In this document: positions 1 through 64,000 of the stretch, one piece after another
Layout of the letters: every line of letters starts with the position of its first letter
How positions within the stretch are numbered: the first letter of the stretch is position 1
IMG/VR virus record: IMGVR_UViG_3300021399_000115
Span: 32,001-96,000 of that record
DNA length: 64,000 bases
Strand: one strand, 5' to 3'
From: a virus
Lineage: Duplodnaviria > Caudoviricetes
Position numbers and translations under genes: made by a program
Notes under the pieces: generated by a model
Database searches by the model: none
What the model saw: only the letters and a program-made list of their open reading frames with translations
What the model was told of the DNA's origin: nothing

Positions 1-348
1 CACCACCCATGAAGTAACTTGCGGATGTCGCCCGAGCCAAGCAAGTATCTCTTGTCCGCGACGTCGCCAGTCAATATCCGGGGTTTTACCATAAATACGA
101 ATACCGCCCTTGTACCATAACTTGTTCTCTAGGTACTTATAATCACGATTTTCTGGTTCACATAGTCTCCAATCGCTACTGAGAACAACTTTGGCATCTG
201 TAAGATTAATAATCGTTCTCAGTAGTTTAATCTTGGAATCCATAACACCCAATGCTCCGCTCGGTGCAAGTGCTTTAGCAGAATCGCAATTTAGAACGCC
301 GTCAACGTCTAAGAATATAATGCTGGTAGCTACCTCATTACTCATCAT
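1..348 (-). CDS. HAD-superfamily phosphatase (Swiss-army-knife RNA-repair type HAD), 3'-partial
   Basis: Not in the ORF track because it runs off the window. Manual translation MMSNEVATSIIFLDVDGVLN...AKVVLSSDWR...RGQEILAWL shows the DxDGVL and SSxWR motifs. Confidence 0.8.
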   Translation of the reverse strand, partial: MMSNEVATSIIFLDVDGVLNCDSAKALAPSGALGVMDSKIKLLRTIINLTDAKVVLSSDWRLCEPENRDYKYLENKLWYKGGIRIYGKTPDIDWRRRGQEILAWLGRHPQVTSWVV

Positions 349-349
349 A

Positions 350-688
350 TTAATCACTCTCTCTCCAATCTAGCGTCTGACCGCATTTAGGACAGCATTC
401 AAACTTGTACAGCATATACGCACCGCAGTTAGGACACAGAGGTTCATTATGATACCACGATGGGTCGGTGGGTTTGGTAGGGATTATCTTCTTTAAAGCC
501 TCATCGTCAAAAGAAAATCCCCTCGGATACCCCGGGATACCCTTCTGGTTAATTTCGCCGTAGTTGAATGCACCGGTATCATTAAATTCGAAATACAAAT
601 CCTGTTTAGTAGCTTCGTTAATAATTATTTCAAGATAGTGATCTTTTTGTAATTCACTATATTGTTCTTCAGTCAGCACTATCTTCAT
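350..688 (-). CDS. hypothetical protein with C-terminal zinc ribbon
   Basis: CPNCG...CPKCGQTLDW; AGGAGG RBS before ATG at 688. Confidence 0.7.
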   Translation of the reverse strand: MKIVLTEEQYSELQKDHYLEIIINEATKQDLYFEFNDTGAFNYGEINQKGIPGYPRGFSFDDEALKKIIPTKPTDPSWYHNEPLCPNCGAYMLYKFECCPKCGQTLDWRESD

Positions 689-1037
689 TAGATTCCTCCT
701 GGACGAATTTAACATCATATCGACTACTCGCTTCCATCACGCTCGCCATAGAATGATTATTTAAATCATCCATGAACTTCTGAGTAAGACCGTTAACCTT
801 ATAAGCAAACTGCGAACCAAAATATACATGCGCACAATCAGCTTCTTTCTTCGGAATAAGCACATATGTGGTAGCTTCCGTCATCGCAGAACCGCCGACT
901 CCCGGGAATCCCAGTGCGGTACTTCCCCAAATCTGTTCAAACATGTAAATTGTAAAATCAGTACTATATACCTTTTCTCGTCTAAGAAGGTCGTCCTGGA
1001 TTAACATTAATTCCATTGCGGTTGTTAAAACTTTCAT
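669..1037 (-). CDS. hypothetical phage protein
   Basis: ORF with GGAGG RBS; F.Q.WGSTALGF.G.GG motif. Confidence 0.65.
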   Translation of the reverse strand: MKVLTTAMELMLIQDDLLRREKVYSTDFTIYMFEQIWGSTALGFPGVGGSAMTEATTYVLIPKKEADCAHVYFGSQFAYKVNGLTQKFMDDLNNHSMASVMEASSRYDVKFVQEESNEDSAD

Positions 1038-1038
1038 A

Positions 1039-1593
1039 TTATTTTTCCTCCATATTTTTTTCAGTAGCATTATCAATAGTTATACGATGGATATCTTGAA
1101 CGTAAGATAACAAACCATCCTTAATTAATTTACCGAGATTTACTGGATCATAATTAATAACATTGGCAGCTACATTCAGATGGCGACCATCAGTAAGACC
1201 GCTGTCATTGTGATTATGCCCATGTATATTGAACGCCCAGGGTACATCCACCGGTTCATGAGACAAAATCAGCTTGCGACTGATTATCAACGGTCCCTCA
1301 TAAATCTCATCAAAATACGGTTTAAATCGACTAGCTGATTCATCATGGTTCCCCATAATCAGAACTTTGTATCCTCGGATTAATTTAAAATATTCCGGAT
1401 TACCGACGTCCCCCAAATGAATGAGAGTATCGGGCTTATGAACAGTACATTTAATAACATCAACATGGTCTTGTGTAGATATTGTATATCCCATAAGTTC
1501 CCGATCCGGATCGTCAAAATGTGTATCTGAAACAATGTATACCGAGCCAAACTCTGACCATTGCTCAGCGAATTTATATAATCCTCTAATCAT
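1039..1593 (-). CDS. calcineurin-like metallophosphoesterase
   Basis: SDTHF, HLGDVG, GNHD, SHEP and HGHNH motifs. Confidence 0.9.
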   Translation of the reverse strand: MIRGLYKFAEQWSEFGSVYIVSDTHFDDPDRELMGYTISTQDHVDVIKCTVHKPDTLIHLGDVGNPEYFKLIRGYKVLIMGNHDESASRFKPYFDEIYEGPLIISRKLILSHEPVDVPWAFNIHGHNHNDSGLTDGRHLNVAANVINYDPVNLGKLIKDGLLSYVQDIHRITIDNATEKNMEEK

Positions 1594-1606
1594 AATTTCT
1601 CCTTGG

Positions 1607-1776
1607 TTCGGCGGGTGTGCAGTCAGAGCGGTTTATCCCACTCCTCAATCACACGCATCCTCTTCCGGGTTGCAACGATAGTTCTGGGGAACTTCCCCGA
1701 TGGTGTCTCTCCCCTGTGTCCCTTTCCCGAGGCTAACATTGTCTTCTCGACTTTGAGTGCTTGTCTACCGCCGGAA
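1607..1776 (-). ncRNA. candidate structured RNA in GC-rich intergenic region
   Basis: ~170 nt gap, GC-richer than flanks, closed by CGGCGG/CCGCCG; internal GTGTG...CACAC and GAGTGG...CCGCTC stems. Confidence 0.35.
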
Positions 1777-1787
1777 ATTATCTATTA

Positions 1788-2021
1788 TTATTCTTCGTAA
1801 GCCGACTTCTTAATAAATACTTTAACCACCGACCCGTCAAATGGCCCATCGCCTTCGAAATAATCACTGGTTACTCCCGTTACGTCCCACTCCGCATACT
1901 GAACAGGATAACTTTCAGCTTCAAATATACCGACATACTCACCGTCTTCAATGTCTAGTAGCGTAATTGCATTAGACAAAAGGACATTCTCGAATAAATC
2001 CTTAACTTTCATAATCTTCAC
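1788..2021 (-). CDS. small acidic hypothetical protein
   Basis: ORF with AAGGAGG RBS. Confidence 0.6.
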   Translation of the reverse strand: MKIMKVKDLFENVLLSNAITLLDIEDGEYVGIFEAESYPVQYAEWDVTGVTSDYFEGDGPFDGSVVKVFIKKSAYEE

Positions 2022-2033
2022 AACAATTCCTCC

Positions 2034-2261
2034 TTACCACTGTCGCCCTTGCAGACAGGTCATGATATATTTTCCGAGTTTGCTACTTTGTGAGCAATAA
2101 AAATACTTCCTTTTGCCACATTCGGCACACATCTTGAGACCCTCTATAAACGGCGGATTATTATTTATCGGGCCATGAGTATAATGCCAACGGATTATGT
2201 GATACTCATGGTGACACATTAGTTGTTTAATAAATCGTTTAATTCTGTTTACCATTACCAT
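2034..2261 (-). CDS. small Cys/His protein
   Basis: CHHEY...CAECGK; in operon. Confidence 0.6.
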   Translation of the reverse strand: MVMVNRIKRFIKQLMCHHEYHIIRWHYTHGPINNNPPFIEGLKMCAECGKRKYFYCSQSSKLGKYIMTCLQGRQW

Positions 2262-2454
2262 ATCTCCCCTCAGTGATTTTATTCAAGCGATCTGCTCCCA
2301 AATCTTTATCACCAATATCATAGTATTGAAGAATATATATTAATCCGCCCAACGTTCCGGCCCTTGTCCAGCCGTCAGTGCCATGGTTAATCTCTTCAAC
2401 ATATCTGTTGATATAATAATCAATCAATTCCCAATCAATCGGCTTCGACATCAT
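2239..2454 (-). CDS. hypothetical protein
   Basis: GAGGAGG RBS; overlaps neighbouring genes. Confidence 0.55.
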   Translation of the reverse strand: MMSKPIDWELIDYYINRYVEEINHGTDGWTRAGTLGGLIYILQYYDIGDKDLGADRLNKITEGRYGNGKQN

Positions 2455-2833
2455 CGTCCTCCTCAATTACATAAACCTCAAGTCCATACTGATTAGCAAT
2501 GCTTACCATATTGCGAGTTCCGCGAGAACTTCCAATCGGAAAAGCAACTACAATACCTTCATCAGCCCGGGCAGCATATTTAGCTATCTGGTGATTACGG
2601 ATTGATTCGGCGAAATTATTATATGTTTTCCTGTCGGCTTCAAGCACTTTCAACGGATACCCATACTGATTGGCAAATTTTTCGCCTAGCATGTCCGCTC
2701 CTCTCGCATGACCGCTGATGATTTCGACATAATCGTTGTTAGCAATGGAATGGATGCCAATATTATCCATTACCCGGCAAAGTTTGGCATAATCATTAAA
2801 TTCTCGTGAACCACAAATAATAATTCTTACCAC
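2435..2833 (-). CDS. SLOG-family (YspA/DUF2493-like) nucleotide-binding protein
   Basis: IIICGSREF, IISGHARGAD, SRGT motifs; GTG start at 2833 after AAGGAGGA. Confidence 0.85.
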   Translation of the reverse strand: MVRIIICGSREFNDYAKLCRVMDNIGIHSIANNDYVEIISGHARGADMLGEKFANQYGYPLKVLEADRKTYNNFAESIRNHQIAKYAARADEGIVVAFPIGSSRGTRNMVSIANQYGLEVYVIEEDDDVEAD

Positions 2834-2846
2834 GGGTAAATCCTCC

Positions 2847-3197
2847 TTATATGCATCCGCCACAGCTACCATAGCGGAAATCGCTCTCATTAAATGCGAA
2901 GTAAATCTGGGATTTGAGGTTATAATCATCAGTTATTGTGCTCAACCACTCGTCATTAGCGGCAATCCAATCAACTGAGGATAATCCGTCTTCGTAATCT
3001 TCAAATTCCTCTTGCCATTCGTCATTAAAATACCACTGGGAATATGTACCAAATGTGTACATCGGCTCATTAACAATCTCCCGAGGTATATGGTCAGTAT
3101 AATCCTTACCGTCAATAGTCAGTGTCCAGGTACCGCTACATAAGCATGGGTACTGCCCGGACCAAGTGGCGTTTACTTTGTGATTATTTTTATTCAT
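2847..3197 (-). CDS. conserved phage hypothetical protein
   Basis: YPCLCSG.W ... SCGGCI; GAGGAGG RBS. Confidence 0.7.
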   Translation of the reverse strand: MNKNNHKVNATWSGQYPCLCSGTWTLTIDGKDYTDHIPREIVNEPMYTFGTYSQWYFNDEWQEEFEDYEDGLSSVDWIAANDEWLSTITDDYNLKSQIYFAFNESDFRYGSCGGCI

Positions 3198-3528
3198 GGG
3201 GTTCCTCCTCAAGAATTGCAATTATTCTGGCTGCCTGATCGGCATTAATTGATGTGGTATCTTTCATCATTTCTACACATTTGGCTATCACCAAATCATC
3301 TCGTACAGTTTGTTCAATCTCGGGAGTGAGTAATTCAATACGGCAGCCATAGAATTCGTCCCAAGATTTACTGTAGTGAGTATAAAGATCGAAATCACAC
3401 ATAGTTCCATTAAAATCTACGGATATTGCCCCTTGCTCATCATTAACTTTAATAACTTTGCCAATAACCGGATGTTTACGGTAGTTAAGCACTACCTTAT
3501 CTCCTATAGTAAATTTTGATTTATTCAT
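3190..3528 (-). CDS. hypothetical protein (SH3/beta-barrel-like N-terminus)
   Basis: FTIGDKVV motif. Confidence 0.6.
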   Translation of the reverse strand: MNKSKFTIGDKVVLNYRKHPVIGKVIKVNDEQGAISVDFNGTMCDFDLYTHYSKSWDEFYGCRIELLTPEIEQTVRDDLVIAKCVEMMKDTTSINADQAARIIAILEEEPHE

Positions 3529-3533
3529 AGCGA

Positions 3534-3782
3534 TTATCTCCTTGCATTCGGTTCATAAAACTCAAAAGAATTTGTTTTACCATTATACCTAATAAATCCA
3601 TCCATACTCTCACGAAGACGTTCTCGGTTCTTTATGCAACACTGCATGAGGTCATCCATTAGCTTTGGGGTAAGTCGTTTTTTGTGGTGGGCTAAATCCG
3701 GCTGGATGTATTTGAGCACGTCCTGAACGGCAAGCAGTCCTTGTGTAAAACCGCGATTGTATTCTCCGGATAATCGTTCCAT
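3534..3782 (-). CDS. hypothetical protein
   Basis: ORF with AAGGAG RBS. Confidence 0.6.
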   Translation of the reverse strand: MERLSGEYNRGFTQGLLAVQDVLKYIQPDLAHHKKRLTPKLMDDLMQCCIKNRERLRESMDGFIRYNGKTNSFEFYEPNARR

Positions 3783-3794
3783 GGCAAAATCTCC

Positions 3795-3953
3795 TTATAC
3801 AATTTTGAAGTAATAATTAAACTGTTGGTTAGTTAGTAACACTGTGCAGTAATCACTTACATAGATTACATAATCTTCGCCGGCTTTGGAGTATTGGTAT
3901 AATTCTCCGCTAGTAAATAGTTCAGTTGGTGGATTGATGCATTCTGCATACAT
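3795..3953 (-). CDS. small hypothetical protein (52 aa)
   Basis: Manual: AAGGAGG RBS, MYAECINPP...YFKIV; fills the gap between neighbours. Confidence 0.55.
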   Translation of the reverse strand: MYAECINPPTELFTSGELYQYSKAGEDYVIYVSDYCTVLLTNQQFNYYFKIV

Positions 3954-3993
3954 GAGGTGTCCTCCTTGGGAAAATAATAATAAAATTCAATTT

Positions 3994-4410
3994 TTACGCC
4001 ATACCAATAATATCTTTTTCGCTGACCGCAAATTTTTCATCGCCTATATTGCTGACGAAGCACTGACTATTTGTTCTTTTATATCCTTGCAAAATATAAA
4101 ATGTTGGTGCTTCTGCGGATGAAATTACCTCGATAACTTTGCCATATCTATGACGTCCGCCATAATCAACCTTGACCATATCACCTTTAGTAGGTATGAA
4201 CACTTTAATGTCATCATTAATAAATTCAACTACATCGCTAATATTACAATTTAATCCTCTACAAATTTTATCAATCATTGTAAGCGTCAAGGATTCATTC
4301 CGTTTTAGTTTGGCTGCCGTTGCTGTTGCAATGTCTGCAACTTTTCTCAAATCACGGATGTTCATATTTTTCTTTTTTAAGGTTTTCCATAACGGCGCGT
4401 ATGAAATCAT
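3994..4410 (-). CDS. Cro/C1-type HTH regulator fused to a small C-terminal beta domain
   Basis: MISYAPLWKTL...IDKICRGLNCNISDVVE is a typical HTH_26 pattern. Confidence 0.85.
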   Translation of the reverse strand: MISYAPLWKTLKKKNMNIRDLRKVADIATATAAKLKRNESLTLTMIDKICRGLNCNISDVVEFINDDIKVFIPTKGDMVKVDYGGRHRYGKVIEVISSAEAPTFYILQGYKRTNSQCFVSNIGDEKFAVSEKDIIGMA

Positions 4411-4763
4411 TTTGTATTATCCTCTTCATTTAATAATTTATTGTCTATCGGTGCGAGCCTATAAATATCTCCGCGTTCCTTGGTTATTTCATACTCTTCT
4501 AATAATGATGCTGGTATTTCATCCTCGGTAAATATCACCTCTTTGTATCTAACCTTGTCGGTCATTTCGCAGCTATTTGAAATTATAATTACCAAAGTTG
4601 CGACAACAATAACCATCGCCACAAATGCTCCAAAGTACTCACCTTGTTGTGATAATGCTATCGAAAGTATAGTTCCAATTACAACAGTTAAGAAAAATAA
4701 CACCACAACAATATCTGGAAATTGATCCAGCTTTCTCAAATACTCAACATTAACTACCTGCAT
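4407..4763 (-). CDS. membrane protein (2 TM)
   Basis: two hydrophobic segments. Confidence 0.65.
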   Translation of the reverse strand: MQVVNVEYLRKLDQFPDIVVVLFFLTVVIGTILSIALSQQGEYFGAFVAMVIVVATLVIIISNSCEMTDKVRYKEVIFTEDEIPASLLEEYEITKERGDIYRLAPIDNKLLNEEDNTK

Positions 4764-5349
4764 TATTATTCTCCTCAGCTAATCTTTCCTTAACCCTATT
4801 CCAATGTCTCCGCCAACCAAAGCACCATTCATAAGCCCTATCATCATTCCATCCGGCAGCAACCATATCTTCATAGAGCCGCTGTCTCATAGTATCACAG
4901 TACGGAATGTGAATATCTTCTATGGTAGCTTTTTCGCCGAGTTCTCTGACACGGTTAACAAGTTCCTTCTTGTACTCGGCATCGTTATAAAAAAAACTTA
5001 TCTTCTTCAACGCTTCGTTAGTATCAAATTGCTCATGTCTACGTTTCTGAGATCGCCAATACTGTTTTAAACTATTCAATGCCCATGTAAGATGTCCTTC
5101 TTCTTCTATGTCTACGTAGGATTTTTTACTGAGATATACTATCATATTACCTTCGCCGTCAGATACATGCATACCAATTATATATGGGTAATACGGCATT
5201 AGGTCTTTTTGTGAGTCGATACGTAACGGTATAATTGTATTATTAGCTGCATAAATTTTTATTTTACTAAAATCCGTGACCTCACGAATATCTACAAGAA
5301 CATCGTATAGATCACATTTACCACTGTAGCGGCTGATAATAATCACCAC
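4750..5349 (-). CDS. hypothetical protein
   Basis: Long ORF; start uncertain (GTG/ATT before SRYSGKCD). Confidence 0.6.
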   Translation of the reverse strand: MVIIISRYSGKCDLYDVLVDIREVTDFSKIKIYAANNTIIPLRIDSQKDLMPYYPYIIGMHVSDGEGNMIVYLSKKSYVDIEEEGHLTWALNSLKQYWRSQKRRHEQFDTNEALKKISFFYNDAEYKKELVNRVRELGEKATIEDIHIPYCDTMRQRLYEDMVAAGWNDDRAYEWCFGWRRHWNRVKERLAEENNNAGS

Positions 5350-5350
5350 C

Positions 5351-5584
5351 TTATATTGCGGTACTATTCGGCGACCGCTTATTAAACTCATCAATAGCTA
5401 CATGAACATTACCCGACAGCTTTACAACCGAGCCGTCCGGATACTTGCAGTAGTACCACTCAATGTGGTTAAACAAATCTCGGAACAGTCCGAATGTCAT
5501 CAGTCGTTTGTCCGTATATAAGTCCATCATCGTATTCGTCCACTGGAGTACATGCTCCTGGGTTAGGGTTCCGGGTTCTGCCAT
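5351..5584 (-). CDS. hypothetical protein
   Basis: AAGGAGG RBS. Confidence 0.6.
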   Translation of the reverse strand: MAEPGTLTQEHVLQWTNTMMDLYTDKRLMTFGLFRDLFNHIEWYYCKYPDGSVVKLSGNVHVAIDEFNKRSPNSTAI

Positions 5585-5645
5585 ATAATCGCCTCCTTTA
5601 ATAATTAATTGATTATCTATACATTACCACACATTTAATAATTAA

Positions 5646-5933
5646 TCAAGCACTTATTTCTTGATAATGTAACATTTTTTCAATCTGGTCGTCACTCATA
5701 TCATTCCACTTGCGGATGCCGGCGATATCAAGCTGCGAGAAAATGCCCATGAGAACCGATCTGACAATGCCGTTGCCGGCCTCCTTAAAGAGCTGGCTGT
5801 TCGAATTCGTTGTTTCTGCTCTATTAAAATACTCATCATTTGGACCGGCTATATCCATTAAACGCCAACATTCTTTTGGCGTGAGTTTTCGAATTCGATA
5901 TCTATACTTAGTTTCTTCCATAATATCAATCAA
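5646..5933 (-). CDS. C5-cytosine methyltransferase C-terminal fragment (motifs IX-X)
   Basis: YRIRKLTPKECWRLM and QLFKEAGNGIV. Confidence 0.85.
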   Translation of the reverse strand: MIDIMEETKYRYRIRKLTPKECWRLMDIAGPNDEYFNRAETTNSNSQLFKEAGNGIVRSVLMGIFSQLDIAGIRKWNDMSDDQIEKMLHYQEISA

Positions 5934-6127
5934 TCCCTTCCTTCGTTATTACTATATATCTCAAACACCCAATTATCCTTAGCTACCGAAGTTATTGTAT
6001 GGGCGAGTTCATCCTCAGCAAGTTCCAGACGTTGCACGAGAATACCGCCACCAGTCTTGGATCGATCATTTGGATTATTCGGGTTACGTCCTCTCGACGC
6101 GCATATTATTTGTTTGATTAGTTTCAT
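5930..6127 (-). CDS. free-standing TRD-like module of C5 methyltransferase
   Basis: CASRGRNP...QRLE...AHTITSVAKDNWV, a TL-type TRD core. Confidence 0.65.
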   Translation of the reverse strand: MKLIKQIICASRGRNPNNPNDRSKTGGGILVQRLELAEDELAHTITSVAKDNWVFEIYSNNEGRD

Positions 6128-6287
6128 AATTTATCTCTTTAATAATTACTATCGGTTCACGGTTACCACCGCCGGCAGTGTTAATCGCAGGACATAATCC
6201 GCGATGGGAATATACATTGCCGGCATATGATCCACCGGTGAAACCGTATATATTACCTAATCTGATTAGTTCTTTCATTGTTCTCAT
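6084..6287 (-). CDS. free-standing TRD-like module of C5 methyltransferase
   Basis: LGNIYG...AGNVYSHRGLCPAINTAGGGNREP. Confidence 0.7.
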   Translation of the reverse strand: MRTMKELIRLGNIYGFTGGSYAGNVYSHRGLCPAINTAGGGNREPIVIIKEINYETNQTNNMRVERT

Positions 6288-6459
6288 GTCCTACCACTAT
6301 CATCGGCTGAGTATTACCGCCCGAGTTCGCCTTGATTGCCGGACACAGCCCTTGTACTCCAAACACTGCGCCGGCATAGGCGTCTTTATGACCGTAAATA
6401 TTGCCGATAAAAATACTACTCGTTAGATTGATTGTTTTCTTCAATTTCAAGTACTGCAT
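6253..6459 (-). CDS. free-standing TRD-like module of C5 methyltransferase
   Basis: IGNIYG...AGAVFGVQGLCPAIKANSGGNTQP; paralogue of 6084-6287; start uncertain. Confidence 0.65.
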   Translation of the reverse strand: MQYLKLKKTINLTSSIFIGNIYGHKDAYAGAVFGVQGLCPAIKANSGGNTQPMIVVGHENNERTNQIR

Positions 6460-6601
6460 TAGCCCAATTACTCATTCCTTTATAGTCGCGAACTAAAAGT
6501 GATGTTGCCACATCAACAAAATATATGTTGGGGTCACTTGGTTTACCCTTCGCTCGCTGAATATCTTTAATTATTATTGATGTAAATCGCTTCTTTGTCA
6601 T
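6416..6601 (-). CDS. free-standing TRD-like module of C5 methyltransferase
   Basis: DVATSLLVRDYKGMSN..NAVLE resembles the ATTLxARDYKG TRD motif. Confidence 0.65.
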   Translation of the reverse strand: MTKKRFTSIIIKDIQRAKGKPSDPNIYFVDVATSLLVRDYKGMSNWANAVLEIEENNQSNE

Positions 6602-6607
6602 ATTTTT

Positions 6608-7465
6608 TCAACATTGTATAACACCAGATCCCTCAGATCTGCGGTTACTGATTCCGCGGTCTGTCCTTGCGCTGACGCAATTTGCGATATCAAGAGTGTC
6701 TGGGTTATTAACAGATAAATCAACGGCTTCGAGAATTGTCTCCTCATCAAGTTTGCCGTCTGCAATAAGTTGCTTGATGAGAGCATCAGCTTTTTCATTG
6801 TTGATGTAGAACTTCTCATCTACAACCGGATCGAGTCGGTCTTTCATAACTTCATGGAGCGGAATCGGTCGCGGAAATTCGAAGTTGATTTCTTCTAGGC
6901 TACTAACCATAAAACAACGGTTGCGGTGCTGTGGTACTCCATACTCACTGGCTTCGAGATCTTGCCAGTAGTTGTGATAACCCTTGGATTCAAGAAACGA
7001 AATCCAGTTTTGGAAATTCTCTAAATTTTTCTTACTGTGAACCTGTGTGACATTCTCCATGATGAGTATTTGAGGAAGTTCTTCCAGTTCATTCAACAGA
7101 CGCTCAACTTCCCAAAGTAATGATGATCTAGTTCCGCTATCCTTATCCATTCCGGCTTGCTTACCGGCAACTGAAAGGTCATGCTATTGGCAGGGAAAAC
7201 TATAAGTCATAATATAAGTATACTTATCAGTATCCCTGATCCCTAAATCATCACCTCCAATCTCTTTAATATCCATTGTTTCGAAGTTAGTACCGTGAAT
7301 TGCGTTATAGCTTTTAACCGGGAATTTATCGAATTCTACTAAACGATAATGCTCGAATACGTCATCCGGATTAAGACCATTTGCAATAGCCAAATCCCTC
7401 AAACCTATCGACTGGCAGCCAATACCGCCAAATAGCTCAATCAATCTAATTTTATTAGTTATCAT
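6608..7465 (-). CDS. C5-cytosine DNA methyltransferase N-terminal part (motifs I-VIII plus one TRD), interrupted by an in-frame TAG at 7184-7186
   Basis: ELFGGIG, YSFPCQ*HDLSVAG, MENV and PQHRNRCF are all in one frame; ends with TRD-like IANCVSARTDRGI. Confidence 0.85.
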
Positions 7466-7474
7466 ATTACTCCT

Positions 7475-7678
7475 TTAATAATTAATCGGTTTGTTATTGT
7501 TACTTTTATCACCAAAGTGATATCGATTTAAGAAATCCACATACGACAAACCGGACATATCCACATCTGTCCGGAAGCCGCAGCTACATTTAAAAATCCT
7601 TTTAGGTACTTGACCGTGTGCATATGTACTGCACAGGATCATTGCTCTTCCACAGATAGGACATGTCCGATAATTCAT
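7475..7678 (-). CDS. small zinc-finger protein
   Basis: CPICG...CSCG. Confidence 0.6.
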   Translation of the reverse strand: MNYRTCPICGRAMILCSTYAHGQVPKRIFKCSCGFRTDVDMSGLSYVDFLNRYHFGDKSNNNKPINY

Positions 7679-7728
7679 AATGTCTCCTTCCTTCTTATTT
7701 AATTATCTCAGTGATTATTACATTGAGT

Positions 7729-7757
7729 ACTATATCACGGTTTGATTATTACGTCAA
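7729..7757 (-). promoter_or_regulatory. sigma-A type promoter
   Basis: TTGACG-17-TATAGT with extended TG; TTAATWATTAA box just upstream. Confidence 0.7.
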
Positions 7758-7775
7758 TACTATTTAATAATTAAT

Positions 7776-8528
7776 TTATGGAAAATTTTTGAGTAAACTT
7801 CTAGCCGGCTCCTTCTCCATATTTTCTTTCGCCCACTTGATATAACCCGGATCGAGGGCATATACTTCCGGGATTGTCTGGCCAAAATGCTTTCCAAAAT
7901 TGAATTTCCAGCTTTCTATATCCGGAAGCTGTTCTGCTGGCGGTGTGGTCACCGGAATTGCTACATCATCAAATTTCATCTCAATATCTTTGCGAGACGC
8001 GAGATAATCTGCAAGATGAAGAATAATCTGATATTTATCAGTAGGTTTTGGTAGAATAACATCTGGATGACGCTTATCCTGACACCATTGGCCCATGTGC
8101 GACTCAATTACATGTGCGCAAAAATTTCGCTCTACTTCCGGTATTCCGTCTATATGTTTAATCATCTCGGCTGCTCTGAGCGGATGGTCAAATTTTGTAT
8201 ACTTGTTATGTTCGTACTCCTCTTGTGTTCCACTTTTCATCATATCATGAGCAATACCTGAAACTCTAAGCAAATCTCGTTCTCTGGAAGTAAAATTCTG
8301 AGCTATAGACTCTACTCCAAACATATGGTTAAGCAATTTTACCAAAGCAACCGTATGTTTTGCCAGTCCGAGCGGAGTTTCACAGGCATATTGCGGATGA
8401 TAACGAAGCGAAGATGAAGCAGGCACAAGGAAAAAATACGGAGGTGCTGCGTCAATAACATTTTTTGCAAACTGCTTTATGTCTTCGTTCTCGAACGTTT
8501 CTAATATGCAATCAAAAATTTCTTTCAT
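7776..8528 (-). CDS. HD-domain phosphohydrolase with C-terminal FGKH (DUF3820/ExoX-C-like) domain
   Basis: PASSS.RYHP, H...HD, SHMGQW, HLADY; FNFGKHFGQTI...DPGYIKWA. Confidence 0.85.
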   Translation of the reverse strand: MKEIFDCILETFENEDIKQFAKNVIDAAPPYFFLVPASSSLRYHPQYACETPLGLAKHTVALVKLLNHMFGVESIAQNFTSRERDLLRVSGIAHDMMKSGTQEEYEHNKYTKFDHPLRAAEMIKHIDGIPEVERNFCAHVIESHMGQWCQDKRHPDVILPKPTDKYQIILHLADYLASRKDIEMKFDDVAIPVTTPPAEQLPDIESWKFNFGKHFGQTIPEVYALDPGYIKWAKENMEKEPARSLLKNFP

Positions 8529-8592
8529 TGGATATTCTCCTCTATATATTGTGGTCTATGTTGTTATTCAAACACTATATATTGTGTTATGA

Positions 8593-8964
8593 TTATTCTG
8601 TTAGTCCATTCTTACGAGCCAACTCTTCTGCTCTCATATCTTGGGCGATTTTGATAGCTTGATTAGGAGAATTAGCGTATATGATGTAGGAGCCGGAAGA
8701 TTCATGGGAGTTTTCTTTGTAATTACTCCATAAATCATACTCATCATATTCTGCCTCCCAGTCACCGGTATAATCAGTAACATTGTATCTAAATCGTTTA
8801 TCAATAAATTGATGAGTGTCGTATTCATCGTAGCTAATTGAGTCATCATTATAACTGCCGCACTTAATAGCTTCGATGACATTTTTCGCCTCTGTTTCAG
8901 ATTCAACAATACCAATTATATGACGATCGGAATAATAACCCTTTTCAATAACATAAACTTTCAT
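8593..8964 (-). CDS. hypothetical protein
   Basis: MKVYVIEKGYYSDRHIIG; GAGGTG RBS. Confidence 0.65.
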   Translation of the reverse strand: MKVYVIEKGYYSDRHIIGIVESETEAKNVIEAIKCGSYNDDSISYDEYDTHQFIDKRFRYNVTDYTGDWEAEYDEYDLWSNYKENSHESSGSYIIYANSPNQAIKIAQDMRAEELARKNGLTE

Positions 8965-9281
8965 TGTCTCTTCACCTCACTTGAATACCACACGGTGATT
9001 TCATCGCTACCGCAAATTCGGCAGCATAACAAGTCGCCATCTATATCAAGTACTTCCGCACGAATACCATTGTTGGTAACTAAATCCCCGATTTGGATTG
9101 GCGGTTTATCATCCTTGTGTTTCTTAAATCGTAGCTTACCGCGAGATTTCTCCAACATCGAAATATCATTTAGTCGATTAGCAATATTAGGATTTTCCCC
9201 CAGAAGAAGAGTATCTTTGATAAGATAGGTATAAACATCATCCAGGAGAAAATTATCAGTTTCTATTACACAATTACTCAT
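8961..9281 (-). CDS. hypothetical protein
   Basis: in operon; ATGA overlap. Confidence 0.6.
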   Translation of the reverse strand: MSNCVIETDNFLLDDVYTYLIKDTLLLGENPNIANRLNDISMLEKSRGKLRFKKHKDDKPPIQIGDLVTNNGIRAEVLDIDGDLLCCRICGSDEITVWYSSEVKRQ

Positions 9282-9285
9282 ATTA

Positions 9286-10527
9286 TTACCTTAGTTCCAC
9301 CAGATATTTAATAGTTACTTGATCCACGTTGTAAAAAACAATCTCATCGTTTCTGAGCATAGAGCCAGCATGAGCGTGGAGACAATTTGCTCCAGGACAA
9401 TCTTCTCTTAATCTTTTATAGTTATAGTTGTAATATTTACTATCAAAAGAATAAACATCGTATGGCTTACCATAATGAAAATTCATTAATGCCATAAAAG
9501 CAGATGAAGAATTCCCCCTTGCCCAGTAAGAACCGCTTAATGAAGTATATCCAAGAGATTTCCGTGCAGTTGGCGAGGCATAGATCGCATCTCCAAACAT
9601 CGAGCCTGTGTATACGGCATTAGAAGGTCTTATCATTAGTCCATTGTTAATAATTGACCACCAGTTCTCATTTCTGCTTCCATGCCAAAACAATCTAACG
9701 TCTTTAATATTTTCTTTTTCTACAAAATCATCAAATCGTTTTTGTGTAGCCAAGTTGGTTACTCTCCATGCTTGATAGAATTTATCTTTGCAATCACCCA
9801 ACATATCTTTAATGACTTCAATTTCGGTATCGTTAACGGGTTCCATCACAATACCCATGGCTTCAAGAATTGTTTTGTCATTAATCGGAGAATTTTCAAC
9901 GCTATCATCTCGAACCGTCTGCTCATCATCCAGAGCCGAGTGAGTGATTACCTGGCCTCGCATAACATCAAGCAGATCTTGCTCATCTTTAATAATACGG
10001 GCAAAATCATCGGTTGACTTAGCCAAATAATCATTAACATTACTCATCTTTCGGGGAATTGTGGTAAACAATTTCATCAATTCCTCATTAAACGGCTTAA
10101 TCGTTGTTATCGTTGTAAGGCTATCAATTATTTTCTGTGCCTCGTCAACCATCGCCTGGGTAACTTGATTTGATTCCACACGGTAATTTTGCTGGACCTT
10201 CTTTTTAGCCATACTCATTAGGCGATCAACAATCTCTGCTATGGCAGCATTTTCGATTGCTTTATACTCCGGAGTATCCGGCTTCGTGTCTACCACGGAT
10301 ATTAAATCTTCCATCAGATGTGTCTGATCTACATAACCTTTGCGGATTTTCTCATTATATTTTTTATCCCAGTCGCGCAGAGGGTAAGTCCTCGTCTGAG
10401 AACTCGCCCCTACTCTGCCGTACTGAACCGTAAAAGTTTCGCCGTCGGTATTCGCCAGCATCCGATAGTATTTATTGTTATTGTTTGACGACACCATCAC
10501 TAAATATACAGGCTTATAATCACTCAT
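9286..10527 (-). CDS. poly(ADP-ribose) polymerase-like protein (WGR + helical regulatory + catalytic ART domain)
   Basis: NNNKYY...YGRVG (WGR); LFWHGS, GSMFGDAIY and RNDEIV give an H-Y-E triad. Confidence 0.9.
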   Translation of the reverse strand: MSDYKPVYLVMVSSNNNNKYYRMLANTDGETFTVQYGRVGASSQTRTYPLRDWDKKYNEKIRKGYVDQTHLMEDLISVVDTKPDTPEYKAIENAAIAEIVDRLMSMAKKKVQQNYRVESNQVTQAMVDEAQKIIDSLTTITTIKPFNEELMKLFTTIPRKMSNVNDYLAKSTDDFARIIKDEQDLLDVMRGQVITHSALDDEQTVRDDSVENSPINDKTILEAMGIVMEPVNDTEIEVIKDMLGDCKDKFYQAWRVTNLATQKRFDDFVEKENIKDVRLFWHGSRNENWWSIINNGLMIRPSNAVYTGSMFGDAIYASPTARKSLGYTSLSGSYWARGNSSSAFMALMNFHYGKPYDVYSFDSKYYNYNYKRLREDCPGANCLHAHAGSMLRNDEIVFYNVDQVTIKYLVELR

Positions 10528-10529
10528 AA

Positions 10530-10982
10530 TTAACCCTCATATGCGGAACAAACATACCTAAATACTTCATCACCTACATACATTACAATATTGATATTAG
10601 TGTCGAAAAATATCTCATCGATTGCCTGGAGGACATCATCAACGGCAAAACCATTTTTCCCGGTACAAATTGCCGGCATGGCAACTTTTGTGATACCGTT
10701 CTTTTTACATTTTGCCTTAAACTCCTCAAGACAAGCAATAAGATTATCAAACACCGGTTTATCATAACTCATATCTTTAACAAGCAGCATATATAAATTA
10801 TCAAGTCGGGCAAGCTTACCGCCCTTAAATACTTTAATATTGGATTTACGTTTCTCAATATTAAACATCTGATCCATTACTTTATTGATACCGACGCTAC
10901 AATTAAAGTCGGCTGAAAACGCACTGACGATTGTATAACCCTGGGGTGCGAGTTTTATATCTGCATTAATAAAATTAATCAT
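10530..10982 (-). CDS. macrodomain protein (TARG1/DarG-like)
   Basis: INADI, SADFNCSVGI, LYMLLVK, KVAMPAICTGKNG. Confidence 0.75.
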   Translation of the reverse strand: MINFINADIKLAPQGYTIVSAFSADFNCSVGINKVMDQMFNIEKRKSNIKVFKGGKLARLDNLYMLLVKDMSYDKPVFDNLIACLEEFKAKCKKNGITKVAMPAICTGKNGFAVDDVLQAIDEIFFDTNINIVMYVGDEVFRYVCSAYEG

Positions 10983-10993
10983 AATCTTTCTCC

Positions 10994-11527
10994 TTATTTA
11001 ATCATATTCCTTAAGTGATAGCAGAAATGTCCATAGATAAAGTAACCGCTGTATTTAGGGTCTTTCATAAAAACAAACGGTACATTAAACTCATGCCAAA
11101 AACTATGGACAGTGCCATAATAACTTTTGGCTGCGTATTGTGATCTGTAATTCCCCAGAATCATATCCTCATAGCTTGCATTTTCGATGAGGATTAATTT
11201 ATTAGCCGGAGCAAGTGTGAGTTCTTTTTTGATTCTGTCTCGTTCCTTCGTAACGTTACCGGCAAACTCGTCCAAATTTGCTTTTCGCTCTATGCAAATT
11301 TCGCGGTCAAACCATAAATCACGCGGTATTCCGAGGGCTTCGTTCTTTTTCAGGTAATAGCTGTAATCGCCGTAATTAAGCTTAGTGCTGACCCAGGGGA
11401 TTCCTTTGCTATCGAAGTAATCCGTAATATGGGAATTCTTCTGCTCACGGGTATCGCAAATAACTATTATATTTTTAAGTAGTTCCTTCTCCTCAGCCTA
11501 TGTGTAGTGATAATTTTCTAATATCAT
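10994..11527 (-). CDS. ERCC4/XPF-type nuclease (putative resolvase) with in-frame TAG at codon 10
   Basis: Manual: GAGGAG RBS, MILENYHYT*AEEKELL..ICDTREQ..GDY..IERK..LDE; continuous with track ORF 10994-11275. Confidence 0.8.
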
Positions 11528-11540
11528 TGTTATCTCCTCA

Positions 11541-12245
11541 TTAAATGTGACAATCTACTATGGTCAATATCCAATTTGGATCTGAGCCGCTAATGAATCT
11601 ATCATCATAGTTACTAACCCAATCAATCCATGACTGGTCGGACTCATCACTCATACCGAACCATCCCATGTTGCCCGGAGCATGCCATTCACCGTCTGGG
11701 GTAACTACTGCATATGTGGAAAATGTCGCCATAAGTCTGGCATATGTTTCCGCATCCCTATAACGGCGAGTATAATACTCTTTCTTGAACCCGTTGAAAA
11801 AGGATTCCTTAGTTTCTCCAGATGTCAGCGGTGAATCGTTGACTACGACATCCCAGTATCTCAAACGATATTGGTATTCCGCTTCGTCTACATCAAGATC
11901 AAAATCTTTAATTCTGCCCTCATCGATTGGAGTTCCATTTTTATTCTTTAGCAATCCAGAATACCTTCCGCCCGGTTCCCACCAATCCCATTTGGATTTT
12001 GGATTATACATGGAAATCAAGTTGCCGTTGATATCAACTTTATAATCGTCTGCCATATACTCATAACAAGCTTCATCTGAGGCATTTTTGTCCATATAAT
12101 GTTCTCTGGCATATGCTATTGCTTCATCTCGGGTGTATTCTATATATGGTTCAACTTCGAGATTTTCATTATATGGTGCTAGTAATTCTTCTACTGATTG
12201 ATCGTCACGGTGTATAACCGCTACCGCAAAATGGCTCATAATCAT
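11541..12245 (-). CDS. conserved phage hypothetical protein
   Basis: MSHF.VAV, YNPKSKWDWW..GGR, VDCHI. Confidence 0.75.
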   Translation of the reverse strand: MIMSHFAVAVIHRDDQSVEELLAPYNENLEVEPYIEYTRDEAIAYAREHYMDKNASDEACYEYMADDYKVDINGNLISMYNPKSKWDWWEPGGRYSGLLKNKNGTPIDEGRIKDFDLDVDEAEYQYRLRYWDVVVNDSPLTSGETKESFFNGFKKEYYTRRYRDAETYARLMATFSTYAVVTPDGEWHAPGNMGWFGMSDESDQSWIDWVSNYDDRFISGSDPNWILTIVDCHI

Positions 12246-12260
12246 ATTCTCCTTTAATAA

Positions 12261-12962
12261 TTAATCATTAGGTTCTTTAAAAAGCGGCGGTTTCTCGCCA
12301 CTAGAAATAACCTTTAAACATTCGTCAACAATGTCCTTGCAAAGTTCCGGCGGATATATAGCCTTTAGTGCCGGGTCTTTGATAGCCTGGAGACCGGTTC
12401 TGGCGCCTCGACTTGCCGGTTCATGACATGGGTCACCATTTTTGCAAGGTGGTTTTAAATGAAGGTCGATGTTGCTAAAAAAGTCTGTAGCCTTGCGGTA
12501 ACTGAAACCGTACTGGCAATATGTGGTAGTATTGATATACGGAATACACTTCATGAAATCCATCTTGCGGAGAGCGCCGACAGGATTCTCCCAAATCTGG
12601 ATTGTGGGATTAAGTTCCTTAACTAACTCTATGCAATGGATATTGAGTTCGTCCGCAAGACGGGCTTTGTCAGTCTTAGGTGCGAGATTTCCGCTGGGTT
12701 CCTTGGTTCGGTGACGACCGATTGCAGCCACGGAGTATGTGGTGCAATCAGTGCCGAGAAAAATTATATCGGGCTTGCCGAATACTTCCAGTATTTCTTC
12801 GGCAGTTATGTCCCGAATGTCCTTGTGAAGGTCACTCGGAAAACGTTCGTCATAATCAACGGTAAAGCACTGACATCCTCGTTCTCTGAATGCATTACTC
12901 ATGCACTCAAAGCCGGAGAATAGTTCCAGTACTTTAATCGGTTCTTTAAGTGGTTTGTTCAT
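12261..12962 (-). CDS. short C5 DNA methyltransferase-like protein
   Basis: VLELFSG, DCTTYS (catalytic C, non-canonical PC), WENP, YCQYG, RKATD. Confidence 0.75.
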   Translation of the reverse strand: MNKPLKEPIKVLELFSGFECMSNAFRERGCQCFTVDYDERFPSDLHKDIRDITAEEILEVFGKPDIIFLGTDCTTYSVAAIGRHRTKEPSGNLAPKTDKARLADELNIHCIELVKELNPTIQIWENPVGALRKMDFMKCIPYINTTTYCQYGFSYRKATDFFSNIDLHLKPPCKNGDPCHEPASRGARTGLQAIKDPALKAIYPPELCKDIVDECLKVISSGEKPPLFKEPND

Positions 12963-12979
12963 CTATTTGTTACTCCTCT

Positions 12980-13008
12980 ATTATAGCATTATAATTCAGT
13001 ATTTACAA
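12980..13008 (-). promoter_or_regulatory. sigma-A type promoter
   Basis: TTGTAA-17-TATAAT with extended TG. Confidence 0.65.
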
Positions 13009-13026
13009 GGGATTTAATAAATTATT

Positions 13027-13557
13027 TCACTGTTTCTCCCAATCTGAATCAGTAGGTAATTTTCCGCCAAATCGATAATGATCGGCACTCCATTTTAATT
13101 CTAATAATTCGTCAGTGTGTTTTCGCGCTGCGGTATTATATTCGTCGTTCGTAATTTCTTTCATTGTATTTAAAGTTCTATTCCATATATCATCTACATA
13201 AAACCCATAAAAATCAAAGTTACCTAAAAAATAATCCCCAGGACGACTTATGGCTGACCTTTTATAATCAAACCAATATAATGGATGTTCATAGAATATA
13301 AGCGCCGAAACATAATCATCATTGTTTGATCTTTCTGAAATTATTTTGTAATATTTTTTCATTTTAGGGAATATACCATTTTTCGGGCGCGTATCTTCAC
13401 AATAACATTTTCCAACATATTTCCTATTAGTGTTGACATTTTCTCGAATTTGGCTATTGTATTTTTCTTCGATTACTTTTCTTAATTCGGCTAATATTTT
13501 TTGTTTATATTCATCGGAAAGACTATTAATTTCATTTAATATTTCATCTATTTTCAT
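13027..13557 (-). CDS. hypothetical protein
   Basis: 176-aa ORF, AGGAG RBS. Confidence 0.65.
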   Translation of the reverse strand: MKIDEILNEINSLSDEYKQKILAELRKVIEEKYNSQIRENVNTNRKYVGKCYCEDTRPKNGIFPKMKKYYKIISERSNNDDYVSALIFYEHPLYWFDYKRSAISRPGDYFLGNFDFYGFYVDDIWNRTLNTMKEITNDEYNTAARKHTDELLELKWSADHYRFGGKLPTDSDWEKQ

Positions 13558-13569
13558 AATGATTACTCC

Positions 13570-16500
13570 TTATAAATTGTCGATCATGTCGTAATCATAC
13601 ATCCAAGCATACATAACCGATGGGTCACTCTCCCAACCGGTATCCGTCTTTTTAATCTTGGGTTCTTTCCCCCAAGATATTAGATATAAAATATCTCCAT
13701 TCGCAAACGGCTGATCGGTAAATGATTTCTTGCATTTGTCATTGCGATTCTTGGGATTACGCTTTTTACGCACTCTCATTTCGGCGGTCGAACCATTATT
13801 TAAGCAGTATGCGGTAAACTTCGGCGAGTACTTATCGTCAAGCTGCGTGACTACGAAATAATTCTTGGGAAGTTTTGGGTCTTTATAATCAATATAGCCG
13901 AGAAGTTCTTCTTCGTATTTGATTTTCTGTTTAACAGAACACGGCGGATACTGACATATGTTTAATAAATATTTCAGTAGTTGCCTAGTATGAATACCAT
14001 CAAATTTGCCGTATACGGTTTTGGTTGCATACTTCTGTTTTTCTTCATCGGTTATCTCATACTTCTTAAAAATCTTTGCGAAGCTATAGCCGTTGGGGAT
14101 TTTATCCTTAGTGCCGTCATCATGTTTCTCATGCTTATATTTGATACAATCCTGAAGTTCTTCTTCGATATTAACTATGCCGAGTGAACGTAGATACAGA
14201 TTGTAGTCAATTTCGTCAACATGTGTCGGTGTTTCGGAATCGCAGAATTTACGGAGTGTTTCCTCTGTGAGTAACTTTACGAATGGGGAATCCTTTTTGA
14301 TGGATTTTTTGCCGTATAATTTATCAAACTGCCCGGTAATTTGTAATAACTGATTTATATCACCAAAATCGCTAAAAAATCCTAGCTTTATAAGAATATC
14401 CAACTGAGTTTTATTTACCGATGTATTTTCTTTTATATCAAATAGAAGATCAACAAAATCGTTATAATGATTCTTGCTCAATTCATATAACTCTTCTGCC
14501 ATTTTTGCATTGCACTCTTTGATAGATTCAATATCATTGTAAATACAATTCTCATCTACATCCATAAAATAGTCTGCACGAGATTTTCCGAATCTAATAG
14601 GTCTAATCTGAATACCTTTTGATTTAACATATGATTTAATCTCTATCATCTTGGATTCATTCGCTTTATATACATTTAAAGCAGCAGTAAAAAGCTGAAG
14701 CGGATAATAGTAGCGTAAATATCCAATATACCATCCAATCATGCTGTAAGGTACCGAATGATTTTTTGAAAAAATATATGACGAGGCATCCTCTATTACA
14801 CCAAGAAAATACTCAATACTTTTTTCAGCATGTTCTTTTGTCATACCATATTTTTCTTGTGCTATATGTATATATCCAGGAACATATCTATCATCTTTAT
14901 TACCGTGAATATCATCCATATATCCACCATCTTTAATAATAGGTATATATTTTTCAGTACCAGTTTTTTTGGCAAATCCTCTTCTAATAATATCGGCTTG
15001 ACCCATTGTAAAACCACAGAAATCATGTAAAAAATCTATAATCTGCTCTTGGTAAACGAGGTACCCCAGTGTAGAAACTAAAAAATTATTTAGGGCTTCT
15101 TCACCGTTATCGTGATACTCACCATTGAATAATGCATCTCTATATGATTCACCAGCCGGTCGAATTGCACCTGACGCCATTGCCATAATATCCAAATATG
15201 ATATGTTTTTATTTTTCTTCTTAATTTTGTCAACAGTCTTTGGGCTAAATACTTTGCCCAATGCTTCTCCAGCATAATCAGACTCGAACTGGAATATCAT
15301 TGTTGCATCTTCAGCAATTGATTTAATAATATTCTCGTCCGTGAAATCAACCATATCTGGAGTAAGATTTGGTATCCCGGCCAACTTACATGCTTTGTTT
15401 ATTAACCCGACAGCATTTAATCCAAGAAGATCCATCTTGACATAATTTAAAGAATCAATTTCATGCATGTCAATCTGACTAACAGGACGGGGGTCTGTAT
15501 CAACCGTAAGAGTCCCAAAATCATATCTTAAATCAGTTGGAGAAACTACTATTCCGGCTGCGTGTCGCCCAAGCGATACTATTGTTCCCATGACCATATC
15601 CACATAAAAAAATAGTTCTGGATATTTTTTTCTTATTTCATCTGGAACGAACTCATTTTTTTTGTCATCTTCATAGACGGTATTAGAAATTTTTTGTGCT
15701 TCATCAATTGGCATATCAAATGCCCTTGCAACGTCTTTAATGGCGCCTCTCATTTTTATTGTATTAAAAGTAAGAATGTTACAACAATATACGTCAGGAC
15801 GATTAAAGAAATATTCTCGCACCTTATATCTATCTTCGGCATAAATATCGGTATCCACGTCAGCCAACGATTGGCGGTCTGGGTTCATAAACCTGGAAAA
15901 ATTTAAATTATATTTTACAGAATCGACATCAGTGCTATGTATAAGCCATGCAATTAAACTGCCTGACACAGATCCTCTTGATGGTCCATAATACATGCCT
16001 TGTTCTCTCATCCAATTTTTATAATCAGAGTCAAGCAACATAAAATCTATAGCATCATTATGCTTATATGTGTCGAATTCTTCTTTTATCCTCGGAAGAT
16101 AATCAGTCTCATAATTTGGCAGCTCTTCAAGTTTATGTTCTTTAATTCCATCCTTGATACGTTTTTTAAATTCCTCTTCCGCATTTTCTCTTCTAGGATA
16201 TTTATTACTATAATCAAGTTTATAATCTTCAACTAACTCTGCAATATGATTTGTTTCAGCTATAGCGGCAAGATAAACTTCTTCTTGGAGCGAGTCCTGT
16301 GTTTTAAAAACATTAATCATTTCGTTATAATCATGCCAGCTTAAATCACATTCATCCTCATCATGAAACACAATTTTTTTTGATTTTTGCATGACGGCTC
16401 TTCCCATTAAGTGATCTTTAGATACTGCATGCACATCACTCGTGGCAACAAGAGGGATATTGAATTCCTGTGATATTTTATAAAGATACTGATTATACTG

Positions 16501-17055
16501 AATTTGAGTATCGAACTTATGCGGTTGTATTTCTAACCAACAACGATGTTTATTATTGATTATAAATGTGAGAAATTTTTCTTTTACTGAAGATGTCCCC
16601 CTACATAAAATGCCGGCACAACAAGCGGTAAGTATTAAAACATTATCAGAAGTATTAAGGACATCAGATAATTCAATCCTTGGTGTGTAATAATAATGTC
16701 CATCCTCCCGGTTATTAGCTATTGATGAGAGATAATTAATCTCTCTAACGCCCTCTTTATTTTTAGCAAGCATTATAAGATGATAATTATCTCTCACTAA
16801 ATTTTCTTTATCGATTGTTTCTGTTATATAAAATTCTTGACCGTGGATGTATTTTATTCCATTCTTTTCACACATCTGCTTTTTAGCAACGTTATGTAGT
16901 ACCGCGCCATGTTCTGTAAAAGCGATAGCTGTCATACCACATTCTTTTGCTTTTAATATATAATCCTGAAACGGTGTTACTGAATCTATTGTTAAACCAC
17001 TTTTAGGGTTGGAATCCATACTATGTAAATGAAGCACGGTATAATTATTACCCAT
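13570..17055 (-). CDS. dnaE: DNA polymerase III alpha subunit
   Basis: PHP domain (HLHS, FTEHG, SDVH), SRGSVSGS, ADVDTD, GRHAAG, KMDLLGL, YQEQ, FSKNHS. Confidence 0.95.
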   Translation of the reverse strand: MGNNYTVLHLHSMDSNPKSGLTIDSVTPFQDYILKAKECGMTAIAFTEHGAVLHNVAKKQMCEKNGIKYIHGQEFYITETIDKENLVRDNYHLIMLAKNKEGVREINYLSSIANNREDGHYYYTPRIELSDVLNTSDNVLILTACCAGILCRGTSSVKEKFLTFIINNKHRCWLEIQPHKFDTQIQYNQYLYKISQEFNIPLVATSDVHAVSKDHLMGRAVMQKSKKIVFHDEDECDLSWHDYNEMINVFKTQDSLQEEVYLAAIAETNHIAELVEDYKLDYSNKYPRRENAEEEFKKRIKDGIKEHKLEELPNYETDYLPRIKEEFDTYKHNDAIDFMLLDSDYKNWMREQGMYYGPSRGSVSGSLIAWLIHSTDVDSVKYNLNFSRFMNPDRQSLADVDTDIYAEDRYKVREYFFNRPDVYCCNILTFNTIKMRGAIKDVARAFDMPIDEAQKISNTVYEDDKKNEFVPDEIRKKYPELFFYVDMVMGTIVSLGRHAAGIVVSPTDLRYDFGTLTVDTDPRPVSQIDMHEIDSLNYVKMDLLGLNAVGLINKACKLAGIPNLTPDMVDFTDENIIKSIAEDATMIFQFESDYAGEALGKVFSPKTVDKIKKKNKNISYLDIMAMASGAIRPAGESYRDALFNGEYHDNGEEALNNFLVSTLGYLVYQEQIIDFLHDFCGFTMGQADIIRRGFAKKTGTEKYIPIIKDGGYMDDIHGNKDDRYVPGYIHIAQEKYGMTKEHAEKSIEYFLGVIEDASSYIFSKNHSVPYSMIGWYIGYLRYYYPLQLFTAALNVYKANESKMIEIKSYVKSKGIQIRPIRFGKSRADYFMDVDENCIYNDIESIKECNAKMAEELYELSKNHYNDFVDLLFDIKENTSVNKTQLDILIKLGFFSDFGDINQLLQITGQFDKLYGKKSIKKDSPFVKLLTEETLRKFCDSETPTHVDEIDYNLYLRSLGIVNIEEELQDCIKYKHEKHDDGTKDKIPNGYSFAKIFKKYEITDEEKQKYATKTVYGKFDGIHTRQLLKYLLNICQYPPCSVKQKIKYEEELLGYIDYKDPKLPKNYFVVTQLDDKYSPKFTAYCLNNGSTAEMRVRKKRNPKNRNDKCKKSFTDQPFANGDILYLISWGKEPKIKKTDTGWESDPSVMYAWMYDYDMIDNL

Positions 17056-17967
17056 TTATGCCACCTTTAATACCTTATATTTAATAATATCTAAATTACT
17101 CGGTACATTCTCTAAAATTATTTTATTCATTATATCGCTTGATTCTTTATCAAGTGTGATATATCTTGTGTCTTTTTGATACCATGCAATAGCATTAAAA
17201 AGTTCTTTTAATTTTCTAATATATAAATCCTTCTCTTCCTTACTCCACTCAGCTAAACATATTTCCCAGTCATATCCATTATAATAACCATCGTCCAAAA
17301 AATGAGTTGAAAATCCAAAATCATCCAGATAATCAATTTTATCATATCGTGTCATATCTCTAATTTTAGCCAACTGGTCGATTTCTCTAGTTGTTATTCT
17401 ATATGATGCTTGACATTCATAAGACTTATTATTAAACCATTTTATTTTCGCTGGATAACACGTTGGCCCTTTTAATTTACACATGTTTTTTAATATATTA
17501 AACTTCCAAAACATATAATCCTTCTGATTTTCCGCATGTGACTCAATATATACAGAATGCTTTTTTGCTATATGCCCATCACCAAGACATCCAGAAATAA
17601 CCAACATTTTTTGTAAATCATTTAATCTAAAATCTCGTTTATAGTCTAAGCGATGCTTCTCATATAGCCATTTTTCAATTACTCTCTTTGAGTATCCAGA
17701 TTCTTCTGCTATTTCTTCGGCTGACATACATCTATTAATAAAACGTTCATAGCACCAATCATAATCATTATAATCGGCACTATATTTTGCGTTATTTGTT
17801 TTAATGTATTTTTTTGTTAATCCAATTTTTTTAGCCTTTGAAGAAATAGCTCCAGTCGTTCTTTTCGGAAGCATTTTAATAACTTCGGACATTGGCATAT
17901 ATTTGCTATAACACTCTTCTAGTATTTTTATCTCTTCATCTGTCCATTCAGATCCTTTCTTTGCCAA
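17056..17967 (-). CDS. free-standing LAGLIDADG-type homing endonuclease with N-terminal Myb/HTH-like region
   Basis: SGCLGDGHI and FLDDG motifs, QKDYMFWK; WTDEEIKIL N-terminus. Confidence 0.8.
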   Translation of the reverse strand: MAKKGSEWTDEEIKILEECYSKYMPMSEVIKMLPKRTTGAISSKAKKIGLTKKYIKTNNAKYSADYNDYDWCYERFINRCMSAEEIAEESGYSKRVIEKWLYEKHRLDYKRDFRLNDLQKMLVISGCLGDGHIAKKHSVYIESHAENQKDYMFWKFNILKNMCKLKGPTCYPAKIKWFNNKSYECQASYRITTREIDQLAKIRDMTRYDKIDYLDDFGFSTHFLDDGYYNGYDWEICLAEWSKEEKDLYIRKLKELFNAIAWYQKDTRYITLDKESSDIMNKIILENVPSNLDIIKYKVLKVA

Positions 17968-18837
17968 TCAATCACCACCCTCATTCATTATCCTCAACAT
18001 CTCCAACTGTTCATATTTATACGGGCAATGATACCTAATAGAACACAAATTCATGCAGTAAAACGGCGGGTATTTATTCTCCTCTTGGGCTTTAATAAGT
18101 TCTTTATTTATACCCCATTCAGTCTCATTCTCAATTCTATTAATCGTATCAGCTGCCCAGGTAATACTGGCTTCATATTCCTTCTGATCAAACGGTATTT
18201 CAATAAATCGTTGTTCCTTGAATAAATTCCATTTTAATTTATCCACATGACCATATTCTTCAATTATTGGTTTTGCATACAGGTATAACTGTTTCTTAAA
18301 TGATTCAAAATGCTCTCTGTCTTTCTTGGAAACTGCGCCTGATTTAAGAATTTTTATCGAAGCACTTTTGTGGTCTTCGATAATAATCTCACCAGTGTCT
18401 TTATCCTGGAGCAACAAATCTATGAATCCGATACAATCATAACCGTTGATGTCGAAGTTTACCTCACGTTCCACGCCGAGTATATTATAGCGGTCAAGGT
18501 CTAGATTAATGTTATCCAGGTAATCTAAACCTTGTTCATAATACTTCTGGCGAAGGTCAACGTATTTATTCGGCGGAAAATCATAGGTCACCACTTCATT
18601 AAAATGTTCTTCGTAGTACTGGCTCAATTCAAATATATCAAGTTCACCTTTAGCGTATTTTTCCAAAATAGAATGGATTAGCGAACCAAACTGTGCCATT
18701 GCGGAATCATCTTTTTCGGTAGTAGCATCAATGTAAACTCTATACCACTCGTATGGGCACGTATCGAAGCTATTTAGCCGTGAAAAGCTCCACTTCATCG
18801 TTGATATAACAAAATCATCACAATTGTATTCATTCAT
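17968..18837 (-). CDS. PD-(D/E)xK RecB/Cas4-like exonuclease
   Basis: WSFSRL..CP, GFIDL, IEDHKS, QLYLY, C-terminal Cys cluster. Confidence 0.9.
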   Translation of the reverse strand: MNEYNCDDFVISTMKWSFSRLNSFDTCPYEWYRVYIDATTEKDDSAMAQFGSLIHSILEKYAKGELDIFELSQYYEEHFNEVVTYDFPPNKYVDLRQKYYEQGLDYLDNINLDLDRYNILGVEREVNFDINGYDCIGFIDLLLQDKDTGEIIIEDHKSASIKILKSGAVSKKDREHFESFKKQLYLYAKPIIEEYGHVDKLKWNLFKEQRFIEIPFDQKEYEASITWAADTINRIENETEWGINKELIKAQEENKYPPFYCMNLCSIRYHCPYKYEQLEMLRIMNEGGD

Positions 18838-18913
18838 CCGGTGATAATTCTCCTTTATTGTGTTATGTGGTACATGAACTATAGTTTATAATCCATGTAC
18901 CACATCGTTAATA

Positions 18914-19885
18914 TTATTTGCTAATCAAATCGTTAATATCTACCAGCATTTCGCCGGAACTGCCGGACACTGTCGGAACATCACCATTCCACTTATCAAT
19001 TTTAGATTTCTCAATAAGTTCGTCAGTAAGACTTTCGGCAATTAATTTGTTAGCTTCAGCTTCTGCCTCAGCTTTGATTTTCTTTGCTTCCGCCTCACCT
19101 TCGGCTTTAATTTTTGCTTGTTCCGCATTAATAACAGCCGTCTCTTTTTCCTGTTCCGCCAGAATAATTGCTGTTTCCTTATCTTGCTGTGCCTTAGTAA
19201 GAGCAACTTCTTTTTCTTGGTCGGCTTTTACCTGTGCAGTTTTCTTCTCAGTCTGAGCAAGTTCTAGCTCCTGGATTGCATTCACTCTACGCTGAACTTG
19301 AGCTCTCGTCTCTTCATCGGCATCAATATTTATCAAACTGGTATTTTCGACAATAATCCCATAAGGAGCAAATTTGTCTCTGATATAATTTGACACATCA
19401 ATATTAAGGTTGGCCCTTTCCTCTCCGAGAATTTCTGTAACCGGATATTTTGCGGTAACCTCTTTGACCCATGAGATAATATTCGGCTTAATAAACGAAT
19501 CGCGAACTTCTTTACCGGACTGCCCTTTAAATTTGGTGAACAGCGTTGTTACCTTTTCCGGATCATATCTATAAGTAAATGTAAAATCTACTCTAAGACC
19601 TTTACCGTCACTAGTGGGCGCCTCGAAGCTATCATCGTCCGTAGAATCTCCATCTTTTCCGGATGTTAAATAACTCTGTTCAATTCCGATAGAATATAAT
19701 GTAACTTGTTTAGTAGGACCAACAACATGCCATCCTTGCGTAAGCACCTCATCGGAAACACCACCGCTCATGTTATAAACTATTCCTACATATCCAGCAG
19801 GGACTTTCTCCATCATCATAAAAAATACAATTACCGCAAAAAGTAACAAAACTCCGGTTACTATTGCTCCTACTTTAGCTTTCAT
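18914..19885 (-). CDS. SPFH/prohibitin (Band 7) membrane protein
   Basis: TM segment, VPAGYVG, AEAEA coiled repeats, KWNGDVP. Confidence 0.9.
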   Translation of the reverse strand: MKAKVGAIVTGVLLLFAVIVFFMMMEKVPAGYVGIVYNMSGGVSDEVLTQGWHVVGPTKQVTLYSIGIEQSYLTSGKDGDSTDDDSFEAPTSDGKGLRVDFTFTYRYDPEKVTTLFTKFKGQSGKEVRDSFIKPNIISWVKEVTAKYPVTEILGEERANLNIDVSNYIRDKFAPYGIIVENTSLINIDADEETRAQVQRRVNAIQELELAQTEKKTAQVKADQEKEVALTKAQQDKETAIILAEQEKETAVINAEQAKIKAEGEAEAKKIKAEAEAEANKLIAESLTDELIEKSKIDKWNGDVPTVSGSSGEMLVDINDLISK

Positions 19886-20042
19886 CGTCATCCTCCTCAT
19901 TATCCTTTGTTATATATTTAAAGCACTCTATCCATGTCACGATTGCCTTCCCAATTATTGGAAATAACATTGCACTTGCAACCCATATTAAAAATGCTCC
20001 TATCAACACGCACAATATAAAAACAGGGTTAATAATTATCAC
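19875..20042 (-). CDS. small membrane protein upstream of SPFH gene
   Basis: Manual: (V)IIINPVFILCVLIGAFLIW...; start GTG or ATT. Confidence 0.55.
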   Translation of the reverse strand: MIIINPVFILCVLIGAFLIWVASAMLFPIIGKAIVTWIECFKYITKDNEEDDDES

Positions 20043-20047
20043 CTACT

Positions 20048-21052
20048 TTATAATTTTATTTTGTTGTTATATAAATATGTCCAAGTATCTTTCCCCTGAT
20101 CACATGGCGAATCCTTATCTTGTAGCAATCTCCATCTATCATAAACAACATAAACGTTAGTAAATCTTTTTAATAATTCTGTACATTCACGTATTTTTTT
20201 CATCTGAACGTCTTTATCGAACGCAATAACCACATCTCGAACCTTCATTCGAATTAATAACTCAATCTGGTATTCATTCAGCTTGGACGTTTCGGCAGAT
20301 ACTGTATTATGAAATCCCCACTGGTCGAGTTTCATGACCGATTTGATACCCTCAACAATAATTATTTCTTGTGTTTCTTTTATATATTCATCTGCTTGCA
20401 TTGCACATGTAAAATAATCAAGAATTCCAATTTTGTGATAATTCATATACTTCATAATTCCTAACGTTTTGAAATCCTTATACATAGTACGACCCTTTAC
20501 AGCTATAAAATTAAAATTTGCGTCTCTTACTGGATAAACAATTCTATTACTACATGGGTCGATTCGTATTTCGTATTTCTTCATTTCCTCCGCCGAAATA
20601 CCTTCGTCTAACCATTCTTGTGGAACTTCGTCTAAATATTTTTGGTTATAATCTGCCTCAATATCTAATATTTTTCTGTTATTAACCAAATGATTATTGC
20701 CTAGATGATTTAATCTATTGAGAAGCTTATAAAATGACATCGTTTCTGACTCAATATAATATTGAATATCAGACCCCGTCATATTTATAACTTTTTTAAC
20801 TGCTTGGTCAAATGTCAATCCTTCTGTCATCATTATCCATGTAAAGATATTTCCAGACCTTCCACAACCAAAGCAATGAAAAAAGTTCTCGTTAGTATTC
20901 AATGCAAAACTTGCCGTGTCCTCATTATGAAATGGACAAATTGCAAAATATGTATTTCCAGAATGTTTAACAAAATCTAACGTGTTTGATACATAATCAA
21001 AAAGATCCACTTTCTCAGCTAGTTCTTCAAGTGCTTCTTGGGAATATTTCAC
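20048..21052 (-). CDS. dnaG: DNA primase (CHC2 zinc finger + TOPRIM)
   Basis: CPFHNEDTASF, CFGCG, IVEG, AFDKD. Confidence 0.9.
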   Translation of the reverse strand: MKYSQEALEELAEKVDLFDYVSNTLDFVKHSGNTYFAICPFHNEDTASFALNTNENFFHCFGCGRSGNIFTWIMMTEGLTFDQAVKKVINMTGSDIQYYIESETMSFYKLLNRLNHLGNNHLVNNRKILDIEADYNQKYLDEVPQEWLDEGISAEEMKKYEIRIDPCSNRIVYPVRDANFNFIAVKGRTMYKDFKTLGIMKYMNYHKIGILDYFTCAMQADEYIKETQEIIIVEGIKSVMKLDQWGFHNTVSAETSKLNEYQIELLIRMKVRDVVIAFDKDVQMKKIRECTELLKRFTNVYVVYDRWRLLQDKDSPCDQGKDTWTYLYNNKIKL

Positions 21053-21064
21053 ATGTAATCTACC

Positions 21065-22141
21065 TCACTTATCAATAACTATTGCTTGCGAATTATCATA
21101 TGATCTATCTTTAAAATACACTTCTTCGGCAGCTTTCCTTGCTTTTACAGCATCTTCAAATTTATTAAAATCACCAAGATGATAAACAACATAATCTTTT
21201 GTTATTACTGCTCTCCAGCGATTAGTATCTTGCCTATAATATACACCAGGAACACCAGAAGTATTATTTGACGCAATTTTTCTATTCATGCTGTTTTGAG
21301 ACTGAGTTGCTAATCTTAAATTTGACTTTCGATTATCATTTTTTCTTTCCGTATGTATGTGATCCACTTGTAAATTATTGTCTTTTAAATAATCTGACAT
21401 AATGACTCTATGCATAAAAACTGTGCGCTGTTTATCACTTAAATGCTCTTTTGAAACAACGTATCCTTTCTTATCACTTTCTACAAACCAATATCTATCT
21501 TTTATTTTGTCATAATCTTCTAAATCAAAATAAAATTCTCTTCCGCTTGTATCAAATCCGATTCCATAATCGCCATCTAAACGATACTCATTTTTAACTG
21601 GGTTTCTAAAATTTTCCCCCAGTAAACATCCGCAAGATTTAACACCGCCACTTCTTAGGTTTCCAGTAGAGACTGTTTTTATATTTCCACATTGACAAGA
21701 ACATATCCATCTACGATTATGTTTGTCTTTAACTTTGCTGTAGTCAAAATTAGTGTCCAATCCTATAACTGTCAATCTACCAAATTTATGACCGGTTAAA
21801 TCCTTTTTATATAAACAACCGCATGATTTTGTATTACCAGATTTTAAATTATCACCAGAAACAATAACATGATTTAAGTTCTCACAAGAGCACTCACATT
21901 CATATTTTGTTTTTTTACTTTGTTTATCTGATATTTTTTTGACCACAGTTAATAATCCAAATTTTCGCCCGACCATATAATCAAAATCTGGATATTTTTT
22001 ATTTAAACCAAGTGCCACGGCCATTCTAGCTAATGATCGATCATCCTTGTCTTCTAATTCTTTAATAGTCCAAATTGGTGTTTTATTAGTATATGCCGTT
22101 ATCAATATATTCTTTTCTTTTTCAGACCATCCCGTATACAT
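21065..22141 (-). CDS. HNH homing endonuclease with AP2 domain and G.KFG.LTV/SCGC repeats
   Basis: two GxKFGxLTV..C.C..SCGC repeats; VDHI..NDNRKSNLR; NTSGVPGV..W.A.I. Confidence 0.9.
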   Translation of the reverse strand: MYTGWSEKEKNILITAYTNKTPIWTIKELEDKDDRSLARMAVALGLNKKYPDFDYMVGRKFGLLTVVKKISDKQSKKTKYECECSCENLNHVIVSGDNLKSGNTKSCGCLYKKDLTGHKFGRLTVIGLDTNFDYSKVKDKHNRRWICSCQCGNIKTVSTGNLRSGGVKSCGCLLGENFRNPVKNEYRLDGDYGIGFDTSGREFYFDLEDYDKIKDRYWFVESDKKGYVVSKEHLSDKQRTVFMHRVIMSDYLKDNNLQVDHIHTERKNDNRKSNLRLATQSQNSMNRKIASNNTSGVPGVYYRQDTNRWRAVITKDYVVYHLGDFNKFEDAVKARKAAEEVYFKDRSYDNSQAIVIDK

Positions 22142-22145
22142 CACC

Positions 22146-23510
22146 TCAATCTTCAAACGGGGTTGCTCCCGGTATTTTATGTTTTTTGGCTTCTTTTATG
22201 TTCATCAGATCACCGACAAACTGCACGTCAACGTAATCGTCATCGCCGCCATGAATACTTCCGTTACGATTTTTAGCAACTTGAATACAATAATTGCCAC
22301 AATCAATCCCATCTTGTTTAAGCTGTTCAACAGTTTTGTCTTTCCAATACATTAAGACATCCGCATATCTTTCTGGTTTTTGCGAATCCGAGACATTTCC
22401 AGTCATCTTGTTTAATTGAAGACCGGCTAGTATCGGTATTTCCAATGTTCCGGCAATTGATTTAAGAAAGTCAGCCATCAAGCCCAGGCTTTGAGATATT
22501 TCAGCCGCTCCTCTCATTTCGGATGGTTTTATATAATCGTATATTGCGAATCCTAACTGACTTTTGTTGTGCCACTTGCGGAATGTCTGCTCAACCACCG
22601 TTCTACTAAAAATTGGCTGATATTCATGGACAAATCCGGGAGATTTTTTAATAAATTCCATCGCTTTTTGAATGCGGTCAAATTCCTCATTGGTGTATTT
22701 ACCAGACTTGATTTTTTTGACCGTAACTCCACTTAAACATGCAATCGCTCTTGGCAAAAACACTTTATCGGTTAGCTCGGTGTCAATAATTACAATTGGT
22801 ATTCCATTTTTTAGCGCATATAATCCTTGGTTCATAAAATAACTAGACTTACCTCGACCGGTTGCCCCGGCAACGAGTACAAGTTCGCCCTTGCCAAATG
22901 TAAAATAATCGTCTAACGTCGGAATTAAATTTGGTATGCCGATGCTACCGTCCTCATTCCTGTCCTCACAAATTTCTTCCCATATAGCATCAATTTTTTC
23001 ACCAAGTTGGACGCTGTCTCCGCCAAAGATAAACTTTTCAGCAATTTTATCTATTCCATTATTAACATAGTCATTCAGCGTATCTAACGTAATCTCCTTG
23101 TTAAAACATTCTTTTCCAATATCAACCGAAAACCCACATAGATCACGTCGAAATGCTAAACTGACAACGGTGTTAGCTAATAATTTATACTCCTCATATG
23201 TTCCTCTGGCTGCAATTTTAGATAATTCGATATATTCCTGAAGGTTTGTTAGTCCGTATTTGTCTGCAATTTTTTGGCAACCAGGGCTACTATAAATAAC
23301 ATTGTGCAGATTTAAACTATCAATTTTAGTAACTCCGCTTTTTACTAGTTCTTCAATTCCCCAAAACAGGAGTTGATTTTCTTGATTGTAAAAAAAACGA
23401 GGGCGTAAGTTGTTGTCACTAAGAAGATATTCGGGATGATGGATTAATGAGGCAATTACGCCACCCTCTGCCGAATTATCCACTAACTCCGATATACTTC
23501 TTGCCAACAA
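22146..23510 (-). CDS. dnaB: replicative DNA helicase (DnaB-like)
   Basis: AEGGVIASL, GATGRGKS Walker A, YDYIK, QLN, KNRNG. Confidence 0.9.
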   Translation of the reverse strand: MLARSISELVDNSAEGGVIASLIHHPEYLLSDNNLRPRFFYNQENQLLFWGIEELVKSGVTKIDSLNLHNVIYSSPGCQKIADKYGLTNLQEYIELSKIAARGTYEEYKLLANTVVSLAFRRDLCGFSVDIGKECFNKEITLDTLNDYVNNGIDKIAEKFIFGGDSVQLGEKIDAIWEEICEDRNEDGSIGIPNLIPTLDDYFTFGKGELVLVAGATGRGKSSYFMNQGLYALKNGIPIVIIDTELTDKVFLPRAIACLSGVTVKKIKSGKYTNEEFDRIQKAMEFIKKSPGFVHEYQPIFSRTVVEQTFRKWHNKSQLGFAIYDYIKPSEMRGAAEISQSLGLMADFLKSIAGTLEIPILAGLQLNKMTGNVSDSQKPERYADVLMYWKDKTVEQLKQDGIDCGNYCIQVAKNRNGSIHGGDDDYVDVQFVGDLMNIKEAKKHKIPGATPFED

Positions 23511-24059
23511 TTACACCCCCAATACACTTGAAAATCTTGACTTTTTGTTATTCGTTGTTTTTGATTGCGGAATTTTTTCCATATCCAAATCGGGTAAATC
23601 TAACTCAAACTCATTTGCCAAAAACACCTCTTCCTGTTGTTTCAACTGGTTGCGAATCTTCCACTCTTGTTCCTTATCCCAGGCGTCCTTAACATCCTTA
23701 TCCTGGATAATGTAATGTAATCCGGGCGGATGGTTAAGTTTGCCGGGTTTATAGTTAATAAAATACTGTAGTGCAAACTTTAAGTAGTCTACATCCACAT
23801 GTTTGTCTAAAACCAAGTAATTTATAGTAGATACGAGCCCGCCGATTTGTTTTCCGGTCAATGTCGGGTCTATATATTTATAGAATAAATCCCTAATTTC
23901 ATTGACCGTCTGCATGACGTGATAACAGTCCGGGTGGTAGTAATGTTTCTGCTTCCCACCCTGAACTGCCTCATCTTTAAGTAGCTGGGTACTCTCATGG
24001 AGTTTACGGCATTTGGGGTATCTACAATTCACCATTTTAGGCGGTCGTTTTTTAGCCAT
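23511..24059 (-). CDS. Zn-binding hypothetical protein next to helicase (possible loader/initiator)
   Basis: CRYPKC...YYHPDC; position between ssb and dnaB. Confidence 0.6.
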   Translation of the reverse strand: MAKKRPPKMVNCRYPKCRKLHESTQLLKDEAVQGGKQKHYYHPDCYHVMQTVNEIRDLFYKYIDPTLTGKQIGGLVSTINYLVLDKHVDVDYLKFALQYFINYKPGKLNHPPGLHYIIQDKDVKDAWDKEQEWKIRNQLKQQEEVFLANEFELDLPDLDMEKIPQSKTTNNKKSRFSSVLGV

Positions 24060-24079
24060 AGCCAACCTCCGTAGTTTTC

Positions 24080-24499
24080 TCAGAACGGAAGTTCTTCTTC
24101 GACAGTATCCGGAATGTTCATAAAACCGTTCATGTCCGGAGTTGTCGGCTGCGACGGAGCCGTAGCTGTTGCACCTTTGCTTGCAACAAATTCGGCATCA
24201 TCAACATATACATCCGTGGTATAGACTTTGATTCCATCTTTGTTTGTGTAGCTACCGGTTCTAATGTTTCCGCTGATCCCGATAGGATCGCCCTTGTGGA
24301 ACCACTTGGAGATAAACTCTGCTGTCTTTCCGAAGGCTACGCAACCAATAAAATCTGCGTCATACTGCCCAGTTTCTTTATTTTTAAATTTTCTATTAAC
24401 GGCAACCGTGAAACGACAATTTGCATTTGCGTTTTCTCCAGTAGAGTATCTCACTTCTACGTCCTTCGTAATTCTACCAACAAGATCAACTTTATTCAT
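24080..24499 (-). CDS. ssb: single-stranded DNA-binding protein
   Basis: MNKVDLVGR..KD, FTVAVNR, acidic EELPF tail. Confidence 0.95.
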   Translation of the reverse strand: MNKVDLVGRITKDVEVRYSTGENANANCRFTVAVNRKFKNKETGQYDADFIGCVAFGKTAEFISKWFHKGDPIGISGNIRTGSYTNKDGIKVYTTDVYVDDAEFVASKGATATAPSQPTTPDMNGFMNIPDTVEEELPF

Positions 24500-24577
24500 A
24501 ATATCTATTCTCCTTTAATAATTAATTTGTTGGGCGGATTTGCTCCGCCCGTATGTGAGTGATGGATTTGTTAATGG

Positions 24578-25516
24578 TTACTGCGCAAGAGCCTGGAGTT
24601 TAGTCAGAAGCTCCTTTGCTTTATTAATATCTCTGATGGCATTAGGGTTGCCACTCGGAGCATATTCCTTAATCGTGGTCATAACGGCTTCATTACCAGA
24701 CCCGCCGGCTGCTTTGGCAGCGTTGATGATTTCGGTTTTAACGGCTTTGAGATCGTCGGCAGAAGCCATTGCTACATCAGCGGATTTCTGGATAACGGGT
24801 TTCGGAGCTGGAATGGTACCAACTTCGCACCAGTCATAAAGTGCCTCCCCATCCTTTGCGGTAATCACAGAATATCTGGTTTCTGGCCATAAATTCGTAT
24901 TGTCCTTGTCAGAATGGGCTAAATGAGTATCCTGTTCAATCTGTAGTGACAGCATGACCTCATAAGAAATGTCCTTATCCGTCTGACTTCCCATTCCTAC
25001 CTTTCTCGGAACGGATTTACCGTTTCTTTCTTCCAGGAGCCACTCGTCCTTACCTCTTGCACAGCAAATAATATGCATCGGAGCGCTAAGAATTTTATCA
25101 AGAAGTGCGCGGTGCTTGGGCTTGAGCCGGCCCCAATTAGTAAACGAATTCCCAGGCATCTTATCATGGGTATCATTTAGCCATTTCCATTCTGCACTAA
25201 GACCGTCAATAATACACACCTGATAACCCTCGTCAACCGCCTCGTCAATAGCTGCTATATATTTATCAGTTGTAAAAGGATCACTCAACTGAAGCAAATC
25301 ATATTCAAATGTATAATCTCCATGTTTTGATTTTGTCTGAGCATATAATTTATCTCGGTCACCTTCTGTCCCAATGTATGCAATACCTGGGCCACCACAC
25401 TTTCTATAAATTCCCGTTGCTAGTTCACAAGCACTCAGACTTTTTCCGGCTCCACTCGGACCGGAAAGAAGCACCTTAGCCTTAACTTTTTCACGTACAG
25501 CTTTTACAAATGCCAT
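24578..25516 (-). CDS. AAA_24 / Sak4-like ATPase (putative recombinase)
   Basis: GPSGAGKS, IIDGLS.EW, next to ssb. Confidence 0.8.
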   Translation of the reverse strand: MAFVKAVREKVKAKVLLSGPSGAGKSLSACELATGIYRKCGGPGIAYIGTEGDRDKLYAQTKSKHGDYTFEYDLLQLSDPFTTDKYIAAIDEAVDEGYQVCIIDGLSAEWKWLNDTHDKMPGNSFTNWGRLKPKHRALLDKILSAPMHIICCARGKDEWLLEERNGKSVPRKVGMGSQTDKDISYEVMLSLQIEQDTHLAHSDKDNTNLWPETRYSVITAKDGEALYDWCEVGTIPAPKPVIQKSADVAMASADDLKAVKTEIINAAKAAGGSGNEAVMTTIKEYAPSGNPNAIRDINKAKELLTKLQALAQ

Positions 25517-25534
25517 TTAATCATTCTCCTTTAC

Positions 25535-25705
25535 TCATTCATCATATTTAATCAACAGATACATCAAATCTTCCAAAGCGGAAGCTTTTCCTCGATAGAA
25601 ATCTCGTTCTTTATCGGAGATGCTCTCATCGTATTTAATAATTTTTTCATATAGTGCTTTTCTCCTACCTAACTCAAGTTTTATCTCGTTTGTCTTGTCG
25701 CTCAT
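25535..25705 (-). CDS. small hypothetical protein
   Basis: in operon; start reassigned to MSDK. Confidence 0.5.
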   Translation of the reverse strand: MSDKTNEIKLELGRRKALYEKIIKYDESISDKERDFYRGKASALEDLMYLLIKYDE

Positions 25706-25865
25706 ATTTACCTTCATATTTGTTCTTGCACCAGGGCTTATCGTCATCCTCAACAAAATATCCCAACAGATCGCAAAGTCCACACTCATTATTCACACAG
25801 TTACCGCAAGTAATTTCCATAGTCTTTACCCCATTATCCGACATAAACTCCACTCCAGACTGCAA
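25674..25865 (-). CDS. small Cys-rich protein
   Basis: CGNC..CGLC...C. Confidence 0.5.
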   Translation of the reverse strand: MQSGVEFMSDNGVKTMEITCGNCVNNECGLCDLLGYFVEDDDKPWCKNKYEGKYERQDKRDKT

Positions 25866-25891
25866 CCGCTAATATTAATACTCCAATGATC

Positions 25892-26119
25892 TTAATCACC
25901 ATCATAATCATACTCATCAGGTTTAATGTTACCAATTGCCTTATATACGCCTTGCATAACATCGTCAAATGCTTCGTTATATATTTGATTTAACACATCT
26001 TTTTTAACCTTGGATGCTTTCCCATCGTAGTATCCTCGCCTATAACTCGGATACATCATAAAGAACGTAAACACAGACCCCACAATAAGTCCAATAGCTC
26101 CAGCCCCCAGATAAATCAT
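25892..26119 (-). CDS. small membrane protein
   Basis: N-terminal TM, RGYYDG. Confidence 0.55.
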   Translation of the reverse strand: MIYLGAGAIGLIVGSVFTFFMMYPSYRRGYYDGKASKVKKDVLNQIYNEAFDDVMQGVYKAIGNIKPDEYDYDGD

Positions 26120-26319
26120 AATTTCTTGTCCTCGTCGTACTCATCCCACAAAAATAAACATATTCCCAACACATGTGCGGTAGCCAACATCATAACCGCC
26201 GAAACCATCAGTGAATTCATTCCCAAACTACACATAATTGCTGTAACGTCTACTAATAGTGCAACTACCAAGACAACCATTGTTAGCTTACTCAATATCG
26301 ACATTAGGCTCCTCATCAT
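26116..26319 (-). CDS. small membrane protein
   Basis: hydrophobic, overlapping operon gene. Confidence 0.5.
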   Translation of the reverse strand: MMRSLMSILSKLTMVVLVVALLVDVTAIMCSLGMNSLMVSAVMMLATAHVLGICLFLWDEYDEDKKL

Positions 26320-26518
26320 CAGGTACTCCCCATCGTTTACGCTGCTCTGCCCAGCATTTGTCACAATCCTCATTTGATGCACCGAAACAACCACGGCAAT
26401 TTGGATGCCAGTATGCTTCTTCGGCATCATCAGCATTACTTGCTGCAATCAGTAAACAGTACATTCCGATTGTGTTTATTGCACATAAGATTGTTACTAC
26501 TATTAATAACTTAATCAT
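26288..26518 (-). CDS. small membrane protein with Cys motif
   Basis: TM + CRGCFGAS..DC. Confidence 0.55.
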   Translation of the reverse strand: MIKLLIVVTILCAINTIGMYCLLIAASNADDAEEAYWHPNCRGCFGASNEDCDKCWAEQRKRWGVPDDEEPNVDIE

Positions 26519-26676
26519 CAGAACTCTCGTTCAGCCTCCCCATAAGTAATCCCAATTCTCCACTAGTTACGCTCGAGTAGACTAACCCAAATAACAACAA
26601 TCCCATAGTTGTGATAACAATTACTCCCATGGTGGACTCCTCCCGTTTGCATTTAATAATTAATTGCTACTCTAAG

Positions 26677-26705
26677 AGTATAGCACGTTGCTTTCTGTTT
26701 TGCAA
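26677..26705 (-). promoter_or_regulatory. sigma-A type promoter flanked by two TTAATWATTAA boxes
   Basis: TTGCAA-17-TATACT; boxes at 26653 and 26715. Confidence 0.7.
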
Positions 26706-26798
26706 TACCTAAATTTAATAATTAATTATATTCTTTTTCACGGACAAGGATGATAATCCAAATGATGATTAATAATATCGGCAGCATTATATTCCTCC

Positions 26799-27008
26799 TT
26801 ATCCCAATAATATTTTTGCAAACTCTTTCGGTGACGTATTCTTAACAACATAATCCGGTATGGTTACACTTTTTAAACAAAGTGAAATCTCATCTATTGA
26901 TAAAGCACCGATTCTTGTTAAATATCTTAGCAGAACCGTTAATTCTGCCATAAGTTCTGTTGTAGTTCCTTCTATAGCAATACCATCTTTTGCGTTTATT
27001 GATATCAT
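26799..27008 (-). CDS. hypothetical protein
   Basis: AGGAGG RBS. Confidence 0.55.
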   Translation of the reverse strand: MISINAKDGIAIEGTTTELMAELTVLLRYLTRIGALSIDEISLCLKSVTIPDYVVKNTSPKEFAKILLG

Positions 27009-27190
27009 TTTTCTCCTCCTAAATAATCCAGTTCATAATTCATCAGTTCTTCCATAGTTAATGGTCTCTCATACGTAAGGATATCATAATACCGACCACT
27101 CGGGTCATTTTCTCTTCCAATAAAACCATCTTTTGGTTGGCATCCCGGCGAAAATCCGCGCAGTCTCATTCCGTACTTATAAACGCTCAT
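27005..27190 (-). CDS. small protein resembling DarA C-terminal-like domain
   Basis: YGMRLRGFSPGCQP...YERPLT.EEL.NYEL. Confidence 0.55.
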   Translation of the reverse strand: MSVYKYGMRLRGFSPGCQPKDGFIGRENDPSGRYYDILTYERPLTMEELMNYELDYLGGEK

Positions 27191-27468
27191 TGTTCGTCAC
27201 CTACCTCCAATTGCTTCTTTGTCAGCAGAGTTCCGTCCGCATTGTATGCAGGAGTGATAGCTGTTCCATGAGTGACATTGCAAACCACATAAACAACTCC
27301 TGTTATATTGTCGATTAAATGATATTGTTCTGAACTCCAAATGCTACTCTCATATATTGTGAATCCAGAACGGCTTCCCGTATCCGCTTCCATTTCAGAG
27401 CATCCCACGAAGCATAGCGTTAATATCACCGCAATGGTCAGTATTATTCGTTTGATATGTTTGCTCAT
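27187..27468 (-). CDS. putative lipoprotein
   Basis: signal peptide with FVGC lipobox; D..TGVVY, AITP.YNADG. Confidence 0.65.
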   Translation of the reverse strand: MSKHIKRIILTIAVILTLCFVGCSEMEADTGSRSGFTIYESSIWSSEQYHLIDNITGVVYVVCNVTHGTAITPAYNADGTLLTKKQLEVGDEQ

Positions 27469-27659
27469 TGTGTGTCCCCGTCCTCCCGCTCACGCCATAA
27501 CGGACAATTATATCTAATCGGATCGTACCATTTTGGCTTTACTTCACAGTCTTTAATTCCGCAATCATTACAATTTGGCATATTTATGATTCTGCGGTAT
27601 GCCAATATGCAATCTGTAATATGCTTCAAATCTGTAAAGATATCGTCTAGTTCGCTCAT
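27465..27659 (-). CDS. small Cys-rich protein
   Basis: CNDC..C..NCPLW. Confidence 0.55.
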   Translation of the reverse strand: MSELDDIFTDLKHITDCILAYRRIINMPNCNDCGIKDCEVKPKWYDPIRYNCPLWREREDGDTQ

Positions 27660-27847
27660 CTGTCACCATTCCCTTCCTTCAAATTCGGATAATACTCGAT
27701 AACATCTCCGTTATCTAACCAAATAGTTATCCCGGGTTTCCCGTCCGCAAAAATTTCATGACATATCGGTCTGTAATCAGCAACATGAGCAAACGGGAAT
27801 GTATCATTAAATCGGTCGAGGACATCGTTAAATGTAATATCTTTCAT
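27656..27847 (-). CDS. hypothetical protein
   Basis: in operon. Confidence 0.55.
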   Translation of the reverse strand: MKDITFNDVLDRFNDTFPFAHVADYRPICHEIFADGKPGITIWLDNGDVIEYYPNLKEGNGDR

Positions 27848-28117
27848 TTATTCTTCCCCTTCCTTCAACATCTCCGCACCACAGTTCGGGCAGAAATCAT
27901 AATCTCCATTGCAAATGCAAATCTCCCCGCAAGCTGTGCAGTGAAAGTTTCCAAAACCACCGTAGTCCAAGTATTCCCACCGCCCTATCTTGCGTTCGAG
28001 CTGTGCGGAGGGCAAGGCTTTAAGGACATCTTCGCACCGCCCAAAAACGCCTCGCAATTCAAAACACGCATCGCTTACGGCATCAATAGCGGCTTGTCTG
28101 CTGATTAAGTCACTCAT
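27848..28117 (-). CDS. zinc-ribbon protein (DLISRQAAID family)
   Basis: MSDLISRQAAID...CTACG...FCPNCGA.M. Confidence 0.7.
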   Translation of the reverse strand: MSDLISRQAAIDAVSDACFELRGVFGRCEDVLKALPSAQLERKIGRWEYLDYGGFGNFHCTACGEICICNGDYDFCPNCGAEMLKEGEE

Positions 28118-28121
28118 AAAT

Positions 28122-28406
28122 TCACCTCTCCATTTTTGCACCGCAATGATAACAGAAGAAATTTCTGTATTTCTCATTGATATCTATCATCGCTCCACAT
28201 TCCGAACACTTACACATAGTTTTAAGCCAATCGCCATCATATCCGACCCACTTCCCTGTCTTCCGCTCTGGCAGTGCGGATGGAATGTTCTCAACGATTG
28301 ATATTGCCACTCTTAACCCATCCCAATCATCTACCTTATCCGTGCATCTGTATTCAGTATCAAGTGCTTTGATTACTTCTTTTCGACTTATCAATTCGTC
28401 CATCAT
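28122..28406 (-). CDS. zinc-ribbon protein, paralogue of 27848-28117
   Basis: ELISRKEVI...CSECG...CYHCGAKM. Confidence 0.7.
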   Translation of the reverse strand: MMDELISRKEVIKALDTEYRCTDKVDDWDGLRVAISIVENIPSALPERKTGKWVGYDGDWLKTMCKCSECGAMIDINEKYRNFFCYHCGAKMER

Positions 28407-28627
28407 TTTACTTTTCCTCGATTCCAAGCATTTGTCGCTTCTTCCATTGAACCATAATGTTCTGTCCTTGCTCTACAGTCTCGCTTCGTACATTCTGCCG
28501 TATAATCAACGCCATCAACCTTGACATGGTAATCCCTTGCAAAGCCCTCGTTGTAAATATGGAATAGTTTCACAATTCCTTCACTACCACAAACAGGGCA
28601 AGGCCTTAATCCATCTATTGTCAACAT
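28403..28627 (-). CDS. Lar-like (restriction alleviation) zinc-binding protein
   Basis: LRPCPVCG...C...C...EATNAWNR. Confidence 0.7.
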   Translation of the reverse strand: MLTIDGLRPCPVCGSEGIVKLFHIYNEGFARDYHVKVDGVDYTAECTKRDCRARTEHYGSMEEATNAWNRGKVK

Positions 28628-28628
28628 T

Positions 28629-28985
28629 TCATTCTCCTTCCGGCTCATACCTCGTCAGCTTTTCGAGCAAGTCGGTCTTTACATACAGGTCAGTGCCGAC
28701 GATTTCAAACTCACCAAACATCCTTCTTTCTTGCCCGAGTTCCAAGATAAATTTGTCCCCTGGCTTGAAATTGGTCTTTCCGACATCCATGACGGTGACA
28801 TTTTGCTGTTTATACTCTCTCAGTTCCTTCAGCCATTCTGCAAGCTGTCGATGCTCTGCGGCACATTTACCCGACTTGCAAGCTATCTCTTTTTCTACCC
28901 TATCATCAAGGTCACAACCGCGAGCTGATTCTTCCAACAGTTCAGCTTGCTCTTCCGCATGAATAATAGCTTCATCTAACGTCAT
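28629..28985 (-). CDS. hypothetical protein
   Basis: MTLDEAIIHA...CAAEHRQLAEWLKEL. Confidence 0.65.
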   Translation of the reverse strand: MTLDEAIIHAEEQAELLEESARGCDLDDRVEKEIACKSGKCAAEHRQLAEWLKELREYKQQNVTVMDVGKTNFKPGDKFILELGQERRMFGEFEIVGTDLYVKTDLLEKLTRYEPEGE

Positions 28986-28986
28986 A

Positions 28987-29277
28987 TCATTCACTCCAAT
29001 CGCTTTTATCGACATTGTTGTCGGTACCATCATCTCGACTCATCCGTGACCTAATGTAATTTTTCCACCATTCATCGCTACTATTCATTTCAGATTCACC
29101 ATCCTCTGACAGCTCTTCCGAAGCCATAGTGATGGAAAATGATCCTTCAATCATATCAATTGCCTGCCGCAATCTACAATCTGGATTGCATTGCCCACAA
29201 TGCTCCATCAGATAGCACCCATCACACAATTTTTTCGCTTTAGTAAGGATTTCTTGTTTATCCAATAATTCTCTCAT
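28987..29277 (-). CDS. hypothetical Cys-containing protein
   Basis: in operon. Confidence 0.55.
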   Translation of the reverse strand: MRELLDKQEILTKAKKLCDGCYLMEHCGQCNPDCRLRQAIDMIEGSFSITMASEELSEDGESEMNSSDEWWKNYIRSRMSRDDGTDNNVDKSDWSE

Positions 29278-29486
29278 TTTAGGTCGTCCTCCAATTTGAT
29301 AGCATCCTTCAATGCATATGTAGCAACTCCTAATGCCTGGATTAACAACCTATTCATAGCATCCAAATCTTCTGCGTATGCAACCGGACAACCGACACAG
29401 TTATCATATTTTTCGCAGCTATCCATTCGGTATATTTGACATTCAATTTCTTTTGTAAGGACGCGGAGTGCTTCTACTTTATCCAT
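29274..29486 (-). CDS. hypothetical protein
   Basis: in operon, AAGGAG RBS. Confidence 0.55.
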   Translation of the reverse strand: MDKVEALRVLTKEIECQIYRMDSCEKYDNCVGCPVAYAEDLDAMNRLLIQALGVATYALKDAIKLEDDLK

Positions 29487-30099
29487 TAGTTATCTCCTTA
29501 ATATATGGAAGGTCTTTGAGGATGGTTACGAAGTTTCTCCATTCAGAAAGTTTATGTCCGGAACGCTGATGTATCATTGTAATAACATTTTCGTAGTTCA
29601 TATCAATTGTTCTTCGATAATTATATGACATAGGTAAGCCCTGGATAAGAGATCTCCAGTTTTCCTCGGTCTTGTCCTCGAGATAATTTAGTCTACGTTT
29701 TTCATTATGTTCTACAATTGCATTTGCTTCTTCCAGATTCATATCTTCCAGCGAAAAACAATCAATTGTTAGCGGTTTACTCGTCAGCTTATGCATTGTA
29801 GAAGTGGAACTCTCCGTAACTCCAACGCGGTAGGTATCAAATTCCTTGAAAAAATAATCTGGAGCAGTAATATCCATACTTACATGAATCATTCTCAAAT
29901 ACTTGCGGTGTTCCGGACCGGCTTTATATAACCTTCTCATTAAATCCAGGTCTTTCTCTCCGATTACAAACTTGGTTGTGTTGTTAGCGTAATCAGTTTC
30001 CATATGGCTGTCAGATTTGGACCAACTATTGAGCGGATTGCGCATCCCTCTAATTGCTCCTTCGAAGTTAAACACTTCAATGTTTTCTACTTTTATCAA
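29479..30099 (-). CDS. ThyX-like (flavin-dependent thymidylate synthase fold) phage protein
   Basis: AIRGMRNP..SW.KSDS, HRKYLR, EFDTYR, STMH, QRSGHKL.EW; TTG start after GAGGT. Confidence 0.7.
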   Translation of the reverse strand: MIKVENIEVFNFEGAIRGMRNPLNSWSKSDSHMETDYANNTTKFVIGEKDLDLMRRLYKAGPEHRKYLRMIHVSMDITAPDYFFKEFDTYRVGVTESSTSTMHKLTSKPLTIDCFSLEDMNLEEANAIVEHNEKRRLNYLEDKTEENWRSLIQGLPMSYNYRRTIDMNYENVITMIHQRSGHKLSEWRNFVTILKDLPYIKEITNG

Positions 30100-30149
30100 T
30101 TGGTTTACCTCACTTTTAATAAGTTGTTTTTTTGTTGTAATTACTAGAA

Positions 30150-30221
30150 CAGGGAGTATAGGTGCTGCCCCTATGTACCCAGATTCAAGGTCTGGTTCAC
30201 TAGCTGTTGTGATAACCCCCC
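30150..30221 (-). tRNA. tRNA-Gln(TTG)-like, atypical (C33, T-loop GGCAGCA)
   Basis: Cloverleaf: GGGGGGT/ACTCCCT, TCAC/GTGA, CCAGA-CCTTGAA-TCTGG, ATAGG/CCTAT. Confidence 0.65.
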
Positions 30222-30648
30222 CTAAATTTCTCAAACAAGGCCGTGTTCCACGAAATTAATTTGCGCATCGTGCGGGGTTGATTAAGCCAAAAACCCGTCT
30301 TATGGCACCTTGCTTAAGATTGCATGTGGCGAGAAAATACCCTCGCCACAAAACCTCACTTTAAGTTATTTCATTTCTGTTTCTGTTAAGTAATATTGCA
30401 ATGCTCGTCTTTCCGAGCCGTCGGGGTTTTGTAACGAAAGTTACGGGATAAAAAGCTGTTTGATCAATCACATAGTTACAAGTACGTACTTCCCAGTCTT
30501 TCCCAGGTGTCACCAGTTTTTGACAGCTATGTCCTTCGCATATTATTCTGTCACGTGCATCAGACATGTGTGGAATATGTCATTTTGCCTTTCTGCTTTC
30601 GCTTATCTTATCCACAATCAGATAAGCCGGAATCCTGGACAACCATGA

Positions 30649-30721
30649 TATCCGCAGGCCGATTCGAACAACCACTTCCCGTCGGCGGACGGGACGTACT
30701 CACCAATTATACGATACGGAT
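30649..30721 (-). tRNA. tRNA-like RNA with 8-nt anticodon loop (TCCGCCGA)
   Basis: ATCCGTA/TGCGGAT acceptor, GTAT/GTAC D stem, TCCCG/CGGGA, GGTTG-TTCGAAT-CGGCC. Confidence 0.65.
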
Positions 30722-30786
30722 AACCAATTACACATGTGCTTTCACTATTTCGGACAGCTTGTACTTCACCGACCTACTTTAGCTAG

Positions 30787-30879
30787 TGGGAACGGCAAGA
30801 TTTGAACTTGCATCTCTTTTGCGCTAAAGTGTTTTACCATAAGGATTTATTTTTTGGCACCTTATTAAACTACGTTCCC
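30787..30879 (-). ncRNA. tRNA-like RNA with hairpin inserted in D loop and shortened anticodon arm
   Basis: GGGAACG/CGTTCCC, GCAAG-TTCAAAT-CTTGC; D loop contains ATAAGG...CCTTAT; CTTT-AGCGCA-AAAG. Confidence 0.65.
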
Positions 30880-30883
30880 TTAT

Positions 30884-31250
30884 TATTGCGGCTATATCAG
30901 CCTCGTACAATTCGCTGGGTCAAATAAGCGATACCCATAAACTTTGATCGAGGATTTTATCGAAAATTAATAAATGAATTCCCTAAGCCCTACATAAAAA
31001 GAATTCTAAATTCTAAATCGCCACATCACCAGTGGCATCCACTAAACAATAATCAATGATAACTGAGCGCTTAAGCCAATTTACATTTGATTTCTCATCC
31101 CATCAGCATTGCAATATTGATGCTGCTCATATGAGAAAACACTGTATAATATCATATCGCTTCATCTCGATATTATGATGTTTTAAATGGAGCCGGGATA
31201 ACCCTCCCGGCGAGGGGCTTAAGTTTGCGAATTTCGATATAGTCGCAATA
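30884..31250 (-). ncRNA. candidate ~365-nt structured ncRNA downstream of helical-protein gene 2
   Basis: terminal stem TATTGCGACTATATC/GATATAGCCGCAATA (14 of 15 pairs), nested AATTCGC/GCGAATT, several inner hairpins. Confidence 0.65.
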
Positions 31251-31263
31251 GATTATTTAATAA

Positions 31264-31897
31264 TTAAAAATCAATTTCTATTGTAGTCAGAGCATTCGAC
31301 ACATTCAGCTTCGTATCAACCTCTGCTTCAAACGCGTCAATTCTGGACTCCAACTCAGCAATTTTCTTCTCAATATCGAGCGGATCGACAATGGCAAATT
31401 CCCTTTGCTTTCTATACGGCGCTGTAAAGGCTTCTATGTCAACTTTGTCAATTTTTTGCTTATTGTCTCCGGAAAGCTGTGTTTCGATCAATCTGTCGCA
31501 CTGAGCGTCCACTTTTGCGTTCTCACGAGCAACGGTGGAAACAGCCGAATCAAACTGCTCTTTCATCGCATAGAGGAATCTTTTGTCATACTCAATCGAA
31601 CTCTTCTTTTCTATAGCAGCTGCGACAGTCATCGTTACTCCGCCGATTTCTACCTTAGTAATTGCGTTAGAATTGACAATTGCACTCTTGAGAGCATCTC
31701 GGTTATCAATCATAGCCGTGATAGAATCAAACGAGGACTGTGCATCATTCTCGTAAGCTTTCCTTTTTCTTGTGACCGATTAAATCCGAATTCTTCTTGG
31801 CTGCTCCGACAAATTCGGCACGACCGATTGCCTTATAAATTTTGTCGTCATAGAGTTTCAGTTCTTTCAATGCTTCTGTTACTGTAATTTTTCTCAT
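31264..31897 (-). pseudogene. alpha-helical DIP1984/DUF6847-like protein, copy 2, with a 1-nt frameshift near 31760-31770
   Basis: AAGGAG RBS, MRKITVTEALKELK... stops after KKKESLRE; the +1 frame continues AYENDAQSSFDSITAMIDNRDALKSAI...MTVAAAI...SNALTTIEIDF. Confidence 0.7.
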
Positions 31898-31943
31898 AGT
31901 TAATTCTCCTTTGTTTAATAAATGAATTTACATGATTCCTTAG

Positions 31944-32030
31944 CTGAAGCGGTACGATTCGAACATACATCTTCTCGATTGGCGCCGAGACGTTTTACCA
32001 TAATTGCCGGCCAACTTAAACTACACTCCA
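31944..32030 (-). ncRNA. tRNA-like RNA with D-loop hairpin insertion and 8-nt anticodon loop (GCGCCAAT)
   Basis: TGGAGTG/CGCTTCA, GTATG-TTCGAAT-CGTAC, TCTCG/CGAGA; D loop AGTTG-GCCGG-CAATT. Confidence 0.65.
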
Positions 32031-32157
32031 ATATTGCCGGCGGCAGTCTTGGCCTTCGACTGCACTTTAATGCTCCTTAACAAACCGGCAACGAATAAAA
32101 AATCCAGACTTGGTGCAAGCACCACTTCTGATAAAAAACTCTATATGAGTTTTTTGT

Positions 32158-32240
32158 TTATGTGGGTAAGGATTTGCACCTTACATGACATCCTCATCTG
32201 AACTGTCTTTCCATGCGTTTACCTTTTCCGCCACCACATA
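32158..32240 (-). ncRNA. tRNA-like RNA (Leu-type D arm, no recognisable anticodon arm)
   Basis: TATGTGG/CCACATA, GTGGCGGAAAAGGTAAACGC, GTAAGG-TGCAAAT-CCTTAC. Confidence 0.55.
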
Positions 32241-32262
32241 ATGTAGATTTGATTTTCTACAA

Positions 32263-32336
32263 TGGAACATCCAGGGCTCGAACCTGGGACCGACCGGTTA
32301 TGAGCCGGTGGCTCTGACCAACTGAGCTAATGTTCC
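32263..32336 (-). tRNA. tRNA-Ile2/Met (CAT)
   Basis: Canonical cloverleaf; ACCGG-CTCATAA-CCGGT resembles Firmicute lysidine tRNA-Ile2. Confidence 0.92.
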
Positions 32337-32663
32337 AAACAGATTCAATCAAAAACTCCGGATTTACAATTACATAACGCCGAGACACTACAAGTTGGTC
32401 TGCGTTGCCACACCACATCCACTCCTCATTGCTCATCAAGGATTTTTTGATTGAATACAGTCCGTACAGATTCGCCTTATTATTTCAACCCCAGCAACAG
32501 GGTCACCATAATGCACTACAGTGTAAAAGCCAATCTGCCGATAATTTAGTTGTTGCCGTTTAAGTAATTATTAGTCGGTGCATCGAGAAGGTATCGGCTG
32601 AATAGATATATATCATTTCAACCTACTCACCGGTTTATTTATCCGGCTGCCGTTTGCCTTCCG

Positions 32664-33061
32664 TGCGGATAGTGGGAATCGAACCCACACGATGAAACCA
32701 TCAGCGGATTTTCATACTACTCTATGTTTCCATAGCCATGATGAATCATGTTGTAGTCTGGACCATGTCTTTACCTTGTCAGATTGGTATTCTGATTTAG
32801 GTAGATGGTATATGGTCTCTACACATTTATAAACAAAGGCTGTTCCTCAAACTCCATTTAACTACAGCGCTTCGATAATTTCCATTCAAAGGAATATTTC
32901 TAATTCCGGTTTTCGTAGCACCTTTGTTTAATTTAGCTCGGCGTTGTCTTAGCCTTTCGCCGAATTAGCCATCTCCACTTATATCGTTTCCAATATAAGG
33001 CTCTACTTTAATGTCTGCTAAGAAGAAAGTCCGCTTCGTCTGCCTATTCCGACATATCCGC
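32664..33061 (-). tRNA. tRNA-Leu(TAA), split by a group I intron (exons 33027-33061 and 32664-32712)
   Basis: Spliced product GCGGATATGTCGGAATAGGCAGACGAAGCGGACTT|AAAATCCGC...GTGGGTTCGATTCCCACTATCCGCA. Confidence 0.9.
32713..33026 (-). mobile_element. group I intron (314 nt, no ORF) in the tRNA-Leu anticodon
   Basis: Exon ends in U, intron ends in G; P7 halves TGTAGAGACCATA and AAGACATGGTCC. Confidence 0.88.
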
Positions 33062-33161
33062 AAGTTTGCCGCCTATCACGGTTATGTGGATCGCCCACAT
33101 AAGTTGATTTTCACTATGGTAAATAATTTGGTTTCCTTTGAGTGGCAACTTATAACCGTAC

Positions 33162-33363
33162 TTCCGTTGTCGAAGAAGTTTTCTCATCCAGTAGAACCAG
33201 ATTTTACTGTAATAATGTTAATCCCTAAAGAACTTGAATACTTTAACACCGTGGACTAATACATATAACAAATAATTCAAATTAATAACACATATAGAAC
33301 ATAACCATGTACAACCACAGATTTATTGTTAAAATATCATTTGAATATTACCGGATGACGGAA
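33162..33363 (-). ncRNA. candidate ~200-nt structured ncRNA downstream of helical-protein gene 1
   Basis: nested stems TTCCG/CGGAA and TCATCCGGTA/TACTGGATGA; shares TTAGGGA..CATT.ATTA..TAAAATC with 30884-31250. Confidence 0.55.
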
Positions 33364-33375
33364 AATTCGTTTCAT

Positions 33376-33882
33376 TTAATAACTAATTTCGAAAGTTACT
33401 GTATTATTCACCAGATCAAGTGTAGTCTGGAGATGTTTTAACTCAGCGTCGACTTCTTCATATGCCCTATCAGCGGCTTCAATGTCGAAGTTAGCATAGA
33501 TATAGTCAATTACATTTCCCGTAATTTGACCTCTGCGTTTCTCTTGCATACTTCTCATACGGGCGAATTTTTGTTTTCGTTCGGTCAACATACCGAGTTT
33601 AATCAACACCTGGTCAATCGTTAGTCCGGTATCTCCGACAATCCTAGAACTGTTGAATAAATTAATCGCATGTTTGATAGCAATAATCTGGTTGTCTATA
33701 ATTTCAATACAAGATTTTGTATCCTCGAAATTATAATCCGGGCGAACATCATCAAGCTTTTCGCCGACAGCCGCATGGAATTCCATTCCGTCTATTTCCT
33801 TATTGCGGAAATTACTTTTTTCTTCGTACAGTTTTCGAAGTATATTGTTTGCTTCTTTGGACGTTACCGTTACTGTTGTCAT
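33376..33882 (-). CDS. alpha-helical DIP1984/DUF6847-like protein, copy 1
   Basis: TSKEA..L, IKHAINLFN, LTIDQVL, LDLVNNTVTFEISY parallel the motifs of copy 2. Confidence 0.75.
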   Translation of the reverse strand: MTTVTVTSKEANNILRKLYEEKSNFRNKEIDGMEFHAAVGEKLDDVRPDYNFEDTKSCIEIIDNQIIAIKHAINLFNSSRIVGDTGLTIDQVLIKLGMLTERKQKFARMRSMQEKRRGQITGNVIDYIYANFDIEAADRAYEEVDAELKHLQTTLDLVNNTVTFEISY

Positions 33883-34017
33883 TGTAGTTCTCCTTTAATA
33901 ACTCGTATAACTCTTTCTGCGGAGTAATCGAAATAATAAACATCACCGCTGCTCCGCCGGCTACCATAACTCCTATGCAAATCCCAAATATTAACACCAC
34001 CAAATACATCGTTTGCC

Positions 34018-34257
34018 TTAATCCACTACTCCCAAATATTCCGGACATGGAGTGAGTAAGAATTTATAGTACTTTATCTTCAACATTTCGAGATCGAATT
34101 CACTCACTTCAATGTTATGACCATCACAGATATCTTTTTCTATTGAAGCTAAGAAAGCCGCCATCCTCTCGGCATCTAATTCCCTCACCACATCAAAGTT
34201 CGTTTTTATCGTACTCAAATAACTCTCGCTCCCATTCCGTAATCCATCTATCTTCAA
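34018..34257 (-). CDS. hypothetical protein
   Basis: TNFD.VR.LD.E.MA.FL; start uncertain. Confidence 0.5.
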   Translation of the reverse strand: MKIDGLRNGSESYLSTIKTNFDVVRELDAERMAAFLASIEKDICDGHNIEVSEFDLEMLKIKYYKFLLTPCPEYLGVVD

Positions 34258-34393
34258 TTATTTGTAGGATGACTATTTTACCGCACCCAGGGCACACTCC
34301 TAATTTAGTCGAATAGCCATTACCGTTTTCATCCCATTTAATATTTAACTCATTTCCGCATGCAAAACAGCGGTATTCAAAACTATTTTCCAT
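34193..34393 (-). CDS. small zinc-ribbon protein
   Basis: CFACG...CPGCG. Confidence 0.55.
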   Translation of the reverse strand: MENSFEYRCFACGNELNIKWDENGNGYSTKLGVCPGCGKIVILQIIEDRWITEWERELFEYDKNEL

Positions 34394-34414
34394 TCGCTAC
34401 CATAATGATACCAT

Positions 34415-34789
34415 TTAATCATCATTTTTCCTCCTATTATTTTTCCCACCGGATTTCTTTTCGGCAGTACTACTCTCCGCAGCTTTGGCTGCCTTTTTCT
34501 GCGCATTGATTTCATTCTGAAGCTTACGCATAATCGACTTCATTTTATCAAATTCCGTTCGCTTAGATCTGTTCTTCTCGGCACGTTCCAGAACCTCGCG
34601 ATTATATTCGGTTGTCCCTTCCTTATAAGGATTGGGTTTATACTTATATGTTTTGCCGGCTTCTCGGCGATCGGCAAATTTCTTCATATGTGCCTCGTGA
34701 CGCTTTGCACGAAGTTCTTTATTAGTTTCCTTGCGTCCCTGGTTACGGTACTTCTCACATTTCTTTTTCATCTTGCCGGGTTTTGCCAT
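34415..34789 (-). CDS. highly basic protein (possible nucleic-acid binding)
   Basis: K/R rich; first gene after promoter; AAGGAG RBS. Confidence 0.7.
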   Translation of the reverse strand: MAKPGKMKKKCEKYRNQGRKETNKELRAKRHEAHMKKFADRREAGKTYKYKPNPYKEGTTEYNREVLERAEKNRSKRTEFDKMKSIMRKLQNEINAQKKAAKAAESSTAEKKSGGKNNRRKNDD

Positions 34790-34846
34790 AATCTATATCT
34801 CCTTTACTAGTTAAACTAATTTGCATTTAATAATTAATCTATAAGG

Positions 34847-34875
34847 ATTGTACAACAGAAACATTCTGTTGTCAA
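34847..34875 (-). promoter_or_regulatory. sigma-A type promoter driving the RNA island
   Basis: TTGACA-17-TACAAT; ACAACAGAA inverted repeat across the spacer; TTAATWATTAA box at 34827. Confidence 0.75.
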
Positions 34876-34893
34876 TACCTTTTTAATAAATTT

Positions 34894-35172
34894 TCAAAAC
34901 ATAAATCCGAAGATAATATTTGCGTCATTTCCATAGCACTCATAATAATCCACATTCTCATCATGTTCCACGTTAGTAGCATCAATAGTAAAGGAACCTT
35001 CATCTATATCGATGTATATCATATTCTCATCGTCCGACACATCCCTCAGAACTACGTCCAGGCTCATCCCCACGCCCAAATCCGGATTCGCTTTAATTTC
35101 CATTGTAATTGCGGTTTCGTTATAACAAACATCCTCGAGTCTTTTTACCAGCGCTTCTCTTGTGTCCATCAT
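34894..35172 (-). CDS. small acidic protein
   Basis: GGAGGAG RBS; D/E rich. Confidence 0.6.
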   Translation of the reverse strand: MMDTREALVKRLEDVCYNETAITMEIKANPDLGVGMSLDVVLRDVSDDENMIYIDIDEGSFTIDATNVEHDENVDYYECYGNDANIIFGFMF

Positions 35173-35304
35173 ATAAATTCTCCTCCATAAGGTCTTCCCC
35201 AATAGTGTCTCCCTATCGGGGAAGTTAACGAACAGTAATCCGAACATCTGTTCGATTCATTAATGTAATAATAGCACACCTTGATTCAACTTGCAAGGCC
35301 GGAT

Positions 35305-36198
35305 TTAAATAAAATTTCCGTATATATTTATATAGGTGGTTAAATTTTGAATTTTCCCATATCTTGTTTCTATTACATTGCGAAGATCGCTATGTAGTAC
35401 ATCATCTAGTGATAGGTTCTTTTCTTTCATAATCCTGCGGATATAATCAAGTCTACCTCCCTCCATAATATCTTTCCGCGAGATTTCACTAGGTAACCCC
35501 ATATAATTAAGTCCGCCTCTAAACCTTCCGCCTAAAAGCAGCATCATATTTGTCTGCGGATTTTTAACGTTAATCGGTCTAATTATTTTATCTGAGGGAA
35601 TATAGTCATATTCTCTTTGTTGCTTTTTTGTGCTAGTCCAAGTCATTTCTTCAGCCGCCATCAAGATAATGTTACGAAGTTCATTAGAAATTATAATTGT
35701 CCTTCCATCGTGAAGTCGCAATTCGTTTCCATTAAGATCTGCAGCTCCTACATTAATTAAATTTTGCGCATTAACACCCTCAAATAATCCGAGGTATATA
35801 AATTGATCCGAGTAGTTGTTCAATGTCCGGATATTTTCCATCAGTTCTTCTCTGGTAAGAATCAATGTTCTTAACTTTGTAAAATCAATACATTGGCAGA
35901 GTGTTTCCGTGGTAAGTTCAGCAAAATGATTTTGATTATCATTAACCAATCGGTTTGTTATGCACCAGTCGGTGTATATACTCATCGATCCTTTAAAAAT
36001 AACCAATGTTTGTATCCGTGGCGTACTCATATATTTCATGTATCGGATAATTTCTGTTGATGTCCATTCGCAGACGTCACGGTCATACTCCTTTTCAAAG
36101 TATTCCATTGACTCAAACCAAATCTCCGTATTTGGAGATAATTCCACTTCACTCTTGCGTTCTTTTAAAAACTGGAGCTTGCGATCTGCATTATACAT
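35305..36198 (-). CDS. MrpR/YopR-like phage repressor (degenerate tyrosine recombinase fold)
   Basis: MYNADRK..FL, FEK..DRDV, N..DQFI..GLFEG, GR motif; synteny with recombinase and DGQHR-like gene. Confidence 0.65.
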   Translation of the reverse strand: MYNADRKLQFLKERKSEVELSPNTEIWFESMEYFEKEYDRDVCEWTSTEIIRYMKYMSTPRIQTLVIFKGSMSIYTDWCITNRLVNDNQNHFAELTTETLCQCIDFTKLRTLILTREELMENIRTLNNYSDQFIYLGLFEGVNAQNLINVGAADLNGNELRLHDGRTIIISNELRNIILMAAEEMTWTSTKKQQREYDYIPSDKIIRPINVKNPQTNMMLLLGGRFRGGLNYMGLPSEISRKDIMEGGRLDYIRRIMKEKNLSLDDVLHSDLRNVIETRYGKIQNLTTYINIYGNFI

Positions 36199-36200
36199 AA

Positions 36201-37442
36201 TTAACGCCTCCATTCTGCAACTGCATTATTTAATTCGTTTATAGCTTTCCTTCTTACGTAATTTCTATTAAATGTAAAGCATCTATTTTCGATATTTCTA
36301 TTATATAAATAATCGATCAGTTCATCATAGTCATTTACACTAATGTCCGGCAATGTAAAAACGTACATCATAATTATTAAATCTTTGACTGTGTATTTTT
36401 TGTTAAGATAGTTTGGATTTACCTCAGATAAAGAATTGAATTTCTTTTGGATATCATTTTTGATGGTTACAACAGCCGAAGTCTCATTCTCAATTTCAAT
36501 TTTTTTAACATAGAAAGAATCAACCACAGCTGCGAAATCTGCTTCTTTAATTAGCCCGTCATTACGAGCAATCATTCCCTGAAGGTTGCTCATTGGGTCT
36601 TCATTCAATCTCTTAACGACTCGGTTCGCAACATTATACTGATTGTAGGAAGCGGAATCAGTCCTTTTCATTTGAGTTTTTTGATCTTTCTGGAAGATAA
36701 ACTGATTTGCTTTTTCCGTAGAATAGTTAACAAATCTGATTTCCATCGGATAATCAAAATCCTTATCAAAGTTATATATCTCTGCCATTCCGAGCCAGCG
36801 GTGATAACCATCAATGATATTGAACTTATCGTTTACCAGGCTATATATCTTGAGGGTGTTATTGCTAAAACTGAATTCCGATCCCTGTGGGATATTGAGT
36901 GTGATGTCGTCTGGGATGTAGCGCCCGGTTTTGAACGCTTCCTTGATCTCCTGGACGGACTTCTTATTTATAAATACTCTCATGATTTCCGTGTTGCCGG
37001 ATTTGATGTGGCGAAATGTTCGCTGTTCGTTCTCATCGTAGTTGATTAATCGAGCGTCCTTCATCGCCATAAGTTCCTGAAATGATGTGCGACCGATCCA
37101 CTGATCCTCGCTTATCTGGATGATATCCTTAAATATGAATGGGAAAGTAATTGTTTTATTTTCTACCTTTTCGCTACTTAGTACTTCTATCTCATTGTCG
37201 GTAAAGTACAACCCAAGGCGACTTCTTTTAATAAAATATAAGAATGCAAATACTTCAAAAGTTGATGCCTCTGCTATGTCTTTTTTGAATGTGAAATAAT
37301 CGGTAGTAGCCTCAATAGGAATATTAAACTTGGAGTAAATCTGTCTATATAACTCCATCTTTTCTTTTCTGTTGGTTATATCCATTAACTTCTCATTTAG
37401 ATAATTATTAAGTTCTGCTCTGCTTGCTTCGCCGTTTATCAT
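36201..37442 (-). CDS. DGQHR/DndB-like (ParB superfamily) protein, YopQ-like
   Basis: INYD...QR, PDDITLN, IIDGYHR. Confidence 0.7.
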   Translation of the reverse strand: MINGEASRAELNNYLNEKLMDITNRKEKMELYRQIYSKFNIPIEATTDYFTFKKDIAEASTFEVFAFLYFIKRSRLGLYFTDNEIEVLSSEKVENKTITFPFIFKDIIQISEDQWIGRTSFQELMAMKDARLINYDENEQRTFRHIKSGNTEIMRVFINKKSVQEIKEAFKTGRYIPDDITLNIPQGSEFSFSNNTLKIYSLVNDKFNIIDGYHRWLGMAEIYNFDKDFDYPMEIRFVNYSTEKANQFIFQKDQKTQMKRTDSASYNQYNVANRVVKRLNEDPMSNLQGMIARNDGLIKEADFAAVVDSFYVKKIEIENETSAVVTIKNDIQKKFNSLSEVNPNYLNKKYTVKDLIIMMYVFTLPDISVNDYDELIDYLYNRNIENRCFTFNRNYVRRKAINELNNAVAEWRR

Positions 37443-37503
37443 AATTGGTCTCCTTTCTCTTATTTAATAATACAACATAATGGTATTGGTTGCAAGTGCA
37501 TTT

Positions 37504-38466
37504 TTATTCATCATCAATGATATTTCCAAGGAAATTACCCATAAGTGTAGCTGCCTTCTGGGAGGCGGTATTTTTCTGACCACGAATATAGATTTCTGTT
37601 GTTTTAGGAGATGCATGCCCCATACATTCCTGAGTAAGATACAGATCTTTTGTCTTTGCATACAATTCAGTGCCAAAAGTTCCACGAAGTTTGTGTGGTG
37701 TTTTTCCCGTATATTTCTCCACCATAGATACAATAGATGTGGTAGACAGTCTATTATGTCTTTTAGAGATAAATGCCGCCGGCTCACTAGTTACCATAGT
37801 CTCCCTATATTTAAACCACTCTTTTACACTGGCAATCGTAGATTCCGGACAATAGATTTTACGATTTTTATCTCCTTTTTCCGCAACAGTTATTGAATTA
37901 TCCTCAAAATTAAAATCCTTTACATCAAGTTTATACAGAGCCGCACGACGAATTCCGGTACCGAGAAACACCGCAAGGATTGCCTTATTTCTTGCTTTCT
38001 GCCAATCCGGATCATCGGACTCGTTAACCATACGAAACGCATTAGCACATTGTCTCTTGGTAAGAAATCCATTTTCCCTCTTGTCAATCTGTTCCTGAGT
38101 TTCAATTGGTTTCGGTCTTTCCACGAACTGCATATAGTCCTTTGTATTAAGTTCGTTTGCATATAAATATTTTGACAACTTTTTCATAGCCGCATATGAT
38201 GTGATTCTATTGGAAGAAGAATAATCCTTTAGTGTTGCCAGATGTCTTACATAGTTCTCCAATTTAATTTCCGAGGGATCGGCAATTTCTTCCTCATCTA
38301 AAAATCTAATTGCCTTATACACATAGTTCCATGCGGACGTATATGTCATATTAGTCAACAGATAATAATAGAATCCAGTCAAGAACTTGTAACCACTTTT
38401 TTCAATTTTTCTAAGTGCAAGCTGTTCGTAATTTTTATCGTACTGTTTCTTTCCCATTTCGCTCAT
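37504..38466 (-). CDS. tyrosine recombinase/integrase
   Basis: RNKAI..TGIR, EKG.K.R, HKLR, GH, Y: full catalytic set. Confidence 0.92.
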   Translation of the reverse strand: MSEMGKKQYDKNYEQLALRKIEKSGYKFLTGFYYYLLTNMTYTSAWNYVYKAIRFLDEEEIADPSEIKLENYVRHLATLKDYSSSNRITSYAAMKKLSKYLYANELNTKDYMQFVERPKPIETQEQIDKRENGFLTKRQCANAFRMVNESDDPDWQKARNKAILAVFLGTGIRRAALYKLDVKDFNFEDNSITVAEKGDKNRKIYCPESTIASVKEWFKYRETMVTSEPAAFISKRHNRLSTTSIVSMVEKYTGKTPHKLRGTFGTELYAKTKDLYLTQECMGHASPKTTEIYIRGQKNTASQKAATLMGNFLGNIIDDE

Positions 38467-38696
38467 GATATCACCTCTTCCAAATTTTCTACAATTTCTT
38501 CCAATGATGAGAGTACATCTTCCAATATACCTATTGCTTCTTCTGACTGCTCACCGCGCTCACTGCACTGGAGACCTTCCGGCATATTATCAAATGCGTC
38601 CTGTTCTTCATTTAATATATCTTCGAGTTCGCTTGTTACTTTGTCATTAATAATGTTAATTACCGCACTGATTTTTGCTCTTCTTGCTTTATTCAT
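38463..38696 (-). CDS. small acidic helical protein
   Basis: MNKARR...EEQDAFDNMPEGLQ.SERGE. Confidence 0.7.
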   Translation of the reverse strand: MNKARRAKISAVINIINDKVTSELEDILNEEQDAFDNMPEGLQCSERGEQSEEAIGILEDVLSSLEEIVENLEEVIS

Positions 38697-38711
38697 AGCA
38701 TTCTCTCCTTA

Positions 38712-38879
38712 TTAATAATTGTTTTCTATAAATTTGCCTTCTGCTTTACAAAACGGACACCACAAATCTTTGATATGGTTTTTCTCGCGTTTATATCCTT
38801 TACTTCTCATAATTGGAAACTGTTTTCCGCATTCACTACATTTAAGATATGATGTAAACATATTAGTTCGTTTTCGCAT
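38712..38879 (-). CDS. basic zinc-ribbon protein resembling ribosomal protein bL33
   Basis: Manual: GAGGTG RBS, MRKRTNMFTSYLKCSECGKQFPI...HIKDLWCPFCK (55 aa). Confidence 0.6.
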   Translation of the reverse strand: MRKRTNMFTSYLKCSECGKQFPIMRSKGYKREKNHIKDLWCPFCKAEGKFIENNY

Positions 38880-38890
38880 AACACCTCACC

Positions 38891-39496
38891 TCACTTTATT
38901 GTTTTATCAAATTTTTCATCAGCATAACTACCAAACAACCAATTATCATGAAACCAATATCCACCTTTTAAAGCCACGGTATAAATCATATTATAAAAAT
39001 ATGGTGTGCTCCATGTAACGTAATACTTTCTGTCTTCTTCTTTTTCTACTATCTGTTTCCTATCAAAATATCCTTGTTTTACTTCCTTAACTCCTTCCTT
39101 ATACGGAATAATAACTTTTGCAAATCTAAGATTGTTATCAATCGCCTCTTGAAGCCAAACAGCATCGTTTTCTGCTTTCGCTTCTTCTATTTCTCGCTTG
39201 ATTTTATCTTGTTCAGAAGCGTATTTCTCTCTTGATGGGACATAAATCACACATCCTGTTTTAGCATTTACCCATGCGGTAGTGTTCTTTATACCAGTTA
39301 CCGGATCAGTGAAAAATTCTCGTCTAACTCTTTTCCCCGTTACAGTATCATAATAATTTCCATTACGCCATTCAATTCTATCCGGAAGTCCAGCGTTCAT
39401 AGCCGGAGTTATTTTAGCCGTCTTTGCCGCATCCTTGATTAAATTTCCTCCGAGCCAACCTACTGCCAAAAATGCTCCTAAAATTCCCATAATCAT
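38891..39496 (-). CDS. membrane-anchored hypothetical protein
   Basis: N-terminal TM. Confidence 0.65.
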   Translation of the reverse strand: MIMGILGAFLAVGWLGGNLIKDAAKTAKITPAMNAGLPDRIEWRNGNYYDTVTGKRVRREFFTDPVTGIKNTTAWVNAKTGCVIYVPSREKYASEQDKIKREIEEAKAENDAVWLQEAIDNNLRFAKVIIPYKEGVKEVKQGYFDRKQIVEKEEDRKYYVTWSTPYFYNMIYTVALKGGYWFHDNWLFGSYADEKFDKTIK

Positions 39497-39678
39497 TTTT
39501 CCTTTCTTATAATATTATCTCAATGCGCCAAGGATTCCGGCAGCCAGTGTACCACAAACAAACACAAGTATTGGGCCAGCAGAACTACCGTCGGTTGTCA
39601 AGCGAACTCCAGCATAAATTCCAAATAAACAAATGATTACAATTAACATCAGAAACGCTCCCATAATACCAACCTCCC

Positions 39679-40215
39679 TTACGCTGCCGCAATCTTCATA
39701 CGCTTCTCAAAAGTTGCTTTGTACTTGATAAATGCTTCTACCTCATTATACCCAATTGCATTCATGATTTCAATGCGTTCATCCTCATCCAGAATCCTGG
39801 TTACTTTAATATCGGAAGTAATAACCCAAACTCCCTTACCTACCTCACGGAAAAAATAGTATCCGTTATCGGGAACTTTATCTGTAAAACACTTTTTGGG
39901 TAATTCACTTACTTCCTTATTATAGTCGGTGCTTGCATTGTACTTGACCTCACACCAAACTCGCTTACCAGACTTCCAACGAGGCTTGTAATAACCGGTA
40001 TCCGTCCCATCATAGGACTTTAACCACGGAGCATCCGGAACATCTGCACCAATATGCCAACCGCCCCTCGCTGCAAATCCCTTGGTCGGATGAAATTCGG
40101 CTTTCATCCACGTATTGAACGGCACCGGCGTGTTTTTGTCGATAAACAGTGGAAATAATTCACCTTGCTCATTCATCTCAAAAAGCTTGTAACCAGTCGC
40201 CGTTTTTGTAATCAT
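39679..40215 (-). CDS. hypothetical phage protein
   Basis: GYKLF..L.PLF..RGGWH; start placed downstream of promoter. Confidence 0.7.
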   Translation of the reverse strand: MITKTATGYKLFEMNEQGELFPLFIDKNTPVPFNTWMKAEFHPTKGFAARGGWHIGADVPDAPWLKSYDGTDTGYYKPRWKSGKRVWCEVKYNASTDYNKEVSELPKKCFTDKVPDNGYYFFREVGKGVWVITSDIKVTRILDEDERIEIMNAIGYNEVEAFIKYKATFEKRMKIAAA

Positions 40216-40234
40216 ATTATTTTTTTCGCCCATC

Positions 40235-40263
40235 ATATTACCACATTCCTTTCTATTTGTCAA
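40235..40263 (-). promoter_or_regulatory. sigma-A type promoter
   Basis: TTGACA-17-TAATAT; TTAATWATTAA box at 40272. Confidence 0.7.
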
Positions 40264-40282
40264 TACCTTATTTAATAATTAA

Positions 40283-41083
40283 TCAAATGTGTCGAGTGTT
40301 CTCTTCGCTTTCCACTAGGGCAACGAACTCATTCCAAAGCGGATCCGCTTTCGGATTGTAGCTAGAACCATGCTCAAGAAACAGCACATGCTTCAGATCC
40401 TGACAAGCTCGGCAGCTGTCGCAATGCTGTTCGCCGTCAACCGCACATCTGCAAATATGCGTTTCAATTCCGGCGGATCTCAATGCCTTGTACATTTCCA
40501 TCACATGATCGCAATGACCATAATTCAGACCAAACCCAGGCACCAGACTCTTGACAATGTTGAATCCCTCAACATCATCAAATGCGTTCTCGGCAACGGG
40601 GTTCTTGGTGTATGCCCACATACGAGTGGACGGGCAGTTAGCCTTAATACGTTTCCACATAGCAATGTATTCCTCGGAGAAGAAATCTCCGGTGATGTGA
40701 ACACGAACAAAGTCAAGCGGTTTTCCGTATTTACCCCAGTTAATCTGAGCGGTGATAGCATTCTCAAGCCAGTCCATATGCTGACGAGCAGCTACTGTTC
40801 TCCAGGCATTTGCGTTGTAAACACCGCTCATTGCATATCTACCGGAGCAACCGTAGCAATGTTCACACTGAAGAGGGCAAGTTCCTTTCATAGTGCAAGA
40901 TTTGCCGTTGAATTCAACGTGCCATTCTTTTGTACCGGCCAGTGTGCTCCATCCATAGCAATGAGTCTTGGATCCCCATGTGAGCGGAAGGGATACCCAC
41001 TGTCCCCACGGTGCAAGGATTTTGTTGCCTTTAGTTCTGTACTCGATACCATAGCTTCCAAAGAATTCTTTCTTTCTCATCAT
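40283..41083 (-). CDS. Gp88-like radical-SAM-related protein
   Basis: TCPLQCEHCY, VRVHITGDFFS..Y, WAYTK, C-terminal Cys cluster. Confidence 0.75.
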   Translation of the reverse strand: MMRKKEFFGSYGIEYRTKGNKILAPWGQWVSLPLTWGSKTHCYGWSTLAGTKEWHVEFNGKSCTMKGTCPLQCEHCYGCSGRYAMSGVYNANAWRTVAARQHMDWLENAITAQINWGKYGKPLDFVRVHITGDFFSEEYIAMWKRIKANCPSTRMWAYTKNPVAENAFDDVEGFNIVKSLVPGFGLNYGHCDHVMEMYKALRSAGIETHICRCAVDGEQHCDSCRACQDLKHVLFLEHGSSYNPKADPLWNEFVALVESEENTRHI

Positions 41084-41137
41084 TATACGCACACTCCTTA
41101 ATAATTAATTGATAATGGATTTTTGTTTTCTCTATAT

Positions 41138-41168
41138 AAAAAGGAACCAGCCGAAGCCAGTTCCTTTT
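41138..41168. terminator. intrinsic terminator ending the early array
   Basis: AAAAAGGAAC...GTTCCTTTT hairpin with A/T tails. Confidence 0.6.
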
Positions 41169-41172
41169 GTTG

Positions 41173-41460
41173 TTAGCTATTGATTATGCTACGTACAGCA
41201 CGGGGGTTGTTCTCATTGTATGGAATTACCTTAATCACATTATGTTCAAGATTCCATTTGGATATTGTCACGGGGTACGGAGCAGATGTTTTCCATCCGC
41301 GAGGATTCATATGGGGAAGTACCTCACATAAATACCAGGTAGAATATTCTGCCTTGACAACAATCGGCAGATAGATATCTTTGTAGGTATCCGTCCCCAT
41401 GAAGTAGTCAAGTTTCGCTCTTGCTTTCTGATTAACTCTCAGTGTTTTTAATAATTTCAT
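41173..41460 (-). CDS. hypothetical protein
   Basis: GAGGAGG RBS. Confidence 0.6.
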   Translation of the reverse strand: MKLLKTLRVNQKARAKLDYFMGTDTYKDIYLPIVVKAEYSTWYLCEVLPHMNPRGWKTSAPYPVTISKWNLEHNVIKVIPYNENNPRAVRSIINS

Positions 41461-41479
41461 TTATCTTCCTCCTCAGTAA

Positions 41480-41719
41480 TTATTTTCTATTCCTCAAGTA
41501 AATGTTTGTGTACTTCTTATATAATGTCTTCGCTTTTACCTTGTTGCCCATAGGATAAGACCGGTGAGTTTCCTTATAGTCTACATAATCCGATGTTTCA
41601 TAAACATGAACCACATATACCGTTGCTCCGTAGTGTTTGCCAACCATCAATTCACACACCATTTTCCCGTCTGTAGTTGCGCAAGATTCTATTGTCTTGG
41701 TCATTGTATCACGCTCCAT
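41480..41719 (-). CDS. hypothetical protein
   Basis: ORF in array. Confidence 0.55.
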   Translation of the reverse strand: MERDTMTKTIESCATTDGKMVCELMVGKHYGATVYVVHVYETSDYVDYKETHRSYPMGNKVKAKTLYKKYTNIYLRNRK

Positions 41720-41876
41720 TCTTTAATAATCACTGTTCAATAGCTACGCAAGACCACTCTGGATGAGCGGCGAGAATTGCCTCTACATGATCATCGCCCT
41801 GGAGTGTATCAACCCAAAACATTACGCAGCCGATTTCGTCTACAATCGCGGTTCTGAATTCCATTTGTACCCCTCC

Positions 41877-42041
41877 TTAATCGACAACACATACATCATA
41901 ATCAGTACCCCAGCACATACCATCATTATCATCGTCCTTTTCATCTCTGGCACATGCAATCTTTTTCGCTTCTTCTTCGTTTTCTGCTTCAACGAAATAA
42001 CGGTGTTTTTCTTTATAGGTTATTACTACTTCGTACTTCAT
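41877..42041 (-). CDS. small acidic protein
   Basis: MKYEVVI...VEAENEEEA; GGAG RBS. Confidence 0.6.
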   Translation of the reverse strand: MKYEVVITYKEKHRYFVEAENEEEAKKIACARDEKDDDNDGMCWGTDYDVCVVD

Positions 42042-42045
42042 ATTA

Positions 42046-42387
42046 TCATCTCCATTCTTCATCATCATAGTCATCAGCTTCTTCAATAGACACAATTCTA
42101 AGTTCGTCCTTCGCCCAGTCGAGAGCATCATCCATAGCCACTTCCTTATTGGTTGCATCAACAATGTACTCTTCGTCACAACCTACAAAGCCAAAGTTAA
42201 CCGTGACTCTGTAGTCCTTAACGAATGAATCATCGTCATCATCTACATCAACAGAAATGACGTCGAGGTTTTCACTTGCAAGATATAAGGCGATTTCCTT
42301 TGCCTTGTTTTCGTTGTCAGCTTCCACATAAAACTCGTCATCTGCTCCGAGAAAACTGAAATTTACTACTACTCTGTAATTCTTCAT
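42046..42387 (-). CDS. very acidic protein with internal duplication
   Basis: two copies of YRVxVNF(x)FxGxDxExxVxAxNxxxA. Confidence 0.7.
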   Translation of the reverse strand: MKNYRVVVNFSFLGADDEFYVEADNENKAKEIALYLASENLDVISVDVDDDDDSFVKDYRVTVNFGFVGCDEEYIVDATNKEVAMDDALDWAKDELRIVSIEEADDYDDEEWR

Positions 42388-42407
42388 ATTGTCGTTCTCC
42401 TTTGTAT

Positions 42408-42701
42408 TTAATATTTCATTTTCTCTACGACTACGTATTCATCACCGTAAAGTTCTTTTAATCCATTAACTACCTCGGCAGCTTCCAGTGTATTCTTATG
42501 GATAATCCTACATTTATAAAAATAACTCACTGCACCGGCTGTATACGGCTCATGCCACCAATGACCGTGACTATCTTTCCAGATGCTAACACAACCCCAT
42601 AGCCCGTTTCCCTCGTATGATTCGGGGAATATGCATAAGTACTTCCAAATCTTCATATACGGATCATACTCTCTACGGATGATTACCTTCTCTATACTCA
42701 T
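42408..42701 (-). CDS. hypothetical protein
   Basis: GGAGATGATAGT-ATG leader. Confidence 0.65.
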   Translation of the reverse strand: MSIEKVIIRREYDPYMKIWKYLCIFPESYEGNGLWGCVSIWKDSHGHWWHEPYTAGAVSYFYKCRIIHKNTLEAAEVVNGLKELYGDEYVVVEKMKY

Positions 42702-42728
42702 ACTATCATCTCCAATCAAACTTGATCT

Positions 42729-43148
42729 TTATTCTACGTAAAACTCCATCCTTAATGACCTGCTGTCAAAATCACTAAACATATCTTTAGGAAGGACAAT
42801 TTCATAATCTCCAGCCTTGGTATAAATCCGATCTCCTTTAATATAAACTTCCCTTCCTCGAGACCATATTCTACCAATATCATTCCAGATTTTGTCTATA
42901 ACTTCCTCTGGGAATCTATGATAATATTTTGTATCCAAATCCACGGTAGCATGAGGAATAATGATTTTCTTTATATGATATCCCATCAGCTCAAGACCTT
43001 TAATAATATTCTTGATTTGTTTGATATCATAACCTTTTTCTTCATAGACATATCCATTCTGGTATGTCTCGCTTCTCAATGTGATATTATCAATATCCGC
43101 AATTACTGGCTTTTTATTAAGCAAGTAATTATTAAAATAAACTTTCAT
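42729..43148 (-). CDS. hypothetical protein
   Basis: GGAGATGATAGT-ATG leader; AT-rich. Confidence 0.65.
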   Translation of the reverse strand: MKVYFNNYLLNKKPVIADIDNITLRSETYQNGYVYEEKGYDIKQIKNIIKGLELMGYHIKKIIIPHATVDLDTKYYHRFPEEVIDKIWNDIGRIWSRGREVYIKGDRIYTKAGDYEIVLPKDMFSDFDSRSLRMEFYVE

Positions 43149-43175
43149 ACTATCATCTCCTATCAAACGTGTTTT

Positions 43176-43586
43176 TTATTTAATTTCATTTCTAATTATG
43201 TTCAATATTTCTTTTCTATATTTTTCATAATACATATCCAGATAATATTCCATTTCTTCATCATTTTTAACCAGCTCAGTCAGCTTGTACATTTTGCCCT
43301 GGTTTATAAAATGACATGAACTTACATACCATTCATTATCATCAATATTGAATCCATAACAAAATTCCATGAATATATCTTTTTTTGGTATTTTGAAATA
43401 ATCATTTACAGATACACAACCACCCATATCAAGTTCCGCAAGAACATCAATTTTATTGAGCAATTCATATTTCGTCTTGATGTTGAATAACTCAATACCA
43501 AGTGATTCTAAATGTGAATCACAATGATGATATCCATATTTAACCATCCCATCTTTAATAATTCCCACATAAGATCTTGTTGACAT
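43176..43586 (-). CDS. hypothetical protein
   Basis: MSTRS..G...Y.H.D.H. Confidence 0.65.
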   Translation of the reverse strand: MSTRSYVGIIKDGMVKYGYHHCDSHLESLGIELFNIKTKYELLNKIDVLAELDMGGCVSVNDYFKIPKKDIFMEFCYGFNIDDNEWYVSSCHFINQGKMYKLTELVKNDEEMEYYLDMYYEKYRKEILNIIRNEIK

Positions 43587-43603
43587 ATAATTCTCTCCCT
43601 TCA

Positions 43604-43825
43604 TCAAAACTGTGTAATGCCTTCACGCAACTCAATCATCTTAACCTTCATGCCAAGTTTTTCTTCGTATTTATTAACTAAGTTTCCATGATAACCAATA
43701 AACAGCCCAGGGTATTTAGTAATCAGATACAACGTGTTTTCTTCTACATGAAATACTGTTGTGTCTTTATAAACACTGCTAAGACAAAGTGCTTCACTTT
43801 TCCATTGCTGGATAATATCTGTCAT
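43604..43825 (-). CDS. small protein with KH-like PGxxIG motif
   Basis: TKYPGLFIGYHG. Confidence 0.6.
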   Translation of the reverse strand: MTDIIQQWKSEALCLSSVYKDTTVFHVEENTLYLITKYPGLFIGYHGNLVNKYEEKLGMKVKMIELREGITQF

Positions 43826-43855
43826 ATTATCGTCTCCCTTCATCAAACGTGTCTT

Positions 43856-44017
43856 TTATTTCTGATATAATTCTTTATGTAATTCATTGTAATTATTGCT
43901 GCTTCTTACAAAGTTTCCATCTTTATCAATTAAGACGTAATAAATATTTCCAAACTTATCTTCGCTTCTTATAATTTCTCCGTAGTTTTTTCTTTTTGTT
44001 ATCAATCTTGTTATCAT
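43856..44017 (-). CDS. small hypothetical protein (53 aa)
   Basis: Manual; lies exactly between two junction sites. Confidence 0.55.
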   Translation of the reverse strand: MITRLITKRKNYGEIIRSEDKFGNIYYVLIDKDGNFVRSSNNYNELHKELYQK

Positions 44018-44044
44018 ATTATTCTCCCTTCATCAAAGCTGGTT

Positions 44045-44239
44045 TTATTTCCATCTAAACCCAGTTCTGCTTCGCTGCGTTCTACTGAGTCTTCCATACT
44101 CAGTATTGAATTCTTCTTTAAACTTCTGAAGCTGCCTATACATCTGCTCTTCAGATTCACAAAGTCTCATTCTTTCTGCCATCGTCTGAAATTCTCCAGC
44201 CCAATCTAAGTTTGTTCTCAGCTCTATTTCTTTTGGCAT
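44045..44239 (-). CDS. hypothetical protein
   Basis: ORF in array. Confidence 0.55.
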   Translation of the reverse strand: MPKEIELRTNLDWAGEFQTMAERMRLCESEEQMYRQLQKFKEEFNTEYGRLSRTQRSRTGFRWK

Positions 44240-44253
44240 GTTATCACTTCCCT

Positions 44254-44406
44254 TCATTTCGCCTTGTAACTATCAATAATGTTTTTATATTCCACCAATA
44301 AATCCCTTACTTCTCCGACTGCTTTTGCAAGTTTTTCATCAGGATATTTCATAGCAGCTTCATATAATTTCTGCATCACTTCCTGGTATTCTCTTACGTT
44401 TTTCAT
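44254..44406 (-). CDS. small hypothetical protein (50 aa)
   Basis: Manual: MKNVREYQEV...; GGAG RBS. Confidence 0.55.
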   Translation of the reverse strand: MKNVREYQEVMQKLYEAAMKYPDEKLAKAVGEVRDLLVEYKNIIDSYKAK

Positions 44407-44433
44407 TACATCATCTCCATTCAAAGTTAATTT

Positions 44434-44754
44434 TTATTCGTACACTCTATAGTTCTGCCGACCATGCTTAAATCCGTTAAAATCAATGTAGTTTTCCATC
44501 CATTTACAAGCATCATCGAATGATGTGAAATAATTGTTACTAAACTTTCCGTTATGCCACTCTTCCCATCTCACTTTCTTTCTTCCAGTCCTTGTGCGTT
44601 CTACGAATTTGAAAATTGCAAACTCAGTTCCGTCTGGCAGACTATAAAAAGCTCGATCAACACATGCAACCTCACCAAGTTCCCAATCATTTTCACCCCA
44701 TGTGCCAGGAGTAAATTCTATTTTCAGTTTATATTTCGGATAATCGTATTTCAT
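44434..44754 (-). CDS. hypothetical protein
   Basis: GGAGGT RBS. Confidence 0.65.
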   Translation of the reverse strand: MKYDYPKYKLKIEFTPGTWGENDWELGEVACVDRAFYSLPDGTEFAIFKFVERTRTGRKKVRWEEWHNGKFSNNYFTSFDDACKWMENYIDFNGFKHGRQNYRVYE

Positions 44755-44767
44755 GTAACCACCTCCG

Positions 44768-44998
44768 TTAGTTAATCAACATATCATGCAGTGCATCTCT
44801 ACACTCTTCATCCGTGAGTTCCCTTATCTGGTCGCGACCGTACACAAAATTGCCATGTTTATTATGGACGGTATAATCATACGTGCCGTTATCATAGCGG
44901 TATATTTTGCTTATAACGCCGATTTCACCATAAACATGGGTGTTATAGCAACCGTCCGGCATGTCAACAATTACCTTTACTAATGAGCCTATTGACAT
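44768..44998 (-). CDS. small SH3-like protein
   Basis: IGSLVKV...GEIGVI. Confidence 0.6.
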   Translation of the reverse strand: MSIGSLVKVIVDMPDGCYNTHVYGEIGVISKIYRYDNGTYDYTVHNKHGNFVYGRDQIRELTDEECRDALHDMLIN

Positions 44999-45016
44999 TT
45001 TGCTATTCTCCTCTCT

Positions 45017-45289
45017 TTAAACAATCTCAACTACCTTGCCAACCCTTGCGTTTTCAAAGTATCCATCACTTATCTGCCCTTCCATTTCCTCGTCGCATTC
45101 TTCCCAGGTGTTACGAGTAATGTGAATAAGTGAATAATCATGTGTACCGGTTTTATCGAAGTTATCGGCCTCGAAAATCCGAACACCGTCTGCCTTATTT
45201 GACCAATCCCACTTGACTGATGGGCCAAAACTTTCACGCTGCCGATGACCATCCGCACCGTATACTTTCCATGTACGAGTTATTGCCAT
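45017..45289 (-). CDS. hypothetical protein
   Basis: WKVYG.DGHRQRES...GQISDG.FEN. Confidence 0.65.
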   Translation of the reverse strand: MAITRTWKVYGADGHRQRESFGPSVKWDWSNKADGVRIFEADNFDKTGTHDYSLIHITRNTWEECDEEMEGQISDGYFENARVGKVVEIV

Positions 45290-45478
45290 AGAATCATCTC
45301 CCTTCATCAAACCTATCTTTCATCGTAGATAACCTTGCGACCTTCTTTAATTACAATTCTGTAATTCTCTTTGTGCTTGTATTTATCGAAGTATTCCAGA
45401 TTGTTGCTACCTTCCTTTCTATGGAATGCACCGTTCCAGTTGTTATAAACATACATCGTATACTTGTATTTCACTAAA

Positions 45479-45649
45479 TCACCTCGCTTTAATCGCAAAT
45501 CCTACAATTCTAAATGGGACGGTATGATCATAATGCTTCTTAAACTTTTCAATACCATCATGTGCTTCTGCTTCTGTCTTATATTCACTGCCGATTGTTA
45601 CTTCCCAATCTTTTTTCCCGTTTGTCAAAAACGCAATTGCTTTATACAT
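45479..45649 (-). CDS. small hypothetical protein
   Basis: GAGG RBS, MYKAIAF. Confidence 0.5.
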   Translation of the reverse strand: MYKAIAFLTNGKKDWEVTIGSEYKTEAEAHDGIEKFKKHYDHTVPFRIVGFAIKAR

Positions 45650-45668
45650 ATTTTTAACCTCTCTTTCA

Positions 45669-45854
45669 TTACATCCAGTAATCAATTGCCTCGTCATCGT
45701 CCAAGCGCAAAGTGTTAATCTCTTTTTCAATTGCAAACACATTTCCGCGAGGAAAGTGTTTCTGTAAATCTTCCTTTGCCTGGTCGATGAACTCTGCTTC
45801 AAATAAGCCGTAATTATAAGTGAATCGACCGATTGTAATAAATAATTCGTACAC
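45669..45854 (-). CDS. small hypothetical protein
   Basis: GAGGTG RBS, GTG start. Confidence 0.55.
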   Translation of the reverse strand: MYELFITIGRFTYNYGLFEAEFIDQAKEDLQKHFPRGNVFAIEKEINTLRLDDDEAIDYWM

Positions 45855-46065
45855 CTATATCACCTCACATTCATGCGGTTCCCATTGCTCTATACACTTC
45901 ATCATATGTAGAGTTCGTGATTTTCGCTACAAATTCACACGCTGCTACGGTGTCCATGTATAATTTCCCGCGCTCCGTTGAGAGTTCTTTTAATGCGTTA
46001 ATAAGTTCTTCATAAGTAAACGTAAATTCTTTCATACTACCATCTCCTTTTAAATAACCGTTTTA

Positions 46066-46269
46066 TTAGTGATAAAACCCATACAAACATCTGAGTTCTT
46101 CCAACATGTCATCATCATCGGCAAGACTCACCTTGTAAGCCGGAATATCATACTGCTCATGTCCAATATCCTGGATTGTGATGATGTCGTTATTAATTTC
46201 CATTACAACGCCCATATAGTAGGCATCGTCCGATTTATCCCAGAATGTTACAATATCGCCCGTCTGCAT
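46066..46269 (-). CDS. small acidic protein
   Basis: between junction sites. Confidence 0.6.
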   Translation of the reverse strand: MQTGDIVTFWDKSDDAYYMGVVMEINNDIITIQDIGHEQYDIPAYKVSLADDDDMLEELRCLYGFYH

Positions 46270-46318
46270 AATTCCATCTCCCTTCAAATCGTTGTTTGAT
46301 CAAACTCGGTTTTCATTG

Positions 46319-46537
46319 TTAGTCAATCCAGATTCTTTCTTTTACAAGTTCAGACGTATCCATGTCTTCCAGTTCTCCATAGAATTCCCTCACCTTAGCC
46401 GCTGTTTCCACATCACCGGATTCCTTTAATAAGTCAGCGACAAAATAAACCATGTTATCCATATAAGAGCGGCTCGGAATGTCGATGTATCTTTCATTAG
46501 CGCGAACCGCTTTTTTAATTCCTTTTGCTGTAATCAT
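46319..46537 (-). CDS. hypothetical protein
   Basis: AAGGAG RBS. Confidence 0.55.
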   Translation of the reverse strand: MITAKGIKKAVRANERYIDIPSRSYMDNMVYFVADLLKESGDVETAAKVREFYGELEDMDTSELVKERIWID

Positions 46538-46542
46538 CCATG

Positions 46543-47019
46543 TTATCTCCTTGTATAAGAGTTACCGGTTCCAAATTCGCCGAGTACATTTGTCTTGTAC
46601 ATTATCGGGCTAAGCGTATGATGCTTAAACTTGGGAACGGTTTCATCATACTCTTTAATAAAATTTTCAAGTGTGTCATGGCTACTTTCCATCAGGCGGT
46701 CAAATAGTAACTTGCCTTCCGGATAGTTAGTAATTGACAGTGACAATTCCGTTGGTGGCATCCCGTTATACTCGTCAAGCGGAACTTCGAAATAAAGTCC
46801 CGTTACAATCCGGCGTTCTGGGTCAATCATCGCCGTGGCATCAAGCCACATGTCAACATAAGTGCTATCTAAATCCAAACCAAGAAAATCCAGAACTCTG
46901 TTTCTCATTGAATAGCCGGGATGAAAATCAACCACCACTCGTTTCTGTTCCTCGTCATAAACCCACAACGTATCCATGTCGATTTCCAATGAGTTGATTT
47001 CTGTTTCTCTAAATGTCAT
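46543..47019 (-). CDS. hypothetical protein
   Basis: AAGGAG RBS. Confidence 0.65.
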   Translation of the reverse strand: MTFRETEINSLEIDMDTLWVYDEEQKRVVVDFHPGYSMRNRVLDFLGLDLDSTYVDMWLDATAMIDPERRIVTGLYFEVPLDEYNGMPPTELSLSITNYPEGKLLFDRLMESSHDTLENFIKEYDETVPKFKHHTLSPIMYKTNVLGEFGTGNSYTRR

Positions 47020-47033
47020 AGTATCATCTCCTT

Positions 47034-47246
47034 TTATCTGTATGCTTGAATTGTAAGATACACTCTTGTTCCGTCGTTGAGGTCAATTACTACTCCTCTA
47101 TCCATTGTGAGAAGATCTGCTTCCTCGAATGTCTGGACATCTTCTACCTCTGGGAAAAGAACGTCTTCATCATAATCGGCTTCGATGTAGCTATTATTCT
47201 TAATAGCTTCTACGATAGATTCTTCAATTTCCTTTTCGTAATCCAT
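47034..47246 (-). CDS. small very acidic protein
   Basis: VQTFEEADLLTMDRGVV. Confidence 0.65.
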   Translation of the reverse strand: MDYEKEIEESIVEAIKNNSYIEADYDEDVLFPEVEDVQTFEEADLLTMDRGVVIDLNDGTRVYLTIQAYR

Positions 47247-47248
47247 GC

Positions 47249-47527
47249 TTATTCCTCCCATGTTTCGACTTCGCTATCCCAGCTATTTACAATGTTCTTA
47301 ATTACTCCGGCGGTTTCCAGTCGTTCGAAGTAATCAAGCAAATCTCCCTGAAGATCTCCATATACCATTCCGTAAATGATTGCAGAACTATCGGTGTCAT
47401 TGTTTTCTACTTTCTGCTTTTCGCTCTCGGGGATTTCTCTGACCCCATATCTCTCAAGGAAATCCTCAAAGATTTCAATGAGGTCGTTGATGTTGTCTAG
47501 TGTAAAGTACTTATTTGCGTTTGCCAT
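47249..47527 (-). CDS. acidic hypothetical protein
   Basis: IEIFEDFL..AIIYG..YGDL. Confidence 0.65.
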   Translation of the reverse strand: MANANKYFTLDNINDLIEIFEDFLERYGVREIPESEKQKVENNDTDSSAIIYGMVYGDLQGDLLDYFERLETAGVIKNIVNSWDSEVETWEE

Positions 47528-47529
47528 AG

Positions 47530-47736
47530 TTACCACCACTCCTTATAATCTTTAAGAACCTCGTCTATAGTTGCCTTATTCTGCCGGCGAAATCCACCCT
47601 TGGGAGTGCCAACATGACACGTTACTCCGTTATCAAACACCATCCGCTGCCGCCACATGTAGTGACGGTCGGCGGTATGTTTGACATCGAGGAGTTTGTG
47701 TGGGTTTCTGTTATTTCGGTAGGTCGTTACTCTCAT
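47530..47736 (-). CDS. small basic protein
   Basis: AAGGAG RBS; YRN.RN..K. Confidence 0.6.
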   Translation of the reverse strand: MRVTTYRNNRNPHKLLDVKHTADRHYMWRQRMVFDNGVTCHVGTPKGGFRRQNKATIDEVLKDYKEWW

Positions 47737-47754
47737 GTGGCGGTCTCCTTTCGT

Positions 47755-48057
47755 TTAATAATTCATCGGACATTCACTCCATCCAATGTTGTCACAGTAG
47801 TACGGAATTCCGTCAAGTACTACAACATCTGACATACTAAGTGATCTTCCGCAATATTGATTCGGACGTTCGTCTGTATTGAATATAACAAACAGTCTTT
47901 CAAGCGCACCGTTTACCGTTTCGCTTGATATTTTTCCGCGCCAAACAGGAACGTAATCAGCCATCTGCCAGTTATGGTTCATAGCGAAATCAAAATCTCT
48001 GAATGTGTAGCTCACGCTCATCGGCGCCATGTAGATTATGTATTCTCTCACTTTCAT
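47755..48057 (-). CDS. YodL-domain protein
   Basis: Y..VW.G, LE.LF..FN...P..Y.GRSLS.SDVV..YYCD..GW. Confidence 0.8.
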   Translation of the reverse strand: MKVREYIIYMAPMSVSYTFRDFDFAMNHNWQMADYVPVWRGKISSETVNGALERLFVIFNTDERPNQYCGRSLSMSDVVVLDGIPYYCDNIGWSECPMNY

Positions 48058-48231
48058 ATGATTAATCCTCCCTTGCACAAATAGTGTAAAATTCTGCATC
48101 GAGAATAATTTCGCCGGTATCCATATCTTCAAGTGAGATATTTGCTGGGTCATCAATGTCACCGTAAATCGCAATTTCTACCTTATGACCAAAATGAGAT
48201 TTAAGGATGTTCCACAGTAATTCGTTATCCA

Positions 48232-48618
48232 TCACCATTTCTCCTCTCCGTTCAATAAACGCTGTACATATTCTTCTCTCCAGCTACAATATTCTTCCCA
48301 CGGTACTGTCGGGAAATGTTCATCTGCGTCATTTCGGTACACCTGGCAGTTTCTCCAGTTGCTGCAAATCATGGTGGGTATATCGTCCATCTCGGAGTCC
48401 GGCATCGCTTCCTCTCCGTATGGACAATTCTCACATTCCGTGGGATAGAACTGAAGTTCATTGCAACCATCAATATATTTCTGACGGCGGTACGATTTGT
48501 TTTTCTCGTACCATGTCAGCCGTTCCATTTCCTTTTCCACTTCGTGGGCTTCGTCTTCCCAGCGACTACGGTTATATTCGGGTACGCAATTCGGAATACT
48601 ACAATTCATAATTCTCAT
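48232..48618 (-). CDS. Cys-rich hypothetical protein
   Basis: ORF with GGGAG RBS. Confidence 0.6.
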   Translation of the reverse strand: MRIMNCSIPNCVPEYNRSRWEDEAHEVEKEMERLTWYEKNKSYRRQKYIDGCNELQFYPTECENCPYGEEAMPDSEMDDIPTMICSNWRNCQVYRNDADEHFPTVPWEEYCSWREEYVQRLLNGEEKW

Positions 48619-48634
48619 GATACCATCTCCCTTC

Positions 48635-48916
48635 TTAATAGTTCATCATCAAGCAACCAAGGGGATAATGCCCCTTGACCGCATAGATTTCAATCATGTC
48701 ACCAGAATCCTCAAGCCGAACTCTCCGGCGGTCGGAAGTACCGAGGAATCCAATCGACTCAAGGTACTGGAGAATGTCCTTTTCGTTTGCGTCCTCAGTG
48801 ATATTGAGGTCGTCTACCTCAACGCACTGGTTGTTTACAAAGTAACCGTCGTCTGCGTTTCCCCAGACGTCGAAGTAGTTGATTAACGACCATTTGTTAG
48901 CTTTGATATTTATCAT
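48635..48916 (-). CDS. hypothetical protein
   Basis: FDVWGNADDGY.VN. Confidence 0.65.
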   Translation of the reverse strand: MINIKANKWSLINYFDVWGNADDGYFVNNQCVEVDDLNITEDANEKDILQYLESIGFLGTSDRRRVRLEDSGDMIEIYAVKGHYPLGCLMMNY

Positions 48917-49104
48917 GGTATCATCTCCCTCTCCGCTACGTCGTTTTCAAGATCATTTAACACATCAAGTGCAACTTCCATACGATCAATTTCATAAATT
49001 GCGTATGGATAATTTGCCTTGTAATGATTAAGTTTCTCGGTTAATAAACTAACCGTCTGCTGAACATCTGCGAGTTCAATGTCGGTGGAATAAATAAATT
49101 CCAT
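48913..49104 (-). CDS. small hypothetical protein
   Basis: GGAGG RBS directly after a junction site. Confidence 0.6.
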   Translation of the reverse strand: MEFIYSTDIELADVQQTVSLLTEKLNHYKANYPYAIYEIDRMEVALDVLNDLENDVAEREMIP

Positions 49105-49135
49105 TGTGGCAGCCTCCCTTCAAATCCGACTTTTA

Positions 49136-49747
49136 TCAAATCCACTCGTCAACATGGAATGCTCTGTCGGCGAGATACACATCGTCGGTTACCGCATCTC
49201 TATTCGCTCCCACAACCATTTCAGTTGCATCAAGGATGCTCATCATGTGAGTCGGAACAATCATCAGTTCATGGATGCTGCTCGGAAGAATGTAAAAGTC
49301 TCCGAGTTTCTCTTTGATAGCAGCCAACACATACTTATTCAGGAGTATCCCGGCTCCGTTTGCAAGTTCATCATTAGTGAGTATAATCATCGGTTCATCC
49401 CAGGCGGTGAACTCATCTACGTGTTTCATGAAATCACCGAAGCCTGCAACGGTAAGCTGTGCATCCAACATGGTGCCAAGTCTTGCTTTCTCCGCAATAT
49501 TTGCTTTCGCTATTGCAATCTGGCGAGGAGTGACTTCCGCCGGGAACGCAAGCGCACCATCAAGGTTGTATGCAATATAGAAGTAAATACCATTTTTTAC
49601 TTCGATCGGCTCAATAGCATCATTTTTGCGGTTCTTGTAGCTGCGCGCTACAATGATGAGATTCTCGTTGGTAGCGGTTTCCATCATGTTTGTGAGTTCT
49701 TTGTGCATCGGGTTGCTTTCGTCAATGTTAATAACTTTGTTAATCAT
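49136..49747 (-). CDS. DUF5688-like protein
   Basis: M.ILTN....GA, DFYILPSSIHE. Confidence 0.75.
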   Translation of the reverse strand: MINKVINIDESNPMHKELTNMMETATNENLIIVARSYKNRKNDAIEPIEVKNGIYFYIAYNLDGALAFPAEVTPRQIAIAKANIAEKARLGTMLDAQLTVAGFGDFMKHVDEFTAWDEPMIILTNDELANGAGILLNKYVLAAIKEKLGDFYILPSSIHELMIVPTHMMSILDATEMVVGANRDAVTDDVYLADRAFHVDEWI

Positions 49748-49764
49748 GGTCGTTTCTCCCTTCT

Positions 49765-49965
49765 TTAATAAATTGATAAGTCAAGTGGCATAAACCAGTG
49801 CCACTCACCGCCCTGGCGATTAATCCGTTTCCTTCGGACTATCCAAGTTCGTATAGTACAACAGTTGTTTGTCGCTATAGCGTACTCATACTGCCCGTGT
49901 TGGACAGTATTTTCGCGGTTTGCCTTGTAGGCGTTGTATATCCGCCGCTGAAATTCAAGTGTCAT
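49765..49965 (-). CDS. small hypothetical protein
   Basis: GGAGGT RBS. Confidence 0.55.
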   Translation of the reverse strand: MTLEFQRRIYNAYKANRENTVQHGQYEYAIATNNCCTIRTWIVRRKRINRQGGEWHWFMPLDLSIY

Positions 49966-50230
49966 CGTTCGTCACCTCCCAGCTCTCTTCTAAACCGGAA
50001 GCGCTGAACTCATTGTTATCATCTCGAAGCCAGATCTCTTCCTTTCTCATGGTTACCATCTGATATTTTCCCGAAGCAATCAGCTTAGCCATTCGCTTCT
50101 GTGCATTTGCCTTTGTTTTATAAAGGCGGTCATCGGCTACTCCCCAAGTAGTTTTGTCTTCCCACATATGAAGTTGATAGTAGGTGACTTCCTTTACGGG
50201 ATACGTGGACAGCTGCTGTTTAATAGTCAT
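49955..50230 (-). CDS. hypothetical protein
   Basis: AAGGAGG RBS before MTIKQQ. Confidence 0.6.
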   Translation of the reverse strand: MTIKQQLSTYPVKEVTYYQLHMWEDKTTWGVADDRLYKTKANAQKRMAKLIASGKYQMVTMRKEEIWLRDDNNEFSASGLEESWEVTNDDT

Positions 50231-50240
50231 AATATCCTCC

Positions 50241-50522
50241 TTAATGATCGGTCCCGCGACCGACCGAGTAAACGTAACCGGTTTCTTTATCCACAATCTC
50301 CATACGGAGTGCGTCACATCTGCCGTCCTCATCTTTGCAACACCAAGTTCCATTGAATTCACACTCAATGGGTGCATTGGCCGCGGAGATTAAGTAAATG
50401 CGGTCGATTTCCACATCATAGCAATCATCCATATCCATGGTATTAAAAATCTGATTGCCGGTATAAATCTGTGGGTCTTTAAGTTCTCCGTCGATTTTGT
50501 AGGTTACTAAATACCTTAACAT
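50241..50522 (-). CDS. hypothetical protein
   Basis: ORF in array. Confidence 0.6.
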   Translation of the reverse strand: MLRYLVTYKIDGELKDPQIYTGNQIFNTMDMDDCYDVEIDRIYLISAANAPIECEFNGTWCCKDEDGRCDALRMEIVDKETGYVYSVGRGTDH

Positions 50523-50526
50523 TCTA

Positions 50527-50715
50527 TCACCCTACCTTCCTGATGATGTTGTTAACAACCACAACACGCTCAACCGTGAACTTGGTTATCTCATCATGAT
50601 TTGCCTTGGCAATTAATCTGTAGTTCTTAGCGATTAAATTCGCTGCGAACTCCGATGAGTGAACCGGGACATATTCCCGTCGGTTTCCGTAATCAATTAC
50701 GACACGCCAATACAT
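50527..50715 (-). CDS. small hypothetical protein
   Basis: GGAGG RBS. Confidence 0.55.
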   Translation of the reverse strand: MYWRVVIDYGNRREYVPVHSSEFAANLIAKNYRLIAKANHDEITKFTVERVVVVNNIIRKVG

Positions 50716-50957
50716 CAGTATTCCTCCCTTCCGAGGTTAATCTGGGTGATGAGAACGTCGATGATTAAATCGACCGTTTTGTTCTCGAGATCACTCATTA
50801 GAATTCCGTTTGCAAGACTGATATAACCATCGGCTATTTCAAGTTCTTCCTGGTGTTTAAGGAAGATATCAGTGATTGCTTCGTCAAGTTCTCCCTTGAT
50901 TGTATCTTTCAGTTCTTTATATTTATCGTTAGTCATAATATTTGCCTCCTTAATCAC
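50715..50957 (-). CDS. small hypothetical protein
   Basis: ORF in array; true start probably MTND. Confidence 0.55.
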   Translation of the reverse strand: MIKEANIMTNDKYKELKDTIKGELDEAITDIFLKHQEELEIADGYISLANGILMSDLENKTVDLIIDVLITQINLGREEY

Positions 50958-51201
50958 TGCAAAATCTCAGCCTGTTATCATAGTACGTAACAGCCGCCTG
51001 AAGTCTATTCCAAGTGGACGGCTCGTTTCTGTTGCACTCCGGAATTTTTCCGGCTTTAATAGACAAATCAACAAGATTACGGAACGCTGCGACGTTCTCA
51101 TCATCGTTCCATTTGAGCGAACCGTACTCTGTGGCGAAGTCGGTAATCGCATCATACAGTTTTCTGTTCTTCATAACGATCTCCTTTAATAAATCATCCA
51201 A
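50950..51201 (-). CDS. small hypothetical protein
   Basis: ORF in array; true start probably MKNR. Confidence 0.55.
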   Translation of the reverse strand: MDDLLKEIVMKNRKLYDAITDFATEYGSLKWNDDENVAAFRNLVDLSIKAGKIPECNRNEPSTWNRLQAAVTYYDNRLRFCSD

Positions 51202-51457
51202 ACACTGCTCTCAGCATTTTCTGACGTGCCTTTTCGTAACGCACGTTGTTTCCCTCGTTTGCCTTAGCCGCAGATTCCACATCATAAATAATGGAATCAA
51301 TAACCACTTCACTCACCAGAAAATCCCTGGCGAGTAACCGGAACTGCTGTTTCCATTTGATTTTCGCCGGGTTGCTGTAGGCTTTACAATATAGAGTGTC
51401 TACGCAAGTCATCGGTCTTGCTCCTCTGTTACGGGCAATCTGCTTAGTAGTAATCAT
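51194..51457 (-). CDS. hypothetical protein
   Basis: GGAGG RBS; ATGA overlap. Confidence 0.6.
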   Translation of the reverse strand: MITTKQIARNRGARPMTCVDTLYCKAYSNPAKIKWKQQFRLLARDFLVSEVVIDSIIYDVESAAKANEGNNVRYEKARQKMLRAVFG

Positions 51458-52008
51458 TCAAGCCTCCCCCTTCTGAATGTGTCAAATACCTTCTCCGCAT
51501 TACATGTTTTAATAAATTCCTTATAGATGGAGAGTTCCTTTTCCAAGCTATCAACAGTTTCCTCAAGCGAGTCAATTCGCTTGTTAATATTCTCCTGGAT
51601 CATGTTCCGCAATATCGGAACTGTGTCACCCGGGATTTCCGTTGTAGCTTCTGCTCCATGGTGTCCGTCCTCGGTGGTAATCCACATGAACAGCTTTGCC
51701 ATGTCGGCATGTGGATCAAGAGTACGAAGCAATAGCTGACGGATGGCTAATCCGAGAGAATCTGTTTGATACTCATTCATTAACTCCCAAGGGTCGGGAC
51801 CATCGGTATCTTTCTGCGAACTCTCATAAGCGGCGGAGTTCTCTTCCGGCAACCATTCAACTGAGTAACCGACAGTTAACTTCGCATCGTTATAACCGGA
51901 GCGGTTCTTCGGCGTGATAGAATCGTACACCGGAGTTGCGGTCAATGGGTTTTCCTTTTGGATTTGAGCAATCTGCCCAAACTGATCTTTAGTATGAAGT
52001 TCCCACAT
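51454..52008 (-). CDS. hypothetical protein with C-terminal coiled coil
   Basis: AAGGAG RBS. Confidence 0.65.
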   Translation of the reverse strand: MWELHTKDQFGQIAQIQKENPLTATPVYDSITPKNRSGYNDAKLTVGYSVEWLPEENSAAYESSQKDTDGPDPWELMNEYQTDSLGLAIRQLLLRTLDPHADMAKLFMWITTEDGHHGAEATTEIPGDTVPILRNMIQENINKRIDSLEETVDSLEKELSIYKEFIKTCNAEKVFDTFRRGRLE

Positions 52009-52020
52009 GGTTTTTTCTCC

Positions 52021-52272
52021 TTATGCTACCTTATTGATGGCTTCATTAAGTTTATCGGCTATCCATGTAGCTCCTATATCTTCATATTTATCTTTTACTA
52101 GCAAACGAAGATAAGCAATGGCATTTTCCTTTGTTGTGAAATAATGTCCCTGTCCCCATGAATCACGATCTGGGCGGTATGCCCATGCAGCTACCCACGG
52201 TGTACATATATTGTCTGGCCAGTGGACAAGAATATAGTTGAGTTCTGGGAGATTAAGAATGATTTCTTTCAT
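52021..52272 (-). CDS. hypothetical protein
   Basis: PWVAAW..SWGQGHYF. Confidence 0.65.
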   Translation of the reverse strand: MKEIILNLPELNYILVHWPDNICTPWVAAWAYRPDRDSWGQGHYFTTKENAIAYLRLLVKDKYEDIGATWIADKLNEAINKVA

Positions 52273-52477
52273 GGTGTGTTCTCCTTTAATAAATAATTAT
52301 AATCAAGGACTTCTCTTTGTCAAGAGTATTTTTTGCCCTTCGTGATGCTCCTTACCGGTTTGCAGAACGGACACGGTTTGCCTTTGGGATATGGAGTGTC
52401 AAGAATAAGGCATCCGCCGAATTCTTTTGCAAAGCACTTACGCTCGTCATTACATTTTGTTGTTTTTTCTGCTTTCA

Positions 52478-52738
52478 TTAGATTGCTCCTTTCGCTTTGA
52501 GAAAATGTTTAAACACAGTTGTGATGTGAGTGTCGTTACAGTCATATTGTTTGTACCACTCACAGATTTCTTCCGGGCGGAATAATGCGTTTTTGAGAAC
52601 GTTCGCCGCCCAGGTGGTGAAGTCCTTTGTGTACCAATGATTGGATTTGCCTTCCGCAAGGAAATAGCGGAATTCTTTATCCTTGACATAGAGCGAATAT
52701 CTACGCTCAATTTCCGGTAACAAGTTTTTTAGCTTCAT
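52478..52738 (-). CDS. hypothetical protein
   Basis: YKQYDCNDTHITT. Confidence 0.65.
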   Translation of the reverse strand: MKLKNLLPEIERRYSLYVKDKEFRYFLAEGKSNHWYTKDFTTWAANVLKNALFRPEEICEWYKQYDCNDTHITTVFKHFLKAKGAI

Positions 52739-52827
52739 TGTATCATCTCCTTGATTAATCATTCTCCCTTATGGTTACATTGAAGCCGGAGAGCGTTATT
52801 CTCACCGGCTTTATCTAACTACAAGGA

Positions 52828-53697
52828 TTAGGCAACCTTGATTCGTTTTCCCTTGGAATCAAACTTAACTGTCTGCCCGGTTTCTTCTACAATAAAATCC
52901 TGAAGGTATAATGTGAGGGACGCTCTCCATCCTCTTTCGGGATATGCCGCAGCTCCTTTCGCTATTAGAAGATTGGGATTTGTTTTCCTCATGAATCCGC
53001 CGAGGAGATCAATAACATCCGGATAAGCCTGGATAATATTTGCTACCGGTATCATTATCCTCGAGCTAAGTCCGTTTCCCTCTTCCATGTAGCCGGCTTT
53101 ATCCAGTACACGGAATGTATCTTTAAGAATGTCAACCCCTTTCTCTTTTGCAATTCCGTATGTAGCGCTGTAAGACCCCAGCACTCTTGCATGTCGCTGA
53201 CCGCTTACCTCGACAATCTCAACTCTATTCTGTTTGCAGAGATCTTCGACAGCAATAGCAATCTGATCATTGTCAAGAACTCTTGCCTTGTGCATCTGTA
53301 CCGGTTTTACGGTTTCAAGACAATCATTCTGATGAAGGAATAATCTTGCTTCAAAAATCCGTCTCTCTTCCGGATCTGCCGGACCGTCTATAATTACGCA
53401 GTTGAGAGACGTAATCCCTTTCTGTTTGGCAGCGGTCAATCTCCCTAATCCATCCACTACTGAGAATTTGTATTCTTCCGGATGCGGAACTACACGAAGA
53501 GGATCCATCTGGTTGTCATCCCATTCCCTTACAAGACGGGATACCTTGTTTTTGTTACGAGTTTCGATTCGCTGGTATTCGGGATCAATAGTCAGCAGAA
53601 TCGTATTGATGTATGCGTTTTTCTTAGTGCCGCAAATTGACACGTTGTTCATAACAGAGATATACAGTTCCTTTTCCAGATTTACAGTTGTTGCCAT
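52828..53697 (-). CDS. ParB/Srx-like N-terminal domain protein (DUF6551-like)
   Basis: IDPEYQR, VVDGLGR..AA, EARLF..QN. Confidence 0.75.
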   Translation of the reverse strand: MATTVNLEKELYISVMNNVSICGTKKNAYINTILLTIDPEYQRIETRNKNKVSRLVREWDDNQMDPLRVVPHPEEYKFSVVDGLGRLTAAKQKGITSLNCVIIDGPADPEERRIFEARLFLHQNDCLETVKPVQMHKARVLDNDQIAIAVEDLCKQNRVEIVEVSGQRHARVLGSYSATYGIAKEKGVDILKDTFRVLDKAGYMEEGNGLSSRIMIPVANIIQAYPDVIDLLGGFMRKTNPNLLIAKGAAAYPERGWRASLTLYLQDFIVEETGQTVKFDSKGKRIKVA

Positions 53698-53728
53698 ATT
53701 TACCACCTATATCCTTTCTCTTTAATAA

Positions 53729-53956
53729 TTAGTTAATAGCCCAAGTACCAACCTTGTTTCCCTTGAGGTTAAGAATCATATCAGTTACTTCCCGGAGCAG
53801 TGCCGGCTCCAACACTTCCTCATCACACATAGTGTCCATAAAGAAGTTGACGGCGGTCTTTTTAACTGCCCAGTAAATATCATTGTATGTTTCCATTAGC
53901 TTGAAGTATGGTTTCTTCAAGCAGTAATTTAATAACTGATTAGCCACATTTACCAC
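53729..53956 (-). CDS. small hypothetical protein
   Basis: ORF in array. Confidence 0.5.
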   Translation of the reverse strand: MVNVANQLLNYCLKKPYFKLMETYNDIYWAVKKTAVNFFMDTMCDEEVLEPALLREVTDMILNLKGNKVGTWAIN

Positions 53957-54073
53957 CTCGCTTTCCCTTGAGGCTAATTGCGTTACGCTGAAACTCTAAC
54001 CCAATGCCGACTGCTCCGACAAGACAGCCGAGGATAAATCCTAAGCCGAATAGTGCCATAATATTCTCCCTTC

Positions 54074-54274
54074 TTAGTTAATCCAAGTTTTTGTCTTGCA
54101 GTCAAACGTCGCACCGTTTCCGTCCTGGTACGGATTGTCCTTTGAATAGCGGAAAATCCACAAGCGGTGACCGCTTACTGTGCGGATTTCCATTGTGCCA
54201 TTATCCATTGCATAACGTTCCCGGTATCCACCGGCTTCGTATGCATCCTTTTTCGTTACTATCTGTGTAGGCAT
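54074..54274 (-). CDS. small hypothetical protein
   Basis: GGGAG RBS; YQDGNGATFD. Confidence 0.6.
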   Translation of the reverse strand: MPTQIVTKKDAYEAGGYRERYAMDNGTMEIRTVSGHRLWIFRYSKDNPYQDGNGATFDCKTKTWIN

Positions 54275-54290
54275 AGACTCATCTCCCTTC

Positions 54291-54983
54291 TTAATAATTA
54301 ACGCGGAATGTATGGACACGCTCCGCATCATCAATCAGTTCCTTGTACGTATGAGAACGGATTGTAATTGTTTTATCTGTGTACTTTACGAGACTCCATG
54401 TCTCATATTTACTAAGAAGGTGTGCTACTCGCGGATTTGCCTTGATGTGGGACTGGTAAATCCGGTTAAAGTAATCACGGGCGACCTCATGATAGATGCG
54501 GTTTCGCTCTGCGGTACGTTTCGGGACGTCGGTATAGTCATCCATCAGATTGTATTTCCGTTTGGGATTGCCGGAATGTACACGGTACCCAGCCAACCAA
54601 GGCAGAATAACCACGTCCGTAAAGCTACACCCAAGGTTCTCGTTTACTAGCTTGAGAATGTTTGCCTTGGTATAGGACAAACCGGTTCTCTTACGTTCAA
54701 TAGGGTGAATGTATGTATTGCAATCTCCGTTTCCATTGTGAATCTCAAAGCAGAAATCTACAATGATCATGTCCGAGCAAGTGTAGTAATAATCATGGTG
54801 GTTTCCTTTCTTCACAGCTCCCGGCGGTGCGTCATACCAGTGGTAATTCTCGCAGCCGGAAAATAACTCCAGATAGAATTCCCTTCCGTCATCGGTGCGG
54901 AATGCCGTACGGATACGGCAATTTTCTACATCGTTTACGTTGGTGCCTTCACATCCGGCGCCTTCGAAGTATAATGTTTTCAT
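54291..54983 (-). CDS. hypothetical protein
   Basis: MKTLYFEGAG...NCRIRTAF; start reassigned on RBS. Confidence 0.7.
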   Translation of the reverse strand: MKTLYFEGAGCEGTNVNDVENCRIRTAFRTDDGREFYLELFSGCENYHWYDAPPGAVKKGNHHDYYYTCSDMIIVDFCFEIHNGNGDCNTYIHPIERKRTGLSYTKANILKLVNENLGCSFTDVVILPWLAGYRVHSGNPKRKYNLMDDYTDVPKRTAERNRIYHEVARDYFNRIYQSHIKANPRVAHLLSKYETWSLVKYTDKTITIRSHTYKELIDDAERVHTFRVNY

Positions 54984-54999
54984 AGTGTCATCTCCCTTC

Positions 55000-55296
55000 T
55001 TAAATAAATAAGTCTGCGTATCCGACGTATCTTGCATCGACCACGCGGTCATCGTAACAGTTACGCGGAGTTCCGTTGTCATCCATGATGGTGGCAACAA
55101 AATCTCCAGTAAACCAATCACCGGAATCGTCAATCCACGACCAGGATCGACCGGCTCCGTCCTCAAAGGTAATTTCGTATTCCCCATCTGCCTTGGGGAG
55201 TACTTCCACTACTTCCCCCATGTGGGGGTAGATTGTGGCGGAGACCTGGACTGTAATGGTGAGCGCCAAAAGTCCGGCGAGAATTGTTTTCTTCAT
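55000..55296 (-). CDS. secreted/membrane protein
   Basis: signal peptide; MDDNGT...DD. Confidence 0.65.
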   Translation of the reverse strand: MKKTILAGLLALTITVQVSATIYPHMGEVVEVLPKADGEYEITFEDGAGRSWSWIDDSGDWFTGDFVATIMDDNGTPRNCYDDRVVDARYVGYADLFI

Positions 55297-55557
55297 AGTA
55301 TTTCCCTCCATAATTATTTTTGCGGTTCATAACCACATCTATGGATACAAGGATAATGATTTCCCTAGCGGATTTCCCTTGCATCCACAGTCTGGTCGTG
55401 AACTAGATCTCCTTGAATCCGGCATCGCGGAGAGCGATGTACTTCTCCGCGAAATCCGGATAAGTGACAGACCACCGGTTTCCGTTCCAGATGCGGTAGC
55501 TTGCATCTGTGTTGATGGAGAACCGGACTATGGATTTCCCTTTGGACATAGTGAGGA

Positions 55558-55764
55558 TCACTTCTCATCACCTCCAATCCCAAGGGTAAGGGTAAGGGAA
55601 TCCCCTTCCTTATATCCCAACTGTCCAAGGGTTACCTTCGGGACATAGATTGTCCCAATGATCGGAGCGGAAAACTCCGACTCTAACTGCTCGGAGAATC
55701 TCACCGTATTCTTGGTGATTTTCTCGGGTACAAGGTTTACGGTTACGTTTGTGTTTTTAGCCAT
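55558..55764 (-). CDS. small hypothetical protein
   Basis: EK.TKNTVRF.E...IGTIYVPK. Confidence 0.65.
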   Translation of the reverse strand: MAKNTNVTVNLVPEKITKNTVRFSEQLESEFSAPIIGTIYVPKVTLGQLGYKEGDSLTLTLGIGGDEK

Positions 55765-55810
55765 GGTTGGCTCCTTTCTCCCACACTATCGCAGTGGGCG
55801 CATCATTTGT

Positions 55811-56167
55811 TTATCTGTAATACCGGGAATCTATCCTATCATACAGAACAGTCCCGTCCGGGTTAATGTAGGTTTCTCGAACGAGTTCCCCACATGTTTC
55901 CCAGGAGTCCCCGTACTCTTTTATTAACTTCCCGAGGTTATCCCCAAGATAATTAGTCTCTTTCATTTTCCACCCGCTCATAAACTCTTCGTAGACAGAA
56001 AGATCACCGTCCTCAAAGAGTTCGTGGTCGTAATCATCTGACCGAATATAATCTATCCCCACTTTGTTCCTTTCCGGGCGATAGTAGGCATATCTTTCGA
56101 CAAGTTCTTTCCCGTCGTAGAAAGACTCTACACGAACATTATTCTTTTCCTCAATGATTTTTTTCAT
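55811..56167 (-). CDS. acidic hypothetical protein
   Basis: AAGGAG RBS. Confidence 0.6.
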   Translation of the reverse strand: MKKIIEEKNNVRVESFYDGKELVERYAYYRPERNKVGIDYIRSDDYDHELFEDGDLSVYEEFMSGWKMKETNYLGDNLGKLIKEYGDSWETCGELVRETYINPDGTVLYDRIDSRYYR

Positions 56168-56416
56168 TATTACTCCTTCTCCCCGTCAAGCCGATAGGAC
56201 AGCGTTATCTTTAATAGTTCATCTATGAGGACAAGACACGCTTCTCCTCATAGTCAACCATTAAACTACTCGACCCAGTAACCGCGATCGCGGTACGAGT
56301 TCGCCTGGGATTCTGTGAGTCGCATAACATGGAACTCACAAGTAAGTTTATTAGTTACTGTGAACCAGAATTTTGGCTCATGGCGTCGGAAAATACTCAT
56401 ACCATCACCCCCCCCC

Positions 56417-56599
56417 TCAATCTTCCGGTTCGTTGGAGTCGTAATAGATGATGTCGCCGCGCTCTGCATACCCGTTGTTAGTAATATCGCGGACTATTGA
56501 TCTGATATGTTCCGGGTATTCCGGTGTGTCTCCCCAAACGGCCACCCGTTCGGAATACGTGTTTTTAGTTTTGTCCCATTCATCAATCATAATATACAT
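56417..56599 (-). CDS. small hypothetical protein
   Basis: GAGGAGG RBS. Confidence 0.55.
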   Translation of the reverse strand: MYIMIDEWDKTKNTYSERVAVWGDTPEYPEHIRSIVRDITNNGYAERGDIIYYDSNEPED

Positions 56600-57233
56600 A
56601 GTTTTCCTCCTCGTAATTTAACCCCTCGCATAACCCCAACACACCCGGAATCTGCACGTAGCTAAACTCCAAGCGGTTACCACGGTATACGGACAGGGTA
56701 AGTCTGCATGTTACAGTTTTCAACATGGTTTTTTCAACAGCAAGGGGAGCATGAGAACGGATTCCCACACTCCCCGGTTTGGACGGAGTTAGTCAACCTT
56801 TATTCTCCACCGGAACTTCTCCCCATGAGGGTCGGGTTCTGCGGTGGACGGTTCGACCTTGACAAAGTACCACGTTTTGAGGACATGATTCTTGCCGATG
56901 GTGACATCTACCGTGAGCCGGTAGACTCCGTCCGTAAGCTGTTGAAGGGTGAGCATGATAAACACCTCCCCCTTGTGCGTGGATTCATAGCCGGATTGTA
57001 ACCGGTGGGGGATAAACCGTATCGGTTACGGACTATGCGCACATACCGATTGCCGAAGTGTTTCGGTAGCCGGTATCTGCGCATAGGCAGATAGGGACGG
57101 TTAGTCCGCGAGTTTATACTCCGCGTCATCATCCCGGGATATTTCCTCATACTTGGTCTCTTGGTTAAAGATCGGTTCAACATCCACGCCCGGGGATTGA
57201 ACCCGGCGCGAGTCCTACTGTGTGGAAGTGATA

Positions 57234-57392
57234 TTACCGTCCGTATGCCGGCATCTTAAGCCAGTCATACCGGGTTTTACGTGTGGTGGCAAAGTATGCC
57301 GTACACACAAAGTTATTTGCGGACTCCTTAGCAGCCTTCGCAGCCTCCTTCTTAGCCTTAAGAATCTTTGCTTCCATCGATCTGTTTGCCAT
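57234..57392 (-). CDS. small basic protein (52 aa)
   Basis: Manual: AGGAGG RBS, MANRSMEAKILKAKKEAAK... Confidence 0.55.
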   Translation of the reverse strand: MANRSMEAKILKAKKEAAKAAKESANNFVCTAYFATTRKTRYDWLKMPAYGR

Positions 57393-57496
57393 GATATTTT
57401 CCTCCTACTGGTTATTTGCAGAATCAGCCGGGACTATTCCCGTTGCCCGCCACCCGCGACGCGGACGCTTCTGCTATGAGTGGCATGAGGGGAGGC

Positions 57497-58156
57497 TTAC
57501 GCCGCCTCCACCTCTTTTTTCTCCTCGTACACATGGAGGGTCAGATAACCTTCCTCGTCTGCGTCAAAGCATCCCTTCTCGAATACAGCGTACTCGATGA
57601 ACGCCCGGATAACCATGTCCTTGAAGGTGTTCTTCGTCCAGTCGCCCAGCAGGTGTCCGGCTTCCGCAGACTTCCCGGTAGCCTTCTTTCCGCCAACTAA
57701 CCAGTCACTTATACCGTCACCGAGTTTCTCGATACCACGTTCTGTGCCACCAAGTCCAAGTTCCGCAAAGAACTCACTCAGTGCCACAATATAGGCGTCC
57801 CGGTCGGTCTTGCGGTTCTTGTAGCCCTCATAGAGGCTGTCCGGAACCAGTTTCGTAGCCTTCGCCTGAGCAAGACGGAGAGCCTTGCAACCCTCTTTGT
57901 AGTCATCCTCAGCCTCGGCAAGTAAGTTCTGTGCGTCCATGAGCGGATTGGCAGAAATCGCCTCATCCCAGTTCGAGCCGGCTTCAACCATTGCCTGCCG
58001 ACGGTTCTTGATTTTGGTTACTTCCTCTTCGCAGAGTGCGACAGCCTTCTTCAGGGTAGCTCTGGTGGTCTTTCCGGTGCGGATTGCATGATAGTAACTG
58101 CTCATTGCCTGAAGTGCTTCCTCTGTGATGTTCTGAATGTTAATATTTTTTGCCAT
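57497..58156 (-). CDS. helical hypothetical protein, first gene of leftward early operon
   Basis: 219 aa, strong AAGGAGG RBS. Confidence 0.75.
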   Translation of the reverse strand: MAKNINIQNITEEALQAMSSYYHAIRTGKTTRATLKKAVALCEEEVTKIKNRRQAMVEAGSNWDEAISANPLMDAQNLLAEAEDDYKEGCKALRLAQAKATKLVPDSLYEGYKNRKTDRDAYIVALSEFFAELGLGGTERGIEKLGDGISDWLVGGKKATGKSAEAGHLLGDWTKNTFKDMVIRAFIEYAVFEKGCFDADEEGYLTLHVYEEKKEVEAA

Positions 58157-59330
58157 GGTGTGTTCCTCCTTATATTTTTTCTTGGCAATCTCCGGGCGAG
58201 TCCCGGCACTTATTCAATTTCATCAGCTTTAAAGCTGGACACAATGTCTACCGGTCGGTAGGCACTCTGCCCAACCTTAAAATGGCCATGAATAAGGGTG
58301 GTATCCCACTAGCGACTCCACACCGCCCGAGGACAGTGTTTCTCAGTCTCCCACCTATTCTGTGCATATTCATAGCCCAGTCGGGTGGTTACGATTCCTC
58401 CGGGACTCCTTCCGGGTTTTCTCCTCTATCTGTGCGTCCACTTCAAAGCTACGCAGTTTTCACCTCCTCTCTATGGTGCGTAGCTTCCCAGTTTCTTCTT
58501 ACCGCCCGTAACGCTCGGTTGAACGTGTGAGCCATTATTGAGCATTGCCCACTTGTAGGCGGCGAGGGTATAGCTTGCCTTCAATATGATGACATAGTGA
58601 TCGCTCTATGGATAACCTATATCATGTTTCCGTCCGGAGTGCGGGATACGGACGGGGACCCACTGCCGGGTTACCGTTCCGACGCCGAGTTTCCCCGTCG
58701 CCTTTAGTAACCATTCTGTCCCGGTTCGCCTTGTATAACGCACATAGGCTAACTGCGATGCTGGCAAGGCATAATATGAGCCAAAAACCTCCTCTCATGA
58801 AACCATTAACAGTAACTTTGTATCACTAGTGGTTAGACTTGCGATACCAAACCGGCTTTTATACCGTAACCACTTGGGCTTGTTCCCTTGCGGTATGGTC
58901 ATATAATACACCAAAAAAGACCTAGGAAAATATTTTTTAATTATAGTTAAAATCTATTAATACCGGGGGTATTTCAGCAGAAAATGTAACAAATTTGTTC
59001 CCTGGCACCCTAGCAAGTTCACCCACAGACTACCTAAAAAATACGATAATCACCATATTCCAACCATTTATCGTCCATATTATCGAAATTTATTACATAC
59101 AATCGAATTCTATGATTTAACCAATACTCATTTTTCAAATACAATATTTGCTCTCTGCAATCCAATTATCCCAATGGTTTTAAGTAATAAAACAGCATTC
59201 CCAATAGCTACGATTATCCGCCTTAATTACATCCAAAATTTAGCCACTCCCCCAACCATTACAGCAAATAATATACTGATCTAATATTTCACCCCTACCA
59301 CCCCACAAAGGGCGCCAATACCATCCGTGG

Positions 59331-59531
59331 TGCGGATAAAGTCCGGTATGCGCCCGCTCACAACCTAATTGCGGATAACCAACCTAATATCTTCAATACC
59401 CAACTTCATTATACATAATCCCTAATTTACTATTACCTATTGCCGAGTCCTCGGTCGCTTACGCTCCTATTGCGGATCACAACCTCTACTTGCGACCGAA
59501 ACAAGTAAATTCCCGGAGCGGATAACCAACC
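59331..59531 (+). repeat. GCGGATAACCAACC-type short repeats in the strand-switch region
   Basis: exact copies at 59371 and 59518; variants at 59331 and 59471. Confidence 0.55.
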
Positions 59532-59861
59532 CCCACATACCTCCCCAGCAAAATCTCCGCAGCTAATCAACACCCACATCCATATTCCTCAGCTAATAAA
59601 CCCACGTACCTAATTACGTAAGAAAACCTAGTGGTTAGTCATAATCTTTATTGCGAGAAATCAAGATCCGTACTTTATTTAGAATTAATCTTTAAATATC
59701 AATAAAAAGATTATATTCGCAAGTTTGACTGCAGCGAAGCGTCGCAGACAATACTTGCAGCGAGGCCCAACCTAGAATAATAAACTTCATTAGAATCAGC
59801 CGAGCTAAGCGTATCTTCGATAGAATACATACTTTATCTTCTTACATTTAATAATTAACTA

Positions 59862-59890
59862 TTGACAGAACACAATACTTCCGGTATACT
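59862..59890 (+). promoter_or_regulatory. sigma-A type promoter
   Basis: TTGACA-17-TATACT with TTAATWATTAA box at 59848. Confidence 0.75.
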
Positions 59891-60114
59891 CCATTTAATA
59901 AATAATCATTTTACCAGTTATGGAATATCTCTATGCTGTTTTTTTTATTTATTGCTTTTTGACACCCCACTTATAAGGATTTGAATTTCAAACCCAGAAA
60001 AACACTGACTTTATGATTTCATTTATTGCTTTTGGGATATTCACACCTTTGGTGTTACTTTTAAACCAGATAAATACTGGTTCAAAATGCAATAATAAAA
60101 AATTACATGGGTAT

Positions 60115-60276
60115 AAAGGTGTTAAAATGGGTTTTTCGCATCATTTTTTTCCAGTGTTTTCCTACAAAAAAAATTCTGCCCCCTTAAAAGAAAAGGTATA
60201 AAAAAGGTGTTAAAATTAACTTTACCGTAGGTACAACCTACAAAATCATGAATTCTGCGCGAAAAGGTGTTAAAAT
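60115..60276 (+). repeat. three direct repeats AAAGGTGTTAAAAT (iteron-like)
   Basis: copies at 60115, 60203, 60263. Confidence 0.75.
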
Positions 60277-60291
60277 TATTAGGAGGAAATT

Positions 60292-61533
60292 ATGAAGTAT
60301 AATTGTGAAGTATTTGTTGTTGATGAGATAATGGGACGAGGTAAATCCTGGGCGGCAATAAACTATATTAATTCCCATGATGACGAAAGATACCTATATA
60401 TTACTCCATATCTCCAGGAAATTAACGAACGTATAATTCCGAGCTGCCGAGATAAAAATTTTGTAATGCCGGAGGATAAATACGGCACCAAGACCCGCCA
60501 CCTCAAAATGTTGATGAATCGCGGTAAAAATATTGCTTCCACTCACGCGTTGTTTAGTTTGTTTGATCAGGAGCTGATTGATATTTGCCGAAGCCAAAAC
60601 TATACATTAATTATGGACGAAGTAAGTAACGTAGTGGAAAAATATGATATAAAATCCGACGATGCCGCTACACTATTAGAAAAATATGTAGATGTAGATC
60701 CTACCACCAGACTTCTTAATTGGAAACCGTCCAAGAAAAATTATAACGGCGGAAAATTTTCCAAAGAAAAAAGGCTGTGTGATCTCGGCTGTCTGGCAAA
60801 ATATGATGATGAAATTGTTGTATGGCTATTCCCAATCCAGGCATTTAATGCGTTTAACAAAATATATATACTCACTTATATGTTTGAAGCGCAAATCCAA
60901 AAGTATTACTATGATTATTATGAGTTAGAATATTCCTATTTGTATGTAAATGGAGATGATGTAAGCAATTATAGATTTTCCGCTACTCCGGAAGATACAG
61001 TATTAACTACCGATTATAAATCACTCATCCATATATGTGATAACGCCAAGCTGAATGCAATCGGCAATCTAGACACTGATCTAAGCAAAAGTTGGTATAT
61101 GCGAAATTGCCAATCCGAGAATGTGGTTATAAAACGACTCAAGGACAATATGTTTAATTACTTCCATAATATTATGAAGTCGCCGACTTCTAATAATTTA
61201 TGGACTTGTTTCAAGGATTACAAAAAGTATATCTCCGGCAAAGGTTATGGGCGCGGATATATCCCAAGTAATCTAAGAGCTACAAATGATTACAGAGATC
61301 GTAACGTGATTGCTTATCCTATTAATAAGTATATTAATGTGTTTATTAAAAATTACTTCACTATGAACGGCGTTACTGTTGATGAAGACGGCTATGCACT
61401 TTCCGAAATGCTACAGTGGATTTGGAGATCGGCAATTCGAGACGGTAAAGAAATTTGGATTTATATTCCCAGTCGCCGAATGAGGGAACTGTTAATAGCC
61501 TGGATTGATGAAGTTAGCGCCATCGCTAACTAA
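60292..61533 (+). CDS. superfamily-2 helicase-like / putative replication initiator
   Basis: DEIMGRGKS Walker A, LIMDEV Walker B, QWIWRSAIR. Confidence 0.75.
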   Translation: MKYNCEVFVVDEIMGRGKSWAAINYINSHDDERYLYITPYLQEINERIIPSCRDKNFVMPEDKYGTKTRHLKMLMNRGKNIASTHALFSLFDQELIDICRSQNYTLIMDEVSNVVEKYDIKSDDAATLLEKYVDVDPTTRLLNWKPSKKNYNGGKFSKEKRLCDLGCLAKYDDEIVVWLFPIQAFNAFNKIYILTYMFEAQIQKYYYDYYELEYSYLYVNGDDVSNYRFSATPEDTVLTTDYKSLIHICDNAKLNAIGNLDTDLSKSWYMRNCQSENVVIKRLKDNMFNYFHNIMKSPTSNNLWTCFKDYKKYISGKGYGRGYIPSNLRATNDYRDRNVIAYPINKYINVFIKNYFTMNGVTVDEDGYALSEMLQWIWRSAIRDGKEIWIYIPSRRMRELLIAWIDEVSAIAN

Positions 61534-61719
61534 GTGGTGTTCCCTCACAGTAACACATGTGCTAAATTTGGAATTTTTTGGACATAACAATACAAACCGG
61601 GACCATGTGAATTTGTGCAGTTATTTTCACACTTGAGACAAATCGTTCCAAAATATCCACGATTTTTCACATTTTCACATCTGGCGGTTTATTATCTTAT
61701 ATTTATTTATTAAATCCGC

Positions 61720-61748
61720 TTGACATAAGTAAATCGCTATGCTATAGT
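61720..61748 (+). promoter_or_regulatory. sigma-A type promoter
   Basis: TTGACA-17-TATAGT with extended TG. Confidence 0.75.
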
Positions 61749-61891
61749 TAACCTATACTGAGACAACCAATTACCTAGGAGGTACCAACTATGAGAATTT
61801 TCCGCTATCAACTGCCGCCGCCGTATTAGTAGCAAATATAACCGACTAATTAATTATTAAATTCCGTATTATCATTAGGAAGGAATATATT

Positions 61892-62962
61892 ATGAGCGCC
61901 GAACTAATCCCCATTACTTTGCTCACACCACATCCACTAAACAGCTACTACTTTGATGATATCACCGGCGACAACTGGGAAGACTTTTTGCAATCTATAA
62001 AAACTTCCGGGATTACTAACGCAATAACTATAGATAATAACAATGTGATAATCTCTGGGCATCAACGTGTCCGGGCATGCGAAATTTTGGGAATTGCCTC
62101 CATTCCATATATTCGTATAACATATTCAGACGAAGAACTCGGGGGCGATTATCCAAAAGACGTAAAGGATTTGATCGAATCAAATCTCAAACAGCGAGTA
62201 TCAGGGAATAATAATCCTATTAAGTTAGGCAAGTGTTTGAAATTCCTTGAAGGATATTATGGAATTCACCATGGGAATAATCAGATATCGTGGACTTCTA
62301 ATAATTATAAGTCCTCAAAAACTCAAAAGGAACTTGCCGAAGAATATAATATGTCTATTCCTTCATATCATAATTATAAGAAACTCGCGGATGCCATCCC
62401 CGAAATTGAGGAACTTATTACTACCGGAGTTATAACCTCTACTACGGCTCTTGCGATTATGAGGCAGCTGCCACAGGATCAACAGAAAAAATTAGCTGGC
62501 GAACTTATTACGGACGGTACCTACATATCTCAAAGACAAGCCGAAGAAAAAATAAAAAAATTACAAGAAGAATCCAATTTAAAAAATTCTCAGATAAAAG
62601 AAATGGAATCTAAAATTGCGGCATTAGAATCTGTGAATTCTTATAATCAATCTAGTGCTTCATCTAATGAAATTGAATACCTTCGTAGCGAATTAGCTAC
62701 TTATAAAAAGGAAGTTGAAATTCTACGTAGTCGCAGTACATCTGCCGAGGGTCGCGATGCAAATGTAGCATACGCATTCTGGCAAGCAACCAAAACTTAT
62801 ATAGACACCGTTCTTGCGCCAATGCTATATGATGATTTGGTTATTAACAATCAAGACAACTTATGCGGTACCCATATAATCGACGCTTGCACTAAAGTTA
62901 TTTGCGCTGCGGAGGACGTTCTTAAGCGTTTTAAAGCACCTACTATAATTGATGTTGAGTAA
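61892..62962 (+). CDS. ParB/Srx N-terminal domain protein with HTH and coiled coil
   Basis: LTPHPLN, IISGHQRVRA, IESNL.QR, TQKELAE. Confidence 0.85.
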   Translation: MSAELIPITLLTPHPLNSYYFDDITGDNWEDFLQSIKTSGITNAITIDNNNVIISGHQRVRACEILGIASIPYIRITYSDEELGGDYPKDVKDLIESNLKQRVSGNNNPIKLGKCLKFLEGYYGIHHGNNQISWTSNNYKSSKTQKELAEEYNMSIPSYHNYKKLADAIPEIEELITTGVITSTTALAIMRQLPQDQQKKLAGELITDGTYISQRQAEEKIKKLQEESNLKNSQIKEMESKIAALESVNSYNQSSASSNEIEYLRSELATYKKEVEILRSRSTSAEGRDANVAYAFWQATKTYIDTVLAPMLYDDLVINNQDNLCGTHIIDACTKVICAAEDVLKRFKAPTIIDVE

Positions 62963-63009
62963 CTAACAACTATATGTAATTAATTATTTATTAAATTTGG
63001 AGGAATACT

Positions 63010-64000
63010 ATGAGCACAACTGAAAGCACCTTCACACCGGCGACTACTGCTACTTCTTCTCTTACTCATGATGAACTTGCTACATTCCGTGAGATTTTGG
63101 GAGTTCCGGAAAAGAATGCCGTTATTGAATCACTCACTCAGACAAAAGAAGCAATCAAATCTCTCAACTCAACAGTATCTGAATTAAAAAAATTTTCGGA
63201 GAATATACAGGACATGATGCTTGTTCTTGGACACCAGACTAATGCATTTAATAGAATTGCCGACGGGATAAGTACCTTTGCGAAATCAAATGCTGATATC
63301 GCTAAGTGCGTTCAGGATTTATGTTTTTCTCAGAAGCATCAGGAATTAGCGCTCAATAAGCTGGTTGAATCAAACAAAACCGCTTCAGACACTATCTCCA
63401 AGGCTATCTATGTAAATGCCGCCAAAACTGAGAAGGCATTCTCATCAGCTAATAAACCTACAGATGTTAATGGATTATTCTACTCCACCTTTGATGAGAA
63501 TGATAAAACTATGTGGATCAAAAGGATTGATGGGATTGCTTGCACAAAGTGTCTGGAAACCGGTTGCAAAACTACCGATGAATTCTATGAGATTCTTTAT
63601 TCTGACATGAAAAGGGTCGATCATTATGATGTGGGGGAGCTTCTCTCCCAGTATAAAAAGATTGATTCTACCGCAGATATTATCAAGATGTGTGCGAACT
63701 CTGACGCTCTTCGTCTTAGTGTGGAGAAACGTATCAATAATATTCACTATAAGAATTATGTTAAATCTGTAGAAGGTATTAAAGCGAAAGCGCCGAAAGT
63801 AAGCTATGCGGAATCACACAGATGCCCCGGCGACATTTCTGCGCTGATCAAAAAAATTACCGGTGCTTCTCGTCCGTCCGGAGTTCAGTACCGTAAAATT
63901 CTTCGCCAGATTTTGCAAGCTACCAATATGAGTGAGGCAGATATTGTTTCTCAGATTCATGATGAGTTCAACATTGATAGCTGCAACGTATGGTTCGCGG
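63010..64000 (+). CDS. coiled-coil hypothetical protein, 3'-partial
   Basis: GGAGG RBS, MSTTESTFTP...; appears open to the window end, so absent from the track. Confidence 0.7.
   Translation, partial: MSTTESTFTPATTATSSLTHDELATFREILGVPEKNAVIESLTQTKEAIKSLNSTVSELKKFSENIQDMMLVLGHQTNAFNRIADGISTFAKSNADIAKCVQDLCFSQKHQELALNKLVESNKTASDTISKAIYVNAAKTEKAFSSANKPTDVNGLFYSTFDENDKTMWIKRIDGIACTKCLETGCKTTDEFYEILYSDMKRVDHYDVGELLSQYKKIDSTADIIKMCANSDALRLSVEKRINNIHYKNYVKSVEGIKAKAPKVSYAESHRCPGDISALIKKITGASRPSGVQYRKILRQILQATNMSEADIVSQIHDEFNIDSCNVWFA

Follow-up and report, generated by a model that had tools for sequence, protein, structure and literature searches.

The window analyzed here, 64,000 nt of DNA (positions 32,001 to 96,000) from the 132-kb record of IMG/VR virus IMGVR_UViG_3300021399_000115 (Caudoviricetes), carries two genes, designated A and B, each followed by an ORF-free stretch. 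From the letters of the window, an earlier note had proposed that the genes encode paralogous helical proteins and that each is paired with a structured noncoding RNA, the whole having arisen by duplication of one module. This raises the question of whether the stretches are genuine RNAs, whether each belongs to the gene ahead of it, and what such a pairing might do. It was found that the window holds two separate conserved gene-plus-RNA modules in a large tRNA-rich phage. The two ORF-free stretches proved to be genuine RNAs with conserved structure, and each goes with the gene ahead of it. In both modules, the RNA starts 12 to 17 nt past the stop codon on the same strand as the gene; its placement directly behind the gene on that strand is kept across very divergent relatives. 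The pairing recurs in hundreds of large phages, phage T5 included. What had been observed was partly confirmed, and the interpretation was partly supported. Coordinates are collected in Table 1.

Table 1. Features of the two modules, with positions in the window
Feature	Position	Strand	Basis
tRNA-like gene, 5 nt past RNA1	30787..30879	-	Rfam tRNA, 45.8 bits
RNA1, pseudoknotted, about 365 nt, behind gene B	30885..31249	-	covariation, alignment A6
RNA1 hairpin H3, loop forms PK2	30917..30936	-	83.9% of cells paired
RNA1 stem X	30949..30953 with 30901..30905	-	98.9% paired
RNA1 block of highest conservation, UUCGAUAAAAUCC, extending into the 5' strand of stem X	30949..30965	-	alignment
RNA1 heptad-repeat region, UYA every 7 nt	30995..31072	-	alignment, spectrum
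RNA1 H-type pseudoknot	31192..31216	-	PKa and PKb covariation
RNA1 PK2, 5' strand, pairs with H3 loop 30925-30929	31217..31221	-	column-pair scan
RNA1 P2, 5' strand, AAUUCGC, pairs with 30909-30915	31227..31233	-	77.2% of cells paired
RNA1 P1, 5' strand, pairs with 30885-30899	31235..31249	-	95.5% of cells paired
Gene B, phrog_1491 family, DIP1984-like fold, frameshifted here	31264..31897	-	PHROG profile
RNA2, structured, about 220 nt, behind gene A	33144..33363	-	covariation, alignment A9
RNA2 3' hairpin S0, conserved loop GAAGUWCGGUUAYAG	33144..33171	-	covariation
RNA2 conserved GAAAACUU junction behind S2	33176..33183	-	A9
RNA2 closing stem S2, 3' strand	33184..33193	-	covariation
RNA2 U/G-rich interior, GUUAU-type repeats	33255..33314	-	consensus
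RNA2 closing stem S2, 5' strand, pairs with 33184-33193	33349..33358	-	covariation
RNA2 5' motif UUCCG	33359..33363	-	nearly invariant in A9; 17/20 sequences
Gene A, DIP1984/DUF6847-like helical protein, 168 aa	33376..33882	-	intact ORF

Proteins encoded by genes A and B

Gene A is intact, as had been described. Gene B, which had been taken for a single ORF, is split into two pieces (31745 to 31897 and 31264 to 31713) by a frameshift, a single additional base that is absent from the gene of the close relative L002, which is intact at 210 aa. The first piece matched profile positions 2 to 49 of the 211 in phrog_1491 (E = 1.7e-7) and the second matched positions 65 to 210 (E = 4.7e-47), the two together giving a full-length profile match. 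Genes of phrog_1491 carry the label "tail fiber protein" in many records; this label was unsupported by our analysis, and the predicted fold is a helical bundle. Gene B is carried by 747 phage records, and 265 relatives of gene A were identified in one scan of Clostridia genome assemblies, mostly gut or rumen genomes.

The protein had been described as DIP1984/DUF6847-like, an assignment that holds at the level of the fold and for most gene-A relatives but not by curated cut-offs for the proteins of the window. The best and sole confident PDB fold match of both AF2 models (pLDDT 93.4 for gene A and 91 for gene B) was 3kdq, a Corynebacterium diphtheriae protein of unknown function in the DIP1984 family (Pfam DUF6847). 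The match to chain 3kdq_C had an E value of 3e-4, a probability of 1.00, TM scores of 0.58/0.62, and an rmsd of 5.4 for gene A; the corresponding match for gene B (E = 0.014, probability 1.00, TM 0.43/0.58) was weaker. Of 13 gene-A family members, 8 matched DUF6847 (best E = 2.1e-6), as did 1 of 27 gene-B family members (E = 0.042). Neither NF038048 nor PF20935 was matched at its cut-off: NCBIfam DIP1984_fam (NF038048) matched gene A of the window weakly (E = 0.0094; 16.1 bits, the cut-off being 70), and PF20935 gave no match to this gene at an E value of ≤1 and none in a search over the whole genome. Profiles A3 and A4 also gave weak sequence hits to 3kdq (E = 0.029 and 0.14, respectively). 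Gene B differs from the DIP1984 family in having an extra helical hairpin (210 aa versus about 150). A literature search returned no function for this family; in the text available to that search, DIP1984 was named just in a genomic-surveillance study.

When the two proteins were compared with each other, BLASTP did not find them similar (E = 0.085), whereas hhalign did (probability, 78.9%; E = 1.6e-5). The proposed paralogy is thus borne out by profiles and the shared 3kdq fold but not by BLASTP; judged from profile comparison and predicted structure, proteins A and B are remote relatives, alike only at these two levels. Both families are acidic, with a median pI of 5.44 and a net charge of -3.5 in one and a median pI of 5.19 and a net charge of -6.1 in the other. 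An acidic pI is unusual for RNA-coating proteins.

Self-association of protein B was predicted with four copies, giving a score of 0.61 compared with 0.00 for the best of three controls; contacts agreed by at least 85% between complex runs, and the pLDDT of the partner was at least 81. In the calibration, which used two copies, 20 of 30 proteins solved as pairs of one chain attained this mark, compared with 1 of 23 whose structures are of single chains; these counts apply only roughly here, where four copies and our own alignment were used. Because 3kdq was solved with four chains, the pass of protein B may partly reflect likeness to a solved structure. The model reports a single interface, a symmetric set of contacts joining two of the four copies, and no ring or filament matching 7 to 8 repeats was seen in it.

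RNA1 is a pseudoknotted RNA found behind gene B

Of 80 related viral loci, 78 have RNA1 directly behind gene B, with a full-length copy in 52; the proteins at these loci were 36 to 53% identical to the query, with the exception of the close relative L011. A motif scan that was blind to the gene returned 39 true copies among 117 pattern matches; gene B lies directly upstream of 38 of them, and the remaining copy has just 157 bases of upstream DNA, too short to show the gene. All hits were on the strand of the gene. RNA1, which is approximately 300 to 400 nt across the family, is also present in phage T5 and a Bacillus Herelleviridae phage. With one exception, the 441 T5-like records were 90 to 100% identical over the stretch, which was unannotated in the 40 matches listed and in four records examined, the T5 reference among them.

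The single sequence folded at -108.1 kcal/mol (z = -3.5), with none of 100 shuffles folding equally well. From the analysis of 37 nonredundant copies (alignment A6), it was found that the 43 pairs of seven helices were 89.0% paired, far above the slid controls (35.1 to 42.4%), with 350 double-change cells compared with 66 to 113 in the controls, and none of 500 shuffles reached these values. The fold consists of a long closing stem and up to three pseudoknots. The 14-of-15 terminal stem and the AATTCGC/GCGAATT pairing that had been noted in the window were both present and were kept with compensatory changes in relatives. In the window, P1 has 14 of 15 pairs, including one G·U, and one A·C mismatch; both-side changes occurred at 11 of 12 pairs of P1 and 5 of 7 pairs of P2. 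The latter, preceded by a conserved CGAAAAY junction, crosses stem X and is therefore a pseudoknot; up to 23 of the 37 sequences were changed on both sides of stem X. PK2 was paired in 98.4% of cells, with both-side changes at all five pairs. Within the H-type pseudoknot, PKa (31213-31216/31202-31205) and PKb (31206-31210/31193-31197) were 75% and 85.6% paired, respectively, with both-side changes at all 10 pairs.

UYA motifs, about seven in all, recur at intervals of exactly 7 nt in the interior of RNA1, the T and A columns being invariant at this spacing (family consensus, TAAAAGtTCAAAgtTcAaagtTtAAagtTtAAagtTtAaattTcAAAgTTCTT). The conservation spectrum peaked at period 7.0 with a power of 4.62 and did not exceed 0.5 outside periods of 6.5 to 7.5. 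In this window, the region is broken by a 22-nt hairpin insert. Of the 7-nt periodicity that had been described for both RNAs, that of the RNA1 family is real; the conservation profile of RNA2 showed no clear peak at this period (period 7 not significant).

The tRNA-like gene that had been placed immediately after RNA1 was recognized by Rfam; it has a 26-nt insert in the D loop and is not called as a tRNA by ARAGORN. It could define the 3' end of RNA1 via RNase P. Of 59 distinct RNA1 loci, 8 have a same-strand tRNA no more than 30 nt past the RNA and 20 have one no more than 150 nt past it; for RNA2, a tRNA follows in 2 of 52 loci. These counts are from ARAGORN only, which misses odd tRNAs. 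An intrinsic terminator was seen by eye behind RNA1 in Bacillus phage BCP8-2.

RNA2 is a structured RNA found behind gene A

Among 89 viral and metagenome loci with the DUF6847-like gene A, 79 have RNA2 behind the gene; the same holds for 69 of 80 loci from Clostridia genomes, where all hits were on the strand of the gene. The length of RNA2 is typically about 200 nt. The single sequence folded no better than its shuffles (z = -1.0; 27 of 200 as good). On alignment A9, however, 16 pairs were 84.2% paired, again far above the slid controls (36.7 to 46.6%), with 83 double-change cells versus 16 to 28 and none of 500 shuffles reaching these values. The 10-bp stem seen in the window (S2) was present and covaried across the family: its uninterrupted helix averaged 8.6 bp with the own partner and 5.3 bp with the partners of other sequences, it was at least 6 bp in all 20 sequences, and both-side changes were found at all nine pairs. 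The pairing of the 5' motif is putative, as CGGAA, the exact complement of TTCCG, is present in the window but in just 6 of 21 aligned relatives; GGAA or GGAG, which allow four of the five pairs, replace it in 10 of 21.

The interior, enclosed in this window by CUGUGG/CCACGG (33315-33320 with 33249-33254), contains GUUAU and GUUCAAUGUU repeats and has the family consensus GTTCAagGTT...GTTATTcTtTTTGTTATtgGTTAT...TCAgTGTT. A junction motif of the RAAAAAC(U/C)U type was present in 20 of 20 sequences. In hairpin S0, 87.9% of cells were paired, with both-side changes at all seven pairs, and the conserved loop is 14 to 15 nt. By a strict rule, a U run follows S0 in 26 of 117 distinct loci compared with 3.1% of random 22-mers; no U run follows it in this window.

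Relationship of the two modules to each other and to curated families

No family in Rfam 15, including ROOL, GOLLD, tmRNA, RNase P, group I/II introns, and ribozymes, matched either RNA. No match over RNA1 or RNA2 in the window reached the gathering score, and at an E value of ≤10 over 30300 to 34000 nothing credible was returned, the best hits inside RNA1 scoring 16.7 to 17.8 bits (E = 3.7 to 9.5). In eight diverse loci nothing was found over the RNA proper; a tRNA is embedded inside the RNA1 copy of locus L053 (3713 to 3786), and the other hits at an E value of ≤0.5 (tRNA, tRNA-Sec, tmRNA fragment, and plastid-UTR) lay outside the RNAs. The earlier note knew of no described RNA partner for these proteins; the literature searched likewise contained no description of the gene-RNA pairing and no paper on an RNA partner.

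The RNA1 and RNA2 profiles did not cross-match at an E value of ≤10, and the two architectures differ. The best local alignment scored 21 (shuffle mean, 20.5; 214 of 500 shuffles as high), so the TTAGGGA..TAAAATC motif thought to be shared by the two RNAs is at chance level; by eye, it is absent from other RNA2 copies. An old duplication of a protein-plus-RNA module is a fair reading, because the proteins are remote relatives with a DIP1984 fold, but no homology is detectable between the RNAs, and the argument for a duplicated module is therefore carried by the proteins.

Comparison with known RNA-protein systems

In Bacillus subtilis, HutP acts on the hut terminator RNA, in which it recognizes UAG triplets separated by 4-nt spacers, a 7-nt period; HutP is a ring, as is TRAP, which acts on the trp leader. 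The modules resemble these systems in that the gene of a protein, here a proposed RNA binder, lies just upstream of the RNA target and that the target has a triplet at fixed spacing (UYA every 7 nt, in RNA1 only); as with HutP, a hairpin and U run follow, here in part of the RNA2 loci. They differ in the unrelated protein fold, which is helical and DIP1984-like, in the sole modeled interface, which joins two copies, and in that RNA1 is a closed pseudoknotted domain of 300 to 400 nt rather than a leader with alternative hairpins. In CsrB/RsmZ sponge RNAs, many copies of a short motif bind several copies of the small dimeric CsrA, and these RNAs are not known to be encoded directly behind csrA. 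RNA1 likewise has many copies of a short motif, proposed to serve a dimeric protein, but the motif, spacing, and fold differ, and its repeats are strictly phased in a pseudoknotted frame.

ROOL and GOLLD, found in phages and prophages, often lie near tRNA genes. RNA1 and RNA2 are, like them, large structured phage noncoding RNAs, although they are smaller, have no covariance-model match to them, and are strictly coupled to one protein gene family. ROOL and GOLLD are Rfam families of large ornate RNAs with no known function (10.1101/2024.12.08.627333).

Possible roles of the RNAs

From its genomic linkage, each RNA is most likely the binding partner of its own protein. Specific pairing is the simplest account because two related proteins each keep a different class of RNA. 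The best explanation, which we consider to have about an even chance of being correct, is that these are phage modules whose RNA specifically binds the module's own protein, evenly spaced motifs being read by dimers. Each RNA would be cotranscribed with its gene (8 promoter-like sites were found versus 11.3 expected from shuffles, none standing out), and its ends would be defined by the closing stem, by RNase P at a tRNA behind it, or by a terminator. Several dimeric copies of the protein would then read short motifs held out at even spacing by the folded scaffold, much as HutP or TRAP does with spaced triplets. The ribonucleoprotein (RNP) formed in this way may regulate its own module and the genes behind it by feedback, or it may work in trans while the phage infects its host. 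The location of the modules within tRNA gene arrays suggests a role in tRNA or translation biology, or in counterdefense. Polymerization of the protein along its RNA, which had been suggested, is counted against by the acidity of the proteins.

Two other readings also start from an RNA. The RNAs might act alone, as ornate molecules like ROOL/GOLLD or, if some host factor reads short spaced motifs, as its decoys or sponges, the upstream gene being linked through shared transcription or a shared pathway without direct binding. RNA1 is large, multiply pseudoknotted, and more elaborate than a simple protein-binding site needs, its PK2 loop-to-junction pairing could equally form between molecules, which alignment counts cannot distinguish, both protein families are acidic, and the location beside tRNA genes resembles that of ROOL/GOLLD. 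We nevertheless regard this as unlikely given the near-invariable co-occurrence over large distances (38 of 39 copies; 78 of 80 and 79 of 89 loci), the retention by two paralogous proteins of their own RNA classes, and the lack of an Rfam match to ROOL, GOLLD, or any other family. Tight linkage would also be expected if the RNAs were only cis parts of the mRNA, not released as functional RNAs. They could then serve as a 3' stabilizer or, by analogy with hutP and its terminator, as a terminator or antiterminator under the control of a protein, determining how much transcription reads through into the tRNA and other genes behind it. The start of each RNA 12 to 17 nt past the stop codon without a clear promoter of its own, the GC-rich S0 with its excess of U runs (26 of 117 loci versus 3.1% at random), and the frequent tRNA genes downstream all fit such an element. 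Neither RNA has a U run behind it in this window, however; RNA1 is a closed pseudoknotted domain for which no alternative terminator/antiterminator pairing was found, S0 has a conserved 14- to 15-nt loop of a kind not usual in terminators, and tRNA adjacency is not obligatory (20 of 59 RNA1 loci and 2 of 52 RNA2 loci), leaving the cis reading unlikely as well.

It is very improbable that the stretches act as DNA (iterons, an origin, or a packaging signal) or that they are a ribozyme or self-splicing intron. In DNA, tandem repeats as short as 7 nt can serve as iterons bound by protein, and this region of the window also has intron-like and ribozyme features. Yet the compensatory changes include G·U pairs (UG:15 at one P1 pair), which form on the sense strand only and so point to RNA, and the orientation to the gene is fixed, with every hit on its strand. 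Group I/II introns and ribozymes had no Rfam match at an E value of ≤10 over 30300 to 34000, and the element sits behind a stop codon without flanking exons.

Specific binding of each RNA by its own protein could extend to a new kind of phage RNP in two classes, with dimeric DIP1984-fold proteins assembled on phased motifs and acting in trans, a proposal that we offer tentatively and hold to be possible rather than probable. In RNA1 the motif would be UYA at a 7-nt period and in RNA2 GUUAU/GUUCAA, and these motifs would be presented by a scaffold RNA that is locked by pseudoknots and encoded immediately after the protein gene; the RNP would act during infection by large phages that carry tRNAs, among them T5-like, Herelleviridae, and Clostridia phages, and its target may be tRNA, translation, or host defense. 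If true, this would be the first functional handle on the whole DIP1984/DUF6847 superfamily, and pairing with an RNA already gives the fold family of 3kdq a first testable hypothesis. Strict 7-nt phasing of a repeat is an unusual feature for a folded RNA and implies a partner of defined stoichiometry. RNA1 is large and strongly covarying, with several pseudoknots, and is present in hundreds of sequenced phages yet unannotated in the records examined. As T5 and Escherichia coli K-12 are standard laboratory tools, the module is testable at once. RNA2 carries the same theme into Clostridia genome assemblies, mostly from the gut or rumen.

A structured RNA after each of two genes

Two gene-plus-RNA modules are present in the window: gene B followed by RNA1, and gene A followed by RNA2. 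They are marked by a gene-RNA linkage that is nearly obligate, by strong structural covariation, and by phased repeats. All features at issue lie on the minus strand, and the region from 30600 to 33400 is largely noncoding, containing a tRNA-Met (32263-32336) and several odd tRNA-like genes. RNA1, RNA2, gene A, and gene B each occur once in the source IMG/VR virus record (132,319 bases, an estimated 68% complete), of which the window represents bases 32001 to 96000. The same arrangement was identified in a close relative, the 202-kb viral contig L002, with the two RNA regions 91 to 93% identical to those of the window. Between RNA2 and the next noncoding element, L002 carries a 193-amino-acid (aa) open reading frame (ORF) (4751-5332) that the window does not have.

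RNA1 is conserved after gene B

A single-sequence nhmmer search with RNA1 detected matching stretches in other viral loci, every one of them on the gene-B strand and immediately beyond that gene's stop codon. Four iterations gave 80 RNA1 hits, 52 of them full length, over 78 of the 80 gene-B loci, most of which have an ORF-free gap of approximately 300 to 1,000 nt after the gene. The gene-B proteins of these loci are 36 to 53% identical to the query, except in locus L011, the close relative itself.

From an alignment of 37 RNA1 copies with pairwise identities below 90%, RNAalifold predicted 23 pairs, 20 of which show compensatory changes, and a column-pair scan added a long-range helix joining the 5' junction with the 3' hairpin loop. 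Counted over the same alignment, 43 pairs in seven helices were 89.0% paired, compared with 35.1 to 42.4% when the 3' partners were slid by 1 to 3 columns. This bears out the earlier note's view of RNA1 as a structured RNA following its gene. Double-change cells numbered 350, against 66 to 113 in the slid controls, and none of 500 shuffles reached any of the observed measures. With P2 crossing stem X, and PK2 crossing each of these two helices, RNA1 has up to three pseudoknots.

Features of the two modules in window coordinates
Feature	Position	Strand	Basis
Gene A	33376-33882	-	Intact ORF, 168 aa
Gene B, first piece	31745-31897	-	PHROG phrog_1491, E 1.7e-7
Gene B, second piece	31264-31713	-	PHROG phrog_1491, E 4.7e-47
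RNA1 P1	31235-31249 with 30885-30899	-	Pair counts, 37-copy alignment
RNA1 P2	31227-31233 with 30909-30915	-	Pair counts, 37-copy alignment
RNA1 PK2	31217-31221 with 30925-30929	-	Column-pair scan and pair counts
RNA1 H-type pseudoknot	31192-31216	-	Pair counts, 37-copy alignment
RNA1 stem X	30949-30953 with 30901-30905	-	Pair counts, 37-copy alignment
RNA1 hairpin H3	30917-30936	-	Pair counts, 37-copy alignment

The middle of RNA1, between the 5' and 3' domains, consists of a variable region followed by approximately seven repeats; each carries a U and, two bases on, an A, both invariant or almost invariant, and these recur precisely every 7 nt. The conservation spectrum has a peak at period 7.0 (power 4.62; at most 0.5 away from 6.5 to 7.5). 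The most conserved block is UUCGAUAAAAUCC. A coding function was rejected for RNA1: the sole ORF of at least 40 aa within 30884-31250 is 40 aa long and lies on the opposite strand, many indels separate the relatives, and base pairs rather than codons are kept. In one locus (L053), a tRNA (3713-3786; Rfam, 53.5 bits) is located inside the variable region of an RNA1 copy spanning 3622-3970.

Distribution of gene B and RNA1 in phages

Gene-B protein was identified by tblastn in 747 phage records, with query coverage of 80% or more in 717. Judged by the opening word of their organism names, Salmonella (286) and Escherichia (140) phages are among them, as are phages of Pseudomonas, Vibrio, Bacillus, Klebsiella, Erwinia, Lactococcus, and Aeromonas; Clostridium and Clostridioides phages are also found among the matches listed. 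Salmonella phage bastian and Bacillus phage BCP8-2 have unannotated gaps of 375 and 504 nt, respectively, 3' of gene B. The RNA1 profile matches both (E values of 1.3e-8 and 1.4e-16), and the closing stem, pseudoknot, and heptads could all be recognized in these copies by eye.

One of the two RNA classes, RNA1, occurs in phage T5: in the reference record (NC_005859) it lies at approximately 43,150-43,490 on the minus strand, flanked by T5.085 and an annotated promoter, and has no feature recorded there. Of the 441 records matched by the T5-like copy, 440 carry it at 90 to 100% identity, and among the 40 matches listed the annotation beneath it consists of neighboring genes only. The T5 reference also carries an annotated 719-nt "RNAX, stable RNA with unknown functions" at 40848-41566, adjoining a tRNA-Arg.

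Scanning viral contigs for the RNA1 3'-domain motif, blind to gene content, gave 117 pattern matches, of which 39 were true RNA1 by profile. Gene B was directly upstream in 38 of these, and the locus of the 39th holds only 157 bases of upstream DNA.

RNA2 is conserved after gene A

The single-sequence fold of RNA2 in the window is not significant; its structure is evident from comparative data only. The search 3' of gene-A relatives converged more slowly than that for RNA1, ending with RNA2 in 79 of 89 viral and metagenome loci; several of the ten negative loci have little downstream DNA. RNA2 was also found in 69 of 80 loci from bacterial genome assemblies, always on the strand of the gene and mostly in Lachnospiraceae, Oscillospiraceae, Ruminococcus, and other Clostridia. 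The module is common in Clostridia assemblies (L403-L482), including those of the isolates Ruminococcus albus 8 and Oribacterium sp. F0262, and in one locus (L444) it comes right after four tRNA genes. A motif scan of viral contigs for RNA2 was set aside, as it returned mostly chance matches, with gene A upstream in 6 of 113.

From its 5' end, RNA2 comprises UUCCG; the 5' strand of a closing stem, S2, whose sequence varies by lineage; an interior bearing GUUCAAUGUU motifs together with GUUAU repeats; the S2 3' strand; RAAAAACUU; a variable hairpin; and hairpin S0, with the conserved loop GAAGUWCGGUUAYAG. A MAFFT alignment misplaced the 5' ends, gave only five pairs by RNAalifold, and was discarded; the alignment used (A9) contains 21 sequences recut at the UUCCG motif. 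Of the putative TTCCG/CGGAA pairing in the earlier note, TTCCG is nearly invariant and exact CGGAA occurs in only 6 of these 21 sequences, with GGAA or GGAG in 10. The uninterrupted S2 helix averages 8.6 bp between a sequence's own strands (at least 6 bp in 20 of 20) versus 5.3 bp between strands of different sequences.

Over this alignment, 16 pairs were 84.2% paired, compared with 36.7 to 46.6% in slid controls, with 83 double-change cells versus 16 to 28. None of 500 shuffles reached the observed paired fraction, covariation score, pair types, or number of double-change cells, and two reached the observed number of pairs changed on both sides. Here, too, a conserved structured RNA follows its gene, so the core observation of the earlier note, a gene with its own structured RNA occurring twice, was right and is more general than the window alone shows. 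The 7-nt periodicity also claimed for RNA2 was not borne out, being not significant in its conservation spectrum.

Relationship between RNA1 and RNA2

The two RNAs had been described as related through a shared motif. This motif is not kept in other RNA2 copies, and the best local alignment of the window's RNA1 and RNA2 is at chance level (214 of 500 shuffles as good). The RNA1 profile did not match the RNA2 loci at an E value of 10 or below, nor did the reverse search. At the level of sequence, therefore, homology between the two is not detectable. Both are positioned 12 to 17 nt after the stop codon of paralogous genes, and both have a closing helix adjoining GAAAAC and, in the interior, short U/A-rich repeats, UUCAA among them. 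As GAAAAC comes after a closing-stem strand in both, circular permutation was considered, but on inspection the order of the other elements does not fit.

The proteins share a DIP1984-like fold

Gene B, given as a single gene in the earlier note, is in two pieces in the window. It is a single 210-aa ORF in L002; compared with that copy, the window carries one additional base within an A/G-rich run (31713-31760, minus strand). The split may be genuine, reflecting a pseudogene or programmed frameshifting, or may come from an assembly error. The PHROG family matched by both pieces bears the label "tail fiber protein."

Pairwise BLASTP found no significant similarity between proteins A and B (E value of 0.085), so profiles and folds were compared instead. 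The gene-A family profile (13 sequences) and the gene-B family profile (27 sequences) align over 111 N-terminal columns with a probability of 78.9% and an E value of 1.6e-5. AF2 models were confident, with pLDDT values of 91.0 (B) and 93.4 (A), and the best PDB match for both was 3kdq, an uncharacterized Corynebacterium diphtheriae protein (E value of 3e-4 and TM scores of 0.58/0.62 for A; 0.014 and 0.43/0.58 for B). Sequence profiles matched 3kdq weakly (E values of 0.029 and 0.14). Pfam DUF6847 was matched by 8 of the 13 gene-A relatives (best E value, 2.1e-6), and the window's gene-A protein scored 16.1 bits against NCBIfam DIP1984_fam, for which the cutoff is 70. The suggested DIP1984/DUF6847 assignment therefore holds for the fold and the superfamily and fails as formal family membership. 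Searching a viral structure library with the gene-A model matched uncharacterized proteins of large phages, and a protein atlas search returned only "hypothetical protein" clusters.

When four copies of protein B were folded together, the self-association score was 0.61 (best control, 0.00), runs agreed in at least 85% of contacts, and partner pLDDT was at least 81; the model reports no interface other than a single symmetric set of contacts joining two copies. Of proteins solved as one-chain pairs, 20 of 30 scored this high, as did 1 of 23 solved as single chains, counts that are only a rough guide for protein B, as it was folded from a custom alignment and in four copies rather than the two used in calibration. 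The result may mirror likeness to 3kdq, which was itself solved with four chains.

Two new classes of phage RNA

With Rfam 15, RNA1 and RNA2 in the window gave no match at the gathering score and no credible one at an E value of 10 or below, and the RNA proper in eight diverse loci gave none apart from the embedded tRNA of L053; other hits in these loci were of tRNA or plastid-UTR type and lay elsewhere. As identities for the RNAs, tmRNA, RNase P, a group I intron, and known ribozymes were rejected, no ARAGORN or Rfam match being obtained. The full-text literature searched, a scope excluding older work on T5 stable RNAs, held no account of either RNA or of the function of the proteins. The passages searched in large-scale RNA discovery papers do not describe RNA1 or RNA2; either might be present, unnamed, among the approximately 10,000 candidate viral RNAs in the supplement of PMC10690425. 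RNA1 and RNA2 are two new, widespread structured phage RNA classes, each coupled to a DIP1984-fold protein gene.

Possible roles of the RNAs

A promoter scan gave nothing above shuffles, and because no promoter-like site stands out, each RNA is probably cotranscribed with its gene. The product would be a folded RNA domain with ends protected by the closing stem and with a 3' side trimmed by a tRNA in some phages and set by a terminator in others. A tRNA follows RNA1 within 30 nt in 8 of 59 loci and within 150 nt in 20 of 59, the distance in the window being 5 nt. By a strict criterion, S0 is succeeded by a U run in 26 of 117 distinct RNA2 loci, above the 3.1% of random 22-mers, so S0 may also serve as a terminator in some family members, the window's copy not among them. 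That the RNAs are purely cis-acting 3' elements or attenuators is unlikely in our estimation.

HutP and TRAP read spaced RNA triplets. By analogy, the phased repeats would be a natural candidate site for several copies of the dimeric cognate protein, a reading to which we give an even chance. Counting against such multicopy binding, both protein families are acidic (median pI values of 5.44 and 5.19) and no ring or filament was predicted. That the RNA acts alone, or as a decoy, is unlikely. The tests available gave no support to the earlier note's proposal of a protein polymerizing on its RNA. It is highly improbable that either stretch is a DNA-level element or a ribozyme, given strand-specific covariation with G.U pairs and the absence of Rfam matches.

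Other elements in the window

Two tRNA-like genes on the minus strand, at 30787-30879 and 31944-32030, scored 45.8 and 34.9 bits against the Rfam tRNA model and were not called by ARAGORN; they have D-loop inserts of 26 and 20 nt, respectively, and 8-nt anticodon loops with GCGC. At 30647-30722 (minus strand), ARAGORN called a tRNA with a 2-base "anticodon," the L002 counterpart of which is a normal tRNA-Gly(TCC). By eye, a further tRNA (approximately 32650-33065, minus strand) appears to be split by approximately 330 nt, with an acceptor and D-arm-like 5' half near 33060 and a 3' half near 32650-32710 comprising the 3' strand of the anticodon stem, a long variable arm, the T arm, and the acceptor 3' strand. 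This stretch gave no Rfam intron match and is 95.6% identical in L002. Also on the minus strand, and each above the Rfam gathering score, are a piece resembling positions 2115 to 2256 of bacterial 23S rRNA (58250-58386; 65.8 bits) and an HDV-like ribozyme of the F. prausnitzii type (57414-57484; 46.2 bits).
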